DNA of 64,000 nt, taken from NCBI GenBank assembly GCA_907165135.1, contig OU015567.1:8246001-8310000 (forward strand), written 5' to 3'. Source of the stretch: Oikopleura dioica. Its lineage: Eukaryota > Animalia > Chordata. Positions 1 through 64,000 of the stretch are shown here, piece after piece. Under the pieces are notes generated by a model, which was given only the letters and a program-made list of their open reading frames with translations, was not told the origin of the DNA and made no database searches. Position 1 is the first letter of the stretch, and each line of letters begins with the position of its first letter. The position numbers were made by a program, and so were the translations under genes.

Positions 1-3000
1 AGAGCAAGAGTTGTTGCATGGCCAAATTTGAGATTTTCAGCTGACGGAAGAACAGTTGATGGATTCACTTATTTTTAGCTTTATTCGTCGAGCCCGTCGC
101 CAAACGTGGACGTATACGATGTTTTCAAAAAGTTAACATAAGACTGCATGCTGCGATTCGTAGCTTCCGAGTGATCCAGGCGCTCTCGGAGGTCGGCAAG
201 GGTGTGCTCCGAGCGTGCTTCCAGCTCGTCCCGTTGCGATTTCACAGCGCTATAATGACGATAGTTATGATCAGTTGTTTGTTACCGGGATTACCGAAGC
301 TCGCCCTTTTGACGCGTAAGTTCCAGTTCAAGATCAGAATATTTTGTCTGGAGAGAGCGCTCCTTGATTTCATACTTTTCCCGCTCGGCGATCAGGGTTC
401 GCCGGGCTTCGGCATTAGCAGCTTCAATTTGTCTTTCAAGTGCTGAAGGTGCATTCTATTGACGCTCTCATCATTCTGATCTCTTACCATTAATGCTTTG
501 TTGTCGCTCGTCAGCGCGAATTCGCCACTGGTTCGTTTCGCTTCTCGCGATATCGAGCTCTTCGGTTGTCTCTTCAAGCGCTTTTTGAACTTCGTCGAGT
601 CTTATCTCCGCCGCGCTAAGTTTATTGTGATAGATCTTCATTTCTGACTCGTTTTGCTCCGTCAAGATCAGTTGCTTTTGAGTTCGGTCGAGTTGGAATT
701 GAAGATCGGCGTTCTTTTCTTCCAAAGACCTGATCTCGCCAAGAGCTTCGTCCAATCTGAATGATTTGTGAAAGGGGAGGAGGCAGGCGGTCGTTACCTT
801 CTATGAGCAATTCGAAGTTCTTCAGGAAGATCCTTGAGAGCAGCCATGGATCCCATGGCGTCCTCCCGCGCCAGATCGAGCTCTCGATCTTTACGATAGT
901 TCATATCCTGAATTTGCGACTTCAACTCGGCGATAGTGATCTTCATCGTGCTGATTTCACGCGCTTGTTTTGAAATAGTCTCTTCCTTGATTTCATTCTC
1001 GGCGGTGAGAGTGGCAACCTTCTCTGTCTTGAATTCGAGGTCTGAAAAGGAAACTGAATGGAGATTGAAAAGACTGCTCGTGAAATTGATAAATGGGTAA
1101 CTGTGGGAGATAAATGAGACTGAAAGACTCTCACCCCGCTTGACCGGCTTCTTTTCATTCGATTTTGATTTATTTTTTCCTTTATTGACTTTTTAAAATA
1201 AAGTATTTCGATCGAAAGGTACCTCGTTCATTCCGCTTATGATTCAGATTGCTTTCCTCTGCATCGACAGTATTTCTGATGGATCGTTCCTTCCACGCAG
1301 CTAACTCGTGTTGGCTGCGTTTAAGATCGATGCTTAGCTCGTCGTTCTTGAGCTGTAGCATTTCCGCCTTTGTCTTGTGATGTCTGCAAGCTCGCTTGAG
1401 CGCTTGTTTTTCTTGATCTAATCGGATCTTCCCATTTGATGCGCGTTCAGCTTCCAGGAGAGCTTGAGTATCCAAGAGTTGTTTTTTTCGTGGATCGTTC
1501 GCGCGCCTTAATTTCCCTGAAAGAAGTTCAACGTATTATCGTTTTACCTGAGAACGGTTGAGTTCACCCTCTCTGGAGAATAATTCTCGCTGGATCTTCG
1601 CTTTAACGTCTTCAAGATGAGCAACTTTGGCATTGAGCCTCTCTGCCTTCTCCCGCTCAATTTCGGTATCAACACGGAGTCCAGCCAGATCTTGCTCTTT
1701 ATGCTTCAGCTCCGACTTCATGATCGCCGTCTCTGAGTCAGTCTTGACCAATCTTTCGACAACTGCGTCTCGTTGTTCCTCAAGTCTCTGGACATCGAAG
1801 TTCGCTTCTTTGAGCACATTCATTTTTACTCTAATATCACGCGAGAGCATCATGAAACGATCTACTGCGGCGGGATTCGTGAAATCGAGCGTTTTAAGAT
1901 CGAGCTCGGCTGAATGGTACTCGTTGATGGTACTTGAGTGGAAGAAGAGGAACTAACCTTGAACAAGGAGCTTTTGAAGAGACGTGCGCTCGAGGCTAGC
2001 GGGAGACTCGCGAGGAAAAGTTGAGTACATTTCTGTTACTCGTGGAGGTTCTTGTTCGATGACTAGTACTCATTGAAAACAAGGAAGAGATGTAATTCCC
2101 TCACCTTCTTTAATTGGGGGGATTTCCACTTGATGAACGTCCGACTGTACTTCTGTATAAATGTCGTCTTCGACCGCTGGTACTTCTACTCCAGTCGCGT
2201 CCGCTTTACTCGCTGTAGTCGCCAAATTGACAATTTCTTCCGATAGCGTTTTGTTGAGCTCTTGCTCTTTTTGGAGGAGTGCGGATTTCTCGCCTAGTTT
2301 CTCTTTTAGTTGAATCACTTGATCCAGAAGCTCGAAGATCTGAGTTTCTGATGCTGAGTCTACGGTTCGGCAATGTGTAATTGTAAAAGCTAATCTCTAT
2401 CTATTCATGCGCTAACAAAGCCGCGCTTTCTTGCTCAAAGCTTCAAATTCAACGATTGTTTGGAATTGAGCTCTGAGCATAAAAGCGTTGAGTAAATATT
2501 AGCCGACAGAACTATGGAATGTAAAGCTAGTAATGACCATTTTCTATCTAATCTTTTATCAAAATCATTTTACCTAGGAAATGATTTTAGTGAATTAGTG
2601 ATTGAAATCATGGAGGAAAATCATATCAAAAGTTAGTGCAAAACCAAATCACTGAGGATTGAACTTTCTGACCAGTTGCATTTTTGGAAGCAGGCGCCTT
2701 CGTTTTCGTCTTCTGCTGTGGGCCGTCGCCCATTCCGCTTTCGTCCCATTTTAAGTCGCCACGAGAGTCTCTGAGTGATGAGCGTCCCGGTGCTGGGATC
2801 CCTGTTGTAGGAAATTAGTGATTAGAGTCGGTATAAATGGAGGACTGATAAAGGAGTTGAGACTTACATGGTCGTTTAGGAGATGCATCCCGCTTGTAGG
2901 GGCTACGCGTGCGGCTCTTTTTTGGCGATTTAGAGCGCGTCGATTTTCTCCCGTAAATCTGCTGAACGCTCGGCGTCTTTTTAACAGCTACCTCGACCTC

Positions 3001-3006
3001 GGTCAT
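1..3006 (-). CDS. ODF2: ODF2/cenexin-like coiled-coil protein; multi-exon, 3' end runs off the window
   Basis: ATG at 3006 follows the acceptor ttatttcag. The spliced N-terminus contains PWIPAPGRSSLRDSRGDLKWD, resembling ODF2 PWMPPGKSSARPVGCKWE. ORF pieces 2070-2318, 1536-1853, 1182-1475 and 471-755 are all coiled-coil-like heptad sequence. Confidence 0.7.
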
Positions 3007-3523
3007 CCTCTGAAATAAGTTAATCGTTGGGTTGGTAGCTTTGAGTTGTTTCTGAATTGAACTTTGAAGTAGAACTTTTTTCTTTCGTTTTTTCAAAGGG
3101 CGAAATATTCAAAAACTTGACCCTCTTTTCTTCAGAATTGCTTCGAATAACTGTTAGGTGATGATTTTAAGGGTAGTGTGGTGAAAATAACGCGCATATG
3201 AACTTAAAATGGGATTCTAGAGAAACGGAAGAAACATAAACAAGGTAAACTTCCTCCTCAAAGTTGGTGATTATGTGACTGAACAAAATTCTTGCCTAGA
3301 GCATCATTATTGCTGTTTTTCATCCCTCGCAGCTTTATAATTTATAAATAAGAGAAATGTGAAGGGGTTTGTTTTTTGAAACGATGAAGAAGCGATATTT
3401 TCTGTAATGTTTAGTTTTGAACTTGGAAAACTTCCCCACGGGCAGTCGAGATGTGGCTGGTGAAGAATAGTGAATTCGTTTTTTTGGTTTTTGTTTCTAC
3501 AGCGAAATCGGAGGAAGGAAAGC

Positions 3524-6500
3524 TCACTGGGACGCTGGTTCATATCGTGAAGAGGATTCAGAGGTTCCCGAAGCTAGAAATGCAATTTAAAAATATGGAT
3601 TTACAGCGAAGCCGTACTTGTTGAAGAAACTGTATCAGGCTCGCTAGTAGCAGCAGTGTCGAGTAGATCGTGGCCCATGTCGCAAATACGCTCGGCTGAT
3701 GCCGTTCTCATCAGCTCATAGCCTTGTGTATGGTCTAAAATGGCGATAAAAGAACGAAGAAAGGTTGCCGCTTACCATGAGAATGACCACTTGGTGCTTC
3801 GGCTAAACTCATCTTTAGCCACTTGAGACCTTCTTTTAGAGAGCGCAAGATTTCCTCGTTGTTGTAAATGGCGCGACGCACTGCGTCTTCCGAAGCCATG
3901 AGTTTGATAATGAGCTTCAGTGCTTGGTACGCGCGAGTGCCTGTGTTGGAGTTCGATAAACCCCGCACCGTCTTTATAAATTTGTTTGGGTAAAATTATA
4001 TTTCAAATCACCTTTTCGATAATACCAAGAAGGCCATTCTCATGCGCATTCCGGAGAATAAACATTATCCTAGCGTGCTGCAACGCATCATCTAAGACAC
4101 AGTAGCACGCGAGTAAATGCGTCCAGAAAGTCGGAATATCGGGCGTGTTTCCAAACACGAAATTCCAGACGATATCGTCTGCGATCAGCTTTGACATCTT
4201 TCTGTTGTTGAAGAGAATAAACTAGGCAAAATTCTCGAATCAAGAAGAATAAGGGTTAACCCTACTTTTGTGAATTCGAACGCAATATCGGTCTGTTTCT
4301 TCAATTCGGAGTCTCGGATAAGTCTGATGATAGTAGTGCAATTTGCACCTTTGTCATCTTCAAAGAGCTTCATTGCTTCGGGGTCGAAATATGGCTTCTC
4401 CATCACTTCCTCCGAATTGGGCATCTTGATATTCTTGCCATATGGGCTATTTCTAAAGATAAAAATAAAATCTTATTAGGGTAGAAAATCTTACGAAGGA
4501 TGATCTGGCATGGTGTACCGAGACATGTTGCAGTGTCTCGAGAGCGTAGCTACCAACGAATAGAGCTTCGCCATCCCGGCTGATTGCCGATAAGAACTTT
4601 GATATCTTTCCGATTGGAGGGCTAGCGAGGTCAAATTGAACAACAATCCATGGTCGATATAAATATACAAAGGCGGAGCAAGTCCCTCCTGCAGCGGGAA
4701 GCGAAGAAGCAGGTCCAGAATAAGGAAATACTGCTCGGATACATGTACATTGCTCCGGTTATCTGGGCTTGAAATTGACACGAGGTCTTGCATACAACGC
4801 TCGCGGAGCTTGCAATTTTTCTGACAACAAACAGCCAAAATCTTGGCGACAAACAGCCGGATATCCTCATTTGGACAGACAAACTAAAATAATGTAAGAC
4901 ATCGAGTTAAAAGTTCTTTCGAATACCAAATATTGACGGAGAACTTCTGGCGTGAAATACTTGAGAACGGAGTCAGCAAGATAATCGTCCGTTACCACTA
5001 GTTCTTTGATTATCGTGAGCCAGGAAATATCTTCAGTGTTTTGAAGGAAGTTGACTTTTCGATATTGCTGGTGGAGCTTCGAGGCAATGTTGACAACGAA
5101 TGACATGCCAAGGTCGAGTGCCCATTTTGCGAGTTGCTACGAGGAGTTTTGATTTACACCAAGCGATGTTTTCTGATATTTACCTTTGTTTCTTGCCGGA
5201 TACCTGTGCCCTTGTTTCCGCCATTTCTTCGCCACTCTTCTCTTATTTTCTCGTAGCTAGCGTGGACCAAATTGATGTGGAAATCGATAAATTCCTGCGA
5301 GAACATCATTCGCTGGTGCCGCATTTCAGCATTTTGCTGCTCTACTTCCTGCTTGATGTGGCTAGAAAATTAACGAAATGGAACGGACTAATCACATTTT
5401 TACGCAGTCTACCTTGGCATTGTTACTGGCATTTGGCGGCGATCGACAGCTGGTACGCAGAAACTCTCAGAAGTTGACGAGTTGACGGAAATATCAGAAA
5501 GGCCTTGGGAGAGATTCTGGATAGAGCTTTCCTCGATTGATTCGTAGAAGAGCAAATAGGCATTCCACCAGCGGCGGCCTCGGCGGGATTGATTTCTCCT
5601 CCCGTCCCAGAATTCGCCTTGATCTCCGCCAAAGCACTCACCTGCCAGCTGCTCATCGCTCAGGTCGATCTCGCTGACCTCGCAATCGTCGAATTTCAGC
5701 CACTTGGAGTTTGGCTCGGCCGTCTCTCGCACAAAAGAATAGTAGTGCCCGCCGCTTGCCTGGCCAGAATGAACAACAACGCCCTTGAGGCGATAGTTGT
5801 TCTGACTCACTTCAGTTTCGGAATTGTCAATGCCCGCTTCTGTGAATGGAGCCATGTTGAGGACGCGCGGAAACTCAAAGTAGTCGTTGAATTTGATCGA
5901 TTCCTCGCGCTCCCAGTCGTAATCGAAGCGCTTGAGTTGGATGCAAAGATACGGTGGCAGTTTTGCGATACAGAGACGCTTGATCGCTGCGACTTTCGTA
6001 TCGCAAGTTTCGCAGTAATATGAGTTCTCTCCGTCGAGAAGATCACCCTTGACAAATTGATTAAGCGACTCCTGCAGGCTGTGTTGCGAGCGAACATCGA
6101 CTGAAATTGAGGTGAATGCCTCTTCTCGCGAGTATCGATGAGGGCAGTCTTTGCAAATTTTCTGATCAGAAAACGTGCCGCCGAGAAATTCTTGAATCGC
6201 GGATGGCTCGCCATCATCCTTCATTGCTTCATCGAGGGTGTCAACGATTTGGGAATAAAACTCCATCGCGTCCTGTTGATCCCGAACATTTATGTGCTGC
6301 CCACAGAGCTTGACATGGTCCCAGAATTGCCGAGGCACGAAAAATGTCTGTTCAGAAGATGATAAGTGCCCAATTAGACGTTGGAAAATATTGAAGATTT
6401 TATATCGGTATTGCTTATCTGCAGAGTTATTTTGCCTCGACTTTGGATCAGAAAGTTGGCCAGATAAAAGAGCATTCTTCATCGGGTGAATCATGAATAA

Positions 6501-9500
6501 CTGCTGCACAACAGCATTGAGATAACAAGTGGCACCGCCATTTTTGAGCCCAACATAACCAGTTTTGCTTTTTCGCTGGCTCGTTGGAACGACATCGAAG
6601 CGTTCGAGATTTGCCTGCGAATGCCAGTTGCGCTTTAGGAGGGCGGCAAGTTGTTGGAAACTTTCCGGAATGCCCTTTGTCATTTCAACGAGTAGATTCA
6701 TTGCCGCGTGGACGGACGCTTGAGTGTCACAAAGGGGCGAGCCAAGTTTCCGGGGGGACATTGGTGTGTCACCACCTCCAGCCACGCTTTCAATAGCGCC
6801 ATTGTCACAGCCCGAGGCGCGAGCTTCGCGCATGGTCTTGCGATCCAACGGGCTAACGGGGAAGATAATTTCGTTCAGAATCTTCAGCAGTCTATCGGAT
6901 ATATGCAGCAGCTCTGTTTTTGTTAATGACTTGACAAACACTAGAGCGAGCTCAAGGTGCCCCTTGAGAAGAAACTCGTTCGCTTCTTTTGCTGCTATTC
7001 TCGCTTCGAGCCACTCTATCATATCCATGATTCGATTTTTCCCGTCAATGTAGTTTGACTCAATGTAGAACTGATCGAATAAGTCGGATGTAAAGCTGAA
7101 GATTTCCTCAGCGACTTCTGCATTCGATTCCATCATTGACCTCATGTCGTATAAATAGTTTGCAAGTTTGACAGTTGTCTCTTTGTCTGCCAGCTGATTG
7201 TTCAAATATTTTCCAGAGTAAACAACCATCAAAAACATGGATGTGGTCCTCCGGTAGTTACTGTTCTGATGAAGTAATATTGGGATCTTAGATTCGTTAG
7301 ACTCCCTCGTCCCCTAAGGTCACTTGCTTATCTAGATCGAGCTTTGCTCGGTCGCCGCCGTGTATTTCTCTCCATTCGGTAATTCTCGCAGTTCGTGAAT
7401 TAACCTCTATTTTACTCCAGCTCGAAATACAGACGTCAAAGATACTTTACTCGTTTTCTTCCTTCGTCCAGATATAGAGAGCAGGCAAACTACGCTAGAA
7501 GTGGGAGATTCAGCAGAAGCTAGGATCCCTTCAGTGGTATCAGAGTAGTCCCGTTGGAGAAAAGGTAAATTTTCCGCCATCGACAACCGAAGTTTCGCAA
7601 CTTGGACGCTGATTGGCCGTCAGCGGAGTCGAGGGGAACCGAATCACCAACCGCCACCGCGCCGCCGGAGAAACTCCACTCAGAGAATTTTCCGCGCCGC
7701 ACCACACCAACACCACCCCGAGCGAGCGCCACCACACGAGCGCCACCACGACCCACGCGCCGAAAGTCGCGCCCACGCAACCACGCACGCACGCCGGGGA
7801 AAACCTAAAATACTCAGAAAAACAGAATTCTTTCGCCACTTTTCACCAAAAATCGAGAGAAGTTTACGAAGAATCGACCCTTGGACCAGACCTTGAAATT
7901 TCGACAATCGCTGGACAGAGAAATCGTCGGGCGTTTGCGCAAAAGGCACCTCAGCTCATCATATTGCGACTTTTAGTCGCAGTATTTTCTGAGGGCCTGA
8001 AAGGTAATCCAAGGCCCATAAACCCTTACTGCCGATATATTTCGAGCTATGGCGGCGAACAAATCACTGCTAGAAACCGTCACCGAAATAAGAAGCATAA
8101 ACGATCGAGTAAACTACCTCGAAGAACAAGTGCGAAATGACGAATCACTTAAGCCAAGCCTAGAGCCCTTGATCACAGAAAGCAGAGTAAAATTAGAACA
8201 GCTCAGTACAACGCTTCTTACCTGCGAGCTCGATCAAGGAAAAGAATCTACGAATGCTACAATGAGAGAAGAAGCATGGGTGGCCACTACCTGGTCTCGT
8301 CACGTCCAAGACTTGCCGAAGCTGGACGCCGCATGCAACACATCTTTCAACACCTTCTTGGGCAGAGCCGACATTTATCACCGCGCCTACGTCCGCGACA
8401 GACCTTCACGTGAACAGCCTTTCATCGCAGCAGTGTACAGCCACTTCGACTTGAACATCGAACGCTCACTTGGAACCGAATTTCTGAATTGTCAAGACTG
8501 GAAATCGGCCAAGGCGCTGCTAGAGAAATCATTCGCCGCGAAGAGTCACTACTTACTGAAGCTAAGCGAAGTTTTCGACGTCGAATACGACCATTCGAAG
8601 CCGTTTGCACACTACACCGCCAACGTCTTGCAAAAGATGAACGAGGCGAAGCAAGCGACTTTGAACTCTTACCGACAAGAGAAGTCAGCCGACGCCGGGG
8701 TCGATGAAATATTCGACATATTCTCGACGATGATGCTGTACTTGAATCTTAGGAAAGAAGAACCAGACGTTTTCAACGCAATCCTTCCAAGCCTATCAAA
8801 AGTTTACGATATCAACGAACTCTGCCGTCTCGCCCAATCCACAAGACAGAATCGAGTTGACAGCGCGACCGTCTCCCAGCACTTCAACAGAAATAAGAAC
8901 AAAAAGAAGAAGAATGCTAAGCGCGCCAGCACCGATTCTAAGGATGGGAAAGACGATAAACAACCAGAATCCAAGAAGATTAATACGACTAAGAACGTCG
9001 AAGATTTCCAACCATTCGATGTTCACTTTTACACAGTGAAGAAGAAGCGACCAGGAAAGGCTTATTTCGCTTCGGCTACCATCATTACGGGCTCTAAAAG
9101 TTTTGACGTATCGATGGAAGTCGACAGCGGAGCCGAGTCCTCCTGTCTGTCCGCTGCTTACGTTCCCGACAAATTTCTCCAGATGCTGAAGCCCTGCCCC
9201 TTCAAGGTCACCGGTTTCAGCCCAAATATCCCCGCCGAGCAGCCGAGGGGTATCCTTCCCTGCCGCTTATCATTCAATGGTGGCCCTGCATTCTCCTTGA
9301 ATCTCACCATCATGCCAGGCAGTAAATACCCAAGTCTACTGGGCCGCGATATACTAGAGAATGCGATGACGGACAGCTTCACAGTCGACAATAAGAATCG
9401 TACTCTCTCATTTTGCTACAACGAAGCCTTCACACAAACTGAGACTCAAGTGGTGAAGCTGGACGGAGTGAAGCGGACCAAAATCAAGAAATACTTGACG

Positions 9501-12500
9501 ACTAGATCAGCGGTCAAAGACAGCGATCGGTCCCGCACTCAACCACCACGAGAAGTCCCAAAGCTGGACGCGCCGAACAAGAACGCAGCCAGGTGCCCCA
9601 TTCAGCTAGCGAAGCAAAAACTCGGAATAACCCTACCAGCAGACGCAGACCCGGGGCAAAAGAAGATGGTCGCCGAGCTGTGTTTGGAATTCGACGACAG
9701 ATTCGGCTGCGACGGTCAAAAAATGGGTGAATTCCCGTTCGAGATCGAAATCCCGACTGATGGTACGAGTCGAAACATCAGTCAACACCCGATTCCGCAA
9801 GCTTTTCATGGTCAGGTCAGCGATCACATCTCCGAACTGCTCGAAACGAAAATAATAGAAGAGATCAAAGACCAGAAAGGGTTTAACAGCCCGGTATTGC
9901 CTATTCCTAAGAAATCTGGGGAAATGCGCTTCTGCATCAACTACAAAAACAGCCTGAACAAATGCCTCTCCGACAAATCCGACCCTTACCATCTCCCAAG
10001 CATGGAGGATACGATTGCGAACATTGGACCGGGCAATAAGTTTTTCGCCACAGTTGATCTACGAAGTGGATATTGGCAGTGCCCTGTAAAGAAAAGCGAC
10101 AGGTACAAGACTTCCTTCCAGTGGGGTGGGAAATCTTACGCCTTCTGCAGACTACCATTCGGTTATCGATGCTCGGGGAATATATTCTCGCGCGTCGTAA
10201 ACACAATTCTCGACTCAAGCCCCACCAGGAAAAAGATGCTTTCTTATATCGATGACATAGTGTGTTTTGGGAAGACTTTCAGCTGCTATTACAACACTCT
10301 CCGAAACCTATTCATCGCGCTCCGCAAGTTTAACGCTAAACTCAAGGGCGAAAAGTGCTCTTTCCTACAATCCGAAGCTCACTTTTTGGGCCGAATCATC
10401 AACGAAGATGGAATCAAACCGGACCCTGCGCAAGTCTCCGCTCTTCGTCAGATGAAACCCCCACGCTCCCAAAAGGAGTTAGCTTCATTAATCGGGTCAT
10501 TGAATTGGATCCGAGGTTTTCTAGAAACGAAAATGGGCGAAGCTATTTCATCCGGTTGCTTCTCGAGCAGAATGAAGCCCATAAACGATGTTCGAAATTC
10601 GGCGAACGAAACAAATTGTTTCAAGTGGACCAAAGAAGCGGATTTGGCGCTCAAGGAAATTCAACGACGACTCTCCGAGACTCCAGTCATAAGTTTTCCT
10701 AACTTTGACGAGTCTTTTCATCTCTACACAGACGCGAGCCTGTACGCAGCGGGTGGCGTCCTGCTACAAGAGTATGGCGGGAGAGTGCACCTAGTAAGCG
10801 CGATTTCCCACACCTTCAACAAAGCTGAAAGAAAATGGAACACTTCAGAAAAGGAAATGTTTAGCATTGTCTGGTGCTGCGAGCGACTGGAAAAGCTCCT
10901 GAAAGGTAGATTCTTTCAGATTCACACAGACCACCGATCTTTGATCTTCCTACACAAAAAGAAGTTCAAGAATTCTAAAATAAGCCGATGGCAAAGCCGA
11001 TTGGAAGAATTCGATTTTCACATTGTCTACATCAAGGGATCAGAAAATCAATTCGCCGACTTTATGAGCCGCAGACCTGGCGAGGACGACAAATCACTTG
11101 GATACGACTCTGAGTTTCCCGTTGGTCGCGAGTACGAAATCGACAAGAATTCACCAGTACGTGTCTTCGTCCCTTTCTGGAACGAAAATCAGTTTCCGGA
11201 GAAAATCACTTTATCAGAGGTGAAGATACATAAGGTAAACGTCAAGGCTATCGCGGCGCCAATGGAGATTCCGTTGGTGTCAGCGAATTATAATAACATT
11301 CTGGACTATCAAAGGGAGGACTCTGCTCTGAGTGCAATCATCACTTTTCTGGAATCTGGTAAGGAGCCACTGGACATAAAATCGCTGGTGAAGGACTCCG
11401 ACCACCGACAATCGTCTCTACTCAAGATGGAAAAAGCTCTGTTCCTGGATAACACTACCGGGTGCTTGATGTGTCAATTCAAATCTGGCGCGCGGGCGGT
11501 GGTACCGGAAGCGGTAAAAAGTCACTTTCTCTTTCTAGCTCACGACTTGTCCGGTCATCTGGGCGAGCCGCGGACTTTAGAGCGATTAGAGGACGTTTGG
11601 TGGCCTTCATTTCAAGACGATGTTTCTAACTACGTCCACAGCTGCGTCCCTTGCCTACGCAGAAAAGGATCTGCTGGAACTCGTACCAAACCGCCACTTG
11701 GAACCCTTCGTCGTGGAAAAACAGCTGGCGAATCGATTCAGATCGATTTCGCTTGTATGCCTCCCGCTGGCGGATTCAAGTATTATTTGGTGGTGGCGGA
11801 CACTTTCTCTCGCTACACTTGGTGCATTCCGACGCGGTCCGACACTGCTATCTGCGCTGCAAAAGCGCTCATCTACAAGGTCTTCCTTCCCATGGATTTC
11901 TTGCCGAAACATCTACACAGTGACAGAGGTACCCACTTCTGCGCAAGCGTGATTGACGAAATGTGTAAGCTTAACCAGATAAAACATACAATAAGTACCG
12001 CATTTCACCCTCAATCAAACGCTTTCGCAGAAAGAGCGAATCGGACTATCAAAAACAGTCTATTCTGCATGGTCAACTCATCTTCCGGTCGAAAAACTTG
12101 GGCCGACTGCGTTCCCCACGTGATGCGCGCGCTCAATAGTGTGAAAAACAAAAGCACGAAAATTTCACCGCGAGAAGTTTGGTTTGGCCGAAAAAGTACT
12201 TTCACCCACTCTACTGGCGCAGAAATGACAGCGGAAACACCTCAGGTGTTTGGTCTCAATGTGGGAGCTTTAGCGAAATCGGCGGAAGCCATTGTGAAAA
12301 CTGCGATGGAAGCTGCTGACCGAGCCATGGAGCACAGGCTGAAAAACGAGCCTAAGCCGAGACCAATCCCCGCTGGCGCTGTCGTGTACATTAAGCGAGA
12401 AAACCTGACCGACGCTAAAAGCAAGAAGGAACGCTGGGTAGGTCCCCTGAAAGCCGTTTCGAGCAACGACTGGGTCGTCATGGTCGAAGATAAAAAAGGA

Positions 12501-15500
12501 CAACGTGATTTCATCCATCGAGAACACGTGGTTCACGCCGCAGAACGAAATCACGACTTACGCTGGATTGATTACTACGAGGCCGAGTACGTATTCCCAC
12601 ATTTAACCGAAATCGTTAAGTCGAAAGTCCCACAAAAATCGCCTGTTCCTACTTCCAAACCGATGGAAAAGTCCGGGTCGAAGTCGCATGGGGGGAGGAA
12701 ATCTTCTCAGGTCGCGTCGACTCCGATGGTTGCTATGGAAAAACCGCCAAGATCATCTCTATCACCTATTTTGGAAAGTAGACGCCGATTGGACATGGAA
12801 AATCTGGGAGATACAACCGCTACATCTATTTTGGACTCGTCGGTAGCTCCAGCCGAGCCGTCAGATCGCTGGTACTCTGGTGGTACTCTTTATGAAACTG
12901 CCGAGGACATGTCAGCTGATGCTACAGTGATTTCGGAGGTTGCTGCGCCCGACAATAGCCATATGTCAGTCGATAAACAAAATTCAACAGTAGTTGAGGG
13001 CTCAGCAACTGAAAACAGCAAGAAAAGAACCCGTCCAAAGTCTTCACCAGATCGTCAATACTCAGCCGGCGCCGATCCGAATGCGACTTTAACCGAAGTT
13101 GGAGCAGCTCATCTCCCGAAACATACAAAACGAGCACACCGTGAAACGAGGCCCGTCGAACCTCTAAACATCGGCACAAACTCGGGTCAGTCATACGACT
13201 AAGCGCAAGTACTGCCCCACTCAGGTCCCCTATTCATCGACCGGGGCCTGAAAAGGTACGGAAATTATCACAGTTTACCGTCGCCGACGTATTTTGAGTT
13301 CTTCTACATGTGCAGCTACTCCTTCATGTCATCACCGCTCGGACATCACGAAAACTTCGCATCTGATTCAAGCTTTTTCCCAAAAAAGGGTTTTTTAACG
13401 CGAATCAGACTGCCTCGACGTTTCGAACCTGCCATGTTACTCATCTTACGCTTATACTCCTGCAAAAATCACACACTTTGGCCTTAGAGGACGTTTCAGT
13501 CTCATGGGGGGTATTGGGATCTTAGATTCGTTAGACTCCCTCGTCCCCTAAGGTCACTTGCTTATCTAGATCGAGCTTTGCTCGGTCGCCGCCGTGTATT
13601 TCTCTCCATTCGGTAATTCTCGCAGTTCGTGAATTAACCTCTATTTTACTCCAGCTCGAAATACAGACGTCAAAGATACTTTACTCGTTTTCTTCCTTCG
13701 TCCAGATATAGAGAGCAGGCAAACTACGCTAGAAGTGGGAGATTCAGCAGAAGCTAGGATCCCTTCAGTAACATAACAAGAACAAACTCGAAAAACTGTT
13801 TCGTAGCTTATTATCGTTAGTTTTGAAGCTACAGATTTTGTTCGTGACCAGAAGCCATGAAAGAGACTCGAAGGCGGTTTTGTAGACTTCCTCAAACAGA
13901 GTGCTTATATATGAGTCGGTAGAGGTTTTTGACACTTTATGGCAGATTTGCCAAGTGCCTTGGATGATCGTAGGTGTCATGGAAATAAGTTGGCCCTGAA
14001 AAGTGAGTTGAAATCAAGGAGGAGTACAATATTTTTAACCTTTTGAATTGGAATATTTTCGGCCGTGCTGTAAAGATACTCGTCAAGGCATCGAAGGGTA
14101 TCCCAAATTGAAGTGTCACCGATTGACCGGACGTGAATGAGAGTGATGAACCGTTGGACCTCGGCGAGTGTTTCCAACACGTGAAGAATGATTTCTGGGC
14201 GACTAGTTTGGACAATTTTCGACTGGCTTAGATCGAGCAAATTCATTATCGCAGCTGGTCCATTGGATGCAAAGAAGAAGGCTAACACATCTCGCGTTTG
14301 TTGAGTAGGCTCTGTTGGTAGCAGTAGGCTTCGGAGCAGACAGAGATTGTACCAGTTCATGGATTGCGATTCTGAATTGAAGAAAGACTTCAAATCCTTC
14401 TTCCTCATTATTGCGATTCTGAGCGCTTTCGTATCGCCTGGTAACACCAAGACAAGCTTCATGATTGAATTTACCAAAGAATACTCGCTGATATCCAATG
14501 CCAATTCCATCAAGCCAATAATATCGGTGATGAAAGTTGGATGGTTTTCTAGCGAATCATCAGGCCTAACAGATCGTTTCCTCGCCTTTAGACGTTCCTG
14601 GACAAATCTAGCGTAGAAATTCACTTGTTCGTTTTTGGCAGAAGTTTCGAGCATCTGCTCCGATTCAAGAATGTGCTGTGAGTTTTGCTCGGGAAGAATT
14701 ATGAGGTCTTTTCTGATATCAGGAAATTGATGTTGAAGACGCTCGCTTAGATGACGAATGTTGTTATTAGAGTGCATATCAACTTTAATATTCTGTTGCT
14801 CGATTTGAACTGTATATATCTTCTTTACTCCGCGCCACGATCTCCCCAGCGCTAGATTATCTTCCTGCATTCGGTTCTGTGGAAATTCCGAGAGATAGCG
14901 TTGAAAGAGATCTACTATCCGACAGATTTTTAGGGTCACTGATGATTTATCCGCAGCTGCGTCACTTTCTTTGGATTCTTTTGCGTCCGTGATTATCTTC
15001 AGGGTATCGTGAAACGTTTTAATTCGCTGAATGCACTCTTCGAAAAAGTCATTGTGATTTTGAGCAGTGCCAGTGATGAACATATTCGTGTAGTAATTAT
15101 TAATGATATCTATCACATCTGGAGCCAGAACAGCATCACATGAGCAAAGTGTCTTCCAGAGATAATTGATGCCGTCTTGGGATGGATTTTCGCTGCCGAT
15201 GGAGCTGTCTGGTTTATTCTGGCTGGATATTGCGTTGAAGAAGTAATAGAAACAAGTTACCCCAGCAGGCGTTAGTTTTTCAGGCTCCATCGCGAGAATA
15301 TGACTGGCGAAAAAATTAAAAATACTGACAGAGTTCAAATCTGGCTCTTGGCCCATTATGCTTTTGAACCAAGTAAAGCCGAGTTCTCGCATTTCTGGAT
15401 CGCCAGGGACAACAAGTTTTTCCCAAACCGCCACTGCATCTTTGTATTCAAGGTACAGCCGTGCTTCTTGAAGAATGTATTTGATAAACGATAGACGTAA

Positions 15501-17596
15501 GCTAATCTCGGTCAAATGACCGTGAATCGTTTTCGGTCGAGTTTCTTGGGAACTTGTGAATTTGATCATGTCCGAAATCACAGCGTGAATCAATTGCTCA
15601 TTATTCTGCAGGTCTTCTAGCGCTCGCTTGCGTGTCATCCCGACTGTATAGTTGTCATCAGGGAGATCATTTCCAATTAGCTCAATCAATTTAATCACAG
15701 GGATCGTCAAGTCCGGATTTTGCTTGAACTCCGCGGCCAACTTCGAAAGCCACCTTATCTTCCTCTTGTCTCGATCAACCGATCTGTTGTCCAAAATTTT
15801 TACAAGATTCTGAAGCGTGTCATTGAGTATTTCCTCGCTGACATCGACACCCGTGGCCATTCCCCACAGAAGATCGAGAATTTTGTCACCGATTCTAGGA
15901 TCTTCAGCCAGCCGTTTGACCAGGGATAGGAGTTGCTCGCGGTCCTTTTTGGAGGCGTCAGAAGCGAGCCACATGTTTCGGAATTTGTCGAGAAGATAGC
16001 CGAGAAGGTTATCGGATAATTTATCGGCGATGGAGGCGAACAAGTCATCGATGTTGAGGATGATGGCTGGGTGAGCACCGAGCTTCGCATTCCAAATCAT
16101 GTCGATGTCAGATGTTGTCAGAACATCGTGGTCCATCATGAAGATCAAGACATTGACAACGCGCTCGACATACTGTTTTAAATGGAGCGAGTCTCTGAGC
16201 ATAACTGGCAGAAGAGCTTCCTTGGTCCAATCGGCTGCTTCTTTTGCACTGAGTTTGTTACTGTCGTTATAGAACTGTTTAGTGGAATTCAATTGGGTCA
16301 TGATCTCGTTGAGCGCGAACATACGCCCATTGTAGGTGGAGAGCTTGAGCACGCGGTGGAGGAGGTTAAAGTGCTCCAGTTGAAGGGATTTCTGCGAGGC
16401 GCCGAAATGCGCTAGAATTTTCGCAAAAGAGGTAATCACGGTGAGCGGGCCAAATGCATCAGAGCGTAGATCTAACGATTTGATTTCCTTGTCCGTCAGC
16501 GATGCGAGGTACTCGCTGAGCTTTTCTTTCATCGGTAGAAAATATTGTGCGCATGATTCCTAAATTTTTTTTAGAATTTCATGAAAACATTGAGGAGTAC
16601 TTACAGAAACGACCTTAATTGCCTCAGCGAATGTACAGAAATAAATAGGAATGAGCTCCACGTCGAGCGAGGAAAGTTGACTGTTTGCATATTGAAAGCC
16701 ACCTGAAGATCAGAAAATTTAACGTTTCTCTCTTTATCAATGTTTACCTTGTTTCCCAAAGCGCTCAATAATTTCTTGAAGAAAAACATTTTCGTTGACG
16801 CCAGTTACAAAGCGGTATTTTTCTGGAACGGTCACTACAAATACCGTTGAGTAAACATTTTTAGAGAAGAGTGGGACATTGTTCTGGCGACTCTAAGCAA
16901 ATAGAACTTCCGAATACGAAGAAAAAACTGAAAGCCGACTTGCTTACGTAAACGTTATTTCAATACACTCAGGCGTGTGATAATCGGGCATAAACAAACA
17001 AGGAAGGAAGTTCGCGAGAGAGGCCTTACCGGATTCGTACGAAGGAGGTCCGGAACGAGTACGACGCTGGTGAAAGATACTGTTAGGATTGAACAAGTGG
17101 AACATTACGGCAAGCATATTTTTATCGAGAATGTTGTTCCGCAGAATTCTAGCCAGCAAATCGACCAGCTCGAAGTTTCGCCGCTGAATGTGTGCATCGT
17201 CTTCCGGACGGCTACTGTAGAACCAGTCCCGGCTGAGGAATTGAAAAGCAGCAGAAACACATGTCTAAACAGACCCTCAAAAGGATGTTTCCCACCAAAT
17301 ATAAGATAATACATAATTGTATATAAAGGAATCTATGCCTGGAAAATATATTCAACTGCTTCTTTCGCCCTTGGCTCCCCAGTGTCAATCAGGAAGGAGG
17401 CATCTTTGAGAATGTGAGAGAGCTCTTTGTTGTCCCGATAAGCATCGACTGTCAACCGAGACTGAAGGAAACAGTTAGCTCCAGAAAGGGAAGATAGAGT
17501 TGGCACTACCTTTTGTGTCTGTGCTGTAAAATCCTGACTGCGTTTTAAGAAGTCCTCGATGTTCACTATGTCGGTTTCTATCTCATCTTTATTCAT
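3524..17596 (-). CDS. USP9X: USP9X/fat-facets-like ubiquitin-specific protease, interrupted by the LTR retrotransposon
   Basis: Catalytic motifs in ORF 5409-7238: Cys box GYVGLKNGGATCYLNAVVQQL, KRFDYDWERE..IKFNDYFEFPR, His box VVVHSGQASGGHYYSFV. N-terminal pieces (17333-17596 VVPTL, 16944-17159 FNPNSIFH, 13977-16532 STYNGRMFALNEI) follow USP9X order. ATG at 17596; inferred stop at 3524 after a 44-nt GT-AG intron. Some motifs are USP24-like, but the DYDWERE/FNDYFEFP block favours USP9. Confidence 0.85.
7278..7533 (+). repeat. 5' LTR
   Basis: tattgggatc...gatcccttca; no mismatch found against 13512-13767 when compared by eye. Confidence 0.97.
7535..7545 (+). promoter_or_regulatory. Primer-binding site TGGTATCAGAG (initiator-Met-tRNA-like)
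   Basis: Begins 1 nt after the LTR-terminal CA with TGG, the complement of the tRNA CCA end. Confidence 0.85.
8049..13202 (+). CDS. Gag-Pol polyprotein (1717 aa): gag, aspartic protease, reverse transcriptase, RNase H, integrase, low-complexity tail
   Basis: Protease VDSGA; RT LPFG and YIDD; RNase H LYTDAS, EKEM, TDHRSL, ADFMSR; integrase HDLSGH...CVPC, QIDF, SDRG, AERANRTIK and GPY/F-like WVGP. No internal stop or frameshift. Confidence 0.97.
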   Translation: MAANKSLLETVTEIRSINDRVNYLEEQVRNDESLKPSLEPLITESRVKLEQLSTTLLTCELDQGKESTNATMREEAWVATTWSRHVQDLPKLDAACNTSFNTFLGRADIYHRAYVRDRPSREQPFIAAVYSHFDLNIERSLGTEFLNCQDWKSAKALLEKSFAAKSHYLLKLSEVFDVEYDHSKPFAHYTANVLQKMNEAKQATLNSYRQEKSADAGVDEIFDIFSTMMLYLNLRKEEPDVFNAILPSLSKVYDINELCRLAQSTRQNRVDSATVSQHFNRNKNKKKKNAKRASTDSKDGKDDKQPESKKINTTKNVEDFQPFDVHFYTVKKKRPGKAYFASATIITGSKSFDVSMEVDSGAESSCLSAAYVPDKFLQMLKPCPFKVTGFSPNIPAEQPRGILPCRLSFNGGPAFSLNLTIMPGSKYPSLLGRDILENAMTDSFTVDNKNRTLSFCYNEAFTQTETQVVKLDGVKRTKIKKYLTTRSAVKDSDRSRTQPPREVPKLDAPNKNAARCPIQLAKQKLGITLPADADPGQKKMVAELCLEFDDRFGCDGQKMGEFPFEIEIPTDGTSRNISQHPIPQAFHGQVSDHISELLETKIIEEIKDQKGFNSPVLPIPKKSGEMRFCINYKNSLNKCLSDKSDPYHLPSMEDTIANIGPGNKFFATVDLRSGYWQCPVKKSDRYKTSFQWGGKSYAFCRLPFGYRCSGNIFSRVVNTILDSSPTRKKMLSYIDDIVCFGKTFSCYYNTLRNLFIALRKFNAKLKGEKCSFLQSEAHFLGRIINEDGIKPDPAQVSALRQMKPPRSQKELASLIGSLNWIRGFLETKMGEAISSGCFSSRMKPINDVRNSANETNCFKWTKEADLALKEIQRRLSETPVISFPNFDESFHLYTDASLYAAGGVLLQEYGGRVHLVSAISHTFNKAERKWNTSEKEMFSIVWCCERLEKLLKGRFFQIHTDHRSLIFLHKKKFKNSKISRWQSRLEEFDFHIVYIKGSENQFADFMSRRPGEDDKSLGYDSEFPVGREYEIDKNSPVRVFVPFWNENQFPEKITLSEVKIHKVNVKAIAAPMEIPLVSANYNNILDYQREDSALSAIITFLESGKEPLDIKSLVKDSDHRQSSLLKMEKALFLDNTTGCLMCQFKSGARAVVPEAVKSHFLFLAHDLSGHLGEPRTLERLEDVWWPSFQDDVSNYVHSCVPCLRRKGSAGTRTKPPLGTLRRGKTAGESIQIDFACMPPAGGFKYYLVVADTFSRYTWCIPTRSDTAICAAKALIYKVFLPMDFLPKHLHSDRGTHFCASVIDEMCKLNQIKHTISTAFHPQSNAFAERANRTIKNSLFCMVNSSSGRKTWADCVPHVMRALNSVKNKSTKISPREVWFGRKSTFTHSTGAEMTAETPQVFGLNVGALAKSAEAIVKTAMEAADRAMEHRLKNEPKPRPIPAGAVVYIKRENLTDAKSKKERWVGPLKAVSSNDWVVMVEDKKGQRDFIHREHVVHAAERNHDLRWIDYYEAEYVFPHLTEIVKSKVPQKSPVPTSKPMEKSGSKSHGGRKSSQVASTPMVAMEKPPRSSLSPILESRRRLDMENLGDTTATSILDSSVAPAEPSDRWYSGGTLYETAEDMSADATVISEVAAPDNSHMSVDKQNSTVVEGSATENSKKRTRPKSSPDRQYSAGADPNATLTEVGAAHLPKHTKRAHRETRPVEPLNIGTNSGQSYD
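13506..13511 (+). promoter_or_regulatory. Short polypurine tract (G6)
   Basis: gggggg immediately 5' of the 3' LTR. Confidence 0.7.
13512..13767 (+). repeat. 3' LTR
   Basis: Identical copy of 7278-7533, followed by the GTAA duplication. Confidence 0.97.
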
Positions 17597-17786
17597 ATCT
17601 ACAGTTTATACATATCCCTGAAAGAAAAAGCTGATAAGGTAGCGTAATTAAAACTGATAATTCAATATATTCATATGCGTAGCCGTAAGTGAGCCCAGTA
17701 CCAACGAAGTAAGTGGGTATTGTTTAGAATTGTGGACATGTAATGTTGAACGCAGCAGAAAGAAAAAAAATAGTAGTAACATGTAT

Positions 17787-19370
17787 TTATGCTTTGAGGG
17801 CGTGGATCATTTCTTCTTTTTGAATGCAGTGGCAGGCTTTGTTGATGAGGTCCATAAGAGTTTCAACCGTGTTCGACCACTCGTTCAGCCGCTCAGACGG
17901 GAGCTTCTTCGCTTCAAAGCTAGTGATGCCAGAGAGTCGATCTAAAAATATCCAATTGGAATCATGGAATCGTGTGTGTCTTACCAATTCGTGCCCAAAC
18001 AGCTCCTTTTACGACCATATCTGACAAGTGTCGTTCAGCATCATCAAGTGAGAGATCAAGATGCTCTGCCATTCGCTGCGTGCGGATTCTAGTGTACGCT
18101 TTTGAAATGACTCGGATGTTGTGCTCGATACATCTGTTGTGCAAATCCTTCCATCGGTTTTCGCCAGCTTCGGACTAAAACAAGTGTTACGCGAAGTTTT
18201 TGATATGGGGTTTGGTTACCTGATCAAAGATAGAGCCAACGATTCCGTTTCGAAGCTCCTTTGTAAAATCATTTCGCAAGACGGACCATTTCATGATTTC
18301 GGGCGTGAGGAAGTTTTCCAAAAGCGTCTTGTAAATAGGGAGGTCGTTCATTGCTTTCATTTGTTTGATCGTGTTCAGCAAGCTCTGCTGTTCGGGTCCA
18401 ATGTCAGCGAGGATGGAAAAACGGCAGCGGAAGCGAGGGCCTCTGTGAACTAAAAATCATGATAAAATCAATGGGGAGTTTCTGGTCTTACATGATTCTT
18501 CTCGTCTTTAATGAGTTGGGTTTCGGTCAAATGGATGAAATGTCGCGCAATATCGAGATACTTCTTGTCGCCCATGCAGACCTCAATCATGAGCTTGTAG
18601 TATTTGATCTTCAGCTTCTGGACTTCCTCCTTTTCGGCCTCTTTGCCGGCAAAATAGCGGGTCGAGATCTTCTTGGAAATGATTTGCGAGCGGACAAAGT
18701 CCTTGTCAGCGATTGTCATTCGCATCTGCTCCAAAATGAAAGCGACCTTCTCTTGTCGCTCCATGGAGCCATAAGTTTCAACTTGGAGCTCGTTGATAAT
18801 CTTGGCCGCATCGGAGATCTGTCCTTTTGCTTCGCGAAGAGTTGCGAGCTTGAGTGTCAATCGAGCGCGCTCAACTTCAACGTAGATTTTTCCGTCAGTC
18901 TGATTGCGGAGGCAGTCAATGAGTGACATTTTTGGCTCGTTGAGGGATGGAACTGCGTCCATTTCAGTGACGAATTCGCAACATCGCTGCACCATCTTTG
19001 TGATGGCCATTTTTATCAAAGATCGTCGCTGTAATTAGCTTTTTGAATGGTGAAGAATAAACTTGAATTTACCTTTGTTAGGGCAATTATCTGATCATTA
19101 AGGTCGTTCCATGCTTTAGCAGTGTAGCAAATGTTCACAATGCAAACCAAAATCTTTGACAAAGAGTTAGCATCTTGATTGACCCGGCAATTCTTTTCCA
19201 AAGTCATCAGACTGTCCACAGCTTGCATATGATCCTAAAGTATTTTAATCAAAAACAGTCAACTTTTAGTGGCTGTCTCTTACTCCTTTAGCGATTTCAT
19301 ATGCCTTCTCGATTTTCTCTGCGGCCTCGACCGAGTAATCGACGATCATTTTCGTCTCCTCGAGGGACAT
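17787..19370 (-). CDS. PSMD12: 26S proteasome non-ATPase regulatory subunit 12 (Rpn5)
   Basis: GKIYVEVERARLT, ELQVETYGSMER, RCIEHNIRV and a KEEMIH C-terminus. Exons join through GT-AG introns of about 42-50 nt. Confidence 0.97.
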
Positions 19371-19727
19371 CTTTACACGCTCTTTTACAGTCCTCTGAGA
19401 TAAGTTTTTAATGAAATTAGAAATGAAAAGAGTCGAAAGTTAGGAATGGTCTGCAAATAGGAAAAAATTGCTGACATTGAACAATACGAAGAAATAGTGC
19501 ACGAAAATGAGAAAGACGCAGAGTAGAAGTACAGTAAAAATTCAAAGAATGAAAGAATCGGGGATAGTTTGCGCGGGTTAGTTTTTTCTGGCAAGAAGTA
19601 AAGTTAAAAAGAACGGTCTAGAAATCGGAGGGAATGAATTTCAAAAGCAGGGTTGATTGATTCGGATTCGGGTAGAAGTAAAGAAAGATACAGAAACATA
19701 AACAGTGGCACAGTTGAGAAAAATTTA

Positions 19728-21014
19728 TTATACAAGCATGGAAACGCGGGCCTGGTCATCCAGCCCAGGGCGTGGAACTGAGGAGTTGACAGAATTGTGA
19801 TCGGGGATTGAGCCTGAAAATGCGCTTTATTCCTGATTTATAGGTAGAGACTTACGTGGCTCTCGATATTCTCGAGATTCGCGGTACTCGCGCCGTTTAG
19901 AACTATCTTGAGTCGGCCTTGATGATCTTCTGGGAGCATCGTCGACGACTCTGAAACCCTCGACATTTTGACTTGGCGGTCGGACATTATGTTGCAAGGA
20001 AACGATTTGATCATTGCGAGAGAGCGGTGTTTTCGATGGGATAAAATCTCCGATATCTGATGGTTCGGTGACGTCATCTCGACGGACGAGCGACTTCATT
20101 TTATGTTCCAATCCGTTGAAGCCAGATTTTAATTTTCCAGCTGTTACTTTCCACATTGATGGTCCACTATAAAACCATTCATTTTTATATCAACAGAAAG
20201 TGAGCTTACGGATCTGGTTTTCTCCAAGAATCAGCTGGAATCATGCTAGGCCGGTCGTCAGCAGTGCCAGGCTTCCAGTACTTTTTCTGAAACTCTTTAA
20301 ACATTTTCCATGCAAAAAGAGTCGAGGCAAGATAGAGGCAAAAGACGACCCAGAGAAATACGACTGCAAAAATGTGATTTCCTAAAAGACCTCGTAAATC
20401 ATTAAGGCACTCAAACACTCCTACCAAAATATACATTGTAACCTGCCAGCATGGCCATGTAATTTTGACAGTCACGTGGGTATCGTCCACAATAAGCCTG
20501 AAAGTTCATACGGGCGTTGAGACCCATCCCCCGTTGATAGCCACCGTAGCCATTGTAGCCGCCGAACATGGCGGATCCGTAGCGGTTTTGATTGCGCATC
20601 GGGCCTGAGTAGTTGATGGGAGAGCCGTTTGTGTAGTCCCATCGCCAAAGATGGACGGATTCTAGCACTCCAGCGACGAGATAAGACAGAAGGCAGAGCA
20701 GGTTAAAGATAAGCTCGCTTTTTGGCCAATTGATGTGGCTAAAAGCGTCATAAAAAATTAAAGTGAAAGATTTTAATACCCAAAGTTGAAATGATAACCA
20801 GACAAGAATATAAAATACATGACGATGGTACCCAGCCAAGGCAAAAAAACAAAAGCATGACCAAATGAAAGGGCCAGGTAACACCCTCGATGAGAAAGAT
20901 CGGCTTCCAATATGGACTGCAAGCGATGATTAACCAAATGATGAATCCGAATATGATCTGGCCGATTTTGCAGAGGCCTTGCTTTGACCGCGCGTAGCGG
21001 CCATCGCAGCCCAT
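19728..21014 (-). CDS. MARVEL-domain multi-pass membrane protein (MAL/plasmolipin-like) with extended loop and C-terminal tail
   Basis: Hydrophobic segments GQIIFGFIIWLIIACSP, PWLGTIVMYFIFLSGY, INWPKSELIFNLLCLLSYLVAG and HIFAVVFLWVVFCLYLASTLFAW. A continuous frame needs one extra T in the T7 run at 20843-20849. Confidence 0.7.
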
Positions 21015-21072
21015 TCTAAAGAGAGTAGATTGTAAGATTATTGCTAGAGATCCGAGACAGTCTGTTGTGTTT

Positions 21073-21832
21073 TCACATATTTCCCATGCGCTTTGGATTG
21101 CCAAAAACGTCGGGCATTCGTTCGACAGCAAATTTATGATCGGCAATGTACATGATTGGGACGCCTGGAATCTTTCTTATTCTTCGTTTCAGATCTCGAT
21201 CACACGTGGCCGCGATATAACACTAAAATTCAAGCTTCGAAAAAGTCGATTATTTTTTTTCGTTACTGACCTTGTGCGCAGTGACGCGATTAACTAGGCA
21301 GTCATCGGCGTAAGTCCCTTTATGTTGACAAGGCAATCGCTCTTGAATAAACCGTGAATCATTGAAAGTCTTAATAATGTATCTTACCCAACTGTTGGGC
21401 GATTCTGAGGGCAATTCTATACTTTGGCCCGAGCTTCTCCAATTCCGCCACGACGCAGTCTGTTACGTAGGGCGTTACCTTCGCCATCAGACAGTCCTTC
21501 ATTCCTTCTTTGATGTCCAGTCTGTTCTTCAGCGTAAAGTTGATGAAGTTAGTATCGACGAGGACGTGATACGGAGGGCCGAGCTGCTCATTGTACTGAA
21601 AGAACAGGGCCGAACTGGCTTTCGGTAACTGCCGTTCGATGATTTTTCCGTCCTTCAAGCTTCGCTTCGACACTTCTTGCTTTTTTTTTTCCGCCGCTTA
21701 TTGTCTGACAAATACGATTTTAAAACCCAAGGAGTAGAATTTTCGAATTTTACCTGGGTTTAGTCGGCCATCACGAGCCTTTATCATTCTTTTCATTTCT
21801 GCAAATTTACGAGTTCGATTATTCCTCCCCAT
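21073..21832 (-). CDS. FCF1: rRNA-processing protein FCF1/Utp24 (PIN domain)
   Basis: [35 protein letters not shown] and [22 protein letters not shown] across three short introns. Confidence 0.97.
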
Positions 21833-22804
21833 TTCGCTTCAGTAGAATCTAAATAATACGCACACTGGGTCTTCGATCGATCTTATTTTGCAGGAAAAAA
21901 AACCAGCTGACTGAAAACTCATCAACAATGTCCTACAAATGCGTAAGGCCACAAAACAAAGTGCCAAGTCTTCTTTTTGCTTTTTCCTGCATAAATTCAT
22001 GAAATACTTTTTTCAGCCTGCGATATTTTTTATTTCTGCTCAATGAATGTAAATGGGTCTGCGATGAAAAATTGGGTTCTTCGGAAGAAATTTTATTAAA
22101 GCAGTTTTGTGTTTGTTAGTAAACGAATTTGTTCTTTGGACTACGGCAATAAGGAATTACGAGTTTGATTTGTTTGAAAAAAGCAGGGAAATTAGAGGTC
22201 AACAGCGACGAGTAAGTAGCATGAGTAAAAATGTACAATAAGTTAGAACACTCAGATAAGAGAAGATGAAGTATGGGGTTCGTTTTTTTGGGGGGATTCG
22301 ATGAGGTATCTGCACATGTCAATAAATATATTCTTTTGTAGGCTTTTTGAAACAATATAAGTAAGAAAAATGTAAGAAGCAAAGAATGATAAGGCGTTTA
22401 TCAATTAGTAGTACATCAAGTTACAAAATGGACATGATGATTAGATTACTCGGAAGTCACCAGCATTTTAATTTTCATCCCAGTGAGTTAAATGAATTTA
22501 AATGACTGTATAAGCATAAATGGACGCGAAATTTACAGATAAATGGAAAGATAATTAGCTCGGAACATATTTTCTAGGCATCATTATTAGTTTTTTCCTA
22601 TCTATCAATCATAGTAAATTCTAGCTTGACGGTAACATATTTCAAGCTCGTATCACAGAATTTTTATCTACAGAAGAAGTTTGAGTTCTTTTCTTTTGTC
22701 GATAAAACAAACGAGCGCAAGAGGAATTTGTTACGAAGCAGAATTTACAAATTGAAAGATAAAATAAGCAACAATTTCAAATTTCAAATTCTGAAACGAG
22801 TTGT

Positions 22805-24248
22805 TTACTTTCCGACGGGTACTGCGCCGGGGATTTTTCCAATGAGTCCAGTAATGTCATATCCAGTCACAGATTGGACTGTTTTCTAAAGGATTATTTG
22901 TCAAAAAATGATGGTTAAATTGATCATACCGGTAGTTCAGCAAGGAGTTTCGTTGTTTCCGCAGTCATCATTGATCCAGTTGTGTTGCTGCTTCCAATAA
23001 TTGTCAAATCGTCAACCTTTTCCAACGGCATCGAAATCGACTTGGCAATCTTTGGCAAGGCATCGAGAACAAGCTTCGTGGTCGCAGCATGGCCGTATTC
23101 TTCGTAAGCAACAGCTTTCATTGACATTTTACTAGCTTCAGCAGTACCGATCGCTTCGATAACTTGCGCTTCAGCTTTACCGATTCTTCTGAGCTTTTCG
23201 GCCTGGCCTTCTGCTTTCTTGACTTTCTGGCTTTTCGCCGCTTCTGCAAGAGTTTGGACTTTGAAGGCTTGAGCGTCGGCAGGAAGTCGAGTCTTATGAA
23301 TGAGCTCTTTTTCTTGACGCTCGATTTCAAGTTCTTCGACTTCGATTTCTCTTTGTCGCTCGATAAGATCAACACCCATGTCTTCCTGGATAATTCGCTG
23401 CTTCTCCTTCATCGCTTGGAGACTGTAGGCCAGATTTGATTCGGTCTGCGCCTTGTTCACTTCGCATGCGAAATCGGCCAATTGTGTTTCATAATTTCGG
23501 CGATAACCGTCAACTTCAGTATCATTCTTGAGGCATACATCAGCCGATGTCTTCGCTGCCTCTTGCTCCTTGATGCAAGCGTCACGATTTGCATTGGCCA
23601 TGGCAATGTCTGCTGCAGCCTTGACCTTCGCGGTTTGCTCCATGCCAATGGCATCGAGATAGCCTTGGTTGTCCATGAGGTCTTTGATCGTGAAGCTGAG
23701 AATTTTTATTCCCATTTTGGAGACATCTGTGGCCGCTACAGCGCGGACATTGGCCGCGAAAGATTCTCGATCTTGGTAAAGCTCTTCCACATCCATCGTA
23801 CCGCAAATCGCTCGAAGATGACCTAAAGACCGAATATCGAGGGAATATATGATGGGTTTTAATTTTACCTTCGAATGTTTCAAGCAGTTGTTCTTGAATT
23901 TCGTAGTCAGCCTTCCCAAGGAACTGTTCACAAGCGATCTGCAGATAGACATCATCGTCAGTCATGACTTTCACTTGGGCGACTCCAGTTACCGTAATCG
24001 GTACGCCTCTCTTTGTCTCACAGTTGGTGACTTTCGGGAGGAGGGTCATTACTTCCAGAGAAATTTTCTGCGCTTCCGATACCAGCATCCAGGCCCATCC
24101 CCATCCACCTTCTGTTCAAATAGACATTTAGCAAACGAACGAACGCAAAGAAAAATAACTTACTAATGTACCGCTTATTCCCACTGCCGCCGCAGCCACC
24201 GGAAATAACGATGGCTTCGTTTGGGCCCGCTACGTGTACATTGCCCAT
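22805..24248 (-). CDS. FLOT2: Flotillin-2/reggie-1 paralog A
   Basis: MGN..GPNEAIVISGGC, SLEVMTL, ACEQFLGK, GHLRAI, ILSFTIKD and LLAELP; three introns. Confidence 0.93.
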
Positions 24249-24557
24249 CCTAAACGGAATACATCATTTTTCGTCGTTAAATCTTGCGCAAATCATTTTT
24301 TGAATTGAACTTCAAAAAGAAAAGAAACACAGATTGGAAGCTTTTTTTGTATAAAAATAGATTTATAGGTAAAAAGATAAATAGATAGGTAAATGAAGGC
24401 GATGAACTCATCCCTCGATTTCATCGTGAGCAAAAACGGTAGAACAGGCACTATCTTCTTGAGGTAGATATAAATAAATAAACAATGCTACGTACAGAAC
24501 AGGATTCATTAGGAACAAAATCTCGTGGAAGGCACCTTCATTACTTGTTCTCTTTCT

Positions 24558-26016
24558 TTACTTGGAGGTCTTGTTGACTAGTTTGTTGGCGAGAACAGCT
24601 CCAGGAATTTGTCCCATGATTCCAGAAATATCGTAGCCGGTCACAGTCTTGACGGTTTCCTAATAATCGTGATTAGAAATTATCAGACTCGTGAAAATGC
24701 TTACAACTAATTAAACAATTTCACGATGAAATGAATTGGGATGATTTATTTCTTTACCGGAAGTTCAGCGAGCATCTTGGTCGCTTCAGAAGTGAGGGCG
24801 GATCCTCGACTATCGCCAGAGCCAACAATGGTGACATCTTCAATCTTTTCGAGTGGCATGGCGATGGCCTTGGCAATCTTGGGCAAAGCATCAAGCACGA
24901 GCCTGGTAGTAGCGGCCTGTCCGTACTCTCGGTAAGCACTGGCCTTCATGAGCATCTGGTTAGCTTCAGCGTTACCAATAGCTTCGATGACAGCAGCCTC
25001 GCCTTTTCCAACGAGTCGGAGCTTTTCGGCGTTACCGGCAGCCTCTTTGACAATGACAGATTTCTTAGCATCGGCTTGGCATCGCACGCGGAAGGCTTCT
25101 GCATCAGCAGGAAGTCGAGTAGTATGAGTGAGGGTCTTCTCCTGTCGCACGATCTCAAGTTCTTCAACTTCGATTTCCCGTTGTCGCTCGACGAGTTCGA
25201 CACCCATTTCTTCCTTGATGATTTCTTGCTGCTGCTTCATCGCTTGGAGCTCGTACGCCATCTTGGCTTCAGTCTGTGCAGTGTTGACCTCGGTCTGGAA
25301 AGCAGCAAAACTAGTCTCAAATTCTTTCCTGAAGTTGTCGATTTGTGTTTCGTTCTTGAATTTGATGTCGGTGGCTTCTTTTTTCGATAATTCTTCATTG
25401 ATCAAGGCATCTCGGTCTGCTTCAGCTTGGGCAATATCTGCATCAGCCTTTTGCCTGGCCGTTTGTTCAACTCCAATAGCTTCTAGGTAGCCGTTGTTGT
25501 CGCTAAGCTCCTTGATGGTGAAGCTGAGAATTTCAATACCCATCTTGTTGACATCAGTCGAAGCTTGATTCGTGACATTGGCAGCAAATTCCTTTCGGTT
25601 CTGGAATAGACCCTCGACCTCCATGCTTCCACAAATACCTCGAAGATGACCTAAACAATGATTCGCTTAGAGGGGATTTGCCATTGATTTATACCTGAGA
25701 AAGTGTTGAGGATGACTTCTTCAATTTCACGGGGGTTCTTTCCAAGAAACTGTTCACAGGCCTTCTTCAAGCTTATCTCATCGTTCATAATGCGAACCTG
25801 GGCGACGGCGCCTACGTTCATGGGAACACCCTTAGCGGTCTCGCAGTTGCACACTCTGGGGTTAAGAGTCATCACTTCCAACGACATTCGTTGCGATTCG
25901 GAGACCACCCACCATTTCCATCCCGAGCCGCCGACGATGTACTTTGATTTGTTTCCAACGCAGCCACCTGAAACGACGCAGACTTCATTCGGACCAGCGA
26001 CAACGATATTTCCCAT
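24558..26016 (-). CDS. FLOT2: Flotillin-2/reggie-1 paralog B (tandem duplicate)
   Basis: MGN..GPNEVCVVSGGC, SLEVMTLNP, ACEQFLGKN, GHLRGI, ILSFTIKE and MLAELP; two introns. Confidence 0.93.
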
Positions 26017-26444
26017 TCTTAAAAGAAATAAGTCAGTCATTTCTCTTTGAAACGATAAAAGAGAGCGGATAGCTCGCCGAGGAAAGGAAAGAGCAGCTGA
26101 ATTATTGAAAATCGATCTTTAGGAAACTCAGTTTTGTGCTTTTATGAGTACAAAGGGCGCATATTTAATGCTATTTGGTCTCTTCAGGGGATTGAGTATT
26201 AAAGTAAGTTCGCGAGTTGAACTCGATTAGAGTCGATTTCCACTAATACCAGCCGATCTTTCTTTCTTTGAACAAACAGAAAGGGCGGTTAGAAAAATAG
26301 AGCGATGTTTAATTGTATAAAAATAGATATATGACAATATGAAAAATTGAAAAATATAAATAATTGATAGTGCGGTGATCGATAAATGGCAATATGCGAT
26401 GTACAGAAGATGAAATTTTCTCAACGGCAAAAAAATTTGTGTTT

Positions 26445-29852
<3,408 letters not shown>

Positions 29853-30702
29853 CCTCTCTTTTTGTCAACCGACTTGTTTCGACTGCTCGTCTAAAACGGT
29901 GTGTTCTTAGAAGATTCTTGCGGATTTCTGGGTACCAGTTTTTGGAAAAAAGTATGAATTTGGTTAAATGAGAAATTACAATTAATCAATTTACAGGGAA
30001 AACAGACAGAGATTTCAGATGTTCTAGAGAAAAATGCTGCAAATGGTATACCGTTTTATAAAATTTAACCCGTCCCGGCAGGTTAAAAAACGATAGTGTT
30101 GATAAATGAAGGGTAGATTCGGGCATGTTTCATGGTTTTGTGGTGCTTTTTTATTGAGTTTTTTGATGAAGAGAAAGGGAAGAAAGTGGAGCGTGAAAAG
30201 CAGTTGAACTAGTCAGTAAGTAAAATCTAGTTTGTTACAGCAAAATTTGTCAAAAGAAGATCTTTCCTTGAATAGTTTGTACGTGGAAGAATGAAACGAA
30301 TTTACAGTTGTTACAGTAGCTCTTGGACATAGTCTAACATACAGTAGGTCTTTTCGAGCTCTGAAGATTATAGTGAGTCTCAGACAGAGTTTTATTAAAA
30401 CCTCTTAAAGTCGGCAAGAAAATTGAGTCTAGTGAAAAATAATTGTTGAAAAAATGTGAGTTTTCCTGTTTTGAAAAAACAGGGGATATTAAAATGCCCG
30501 ATGTTATAAAATTGATATATACATACACTGGTTATATCACACGTTTTTTGCTGTTTAGTAGATTTTATAATTGTAAAAGTCACAATTCTAGAGGAATGCT
30601 GGACGAAGCTGAACTGGCTATGTTTCTGTTTGTTTCTTTTTGAGAGTCGATCACCTTCAAATTTGTCGTTAGAATTGTCGTTTTTTTCTAGCTACTGGTA
30701 CA

Positions 30703-31316
30703 TTACCTTTTGCGTTTCTTCATATTTTTGTGCGCCTGTTCAATGAGCCAATTGAGTCCAGTATCGAGCCCCACTCCCTTGTGCGCACAACTGGGCTGGA
30801 CGAACCAGGCATGATTTGTCAACTTATCGAGTCCAAGAATATTCGGTACATGGGTAGCTTTGATCGCATGTTTCTGATCCTGCTTATTCGCGAAAACCAG
30901 CACTGGGGAACCCTTCATGTCAGTGTTGTTGACGATTTTGAGGAATTCTTTGCGCGCTTCTTGGAAACGATCTTCGTCTGCACAATCCAAAACGAAAATC
31001 AAACCCTAAAAAGGATAAATCAATGCGTTCTAGCAGTGAAACAGCCGCCTGTGGCTTATTTTGTTAGTATTCTGGTTACCTGTGTGCCTGTATAATAATG
31101 CCTCCAAAGAGCTCTGATTTTGTCCTGTCCTCCCACGTCCCAAATGTTCAGCATGACTCCTTTGTACTTGACGCTTTCGACATTGAATCCAACTGTGGGG
31201 AGTGTTTGAAGCTCGTTCAGGCTTTTTAGTTTGTAAAGAATCGTAGTTTTTCCGGCCGAGTCGAGTCCCAGCATCAAAATTCGCAGTTCCTTCTTTTTCG
31301 AGCTGCTAATTCCCAT
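30703..31316 (-). CDS. ARF6-like small GTPase with a polybasic C-terminal tail
   Basis: [37 protein letters not shown](G)LIFVLDCAD and NKQD; Gly2 is present. Confidence 0.85.
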
Positions 31317-31983
31317 TCTGAAATTCAAAAATCTCTTTATTTTCGCGCCTTTCTATCTCCCTCTTCTTTTTTCCTTTATCGAATTAAAATAAATCATACA
31401 GTCAGTCTATGAGCTGTATTTGTTGCGAAAAGGTTGTTCTTTTGGTCAATTTATTGATTTCTTCCAATAATTAAATTCAGTCTTCTCAATTTAGCGAAAT
31501 AAAAATTATTCATTGCTGGTTCAAATATTTGCAGAAAGCAGGACCATAATCTGAATTTCTCTCCGCGAAAAATGTTTCTAGTCTGGGAGAATCTCGTCGA
31601 AAGGGGCGCGCTGATTGGCTCGTTGAATTTTCGCATCTTTTGAAGTGGAAGGTTCCTGACTCGAAGAATCGAGTCCCAATTCGGACTCCGGAATTATCAA
31701 AAATTAACTGTAAATTCTAAAATAGATAACCAGTTTAACAAACAATTATGAATGATAAACAATAAGCATAAAAAGTTAATTAATTATCATAAAATTAATA
31801 AGCTTTATTATTTTTCGTAAATCGATTTACGAATCACTTTGAATAGATCAAGAAAATTACGTCGATAGATAATTTCCCCTGTTTTGGCACTGAAAAGATA
31901 TGACGCTGATTCCTGCTTACGCTAGTGAAGTCTGACGCGCATCCAATTTACGCGAAATCAACTTTTTTACGAGCCTTAATTCT

Positions 31984-32015
31984 TATAAAAGCAGCGGGCC
32001 CAGGCCCTCATCTCA
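31984..32015 (+). promoter_or_regulatory. TATA box plus initiator-like TCA upstream of the DD3-3-like gene
   Basis: TATAAAA at 31984-31990, TCA about 29 nt downstream, then a short A/C-rich leader to the ATG at 32052. Confidence 0.6.
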
Positions 32016-32051
32016 TAACAAACTGAAACCAAAAACAACCAACAACCAAAA

Positions 32052-34400
32052 ATGAAGCTTTTTTCTTCCCTTCTTGCATCGACCGCTCTTGGCGACGTCT
32101 ACATGCACTTCCCAAGGGGCTCCAACAACCGGCTCAACGAGAACTCCGAAGGCCGACGCAACGGAAATCGACTTTTCGACTCCCAAAACAACAACGAAGG
32201 CGGCTACAACGTCGGTGACAGATTCGACAAACCTGCCAAGACTGCCGACGAGCAAAGCAAAGCTGTCTTCTTTGAGTCCACTGCTGAAGCCGCTTCTGAA
32301 ATCGCGATCGAATGGTGGAACCAGCACGGCTGCGGCAAGCGAGATGAAAACGACGCGAACTGGGTCAACTGTCAGATTGTCCTTCAGTACATGTGCGAGG
32401 ACTCCTCTTCAACTAAGATCCAGAACGGACTCAACACCAACACTCCCGCTTACAGCCGACCAAAGAACGATGAATCCCAGCAACAGTATGCTGATCGCAA
32501 ACGCAAAGATACAATGGACAATGATCACGCCCAACGAGGAGTCCACGAGTCTTGGGAATACTACGACTCCTGCTACAGGAGAGATAGAAATTATGGGCTT
32601 TTCACTGGCAACGAAGGCCGAGTGCGAGGCGGGGCGATCTTCACCCGACAAAATCCAGGAGGAACTCGCCGGGGTTACGAGTGCCCAGAAGAGAGAGATT
32701 ACTATCCTTACTGGCATCCAACTCCGTGGAAAGATATCGCTGTTCTCACTTCCGAGCCAAGCAAATGCCAAGATCTGACATCAGAAAACGGCAACAGAAA
32801 TATGAAATACGAATGCGTCCACAATATCGACGCCAATACAACTCTCGGATACAGTAAATACAACAACGAAGAAGAATGTACGCACTTTGGCGGCGAATGG
32901 GTTGGTTTTTACAACCCGAAATTCATCTTTGAGGATATTGAAGACAAAGATGCCTGCGATGCACTTGCGAAGGACTCTGATTTCAAGAACGATATCATCT
33001 GGGGAGTTCCTTTCCGAACAGGCGAGGGCCGAAGAATTGCTCCACAAGAAAAGTGTCTTCTCTTAGAAGAAGCACCCGAGTGCAAGAAAGCGCCTTGGTC
33101 CCGAGCCAATCATCTCGGTCAAACTGATGACACCGACTACTTCCCAACTTATAAATGGGAGCTTCCAAACTTTCACGGTCTTCTCGAATCGCAAGAATGC
33201 GTTCTCCGAATCCGATACAACATCACAACCAACGACTATCTCGACGACTTCGCTTCCGAAAACAGCAAGGCTTATTTCCCTGGGCTCGAATCTCACGATG
33301 ATCCTGAAGTAACTTATCGAGGCGCTCGACTTCAACTCGCCCTTGATTCTGCTCAAACCGGCCGCGTCTTCCAAGATCGATCTCACATCTTCCAGCTGAA
33401 GCCTCGACCACAATCCGTTCCTTCCGATAAAGTCATCAAAAACCTCGGCGTTCGTGGTCGACGAGGCAACATCGTTCAAGCGTTCCCTTCTGTTGAATAC
33501 GACTTCTCTCCGACTATTCTCGAAATGAATCAAGACGATCTTGTGCACATTCAATGGGAAGGAAGCAACACCAATCCCAACTCAGATGGCGAAGGGCGAC
33601 AAGGAACTGATAGATCCAACATTGTTCCAATCACTGTTCCAGGCGCGAGCATCCCAGCTGGTCTTCCTTCTTTCCCCAACAACGACCTCAATGAAGATTA
33701 CTGTCAATACACTGATGCTGATGGAACAATTCGAACTTTCCGAGCCCTCATCGTCCGAGACAGCTCTTTTCCAGAGATCGTTCAGCAATGCGAAGCTGCA
33801 AAAATGACTCTCCCTGAACCCACAACTCAAGAATACAACGATGCTCTGGTTGAGTTTTGGAATCCAAATGGTAACTGGAGAGGCGATATTCCAATTGGAA
33901 TGGCTGCCGACTGGGCCGCTCTTTCCTCTGGCGAGGCTGCTTCCTTCCACCAGTTCCGACATCAACGACCACCAATCGGCCAGATCGACCACTACGCCAT
34001 GATCGACTCTAGGGGCAGATGGTACGATGACATGAACGAACACCGAGTCTTCTCCAGAGCTGTCTGTTTTGCCGAAGTTGCAGGAGACGAGTTTGCCGAT
34101 GAGCCAAAGATGTTCGCCGACTGGATCTGGAGCGCTGCTGATAGTCTTGATAAATTGAATAACACTGAAGAACTCGAACTTCAATTGGCATCATCTGGGT
34201 ATTACCAGTGCTACAACAAACAAGACTGCGCCAACTCCTTCGAAGAAAAGAAGGATTCTCTCCAGGATCAACTCAACAATGCACCAGCATATTTCGCCGG
34301 AAACATTGTGCGAATGAACCCAGGCGTTCACCAGTATCTGTCTACAAGAAACAACAACTTCTCCAACCGCGCCCAGAAGGGAACCATTATTGTTAACTAA
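32052..34400 (+). CDS. Secreted DD3-3-family protein (782 aa, one exon) with an internal C-type-lectin-like domain
   Basis: Signal peptide followed by family motifs DVYMHFPRGSNNRLNE, RLFDSQNN, ECPEERDYYPYWHP.PWKD and RNNNFSNRAQKG. The insert reads QCEAAKMTLPEP...IPIG...GRWYD...AVC. AATAAA at 34463. Confidence 0.75.
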   Translation: MKLFSSLLASTALGDVYMHFPRGSNNRLNENSEGRRNGNRLFDSQNNNEGGYNVGDRFDKPAKTADEQSKAVFFESTAEAASEIAIEWWNQHGCGKRDENDANWVNCQIVLQYMCEDSSSTKIQNGLNTNTPAYSRPKNDESQQQYADRKRKDTMDNDHAQRGVHESWEYYDSCYRRDRNYGLFTGNEGRVRGGAIFTRQNPGGTRRGYECPEERDYYPYWHPTPWKDIAVLTSEPSKCQDLTSENGNRNMKYECVHNIDANTTLGYSKYNNEEECTHFGGEWVGFYNPKFIFEDIEDKDACDALAKDSDFKNDIIWGVPFRTGEGRRIAPQEKCLLLEEAPECKKAPWSRANHLGQTDDTDYFPTYKWELPNFHGLLESQECVLRIRYNITTNDYLDDFASENSKAYFPGLESHDDPEVTYRGARLQLALDSAQTGRVFQDRSHIFQLKPRPQSVPSDKVIKNLGVRGRRGNIVQAFPSVEYDFSPTILEMNQDDLVHIQWEGSNTNPNSDGEGRQGTDRSNIVPITVPGASIPAGLPSFPNNDLNEDYCQYTDADGTIRTFRALIVRDSSFPEIVQQCEAAKMTLPEPTTQEYNDALVEFWNPNGNWRGDIPIGMAADWAALSSGEAASFHQFRHQRPPIGQIDHYAMIDSRGRWYDDMNEHRVFSRAVCFAEVAGDEFADEPKMFADWIWSAADSLDKLNNTEELELQLASSGYYQCYNKQDCANSFEEKKDSLQDQLNNAPAYFAGNIVRMNPGVHQYLSTRNNNFSNRAQKGTIIVN

Positions 34401-34659
34401 TTTCGCATCAACTATACTTACTGATACTTTTTCCTTGTTGAATCAAACGTTACTTCATTGATAATAAAGAGATAAATATACGAAAATATGGCTGTTTTAT
34501 CAAAATTTTTAGGTTTTAAAAAATTGATTGTTGTCAAGCAAATATTATTACTCAAAAATCGATCGACAACATCAAGTGATTTTACATTTTACGGCGATCA
34601 CGTTCAATAAAAGCCATGCCCACTTCTTTCGTACTTTTATTTCAAGCCAATCTTGGCAC

Positions 34660-35172
34660 ATGAAAACGATGAAGTGTTCGATTATAAGGACAGAGAAAAT
34701 TTGCACAGGCCATCGACTTCATAGGTAAAAATATATAGAAGTATAAGGTTGATATCAAGGAAGACTAAGTCGTTCAGTCCGTTTCTGACAGACGAAGAAA
34801 ACAAGAAAGTTTACGGCAAGTGCAATCACCCCAACGGCCACGGTCATAATTACACGATTCAAGCAGTAATCGAGGTGGGCCACTCTTCCTTCCTTGATTT
34901 TCTTAGACTTCCAGGGCGAAATCATAAAGGAGACAGGAATGGTGATGAATCTCGTCGATCTCAAACAGGCCATGTGGAAAGTGCTCTCTCAGCTCGATCA
35001 CAAAAATGTGGATAAAGACGTCGAATACTTCAAGAACTTCCCATCTACCGCGGAGAATATCGCCCGGTGGATTTTCACCCAGCTTTCACAAGAACTACCG
35101 CCCGGCTCCTATCGCCTCAAGAAAATCATACTCGACGAAACGGACAAAAACCGCGTTGAAATCTACGAATAA
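34660..35172 (+). CDS. PTS: 6-pyruvoyl-tetrahydropterin synthase
   Basis: [39 protein letters not shown] and ETD; introns at 34725-34777 and about 34874-34913. The start may be 34660 or 34669. Confidence 0.95.
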
Positions 35173-35244
35173 AGAGTCCTTTCTTTGATCGAACTTTTAA
35201 ATAGCATTTATTTATAAATAAAAAAAGAAGAAAGCAGGGCAATT

Positions 35245-38200
35245 TTAAATAGCTAGGCGAAAGCCAAAGAAGGAGAATTTTCTAAGATGGCTGTTTTTGG
35301 CCGTGATTTGCTCGGAGATATCCTCGAGTTTCTTTACTTCTATTTCCAATCGAACTAGATGCTCGGCTGTGTAGAGATCTTGGTTCGCGTTGCACCACTC
35401 ATCTGAAAATTTTTGTTAAGATATTTGATAGAAAAAGGCTTGACTTACATTTTTTCTTGTGTTTCTTTGGCAGGCGGTTGAGCAATTGATTGTACTTCAT
35501 TCTCAATTCGCGGCAATGGTTAAATCGCTCCTGCTCAGACAAATTTCGCTTTGGCAAGATCATGGTCATTTCTGCCGCATGAAAAATGCTATTCGTATTT
35601 GTCCTGGAAATTAATTTTAGAGGTTGCTTTGGATGATTTTTACTTACGGGCTCCGATTGAGAGAAGAGGAAGACTTGCTTGTTTTGAATTTGAGCAAGTT
35701 TTTCAACGAGTTCGACGACTTCAGATTCGCTGAAGAGCGCGTCTTTTCTTTCCTTTCGTAAGAATTCGAGTCCGCCAGGGTGGTTTTGGACGACGCCGTT
35801 TGAAGTTGGATTGAGCCATCAGCCATACGAACCATTCTGACGGCACTTTTCGTCTTATTGGATTTTCTCGGGTTTAATTTGTGCTGACGCGGTGCCATAC
35901 ACGCTTCCGTGTCTGTCGCTGGGTATTCTCTGATCGTGTCCATTTGGATCTTCTCCTTCTTACTAAATCTCGCACATTCTTCTTCGGCGTCGGACATTAA
36001 TTGCAAATGCTTGGTCCGCGCATACGCTGCTGGTTGAACTTTGGGCTTGCACTTGATCACCATTTCTGTCGGGGAGAAGGACTCGCGCGCAGAGAACTCT
36101 TGGTCGGATAAATACACCTTGTGCGGCTTTTTTCGCGGAAGTGGAAGGTCGAGGAAATGATCTTCTCCATCATAATCTGTCGCCGAGCCGTGTTGGGATG
36201 GACGGACGGAGACTTTGAAGTTGTTTGTGTCCGACTGATAGCCTCGCCATGCGGCGTTGTAGATGACGGTATCTTGAGATGTGGCCTCAGAGCAACTGAA
36301 TAATACGAGTTAATACCAGTATTGAGAAATGGTGCTCGATGGGTGCTGACATTAAGAGACTTCAAATGTAAAGCTAGGAGTTTTTAGGCCAAAGAGCTCA
36401 TAATAGTGTCAGCGCGCACCTGTGCCACCCATCAATTTTGACCTATTGTTTGGTATTTCCAGAGGGATCCCTCCAAATCTTTGATATGACGTACCTTGAG
36501 ATGTAGCTCTGCGACATTCCATGAAGTGGAGACCGGCAATCTGTTTTGATCTGTGGCTTTGGCGGAGTGGCTGGTCCGGGTCGTGGGCGCTTGTGATTTG
36601 CTCGCACTCGCTGCATTCGAGAAACTGCTTGAAGAATTGCAAGTGATTTGTCCTCTTCGTTTCCATCGATGTGAGGAACGAGGCAGATGTTGTTGGTCGT
36701 AGAAGCGAGGGCTTCACGAAGAAGATGGTGCTCTGCTGAATTTCGCTTTTGAAAAGCTGTTTTTCGAGCTCCACCATCGAGGATAAAGGAAGAGATTGTC
36801 GAAAGAATCGCAGATCCACCGCGCGCGCAGTCGAATAAATGAAGTCTTCCATGAGCACCGTTCGGGAGGTGGAAAGTGAGTGAGACAAGGATGTGTGAAA
36901 GAGGATCTCGTCGAGCAAAACACCGTCGGAGAAGCCGAAGACCAGGAAGAGCTGATCTTATGAGCATTTCGGACTGTCCATGGAGCTGAATCAAACGATG
37001 AGAAACGGAAGTTCTTGACTTTATGGAAATTTTAGAGGGCGTTTTGTAAGTTTGCGACGGTACTTAGTGACCATAGTGACGGCAAATGGAAAAAAATTGT
37101 GACAGCGTTGCGGCAGAAACTGTTAATTTTGTTTGGTAAAGTTGTTAGCACCTTGTGGCACGCGAGGAAGTGCACCGAGAGAGGAGGAGTGGCTAAGTGG
37201 CCACAAGGGGCCTGCCACCCCCATCTGCTGCGTTCTGTCGCTACTACTTGGGCCAAGATGATCATCGAGGTTATTAGATCCGAGCGATTTTTGCTGGTAA
37301 TTCATCTTAATTTTCAAACACTCAAGTGTTTATCGATTCACTGCGCCGAATCAGCGTCGAGTGAAAATCCGCCGCCGCCAGAGTTTTTCACAATTAGGGT
37401 TATTAAAGTATCTGGGAAGCTTAAATTGCTCAACGAGGTAAATACAAATTCCAACTGATTGAAGGCGCGGTTTTGATAATTAAAAGGCACGGGCTGATTT
37501 TGGAAGGACCTGGAGCGGATATAATCAAAGTTGGGGGAAAATCAAGGGGCAGGTAAATATAGCAAAAGTTATAAAACAAAAATTTTGGAGCGCTGTCAAG
37601 AAATTAATGAGCAATTTGGCCCGTCAGTGCGCGATGATCGCTTCAAAAGCGGCCACGTCTTCTTCTCGAAATTGACGCCTTTTAGTGTTTTGTGATTTTT
37701 TTTTGAAGTTGATCGTTTTAATTTTCGTTTCTTACCATTGGTCCAAGGAGGGGATCCTCGACGGCGAAGATTTCCGGTCGATCGGGGTTGATCAAGTCGA
37801 CGAGGGTTTCTTGGCTGCCCTCGATAACACTCAGACGCATTTTAATCCTGAAATAGAAGATCTGTAAGTACTTGTGTGTACTCATCCCATATTTAGCTGC
37901 GCGAGCCTTTGAAGTTTATATTTAGGCCAGTTAACAAATAGATAAATCATTTGGGAGTACCAGTACCGCCGGTGTAATTCGCGCTAGTGCACCTGTATCC
38001 GGATATCGGACCTAGCCGCGCATGAATTATGGTCAGAAGCCGATTCGATTGTCCCCTAACGTCCGGAAACGAGGCCATTTACTCAGTTGGGCACGTCGAC
38101 CCGAGCTCGTGCCAACTCTTGACGTCAGAAATTCTAACGCTACGTTTACGTTAATTATTTAAAAGAAAAAAATGATCTCATCATCTTTTAAATTCTCAAT

Positions 38201-39454
38201 TTGACGCTTTTCCTTCTTAATCTACTGTTACAGTTGAAGAGGGCAGTAACCGATTCCGAAAATGAGTTTCTGGCATGAAGCCAGGGAAAAGGTATATCCA
38301 GCTGGAAATCGGACATCCGATTTCTCGGTCATCGCTCTCTAACTAACCCGAAACTGTCTTCGATACCCAAGTGGAGGCATGAAATTGAGGAACTCAACAA
38401 ATCCCCATATCGGGCTAATAAACCTAGAAATTAGGCAGGCCTTTTTCCAGCTGGCTTGGTACTGGCCAAAATAGTAATCCTAACCATAAGAATCAACGAT
38501 ATTCACAGTTCTTACCTTGGCTGTTGCTTGAGAACTTCCAAGCTCCAAGCAAGAGCAGTTTCTGCAGCGTAGCACAAGAAACTTGTCTTTCCCTTGAGCG
38601 GCCCGCCGATGGGAATGACGCTTGAATTGCCTCCCATCATTCCATATCGAATGGCAGAAACCAGCGTTTCTTTCAAGAGTTCTGGGGAGGTGTTTTCTCC
38701 CTTGAAGAGCGCATCGAAATTGTAGACGTACGAACCAAGTTGAATTTGACGGCCATTTCTGCAGACAAGATTTTCGCCTGTTTGATTTACTCGGCAAAGT
38801 ACACGGACCTAAAGGAAAACAGTTTAGGGTGCGATTCCCAAGGGTGCTCGAAGTTCAATCAACTCGGCTTGGGCGCGACGCAAATGACCGGGCCACGCTG
38901 GGTCAGCTTGTCTAGGTCACTTTTTCGAACATTTTATTTCTGGGTTTACAGTTGACGCGAAGGTGATAAAGTTATTTATGGATTTGTTTATTCATAAATT
39001 GCTACTAATTTACAGATTGTCGAATAAACATGGACATTTGAGGTCAAAAACGAAAGCCTGAAGTTTCCAGGTGCCAAAGAAATATCATATTTCAAATATG
39101 GCAGTCTTGGACCAACATTGACGAAGTTAATTCATTTGATAACAATTTAAAAAGATAATTACGAAGCAGTATTTCTTGAGGATAATCTGAGATTGCTTCA
39201 TTGTCTGCTTTTAAAAAAGTGCACGAACTTTGCTCATTGTCTTTAGTAGAAAAAAATGGATTTGAGTTTTATCTTACCTTGCCCTTCTTTAGACCGTTCG
39301 GCGGCGGTTGGATTGGCATAGCCACTTTGTATTTAATCGCCAGTCGATGTAATTTTTCTATCTCTCTTCTGATCCCTTCTTTTTGGTCTCTCTCAATTCC
39401 GCTGATTTGTTCTCTTGCTTTCTTTAGGCTATCCCCGCTGTCGCCTCTGAACAA
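35245..39454 (-). CDS. Divergent KIF26-like (kinesin-11) protein; 5' end not resolved
   Basis: Spliced reading gives GK|VRVLCRV, YNFDALF, P-loop GGPLKGKT, RLSVIEG...EDPLLG, SHILV, RLHLFD, LLREAL...HI...SLAILQAVSRM, and a C-terminal RELRMKYNQLL helix like that of KIF26. Confidence 0.7.
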
Positions 39455-39857
39455 AAGAGATTGTGGCGGAGGATGTCTGGTTATTGGAATCGATTGCTCG
39501 ATTTTTTGGATTTCGAGTCAACCTCAAGTTTCTCAAAAAATAAAACTCGGCGGTGGACCGCCGCGCGCGCCCTCGGCCTCCCAAACGAGCCAGAGCGCCA
39601 TCAGACTTGTGGACCTTGCGCGAGGCGGACAAACCATAAAGCAAGTTTAATTCTCTACCGGATCAAAGGGGATGTTTGGAATGTCCTCTTCAATGAACTC
39701 CAAAGGTCGCAAAAACGTGGGGACCAAAAGGTAAGAGGGAATTTAACGGCGCTAGGAAATTTTTATGAGCGCTGCTCAAGGAGGAATGTGAATTCACATT
39801 CATGTCTAGCGGCTAGACTCTAGCCCAAAATAAGAAACGATTTTTACATATGTAAAC

Positions 39858-39918
39858 TATAGTATAGTTAATATAGTCTATATAGTCTATATAAATATAG
39901 TCTATATAATATAGACTA
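39858..39918. repeat. AT-rich TATAGTCTA micro-array ending in a 10-bp hairpin
   Basis: Three direct TATAGTCTA units; tagtctatat-a-atatagacta at 39898-39918. Confidence 0.75.
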
Positions 39919-42900
39919 GGGCTGCTGAATTCGGAGGATTTGATAGTTTTCTAAAGTCATCATAAATTGGCGTTTTTATTCAATATTTATGATAAAAATA
40001 TTATATTTATAGTTTTCAAATTAACCAGAAAAAATTTTTCGGAAATCCATTCTCGTAAAAATCCGAAACTCTGGACTAAGATCCTTGACCCAGCGAGGAT
40101 CTACATACGTAACATAGCATACGTAACTTCCTGCGCATCTTTGACTGATGTGTCCCAAAATGATGCTTTCCGTTGGCGGACGTCTCGTTTGACAGGACTT
40201 TCCGGTGCTTGACTTGTATCAGGGTTACTTTAAATTCAATAGATCACTCTTTTCGCGGCTCTCGAAATTATAAATTTAATGTCCTCATTATTACGATTTG
40301 CGAAAGTGATCAACGTGAGGCTATCAATCTTATTAAAAAGAATAAGATTGGTTTTATACGGAAGAGAATCAATCTTCAGCGAGCTTGAGTGAGATAATTG
40401 AGCCGATTCGGACAAGATTGAGCTCAGTGGATTGTCTTGGCTCTGGATGGCTGCGCTGGACGGAGATGAAAGGGGACTGTTATTAGATTTTTTATATTCA
40501 ATTCAAAAGTAAAGATACTCGTTTACTGTCAGCGCTTTCTGAATGGATTACCATTTTGGCACTCGATCAGCTCAAATCTGAATCTATATCTTCATCGGGA
40601 AAGCTGGAAAACGAGTTGGTCAAGATTAACTTTTCATGAGCAAATATGCACCTAATTAGCATTACTGTCTACCAGACTGTGGAAAAATTTGATGAACGCG
40701 TCCCCAAGGACACAAAGTATTGAAATATTAACAAAGAGAGATGTTCAATTCCACTTTCGAAGCAGTTAACTTTCCGATGACAATCGAGGAACACGCGCAA
40801 ATTAGCATTCATTTCCCACAACCGATTGAAAGCATTAAATTCCGAATTCGGCATTAGTCGATGGGAATTTGCATTGAACTGATCCCCCAATCGATCCCCT
40901 TAGGAGGCGATTTGATCCCAAGTTTCGCCCCTTTTCAATCCGCTAAATGCCCTAATCGCCCAAGTAGCAAGTGTAAGGCCACTTCTCTACGTAGCTACTT
41001 GTCTGAAAAAACACGCGCGACAATGGGAAAAAAAGTTTCAAACTGGGCCAAAGTCGTTTTGTAACAGCAAGGTGACGATCAGTTGCGAGTGATTTCTGCC
41101 GGTCACCGGGATCAGACAAGAAACCAACTAACTTGATTAGAGACGAGCAAATTAGCACCTTGCTCCTAATTCGATCAGTCAGTCCCACCGTTACAAACTT
41201 TGGGGATTATTGTTCAACGACTTGATTATCCGTTAATTTGGGCATCCTAGGGAACAAAATCAAAAGCTAGCTGTTCAGCTAGACGGTATTCCTCCATGAT
41301 ATCAAAAGGTATCAAAGAAATCCTTTGAATTTACGTAGTTCTGACTAGCAATCGTAAAAAACTCGCCGATTCATCTTATCCTCCTCGAAATTCCAGCCCA
41401 TAAAAAACCCGCAAGCCCATAAAAAATCGCGCAAATTTGCCCTGGTACTAATTTAGCAATTAAAAGATTTTACGAATCACGTGTGGCGTCTTTCTTTGAA
41501 CGCGGCGGATTTCCGGTCGAAAATTTAAGTTTGGGAATTGAACAATTTTTGGGCAGGCAGGTGCATGCGCGGTGTCACTTTTTTGATCCCGCCGAGGGAT
41601 AATATTTGTCGGTGCAGGCAGGTGCGCCCGCTGGTGATCCCAGTTGCAACCTGCAAGGCCAGTTTCAAGCTCAATTCAACGAAGCACCGATTGAATATCT
41701 GATTGACTTTGAAAGGACAGTCTAACAGATGATTTCGCGAAAAAACAGCCGAAAAGGAAATAGACTTTGGATCGATCATAAACCAGACATGGAAATGTCT
41801 GGCTCAAAATTTTCGATCATTCGATCACAAAAAGAGTCCTCTATGTTGCACAAAGAGAGAAGCTCAACCTATATTCGCACGAGGACGGCGGCGACTCAAG
41901 TGATTACGCCATTTACTCTCAAAATAAAAAATCTCTGAAGATTCCGCCGACGAATGTTTGGGTGCGATGATGAAATCGGATGCAAGTTTTTGTATATTAT
42001 TGCGGATGGGTAGAAAATTAGCCAGAGTAACGAACCGCGGTAGAGGCGATTCATGTTGGATATTTAGTCTAGGAATTAGGTGCAAATAAAGTTATTCTTA
42101 GCTAAGAAGACCGACAAAGAATAAATATTCTCAGGATTCTGGTAAAGTCCAGGGAAGAGCTGTAGGAAATGCCATTCTCCAAGCGAACAAAAGCCGGCTC
42201 TGGACGAATGTACTTGTATCTTTTATGATTTTTTTTCAGGGGATTTTCTGAATAACCCGTGGCCAAATGCCAAAGCTAACGTTTTTGCGACCTGTGAGGG
42301 GATATTGAAGAAAAGTGAGCACTTCCTATCGGTAGATATCCGGTAGTATAAATTTTAAGAGGAAAAATACCCCACTTGCTTGAATAAGAAACTAGTCATA
42401 CAGTGATAATTATAAAAGCTCTTTATTCTGGTATTCGTACCTTTTTATCAGCATTGCTTTTCTCTTGGTCCATACAAGCTCGCCAAGATCTTCAAAGTTA
42501 TTCTCTATCCATTGCGATATCTCGACTTTACCAGGATTCACTGATTCCACCCAGTCCTTCACATTCATATTTGCTATTTATTTACGCTTTTAGACTGAGT
42601 AAAGCGGAGGAAATAGCTTCAACAGATTTCTCGGCGTACTTATTTGATGTTGCTACTTTTCGAGCAATAAAGACAAAGAACCATCACTCTCCTTTTAACG
42701 TAAAAGGCTGCGCTTTTCACATAGACTAAACGTCGCATTTCGCGTTACTTCTCTAATGATTAATTTCGCTAATAAAATGGTCTTCAATAGAGGTTTTATG
42801 TTTATTACGGCCAGATCCCCACCTGCTGATAATCGCGGCTTTCCGGCTGGTTTTGAAAAAAATACTTTAGTTAGCAAATTAATGGCAGGTCAGAGACACT

Positions 42901-43118
42901 TTTTATTTACCTATAAAACTATATTTTTATAGAAAGTTCAAACGAAATCTTTCTTTAGATTGTCTACTAGACATTGTTGCTCATTTGACAAGGTTTTCAA
43001 AAGATCTCTTCGTTGATTTCAATTTAGCAGATGTTTGATGTTTATTCATGTGACTTTTGTGAACAAAGTGAACTGTGAACAGAATTTCTCCTAAATGTCT
43101 TCGCAAAGGCTATTTTTC

Positions 43119-43711
43119 TTAGATGTTATCGTCCAAAAGCTGTTGGAAGACATTCTGAAAAAGAGGTTAGTTTTTCATTTTTACCAAAAAAAGATGCACT
43201 TACGAGGACAGCTTTGGGGTCTTGATTTGGCTTGTTCAGAATTCGATTCATTCTGGCCGACATTTCCGCGTTGCTTGTGACCATGGTATTGAAGCGAATC
43301 TCGTTTTGTTTTCGCTGAAAGAGGTGTTAGCTGGGATGGGAGACAACGAGGAGTACCTTTGAGACGGTGTTCTTGTCGAAGCTCGAGTTCATCATGTCAC
43401 TGAACTCGCGTGTGAGTCCTTCGATGTCTGAATTCGGTGATTTATAAAGATGAAGATTAGGTTGACTTACCGAGGCTTTCTCGCGAAGCACTGGTGGAGG
43501 TTGAATTGAATGAAGCATCGGAGTCGCGGGATCGCTCAAATGAGCTTGAAAGCGAAGTCGACTAAAATCGAAAATGTCCAACTCTCTGTGTGTCAAAGAA
43601 GGGTCTTACCATTGTCGAATCGAATGATTTCCGCTTACTGTTCTCATTGCTCTTGCTTCTTCGAACTTTAGGCACTTGGGGCGTCCGGAAAGTTACTCCT
43701 GGTCGTTCCAT
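43119..43711 (-). CDS. Orphan five-exon protein, about 136 aa, Ser-rich
   Basis: ATG at 43711; four short GT-AG introns keep the frame: MERPGVTFRTPQVPKVRRSKS...STSLSSSFERSRDSD...DIEGLTREFSDMM...RKQNEIRFNT...NVFQQLLDDNI*. Confidence 0.7.
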
Positions 43712-44209
43712 TTTTTTGGTTTTGCTCTTTCTCTGTTGAATTAAAATCGCAAAGTGACGCTAAGCAGCAGCCAAAATCAGTGGGCGCAATTTTTCGTCTT
43801 TCAGCCGTTTAGATCGAATCTGAAAAAAATTTGAAAAATAGTTTGAATTTCAAACTTTGAAAAATAATTCCACAGCTGCGTTCGAAAAATTCTTCCTTGA
43901 ATCATTTCAAAATCAAGTTAGGTTTATTGGATTTATGAGTATATTAATTATACAGAAGTATTCAGGACGTCACACATAGTAAATTTCGCGGTTAGTCTTG
44001 TCTGACCCCTACACTTGCGTCAAATCAAGTGTCAATCATTTCAGGAAGCCGAGAAGCACACAGGCTGGGCATATTTTTTGAGAGGTTGAACTACGACGTT
44101 TCTTTCACCAAGTTCTTTTTTGTGTTTTTTTCTCTGCTTCTCAGGTAAGCGAAAAAGATTGATTGGAGATTTTAGAGATCAAATTTGGATTTCTAGTGCC
44201 AAAAAACAA

Positions 44210-44238
44210 TTTATACAGTATAATTTATACTGTATAAA
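44210..44238. repeat. Perfect 13-bp inverted repeat with a 3-nt loop
   Basis: tttatacagtata-att-tatactgtataaa. Confidence 0.85.
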
Positions 44239-44637
44239 AGATGCTGAATTCTTAAAAATAAATATGAAAGAAATTATATTAATTATTTTTTTCAATTAAT
44301 TTAACTGTTTTTTCTTCACCTTGTCTGAAAAAATGATGATAGGAAATTATCGATTGTCTGTGTTCATGGGAGAAGAGCGGATTGCAATTGCATTAGTGGA
44401 TCAAAGGCGTCATAAGTTGCTCCTTCGGTAGTTGTCGATCAAGGACGTCTACATTTACGACGCGTTGATCTCCACTTTTCATCCCTCGCACTGCTCTCCT
44501 CATTCAAGTAACTGAAGGCTCGTGTCGGCAAAAAAGTACCGACTTCGTGGAAAATAGACGCTGGGAAAAGAGGAGAAAAATAGAAACCTGCTAAAAAACA
44601 GAGAGACGAAGAAAAGAAAAGAGAGACGGTGAATCGT

Positions 44638-45984
44638 ATGAAGAGTATTTTCGCATATTTGATTCTTGTATGGTCAAAAAGACCAACAACTATTCAAGAT
44701 TGGTTTTTAAGAAATATTGCTGATAGCAAAAAAGCTATGTTAAAAACTGATACAAGATTGCTACCTTCATGGTCAACCATTGTGTGATAAAGACACCGTC
44801 AGATGTCTAAAGTAATTATTGAAAAATATCAATTATTTTAACGAGAGTCTTAGAAAGATACCGGTATTCAAAGCTCAGGACACATCAGATGTCGAGTCTT
44901 GGAAGTGTGATCAAAGCTGTCCGATAAAAAAGAAAGACTGCAGAGAATTCTGCTTTGTTGATGATCAATTTGGCTTAATATCCAGGAAGTTTTGCAGGGC
45001 CTGGCTAAAGGTTAGATCTCAATTCTAAGGATTTTTTCATATAACACTAATTCAGAATGAAAACAAGAAAAAAAGAAAGAGAAAAAATGAAAAGAAAAGG
45101 CAGCATGAAGAAGAAATATCCTACTCAGCAGAATACTCTTCAGTAGACCTTGAGGATATGGAATCGTCTCTCTCCAGTGATATAAATTCTGCAAGTGGAT
45201 TTAATCCGGAGATGTCAGTGTCTTACTCTTCAGTTTCGTCAGCATCGTTGTCTTCGAAGCCTTTTTCGTCAGTTTCTACGATTTCTAGTTCAGCTAAATC
45301 CTCAGAATCGTCATCAGAAACACTATCAGAGACATTTTCTAAGACTTTCAAAGTTCCAATCAGCGTTCCGATTGGTAAGATTTATGAAAGAGCATGGTTT
45401 AATGGCATTCAGATTTTATCAGTCTGAGTTTTGGCGACTTCATCATCCACAAGTTAATTTACAAGCAGCTGAGTTGGGATAAAGCACTGGAGCGCTGCCA
45501 AAAGATTGGCGGCAAACTGCCGTACTTCAACACAAAAGACGATCTGAGGAGTACGTATTTCTTCCTAAATTAATTCATAAACTATTTCATAGGTTTTAAA
45601 GACAAATTATTTGGAGAAAATAAAATCTATGGAACGAACACCGAAGAAAATGACCGCCATCATATTTGGCTTGGGTACCGAAGATATGCAAGAAACAAGG
45701 TGAGTCCTTGTTGATTCCAAAAAATGAGCAGATTCAGAATCAAATGATGAATGTTTATACAAACGAACCATCAACAATCGCTCCTTATCAAACGCAATCC
45801 GGGTGAGAACAGACATATAAACAAAGCTAGAATCGTTTCTAGGCAAAGATGCGCAGCTTACAACCCAACTTTCATATCCATGTCATACTTCGACTTTTAC
45901 TGCGGAAGCTTTGAAAGAAGAGCAACCAAGGACATCTATCTTACGCTTTGCTTCGTTCCAGATCCTCACTCGCGCTTGAACTGA
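44638..45984 (+). CDS. Putative secreted protein: Cys-rich segment, Lys-rich and Ser-rich linker, C-terminal C-type-lectin-like domain
   Basis: Spliced C-terminus LSWDKALERCQKIGGKLP...IWLG...QRC...FYC...TLCF, four Cys placed as in a CTLD. Exon 1 and the first intron are uncertain. Confidence 0.65.
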
Positions 45985-46144
45985 AATCTCTGTATCATAA
46001 TGTATGATTAAATCAATGTATAAGTTCATATTCTCAAAAAATGACGAGAATTGGCGGAGCTTTGTATTTTAAAAATGAGCGACAGTGTAAAAAAGTTGTT
46101 ACATTGGTATACATGTTCTGAATTGAAGAGAATTGAGCATCTTT

Positions 46145-47980
46145 TTATTGGTCGCGATCAACTTCTAGGTAAGCGGTTCGACTTTTAACGATGCCATAGC
46201 GATTTCTTCCGACGCAGTTGAACTTATCTTTCCCCATCGGAGACTCGAGGAGTGGTCGTCGAAGATAGAGAGTGCTCTCCCCATTTCGAGAGAACTCGTA
46301 AAGATTCGGATCGTCAGCACCTTTGACAACTATTTGGCTTCGGAAGCATGTGCGGTCTTACTTGAAATTTGCTTGTCATTTCTTATCCAGTAAATTTCCG
46401 GCATTGGATCACCCTTCACCTTGCAGACCATATGAACAGACTTATTCCATTTCGAGATGGTCGATTTTGGCTCTTCGATTATTCGAGGCCCTGAAATTTT
46501 GTGAAATCATATTTCTATCAATACCGACCTTTGACAAGTCCTTCCGCAGAAGGTTCAAGACCCGAATCAGGAACGAGAACGTCAGGTCGTTCAGGAACGA
46601 TGAACGAAGGGGTTTTGAAAGCTATTTTGGATGATGTTGTCTTTGTAAAAGGAGCTGTGGTCGTCTGAGCAGTAATAATTGACTTCTGAAATAATCGTGA
46701 GTAGAAATTACGTTCTCGATTACGTACCGCAGTAGCTTTTATAAATTCCGGAACAAGATCATGCTCAATAAGATCTGTTCCCGCGAGAAGATCGTCTAAG
46801 GCTTCATTGACTTCCGAGCTGAAAGAGAAGCTCTCCTCGACAATTTCTTCGTCGGAATAAGTTGGGATTTGACCTCTTATAGAATCAGGTATAAAATCGA
46901 CAGGAATAGCTTCAACAGGGTCATAGCTTGAGCTGTAGTCTTCATCGACAACTACAAAAGAAAAAAAATTGAAGTTTAGTATGACTCGATACCTTCGTCA
47001 ACGACCTCTTGTGATAATGGTTTCGTCTCCCCACTTCCTTCTTCCGAATCATCTTTTTTCAGCTCTTCGAAATCTTTTTCTGCGCTTCGGAACTCAAGGT
47101 CCATTATTGGCGCCATTGTCGTCTCTCTTTTACTGCTCAACGAAGATGAATCAAAGAAGTCCACGGGAATCAAATCGCTATCATCGAAAAAAGAGTCCTC
47201 CTAAAAGTTGAATATTGTAATAAAAGTGAAATGTCAACTCCGGTCAACCGTATTGATCTGAAGATCCTTTTCAGATGTCAGGCTGGGAGTCGAAAAAGAT
47301 CCAAGGCCATATCTTTCGTTGAATGAGTTCAGCTTGGCGAGTGCGTCTTGAAGCGGGTTTCCGTAACTTGACGCTAGAATTTGAAGTATATCCGTGTTTG
47401 TTCATCATTTCTTACCAGAAGAAGAGAGAGGATCGCCGATGAGAGGATCGAAAGGAAGAGGAGCGCTTCTGAGATCGGGGTCGTAAGATCCAGATCCTTC
47501 GTGACTCTTTTCATCTGCTGCATAAACGTCGAATGTATGCGAAATTGAGCCGAGTTTGTTCGTCGCTTCGCACTTCCATTTTCCCTCATTCTGCCTAAGA
47601 TTCAAATGGAAATCAATCTCGGTGGATCTAACAGTACCTAGTGAAAGATGGAAAAGTGAGGCTCGAGCCCTTGACTTTGACCTGAATATAATTGATGAGT
47701 GAGTGATTTAACCAACAAAAACAACCTCGTGGGAACTGCTGGATATTCTCTTGTCATTCTTGTACCACGTTATCGATGGTTTCGGATGCCCTTTAGCGTG
47801 ACAATGCAAAACAAGAAGCGATCGAGGCTCTGGTGTCCGACGATTGCACATGTATCCTCGCCATTCTGGAGGCATACGCCTCTCCCGGACCGCTAGAATT
47901 GATGTTGTCTGCGACGTTGCTTCTTTAAATCTACCTGATGACAGAGTTGTGAGAAAAATAAGCGCTCGTATAAATCCCAT
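46145..47980 (-). CDS. Putative secreted protein: signal peptide, Ig domain, acidic S/T-rich linker, second Ig domain; no transmembrane segment
   Basis: Ig1 LHCHAKGHPKPSITWYKN...GKWKCEATNKLGSISHTF; Ig2 MVCKVKGDPMPEIYWIRN...FNCVGRNRYG...AYLEV; stop at 46145. Confidence 0.75.
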
Positions 47981-48505
47981 TCTCTTTGATCAACTTCTCC
48001 TCTGGGTATGAAAAATCTCGGATTCCGCTCGAGGGCAATTCAGACTCGCCCAATGGCGCCGACTCCCATAAATCGTGCGCAGTTTTAAAGGTTTTTTGAA
48101 ATAAAAAAAGTGCAAAAGCCCGAGTCGCCTTTACTCGCGCAACACAAAAACTATAAACCCCCCACGCAAGGGACTTGAATAGGGACTTGAAAGGGGAAAA
48201 GGAATATTTAAAAACCCTGTTCACACAAAGGGAGGGCCTTGTTTGCTTATTGTGTACTTTCCTAGCGGAAGATATTTTATTCAAAAAGCATTTGTTTTGT
48301 TTTCATCCTTCAAGTGCAACTTCGACTCAGGTGTTTGTCTTTTGTTCTCCAAATGGCGAATTAGAGCATTCTATCAAACAAGCTGTTAGTCAAATACAGT
48401 AACTAAAAATTAATATATTAGGTTTAGTGCGGCTTAAGCATGAGAAAATGCCACATGTTTCTTCGACTTTATTATATTACTGAACTTTCCTTTTATTTCT
48501 CGAAT

Positions 48506-50065
48506 ATGCGGCTTAGAGAATCACTACTACTCGGAATTGCTTTGGCAAATGAGTGGAGTTCCAAATGGGACCCATGGAATTGCCCATCATGTAATTATCA
48601 CACGTCATTTGGTATTTTTAAAATTTTTAGCCTGCAAAGAACAACTCACCAATTATGCCTATAAGTGCGATAGCAACACCCCAATCATGGAGGACTATAT
48701 AACCGAGAGTTGTTCAATCCATGATTACAACTCACCAACGACTGGCGCTGATGAAACCGGATCATCTTGCTACTTTTGCCCATGCAAGAAGATGCCTTTC
48801 GTACAATGCTCTCGAAATCTCAACAATTTGATTGCAACAACCGAAGGCCAGCAATGCTTTGCAAACGTCGGCGATGGAGTTTGCTCTTGTACCAAAAGCA
48901 TGGAAAATGACTCCGACATTGAGTCTAAGTGCATCTCGGGTGTGAGCTGCTTCTATGACGTGCTTAAAATGGACAATCGAGCCGGGTATACGTGTAATGC
49001 AGTTACTTCCGACCTTGATCTCGTCCAGAGTAAAGTCAACTTTGCTACTGCTTGCAGTCAGAACCTCATCCACCACATCGAAGGTTTCAATGTAGATCCT
49101 AACTATTATCGACCAACAGCTGACGATCCTTTCCCCGAGCGCAACGCTGCTACCATTGCTGGAGCTGGTCGACATTTGACCCATCACATTGATTATCATC
49201 GAGAGCGTATCCTAATAAATAACTTGGGAGATGGAGTAAACGATCTTCCAGATCCTTCCGAAGCACAAGAATTCTGGTACGGGATCGTTCGATCTTCGGG
49301 CGTTACTGATAATATCCTTAATAACACTGATAACACACTTCAAAATCTGCGTGGAAAAATTTCCAGCGCATATACTTCCCTTCAGCGTCTCCGAAAGATC
49401 AGGGAGGAAAAATGTCCGGACCGAGTTTGTCAATGTGAAACAGTAAGCAACTGGGATTCGGTAAACAAAGAATGTGTCGACGTGTATTGCGAGGATGGTT
49501 CTGTTTGGGACCCACAAGCTGAAGAGTGCTACGAGTGTCCAGAATACTGGGACCCTCTTTACAACGAGTGCAAAGATTGCAAGGATATTTACGGCTCCGA
49601 GTCAAACTGGGATCCAGTCGCTGAGTTGTGCGTTTACTGTCCTCTCAATCATGAGCTAAATTATGAAACTGGTGAATGTGAGCCTTGCGAGGAAGGCTGG
49701 AATAGCGAGACAAGACGCTGTCTAGAGGATTGTCCGTAAGTACAAAACGAAAAGAACGATAATAAGAGATATAAGAGATAAAGAAATCCAGCAAGAATGC
49801 AATAGTCAGTGTCGAGTCGAGTACAATAGATGCAAATTATTGTGTGAAACAGAATACTGTGCTTCAATCTGTACCAGAGAATATAACGGTGAGTTTCATT
49901 TTGATTAACTCTATATAAATAATATATTATATATATTATTAAAGCACTTGCTTCAACTGTTTTGAAGATTGTTTGGACAATTGTCCTTGCGGAGAAAACT
50001 GTATCGACGGTTGCGCTGATTGTAATAATCCAGTTTGTGATAAAATATCAAATGCTGAAAATTGA
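48506..50065 (+). CDS. Secreted Cys-rich protein, copy 1: shared N-terminal domain, about 6 Cys/Trp repeats, C-terminal CPC-type Cys-rich module
   Basis: Signal peptide MRLRESLLLGIALA, ORF 48537-49739, then two spliced exons QECNSQCRVEYNRC...REYN|DCLDNCPCGENCIDGCADCNNPVC. Confidence 0.75.
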
Positions 50066-50324
50066 AACGATTTAACAAGGAAGTGATTTGATTTGAGAAG
50101 CTCTACCCCAGTTTTATCGTCCTTTATGGCACAACAAATTATAACTGTTTTTTATACTTTAAATAAAAATACAAAGACCATTCGAAAGGAAAATAGTAAA
50201 AGTCAAATACAGTAAATAAAATTCCGCATCAGAACTATTTTACTAGAGAATCTAGCATGAGAAATAGCCACATGTTCCCCCCGACATCATTTTTCGCGTC
50301 GAGCTTTCCTTTCATATCTCGAGA

Positions 50325-53300
50325 ATGCGGCTTAGAGAAACACTCCTTCTCGGAGTTGCCTCGGCAAACGAGTGGAGCTCCAAATGGAACCCATGGAACT
50401 GTCCCTCCTGTAAGTTAATTGACCGATTTTCCTTTCAAAAAGTTTGTAGCCTGCAAAGAACAACTCACCAACTTTGCGTACGAGTGCGACAACAACACCC
50501 CTTTGCTGGAGGACTATCTTAACGAGAGTTGCTCAGTCAATGATTACAACTCACCGACGACTGGCACTGGCGAAACTGGAACGTCTTGTTACATCTGCCC
50601 ATGCAAGAAGATGCCTTTCGTACAATGCTCTCGAGATCTCAACAATTTGATTGCAACAACCGAAGGCCAGCAATGCTTTGGAAGCGTCGGCGATGGAGTT
50701 TGCTCTTGTACCAAAAGCATTGAGAATGAATCCGACACTGAGGCTAAGTGCATCTCTGGTGTGAGCTGTTTCTATGACGTGCTTAAAATGGACAACCGGG
50801 CCGGATATTCGTGCAATGCAATTACTTCCGACTTTGATCTCGTCCAAAGCAAAGTCAACTTTGCCACTGACTGCAGTCAGAATCTCATTGGTCACATCGA
50901 GGGCTACGATGGAGATCCAAACTACTATCGACCAACTGCCAACGATCCGTTCCCTGAGCGCAACGCTGCTACCATTGCTGGTGCCGGTCGCCATTTGACT
51001 CATCACGTTGACTACCATCGAGAGATTTTCAGCAGACGCAACACAGAAGACGAGCTCAACGATCTGCCAGGACCTGTCGACGCGCAAGAGTTTTGGTACG
51101 GAATCGTTCGATCTTCGGGCGTCACTGATGATATCCTTCACACCACCGATAACACCCTGCAAAATCTCCGTGGTAAGGTTTCCAGTGCATATGCTTCCCT
51201 TCAGCGCTTGCGAAAGATCAGAGAAGAAAAGTGCCCGGATCGAGTATGCCAATGCGAACCAGGCTACAACTGGGATCCGGTAAACAAAGAATGTGTCAAC
51301 TGTGGATATGGATTTGAATGGAACCCCGAGACCAATGAATGTGTCAAATGCGAAGAGGGATATGATCAAACAAATGGCGTCTGTTACTATTGCGAAGATT
51401 ACTACGAATGGGTTGGAATTTGTCGAAAATGCTTAGAAGACTGGGATCCCGAAACTAGAAAATGTGTCTACTGCGAAGACGGACACGAATGGGATCCTGA
51501 TCTGAAGGAGTGTGTTGAATGCCCCGAAGGTTGGAGTGAAATCACTCGTGATTGTGAGTTTTGCTACGGAAACAGCGACCTTGAGGACTTCTGGGACCCG
51601 GAATTGGGCGAGTGTGTTTATTGTCCACCTGGATCTGAACACAATTATGACAACTACGGTGAATGCGTTCGATGTGAAGAGGGATACGACCAACTTTCAA
51701 AAAGATGCTACCTTTGCCCTCTTGGATACTTCTGGAATGGCATCATTTGTGTGAAATGCCCAGAAGGATATGACGAGGACGGCTGTGTGTATTGCGAGGA
51801 CGGTTCTGTTTGGGATCAGCAAGTTGAAGAATGCTACGAGTGTCCAGAATATTGGGACCCTCTTTACAACGAGTGCAAAGATTGTAAGGATATTTACGGC
51901 TCTGAGTCATACTGGGATCCAGTCGCTGAGTTGTGCGTCTACTGTCCTCTCAATCATGAACTAAATTATGAAACTGGCGAATGTGATCGTTGCGAGGAAG
52001 GCTGGAATAGCGAGACAAGACGATGTGTGTATTGCGATGATGGATACGAGTGGAATGGAATTGGATGTATCAAATGTCCTGAAGGCTGGGATCCGATCTC
52101 TCGAGACTGCGTCTACTGCGACCCCTATGAATACTGGGACCCCATTGATGGACACTGCAAGGCATGCCCAGAAGATTGGGATGAACTTTACGGTTGTGTT
52201 CCTTGCCCTGATAACTCACTCTGGAATCCGGAAACTCTCGAATGCGAAGTGATCAACACTGATTGCGGAGAAGGATACGAGTGGAATGGCGTTGAGTGCG
52301 TCCCATGTCCTGAAGATTGGAATGAAATTGATGGATGTGTTCCGTGTCCAGAAGGATTCCCCTGGAATCCTATCACCCAAGAGTGTCAGTACGACAAGAT
52401 CACCAATAACATTGAGACACTCCTTGTCATTGGCGGGGAAGGCGATTCGAATCAATATGCTCAACGAACTGATGCGTTCATCTACTGCGCTAATGATACA
52501 AACGCAAATCACGTCGACTTCAACCGAGATGTCGTGACCAATGCCTACCGATCGGATCTTATTGCCAATTCAGCGTCTCTTCGAGTTGACTACCGATCTG
52601 AGCTTCAACGATTGGTCTTTGGCGGTCGATTCCAGCCGACTCAAGTAAGATCCATTTTCCCAAAAGGTCGACATGGTGACTCTCGTGGCCTCCGAATGGA
52701 ACCGCTAAATATTGCTCTTGGAGAAGACTTCCATGAAGGATGGCTGATTCCATCATCTACGAGCCCCGATTATAACGGAAATTTGCAGAGCGAGTTCGGT
52801 AAAATTCAACATGATGGTGTCACTTGTGCCGATTATACAGTCTGCGCCAGGCGCAACTTCCTCATTGGTGGTGAGATTACCGGCAACACCAAGAGTCATT
52901 CTATCTTGGAATGGAATGAGACTGGATTCCTTCAAGGTAAAATATGATGAGTGCGGATAAATTCGATTGAATCTTAAATTTTTTAGGCCAAAAGAACCTC
53001 GTAATCGGTCGTGCTAACACTGCAACTGTCTCCGGAATGAACCATCTATGCAATGGAGTCTTCATCATTGCTGGCGAAGGAAATACCCAGGCTGGCGGTT
53101 CTGCGGAATTCGGGTCAGTTACTGCTACAGAGTGTTTTGATGGAACAAGCTCGAAGATAATTCCAGAGATGGACATAAGCAACATCTTCTCGGGTCTTTA
53201 TCAGCACTCAGCTGTTATTGTTCAAAAGGACGGCCAGACTGGTGATGATATCTACGTCCTTGGAGGTAGAAATATATTTTAAAACACAAACCTAAATCAA

Positions 53301-53676
53301 TCAAAATTTAGGGATCGCTTCTTCGCGAAACGGAGGTAGTTCGTCAAATACTGATAGAATTATCCGATTCCGACACTTGGAAAACCAGTGGATCAACGCT
53401 GGTCAGATGCTGAGAAAGGTCGCTGGTCACAAATCTTTCGTCACTTATCCTAAGTCAAACGGCATCGACAACTTCGGTGATTTCAATATCTTCACTGTTG
53501 GTGGCGAAGGTGGCAATGATATTCCGATGCAGCGATGCGACGAGTACGGATACTGCTACAAGGTCGAAACTGAAACCTACAACAATCGTCATGATCATAG
53601 TATTTTGGTTTTCCGAGCAAATGAGTTCAACCTGAACGATCTCCCATTTTACGAAGAACACTGTCCCGATCTGTGA
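50325..53676 (+). CDS. Secreted Cys-rich protein, copy 2: shared N-terminal domain, about 25 Cys/Trp repeats, Kelch-like C-terminal region
   Basis: Signal peptide MRLRETLLLGVASA, ORF 50419-52947, and blade-like motifs LLVIGG, LVFGG, FLIGG, FIIAG, IYVLGG and IFTVGG over three exons. Confidence 0.8.
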
Positions 53677-54000
53677 TTTCTCTACTATAAATTCATTGTT
53701 TGAACAATAAATATCAGTTAGGAAAACATCTTAAAATTCTGACCCCTACGCTGTAAAACGAAGCTACTAAACAATGCTTTGAAAAACAACCAAACTAAAC
53801 CTGGAAAGCGGTACAGCTGCAAGAATCCTAGTCCTCGAATGTGATATCCAGCTGAGAACCACTGCGCTCTACCACCATCTATCCGCTCTTATCTTGTATA
53901 AAAGCACCACTTGTTCTCAATTGATAAACAAATTAAAAACAGTTATTCGAACAAAGTGAAGACAACTAGAACGATTTGGACTCAGACAGGATGCTCTAAC

Positions 54001-54326
54001 ATGAACTTTGGCTTGGAAGAAAACATGACTCACACCGACTCTGATGATGGGTACGAGATTGACTACGATGCGATCCGAGAACACATTCGCAAGTACCACG
54101 GACCAAAGAAGGGATACGTAAAGAAAAAAGGGTCTCTCAAGCCCTCCAGGCCATTGACTGACGAGGAAAGAGACGCCTTGTTCGGCAAACCAAAGACGTG
54201 AATACCAAGGAAAAATCAAACGCAAAGGTCTCAAAAAGCTTGAAGGAAAACGGCCAAAAGAAGAAGAAAAACAGCGGCAAAGCACCAAACGCCATCCGAA
54301 AAACGAAGAAGCCGTCTCGACTGTAA
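54001..54326 (+). CDS. Small Lys-rich protein of unknown function; stops at 54201 unless one base is missing
   Basis: MTHTDSDDGYEIDYDAIREHIRKYHGPKKG...; adding one A at 54192-54194 extends the frame through a Lys-rich tail to TAA at 54324-54326. Confidence 0.45.
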
Positions 54327-54512
54327 TCATTATCTGCTCTGTACCACAGTATTATCTGCCTTCTAAGACTTCCGTGATAATCTTGAATGATAAAGTTTCA
54401 ATTTGAATAAAATTTAATGCTTTCCTTGGATTTTAGCGCTCAGATTTATTGCAAATAATAAGAAAAATAAATAATATTAAAGTGCACTCAGTTCTGAAAA
54501 AAAATTATAAAT

Positions 54513-57358
54513 CTATTCTTCGTTCATTTCAAAATCCTCCTCAATAATTCCATCGTCATTTACTTCCGCTGAACTTGAGAGCAAGAAATGCGAGTCTTCT
54601 TGCCGACTATTTGAAATAATTGGCGCTTTTACTTCGTAGCTCAACTCGCGCTCGGGAGATTTCAGCCGTCGCTTTTTTCTTTGTTTCTCTTCCTTCACGA
54701 TCTCCACCAAATTCTCAACCTCTTCAAAGAGGTCAGAAGAATGACGAATTCTAGTAACTTACCTTGTCTTTTCTTCTTATGATTTTGGCGCAAATGATAT
54801 CTAAGAGCACTTTCTGTCGGTCGAATATCTCGGCAAATTGGGCATCGCCAATCTTCAGGCCAATCTTTAGGTTTAACGTCATTTTTCACCCCAGAGACTT
54901 CAGTTTTTGGCGGCTATTAATTGTATAATTACAAATAGAGGATTCAAGTCTTACTGGAGTGGATACTTTTACTTGCTTGTTATCATCAACTCTAAGATCT
55001 TGCCAGTCCTGATCGTCTTCATAAACTATCATGTGATTTTCCATCACGTGTTGCTAAACGATTTTTTTTAGATATAATTCTAAAGAAGAATGAACGTACC
55101 TTCATAGAAACTCTTGAGGACAAAATCAAATGGCAGTGAGAGCATTTTTTATTTGAAACTTCTTGAAAGCTACCGGGTAAAACTTTCACCCGAACGATTG
55201 ACCCTGTCCGCAATTGAATAAGTTCCGTTCTTTCCTGGTTCGTTTTCTTTTTTGGCGTTTCTTGGGGAATTTCTGGCTCTTCATCATCTTCATCGAGAGG
55301 AAGCTCCTGAATTTCATCGTCGTCGATTTGTAATTCTGGCTCGTCAGGTTCACTTTCGATCGTGGTGTTTTGTTCTTCAACAGAATCGACTTGTTTACTT
55401 TCGCTGATCTTTGGTATTTCTATACTTTCTTGAGAGCTACTGTTGCTCTCTTGTGACGGTTTTGCTTTCTTCTCCGAAGCCTCGGTAATTAGCGAGTCGA
55501 TAGCCTTTCTTCGAAGCTCCGAAGGTGGACGAATCATACGAACGGTTTCTTCGTGCTCGATCCCATGGCCTTCTCGCAAATGTCTCCTGGCATTGTACCA
55601 GTGCTGAGACGGTCAAGTTAGAATCCTTGAAATCAAGGAAGACATTTTTTACCTTGAAACTCCGCTCGCAAAGTGGACAAGGAGTTCTATCATTCTTCAC
55701 GCTTTCAGTTTTCTGCCCCGACTTTGGATTTCGAATTTTGAGAAGAGCAGCTTCTACTTCTGATGTTTTCATGTGGTGGCCATAAAAGAGATGGTTGCGC
55801 AAATTTGACTTGTGCCAATCTTTGTGGCAGATTGGACAGGCAATGGCGTCTGGGTCTTTTGGATTATTGCCACCCGACTTAACTTTATTTTCATTTCAAG
55901 AATAGGGAGAGCGCTTACGTTTTCTTCGGTGGAATTGATTTCCGGAAAGCACTCAGCCAAAATCACGTCCGCTTCAGCGTCTTCTTTCCCATGCTGTTTC
56001 AGCAAGTGCTTTCGCGCCATCCAGCGGTCAAACAAGACGAGTTTACACAATGGACAGTGTGCTTTTCGCTTCAAAATTTAAAGTTGGCTTAATCTTTCCC
56101 TTCAAAAAATATTGACTCTTACCTTGCTCGAGCTTGAGTTCGAGCTGCTGGGAGCTGAAATCTTGTCAAGAGTGGAAGGCGTAACAAGAGTAGGCAGAGA
56201 GTTGCACCCCAAGGGAGCTTCTTTAGCGACGATCGAGCAAGCATCGACGTAGGAAAAACGATGATCGTCGACGAGGTGACGTCGGAGGGAATCGGAGTCG
56301 AGCGCTAGTAGATAACTTTTAACACACCGGCTATCGAAAAAGAGAATCTTACTCGAGATCCCACAAGATGGACATTCTCTTTCTCCTTTTTCCCCAAGCC
56401 CGGTATTCTGACTGAATCGATTCGCCGTATCATCCATAAAGCTACCCATTCCAACAGCTCCATTCTGTGCCCTCTTCTTCGATATCGGCGTCATTCCGTG
56501 CATTTCCCTTACATGTCTTCTGCAATTCTTAAAAATGAAAGTTTCATAAGCATTCATCATTTTCAATGAATTATTTACGCGATGGTTATAATCGATTTCT
56601 ATCTCACGTTTTTTGTAGCGAAGGATTTGCCGCAAACGGGGCAGATGGGCCCCGTAATGATGATTTCTTCCCCTTCGATTCCGGCAAGTCCTCGTTGATC
56701 CAGGGAGCTCTCGTTTTTAGCCCGGATGTCCATGAATGGAGGCGGAATCGGAGCCTTTTTTGGATTGATAAAATGGCTTTCATTATATAAGTTAGAAAAT
56801 CATCAGCCTCAATTCTCATATGTAATCCAATGCCTGAGTATTCATAAACGAACTCTCAATACTCGCCATGGACGGAATCGGTTCCACATCTTCCAACGGC
56901 TCGTCTATCGGCTCCTCAAGAATGTCTGGCTCGTCATGTATCGTCTCATGTCGAAAACCGTTTCCATTTGAAGAGTTTTCTTTCCAAGAGAGAATCTTCA
57001 GTAAACGGGGGTTTTCTTCAGGCTTGACTTGCTGTTCCAAATCGGGGTTGATTTCCAACTGGCATTTTTTCGTCTCTGAGATAGGGCTCAAGAGTAAAAG
57101 GAAAAAGAAAAGAACTCTAGAATCTAAAACAGGTAGATGAAGAGAGACCTCTTTGAAGGTTTCTATTTCTTCAAATCTTCTATCGCTCGTTTCTATAATT
57201 ACGTAAAAATGGCCCATTCCTTTATGTTTCACAAAATCGGGAAGCGACCGGTACAGCTCCCGACACGAGCGGCATTCGAAAATCAAGTCGCAATATTGAA
57301 GCAGCAGCGCTTTGAGATCGTTTGTTCCATGAATGAAACAATGGATCACCTCTTCCAT
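54513..57358 (-). CDS. ZNF800-like multi-C2H2 zinc-finger protein
   Basis: N-terminal IHCFIHGTNDLKALLLQYCDLIFECRSCRELYRSLPDFVKHK resembles ZNF800 [35 protein letters not shown]. Further fingers CPSC..H..H, CPLCKL..HLLKQH, CPLCERSF, CSHCHL and CPICRD..HLRQNH. The true start is uncertain. Confidence 0.7.
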
Positions 57359-59454
57359 GTCTCTCTTTTACGAAAAAAAATAATCTTCGAAGAACTCTTT
57401 TTCTTTCCGCAAGATCGTAATTCTCTCTCTGGCGCGTGTTTTTTCTTCTCTTGGATGAGCTCGTGCTCTTTCGGGAGCTCTGTTTAGAGAGTGGAGGAAA
57501 GCGCCTCGCCCCCGCTCTCAAACACGTGAAGGTAGTCAGATCTAAGAGCGGTGCGTGAGCCTCGCACGATTTCGTCGCACGAGAGAGAAAGATGCTCACA
57601 CGCTCGCTCATTGAGCCATTTCTCCCAGAGAGCCTCTCGCTCCTGTTTGTATAGTAACGACCTGCCCAGGAAGACGCTCTCGGTCTAGTAAATGAGCCCG
57701 CCTCACAATCGAGCTCGTCCCGACACGCATCGATCTTAGACCAGCCCTTCTATTTACCAAAAAATGAAGCGCAGTGAAGACAAAGCAGTTCCTAAGGCCC
57801 TACCATCGATTTAAAAAAATGAAAATTTCGACTTTTTCTTTTGATTTTCTTAAAATTTGAAATGATATCTCGAGTTCTTTTCCTTTGAAATGTGAAAATG
57901 ATCTTCTTGTTCTTTTTTTGTTTGTTCTTATTTTTTTGGAAAATGGAATTGAATACAACAAGTAATCTTGAATGGAAGGCTCTTATTAGGGGCGAAGGAT
58001 TACGCGGAGGCGGGAGCAGGCCGAGTCTTGGTGGGGGAGGAGGAGCAGCACGGGCTCGCGAGCGCAGGCGAAAGAGCAAGAGCACGACGTGATACCAAGC
58101 ACGCTCTCAAAACTGCATCGCTCTAGGGATTCCCCACACACTCAGGACAGAAGCAGTTCCGCTTATTACATCAGAGATGAAATAAATAATAATCTCTTAT
58201 CATTATTACTTATACGGCGTATAATATACGCATTTGGCACCGAAGATGTGAAAAAAAAAAAGAAAAAAGATACGTCGGCAATTTTCGGAGTTATTTTCTT
58301 TGAAAGAACAAGTACATGAAAGAACAAGTATATGACTACTGACGCAGTTCTTATCCTTTGACGGCATTCATTGAACCAAGTCAGTTCTTCAAAAAATAAA
58401 TTTTATGCCAATAAATTTTCGATAAGATAATTGTCTGAAAAATATTGACAGGTAGGCGTGGAGTCCCTACCTTTCCATATAAACTGCCAATTCAACTTGC
58501 TCCGTATCCAAAGAGAGCGTCCTCTATTCAAAATCGAGCTTCTCCACCACCGTTCTGTCTCACTAACGAATTGAAGGCATTGATATCGTCATTTGAAAAA
58601 AGTTAAATAATAAATATTAATTTGGTTGATAATACAGTAGCTTGGATCCTCGATTTAACAACGTCCTCCATCATTATTTTACCATAAATAGCGTCGTGAT
58701 CTCTAGGACGGCAGTCATTTGTGAACTCTAAGATGTACTTGTTCTTCTCTATTTGAAATCCATTGCTTCCTACAAAACGTTCTTTGCATAATATCATACT
58801 ATCAGAGGCATCATAAACCCCGAATGCTTGCACCTTCATAAACATGTGTTTCATGAGCAAGTTGCAGTCAAGTAAATTGATTTATTTGTCAATTTTTTGG
58901 TGATTTCTTTTTCAGTGGATTTAGTTCTTTTATTTTTTATTTACAGAAAATATCAGCTTGGGGTTTGTTAAATAAGTTAAAGATCTGGTTTTCGTTGTTT
59001 CAGTAAAGTGTTTGAGCAGAATGAATGTTTGCTGTTAAAGGATAAGAGCGAGGATTGAAATTGAATAGAAAAGTGCGATTTTTTTGGGGTGGGGTTGAAA
59101 GTTTGGATCAGTGGGTTTGAAAGCGTAGAAAACTCGAACAGAATTAGGTATTGATTTCACAATGAAAAAACATAGGTATGGATATGTTTAGGAAAGAATG
59201 GCTTTGTAAACGAAAAAGTTGTGGGAAAAGGCAAAACGATGCTAAGTTGGTGGGAGCTTCAGTGGAGCAAAGAAAGTCGAAGAACGAAAGGTAAAACGTA
59301 GGAAAGAAAGAAATGTGTCTCGTTTTCAAATTTGAAATCATTTGAAAGCAGCGGCTCTTTTTAAAGCTTCTCGATAAATAGAACGGGTCGGCGAGTTTCG
59401 ACCTAATTTTAGTTTTTTTTTAGTCATGAAAAGTTTAGAGTGTTAGAAAATTAC

Positions 59455-61270
59455 CTCTTTGTCTCCCCTTCCTTCGTTGCTTCTGGAAGAGTCGTCTCGC
59501 GTCGGTCTGGCCATTCGCAATCCACCGATTGGATTGTTAGGCCTAGTTGGAGCAGCGGCAGGACCTTCAGCGGGGATGAAGCGGCGGAAATGATCGTCAG
59601 GCCCGCCGCCTGAAACTTGGACGCGGCGGACAGAGTGGGAGAAAGAAGAGCGGCGGGAATAGCGACGGGATGGTTTTCTCTCGAACTAGACGAGGATCAA
59701 TATGAGTTCGAGCTTGAGGAGACTTACAGGAACAGATCTACGCTCACTGGCATTTCGACGGAGCTGAACTTCAGTTCTGAAGCTTGGGCGGAATCTCGAA
59801 CCAACGCGTATGAAGGTCTTTTTCTGATCAGCAGCATTAACCGGGTTGTTCAGACGGAAGAACGTATGATGTTCGACTGCGCACTTCCACAAGTGTTTGC
59901 ACGCCTTCGAATTGTCTAAAAAACAAAAGTCATTTAGATCCATACTTGAATTTGAGTTACCGAGTAGGAAGACGAATTTATGCTTCGTTGGCTCGCTATC
60001 TCCATTATCGCCGTCAGTTACTTCCAGCACTAGTTTTCGTTCCTTGAAGTCGAGCTTCAAAATATTCGGCCAAAAGAACAAGCCCATTTTTTGATCACCC
60101 TCGAGGACGAGCACGCCTGATGGAGTTAAACCGAGTCGGTACTCGTTTCCGTCCGTTTTTGATTTGACACTGTGCATGTCTACACCGTAGTGTTCCAGAT
60201 ACATTGCTTCCTGAAATGAATGCTTAGGGAGTTTTGAAGGGGAGAGCTATTGGTACCTCTAGGTAGCGCTTCTCAGCATCCGCGGGGGTCATATTCTTGT
60301 CTAGGTTTTTGTAGGCTTCGAGAACTGCAACTTCGAACTCTTCATCTTGTTTTGGAATGAATCGGAATTCAGAAAGGAAGAATAAATTGTGGACGTCCGG
60401 GTCGAATCCGCCCAGTTCTGATTGCAGCGCCAGAGATGCCAGCTAAGAAAGAGGATAGAACGGGACTGGAAGAGGGTAACTTACAGTAACGGCCTTCTCC
60501 GGCGTGCAGGGAGCTTGTCACTAAGAATATCTTGCTTGAGCTGGAGGAAGAACTGATAACGAGTGAGCTCTTCGTTCAAGATATTCGGCTCCGAGGTGTA
60601 AAATTTTACGCGGAAATGAAAAGTTGGCGGTGTGATGGATATTTGCTTCTTGATTTTCTGAAAATTACGCTTTTAACTATCCTACTTCTTTTGACTCTAG
60701 TACCTTGGTCTTGTCAAGCCAGTGGGCAACTTGATGCTTGTCCATAAATTGGAGACCGAAGTAATCTTCTTCGATCAAATCGAGGGCGATGACGATTTTT
60801 CGGAAAAGATACTCGCCCTTTTCTTTTCTCGGAACATCTTAAAAACTGATAAAATCGCAAATAGAAGCTGTTCTACTTACCGACTAGAATTTCCGATCCA
60901 TCCAGGAGAATCACATGACAGGGGATGAAATCCCTGCATTTCGCCGGCGCTGGAATGTGCTTTTTCAAAGTTATCAAAAGTTCATACTTGTTGAGAACCA
61001 CTCTAAAGCTCCTCTTTCTATCTAGCATCATCTTCAAGCCCCATTTTTTAAACAAAATGGCTCTTCACGATTCAGGAGCAATCATTTGGAATTTGCTCGT
61101 TTGGGTGGGGCTCAGAGACAAAAGGAAATGCTGAATTAATTATCCTTTCAAATTTTTGTCAATTTCAATAACCATTCCTGACCAGTAGGAAGCGCCGGGC
61201 CGGTCTTGCGAACGTTCCGCTTTCGGTTGTCATTTTTTCGCCGAAAAGTTCGCCGCAAAAATCTCAACAT
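59455..61270 (-). CDS. EPB41L5: Band 4.1-like FERM protein (EPB41L5/yurt-like); 3' exons below 59455 not resolved
   Basis: [11 protein letters not shown] start, [73 protein letters not shown] and FIRVGSRFR. Needs one extra C at 60509-60511. Confidence 0.85.
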
Positions 61271-61703
61271 CTCGTCTTTTGGTCCCCTATTGAGTCTTGT
61301 CTTCGCTTCCGATCATACAGTTACTCTAAAAGAAGTGAGGAAAAATGAGATTTTTTTCTGTGAAGATCCATTTTTGAATATTGGAAAAAAAGAATGTGAA
61401 AACACGAAGACAGTGCGAGTTAAAATTACTGAAAACTTTGGCACCTTGAACTGAAAACAATATTGTTGTGTCTTGAAGAAAATGACAGAGAAGGGATGAA
61501 AGTACAATTTAGCAAAAAAAAAGTTGAAAAATGAAAGCTCCTAGTTCTGATTCTGACTCTTGAATTAAGGGTTGTTGAAAGCGAGTTAGGTAAAGATTTA
61601 GTTTCAGAGTTTTTTTTAAACATATAGCGCGCTTTTTTATAGATACCGGTTCTTAAAATTTGAATTTTCTGGTGGTTCAAATAAATAGTTAATGTTAAGG
61701 GTG

Positions 61704-63173
61704 TTACTGCTGGTATTCTTGGCTCGAACGATTTGATACTTGGTTGATGGCTCCCGTGATCGCAGAGCGGACTGAGCTTTGCCGGCAAACTTGGCTGCTA
61801 AACAAAAAAAAGGGTTGAGAGCGGAAGGACGGATAGATCAAACCTGATGAGAGTCGAGTTTTCGATATCAGAATCGGCTCGGAGGGAACGATGCGTGTGG
61901 CTGAAGCAATGGCGGAGAGTCAGACGCTGAAAATTTGATAATTACTATCTGCTTGTAATGATAAAAAAGCTATCTGCATGTTTTACGAGACGATATTTGT
62001 CAAAAACAATCAAAGGAATTCTCTTCCTTGATTTCCGAGTCTCTTTTTACTGTTTATTGAAAAGCTAACCTTGAAGTCTGGATAAAGCGTAAGAAAATAC
62101 GCGACAAAGGCGAGGCCAACAAGCCATTCGCAGGCAGCTAGAGTGAGATCGAGTGGGTAGGAGGGCGAGTCTTTGTCCCAATTGAAATCTGTTCGGTCGC
62201 CGTCCGTTCCGTTGACTGAAATTGAACAGTCAAAATTGGATTTTTATTGCAAATCATGGATGAAAAGGGACTACTACACATGTAACTGATCCTAGAGCTT
62301 CTAGTTTTCATTAGCTTCTTACATGCTCTTTCAATATGCGCCAATTTGCCAACTACAATTGCCGAAATATAGGTTCCCACTGATATGAAAGCAATAAAGA
62401 TTCGAATCCAAAAGATCCACATATCCACCACTTCTGGATGCATCAAGTACGTTATCCACGCTTGAAGGCCGCTTACTGCTGTTCCAGCGGTAAAGGTCAC
62501 CAAAGCGCCGGTAACATGCGCCAGGTAAACTCATTCGCGCATTGATTAAAGTCGTTCAAGGGATCAATGAGTCTATTAATATTTCCCGCGGAAGAGTTCA
62601 ATACGTTCCTTGCGGCCACGGGTCACGTGCTTCTTGGAAATTCGCAACGATGAGGAGACCAGCGGAGGATAAAATGCCGAGGACAACGCCGGCTGCGTTG
62701 AGCTTCCAGATTTTCGAGATTTCAGAGCAGCGGGACTGGAAGTGCTGCACCTAAAGAAACGGCTCGTCTAAAGGACCATGATTCAGATTTCTACACAGGT
62801 TGTCGAGCCCTGCTTCTCCAGAAGATACCGAAAGAGTCGCAAATGAATAATTTCGTTTCTACTACTGTAATGATCCAGATTGTGGTAAATTTACCTGTCT
62901 GAAGCGAAAGTACGAAAGAAAGGCAGACATGACAGCGGACATGTTCATAAATAAAGAAAAGAGTGAAGATTCGGGCCATTGCGCGCCGCACATCGAAATT
63001 AGGGGCAAAAGAGGATCAATATGGCCTGAAGAATAATTACTTTGCGGCTTCTGCTCCCACGGGTTAGCAAATTAACCTGTTAGGACTGCGACGATGTAGC
63101 AAAGCAGCCAGCCGACGAGGGTCCACAGGGCGAAGAAAATCGGCAGCCATGTCAAGTTCAAATCGAGATACAT
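61704..63173 (-). CDS. DRAM/TMEM150 (Frag1/DRAM/Sfk1 family) multi-pass membrane protein
   Basis: WLPIFFALWTLVG, KLNAAGVVLGILSSAGLLIVANFQ, HVTGALVTF and FWIRIFIAF match the DRAM2 layout. Confidence 0.85.
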
Positions 63174-64000
63174 ATTTTTCTCTCGTCTGAAAAAGAATCG
63201 TAAATGATTATGTTTTCCTACGGGCAGCGTCATTTAACGAATCGTTAATTTCGTACTGGCGACTCAGAAAAAGTACTCTTCTTTTCTGTTTGAAGGAGGG
63301 GCAATAAAAATACGTTTAGTTTCTTATACAATAGTACAATACTTTTATGACCATTTTGTAAAGAAAAATATATATACTGGTGCTTTTAAATTCCTTATGT
63401 TTGATCTAATTAAAAAATGCATTTTTATATTACCGAAAGCGTAATTTAACACTTCTTCTTCTTGTTCCCTCTTTAATCTCTTCTACGCTTCCATAATTTC
63501 TAGGAAGACTAGCTGATTCCGCGAAACTTCCAGACATTTCAAAGACTTTACTATTTCTCCGGCTCCCCATTTTTTTTATATTTTCGGCCAAAATAAAAAC
63601 GAAGATTTATGAGAAAATTCCTCACAAAAACACAGGTGCATTTTTATATTCAAAAATAAAGCGAAAGCAGTTTGCGGCTTTCGAGTCAAAAATTTCAACA
63701 AAAAGCCGAACGCGGCTAATCGAAGAAATACAAAAATTCAATAAAATTTCGTTCACGATAAAACCTTTTTCGAATCAAAAGTGAAATTTTACCTAGTTAC
63801 GTAACTTCTTCAAAAGTCTTCGTTTCGTAAACTCTTCATAAAACAAACTCGAATCTCTGCTCAAAAAAAGTATCAATTCAAAAAAAGCTCTTCTGGCGTC
63901 TTTCTTTGTTTTTTCTTCTGTCCAGCTACAAGTAAGCTGTTTTTCTCATGGTGAATGGCCAATTGACTAGCCCTTCTATCTTTTCTTTTCTTTTTGTATT

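What the first reader, a model, noticed from the sequence alone, without database searches (positions are those of the whole stretch)
7274..13771. Very young, intact retrotransposon inserted into a coding exon of the USP9X-like gene
Seen: identical LTRs, an uninterrupted gag-pol ORF and a perfect GTAA duplication. Removing the element and one duplication copy restores KQFFEFVLVM|LLHQNSNYRRTTSMFLM, which aligns with USP9X [29 protein letters not shown]. The insertion is therefore exonic and upstream of the catalytic domain. Established: USP9X/faf is a conserved developmental deubiquitinase. Inference: this is a recent, probably heterozygous or rare allele from an active family, and a likely loss of function unless spliced out.
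Basis: partly seen in the sequence, partly recalled or inferred. Interest (0 to 1): 0.75.

Follow-up and report, generated by a model that had tools for sequence, protein, structure and literature searches.

The report
Young retrotransposon breaking a deubiquitinase exon
A freshly inserted, intact Ty3/gypsy-type (Tor-like) jumping gene sits inside a protein-coding exon of the only USP9X-like deubiquitinase gene in the Okinawa Oikopleura dioica reference genome. It is most likely a rare gene-breaking allele carried on one chromosome copy of the sequenced male, which is real but ordinary for this species.

Summary
Two identical 256-bp LTRs (7278-7533, 13512-13767) flank one open 1717-aa gag-pol frame and are bounded by a GTAA duplication. 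Domain order is protease, RT, RNase H, integrase, so this is Ty3/gypsy type, with no env.

The genome is O. dioica OKI2018_I69, chromosome 2, an autosome. It came from one male with about 3.6% heterozygosity, and the haplotypes were merged.

The family has at least 43 copies. All 13 other full-length copies I fetched have identical LTR pairs and their own 4-bp duplications.

The host gene runs on the minus strand and is single-copy, with USP9X-type ARM repeats upstream and the USP catalytic domain downstream. The element lies antisense, 28 nt into an exon. In the inserted allele the frame stops five codons into the LTR, so the catalytic domain is lost. The public annotation starts its downstream model 45 codons past the insertion.

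Exonic placement is well supported but not proven, because I saw no cDNA. Heterozygosity is inferred, not tested.

Earlier agents of this scan reported similar exon-breaking transposon alleles elsewhere in this genome (RPS29, a DRAK kinase). This insertion was not among them.

The parts
7274..7277 (.). Target-site duplication, copy 1 (GTAA)
   Evidence: 4-bp duplications in 13 of 13 other copies
7278..7533 (+). 5' LTR, 256 bp, TATT...TTCA
7535..7552 (+). Primer-binding-site-like stretch starting TGGTATCAGAG, one base after the LTR. The primer tRNA was not identified.
   Evidence: pattern searches and ARAGORN found no matching tRNA
8049..13202 (+). Single gag-pol ORF of 1717 aa: coiled-coil Gag-like N-terminus, protease (DSG near aa 358), RT 619-782, RNase H 860-988, integrase zinc-binding and core domains 1152-1321. 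No env.
13506..13511 (+). G6 run directly before the 3' LTR (polypurine-tract-like)
13512..13767 (+). 3' LTR, identical to the 5' LTR
13768..13771 (.). Target-site duplication, copy 2 (GTAA)
14040..16532 (-). Host gene, large exon with USP9X-type ARM repeats. It aligns to human USP9X residues 298-918.
13996..14039 (-). Predicted 44-nt GT..AG intron
13849..13995 (-). Predicted 49-codon exon ending ...SWLL
13796..13848 (-). Predicted 53-nt GT..AG intron with a CTAAC branch-site-like motif.
13772..13795 (-). First 24 nt (28 nt with the duplicated TTAC at 13768-13771) of the interrupted exon, FFEFVLVM. In this allele the frame runs on into the antisense LTR and stops after LLKGS.
5415..7277 (-). 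Rest of the interrupted exon, starting LLHQ. It holds the USP catalytic domain with intact Cys and His boxes. The public model g6265 starts at 7145.
3527..5363 (-). Eight further exons of the public model CAG5112002.1, separated by introns of about 40-51 nt

Best explanation
A germline integration of an autonomous, env-less Ty3/gypsy (Tor-like) LTR retrotransposon. Its integrase made a 4-bp staggered cut in the third-from-last mapped exon upstream of the USP catalytic domain. The host is the single USP9X/faf-like deubiquitinase gene on chromosome 2 of Oikopleura dioica (Okinawa lineage).

The element lies antisense to the gene, 28 nt downstream of the exon's acceptor site. A transcript reading through it meets a stop five codons into the LTR. 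The allele should therefore encode only the N-terminal ARM-repeat part and no protease domain, making it a loss-of-function allele.

The insertion is too young to carry a single LTR difference. It is most likely present on only one of the two chromosome-2 copies of the sequenced male, and was kept when the two haplotypes were merged into one reference.

Shown: the anatomy of the element, the duplication, the family's copy number and youth, the identity and single-copy status of the host gene, the premature stop, and the split public annotation.

Inferred: that the site is coding in the empty allele, that the insertion is heterozygous and rare, and that function is lost.
For: Element
- Identical LTRs, GTAA duplication and an open 1717-aa ORF with PR-RT-RH-INT order.

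Family
- At least 42 LTR matches at 99-100% (84 candidates).
- At least 43 copies of a 601-bp RT segment, 27 of them at 99% or more.
- 13 of 13 fetched full-length copies have 0 LTR mismatches and a private 4-bp duplication. They are 98.7-99.9% identical to this copy.

Genome
- 64,281,565 bases in 19 contigs. The window's contig is 16,158,756 bases, which equals chr 2 of OKI2018_I69 (PMC8008620).
- NCBI protein CAG5112002.1, named OKI2018_I69.chr2.g6265, maps at 100% to 7145-3527.

Host gene
- ARM_UBP24_USP9X-Y match at 4.9e-80 and UCH at 4.6e-58.
- Human USP9X structure 7yxx matched at 7e-76 and 4e-114, colinearly.
- Single copy, and no empty-site duplicate in the assembly.

Exonic placement
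- The frame is open from the site into the catalytic domain.
- The proximal acceptor gives a 53-nt intron, close to the 40-51 nt of eight annotated introns of this gene.
- With that acceptor, the Trp in the preceding exon lies exactly 27 residues before FLM, as in eight metazoan homologues.
- A diverged relative (about 52% identity) has ORFs starting MLFHS and MQMLFHS, matching the window's M|LLHQ across the insertion point.

Premature stop.

Prior knowledge: Tor insertions in O. dioica have 4-5 bp duplications, are hemizygous, occur in under 5% of animals, and none was found homozygous (PMC4402516).
Against: - No cDNA or read data were available, so neither the exon B-C junction nor zygosity was observed.
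- Profile homology to other USP9X proteins is not significant in the 44 codons next to the site.
- A second in-frame acceptor lies 12 nt downstream of the site. If it were the natural acceptor, the site would be intronic.
- The LTR starts with TA, not the canonical TG.
- The primer tRNA was not found.
Confidence: 0.8

Rival explanations
1. The insertion is real, but in the empty allele the site is intronic. The natural acceptor would be the CAG at about 7266, 12 nt past the site, giving an 89-nt intron. The element would then sit in an intron and might be spliced out with it.
For: That acceptor is in frame with the upstream exon (sequence). Homology to other USP9X proteins is not significant across the site.
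Against: - An 89-nt intron would be about twice as long as the ten other introns seen in this gene, which are 40-53 nt.
- It would remove 12 residues and break the Trp-to-FLM spacing shared with eight homologues.
- A diverged relative keeps M-L-F-H-S in frame across the point.
Confidence: 0.1
2. The insertion is homozygous or fixed in the Okinawan stock and is tolerated. Splicing would go from the upstream donor (13848) to the cryptic acceptor just past the element, removing it as a roughly 6.6-kb intron. The cost would be a 12-residue in-frame deletion, that is, an intron being born.
For: The donor and the cryptic acceptor are in phase. The rest of the gene is intact, with both catalytic boxes.
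Against: - Zero LTR differences against 3.6% heterozygosity implies an age far below the neutral fixation time.
- No homozygous Tor insertion has been reported (PMC4402516).
- This gene's introns are 40-53 nt.
- The public annotation does not bridge the element.
- Earlier agents found that two similar exon insertions in this genome were private alleles (not checked by me).
Confidence: 0.05
3. Assembly artefact: a repeat-induced mis-join or a somatic or chimeric long read put a family copy into the gene.
For: The assembly is Nanopore-based, the family has over 40 near-identical copies, and recurrent homopolymer errors are visible in other copies.
Against: A mis-join would not create a perfect 4-bp duplication whose removal restores one continuous reading frame of a single-copy gene. 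The copy is also distinct from all 13 others compared, with at least 6 substitutions.
Confidence: 0.03

Closest known systems
Tor elements (Ty3/gypsy Oikopleura retrotransposons; Henriet et al. 2015, PMC4402516)
   Same: Same host species. It shares the Ty3/gypsy domain order, near-identical LTRs, intact ORFs and a 4-bp duplication (Tor: 4 or 5), and it belongs to a family of many young copies. Env-less members are reported among Tor groups.
   Different: Placement in Tor1-Tor4b was not tested. This copy has no env and a single fused gag-pol frame. Its copy number here (at least 43) is higher than the 'small number of insertions per individual' described for the three Bergen elements that were studied.
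Gene-disrupting LTR-retrotransposon alleles, such as spontaneous gypsy or copia insertion mutants in Drosophila (general knowledge)
   Same: An LTR element inside a transcription unit causes truncation or loss of function.
   Different: Here the element is in coding sequence of a very compact genome, and its effect on RNA has not been observed.
USP9X / fat facets (faf) deubiquitinases (human USP9X structure 7yxx)
   Same: ARM-repeat N-terminal region and USP catalytic domain are colinear with human residues 298-918 and 1502-2007. The Cys and His boxes are conserved.
   Different: The linker region around the insertion is highly diverged and shorter. Orthology to USP9X rather than USP24 was not tested by a tree. 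It is the only gene of this type in the assembly.

Membership tests
LTR retrotransposon, Ty3/gypsy (Metaviridae) type | Two direct long terminal repeats bounding the element | tested here: met
   256-bp LTRs, 100% identical
LTR retrotransposon, Ty3/gypsy (Metaviridae) type | Short target-site duplication made by integrase | tested here: met
   GTAA on both sides; 4 bp in 13 of 13 other copies
LTR retrotransposon, Ty3/gypsy (Metaviridae) type | Pol domain order protease, RT, RNase H, integrase | tested here: met
   RVT_1 at 619-782, RT_RNaseH at 885-988, Integrase_H2C2 and rve at 1152-1321. Protease is weak (E 0.016) around a DSG motif.
LTR retrotransposon, Ty3/gypsy (Metaviridae) type | LTR termini 5'-TG...CA-3' | tested here: not met
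   The 3' end is CA but the 5' end is TA (TATT...). All 14 copies share these ends. This is a variant terminus and does not argue against the class.
LTR retrotransposon, Ty3/gypsy (Metaviridae) type | Primer-binding site complementary to a host tRNA 3' end | tested here: inconclusive
   A TGG-initiated stretch lies 1 nt after the LTR. No tRNA gene with a matching acceptor end was found.
Tor elements of Oikopleura dioica | Pol groups with Tor1-Tor4b in a phylogeny | not tested
Tor elements of Oikopleura dioica | Host is O. dioica; young copies with 4-5 bp duplications and intact ORFs | tested here: met
Copy features.
Tor elements of Oikopleura dioica | Insertions hemizygous and at low population frequency | not testable with these tools
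USP9X/faf-type deubiquitinase | USP catalytic domain with Cys and His boxes | tested here: met
   UCH at 4.6e-58; 7yxx and 5wch at about 1e-110; invariant Cys and His columns
USP9X/faf-type deubiquitinase | N-terminal USP9X/USP24-type ARM repeat region | tested here: met
   PF25010 at 4.9e-80; aligned to human USP9X 298-918
USP9X/faf-type deubiquitinase | Orthology to USP9X rather than USP24 | not tested
   FAF-named hits score better than the USP24-named one. No tree was built.

The most novel reading that the evidence does not exclude
The insertion is not a dead allele. Carriers would splice from the upstream donor to the in-frame cryptic acceptor just past the element, turning a 6.5-kb retrotransposon into a new giant intron of a conserved gene. 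That would be a caught-in-the-act case of intron gain by an LTR element in a lineage known for intron turnover.
Probability: 0.05. Interest if true: 0.6.

Novelty: new member of a known kind. Interest (0 to 1): 0.25.

Why it matters
It has three practical uses.
- It flags a defect in a widely used reference. In OKI2018_I69 the single USP9X-like gene is split by a private transposon allele, and the public model for its downstream half starts at an internal methionine. Orthology and expression analyses of this gene will be misled.
- It documents a family of at least 43 near-identical, apparently autonomous Ty3/gypsy copies in the Okinawan lineage.
- It adds one more case to the pattern of gene-breaking transposon alleles that the haplotype-merged reference retains.

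Biologically it is what published work on Tor elements predicts: active elements, rare hemizygous insertions and strong purifying selection.

Tried and rejected
1. Copia-type reading, suggested by the TGGTATCAGAG primer site. Rejected, because the Pol order is RT, RNase H, integrase.
2. Primer tRNA. Two pattern searches of the genome for a tRNA with the matching acceptor end gave nine places; ARAGORN was run on five and found no tRNA. Unresolved.
3. Aligning the 175 residues next to the site to solved structures. No USP9X hit. The region is too diverged.
4. A profile of eight homologues against the three exon pieces. Only the part from 44 codons downstream is significant.
5. A word search restricted to the end of the ARM exon gave nothing. 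The whole ARM exon gave one distant hit. So the public model for the upstream half of the gene was not recovered.
6. A metagenome scan for relatives that would show the orthologous site gave five loci, none covering it.
8. I sent no joined protein model (exons spliced, or the two flanks joined across the element) to any search tool. The pieces were searched separately by reference. Only open-frame lengths across in-silico empty sites were computed in a script, and no sequence was printed.
9. The large representative-protein search was not used, because the protein's identity was not in doubt.
Full report
**What is there.** A single direct-repeat pair stands out between 6500 and 14500: 7278-7535 and 13512-13769, 100% identical. 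Reading the junctions and comparing 13 other copies puts the true LTR at 256 bp (TATT...TTCA; 7278-7533 and 13512-13767). It is flanked by GTAA at 7274-7277 and 13768-13771.

Between the LTRs lies one open frame, 8049-13202, of 1717 aa. It carries a reverse transcriptase (619-782), RNase H (860-988) and an integrase zinc-binding and core domain (1152-1321). Upstream are a weak retroviral protease match around a DSG motif and a coiled-coil Gag-like N-terminus. The order PR-RT-RH-INT makes it a Ty3/gypsy-type element.

There is no room for env, because only about 310 nt separate the stop from the 3' LTR. A TGG-initiated primer-site-like stretch follows the 5' LTR after one base, and a G6 run precedes the 3' LTR. 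I could not find the primer tRNA.

**Which genome.** The assembly has 64,281,565 bases in 19 contigs. The window's contig is 16,158,756 bases, and other contigs are 17,092,476, 12,959,145 and 2,916,375 bases. The paper describing OKI2018_I69, the Okinawan Oikopleura dioica reference, gives 64.3 Mbp in 19 scaffolds. It gives chr 2 ending at 16,158,756 and the pseudo-autosomal region ending at 17,092,476 (PMC8008620).

The NCBI protein CAG5112002.1, named OKI2018_I69.chr2.g6265, maps at 100% to the window. The window is therefore chr2:8,246,001-8,310,000, on the long arm of an autosome. The same paper says the DNA came from a single male with about 3.6% heterozygosity and that haplotypes were merged with HaploMerger2.

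**The family.**
- The LTR has at least 42 matches at 99-100% identity, from 84 first-look candidates.
- A 601-bp RT segment has at least 43 copies. Of these, 27 are at 99% or more and 13 are at 95%, which suggests two subfamilies.
- I fetched 13 other full-length copies. Every one has zero differences between its own LTRs and its own 4-bp duplication.
- They are 98.7-99.9% identical to the window copy. The nearest differs by 6 substitutions.
- Three others also keep the full 1717-aa frame.
- The frame breaks in the rest are almost all plus or minus one base in homopolymer runs, recurring at the same positions in unrelated copies. That pattern looks like Nanopore consensus error rather than decay.

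**The host gene.** It lies on the minus strand.
- The 851-aa ORF 13977-16532 carries the USP9X/USP24-type ARM repeat (4.9e-80). It aligns to human USP9X residues 298-918.
- The ORF below the element carries the USP catalytic domain (4.6e-58). It matches human USP9X at 4e-114, and its Cys and His boxes are intact.
- Both flanks and both protein pieces occur once in the genome. The gene is single-copy, and the assembly holds no alternative haplotype with an empty site.
- The next gene upstream, a PSMD12/CSN4-like gene at 18471-19019, is unrelated.

**Is the site coding?** Reading the minus strand gives this structure:

| Feature | Coordinates |
|---|---|
| Large exon ends | 14040 |
| GT..AG intron, 44 nt | 13996-14039 |
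| Exon of 49 codons, ending ...SWLL | 13849-13995 |
| GT..AG intron, 53 nt, with a CTAAC motif | 13796-13848 |
| Interrupted exon starts | 13795 |

The element sits after the first 28 nt of the interrupted exon.

Four things support this model.
1. The frame is open from the site for 622 codons into the catalytic domain.
2. Eight introns of the public downstream model are 40-51 nt. A 53-nt intron therefore fits, whereas the alternative acceptor 12 nt past the site would need 89 nt.
3. Eight metazoan homologues share a motif in which a Trp is followed 27 residues later by F-x-L-[IM]. In the window the Trp of the upstream exon lies exactly 27 residues before FLM only if the 13796 acceptor is used.
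4. A diverged relative (about 52% identity, marine samples) has ORFs beginning MLFHS or MQMLFHS. These match the window's M|LLHQ across the insertion point.

Against this, profile homology to other USP9X proteins is significant only from 44 codons downstream, and I saw no cDNA. I put exonic placement at roughly 85-90%.

**Consequence.** In this allele the frame reads FFEFVLVM-LLKGS and then stops inside the antisense LTR. The product would lack the protease domain.

The public annotation does not bridge the element. Its downstream model (1089 aa) starts at an internal Met at 7145, 45 codons past the insertion.

A donor-to-cryptic-acceptor splice (13848 to about 7266) would be in frame and would lose 12 residues. 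It would need a 6.6-kb intron in a gene whose introns are about 45 nt. I rate it unlikely.

**Age and zygosity (inference).** There are no differences in 256 bp between the LTRs, while two random alleles in this animal differ at about 3.6% of sites.
- With heterozygosity equal to 4Neμ, and a 95% bound of about 3/256 on LTR divergence (2μt), the age is below roughly 0.65 Ne generations.
- That is well under the mean neutral fixation time of 4Ne generations, so the insertion should still be segregating.
- Henriet et al. found that Tor insertions have 4 or 5-bp duplications, are hemizygous, are carried by under 5% of animals, and are never homozygous (PMC4402516).
- From my own knowledge, which I did not check here, HaploMerger2 tends to keep the longer allele. 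That would favour retaining such insertions in the reference.

Earlier agents of this scan reported two comparable exon-breaking transposon alleles in this same genome, in RPS29 and in a DRAK-type kinase. I did not re-test those.

**Limits.**
- The one metagenome scan returned no locus covering it.
- I did not run the large representative search, because the protein's identity was not open.
- I sent no spliced or flank-joined protein model to any search tool. The pieces were searched separately by reference.

**Verdict.** The finding is real and was read essentially correctly. It is a new instance of a known phenomenon, a young Tor-type insertion allele, and not a new kind of thing. Its main practical value is as a warning about the reference annotation of this gene.

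Noticed in passing
window 7145 (minus strand), public model CAG5112002.1: The public OKI2018_I69 gene model g6265 (1089 aa) begins at an internal Met 45 codons downstream of the insertion. In the public annotation, therefore, the downstream model holds only the C-terminal half of the USP9X-like gene. No model for the upstream half turned up in the length range searched.
   Followed up: partly
L001-L013 (other copies of the family): Almost all frame-breaking indels in other copies are plus or minus one base in homopolymer runs of 4-6, recurring at the same positions in unrelated copies. Examples are the positions equivalent to window 11516, 12368, 12690 and 13390. This looks like Nanopore consensus error in repeats, so many 'broken' copies may really be intact.
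   Followed up: partly
L003 (G000:C5:9243888-9248936): A 5049-bp copy has an in-frame 1440-bp internal deletion. It starts at the equivalent of window 10888 and removes about 480 codons covering part of RNase H and the integrase. The copy still has identical LTRs and its own 4-bp duplication (ATCG). It either moved with help in trans or was deleted after insertion.
   Followed up: no
G000 genome-wide: The RT segment falls into two groups, 27 copies at 99-100% and 13 copies at 95%, while the LTRs of both groups are at least 99% alike. This suggests two subfamilies sharing LTRs, or recombination between them.
   Followed up: no
G000:C1:6.0-6.3 Mb (L005, L006, L012, L013 and others): At least six copies cluster within 300 kb beside the centromeric gap of the pseudo-autosomal scaffold (gap at about 6.03 Mb per PMC8008620). 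Some have open frames of 200 or more codons spanning their in-silico empty sites, possibly from nesting in other elements.
   Followed up: no
L013 (G000:C1:6065677-6072185): This copy carries a 27-bp extra stretch that the alignment places at the 5' LTR / primer-site junction. The first and last 256 bp are still identical, so it is probably a small tandem duplication at the junction.
   Followed up: no
window 18471-19019 and 22927-23955, minus strand: Neighbouring genes are a PSMD12/CSN4 N-terminal domain exon (6e-56) and a flotillin / Band 7-like ORF.
   Followed up: no
L034:533-1228 (flank of the copy at G000:C2:6447139-6453617): An aldehyde dehydrogenase exon (7e-62) lies 0.6-1.3 kb from another copy of the family, so this copy too sits next to or within a gene.
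   Followed up: no
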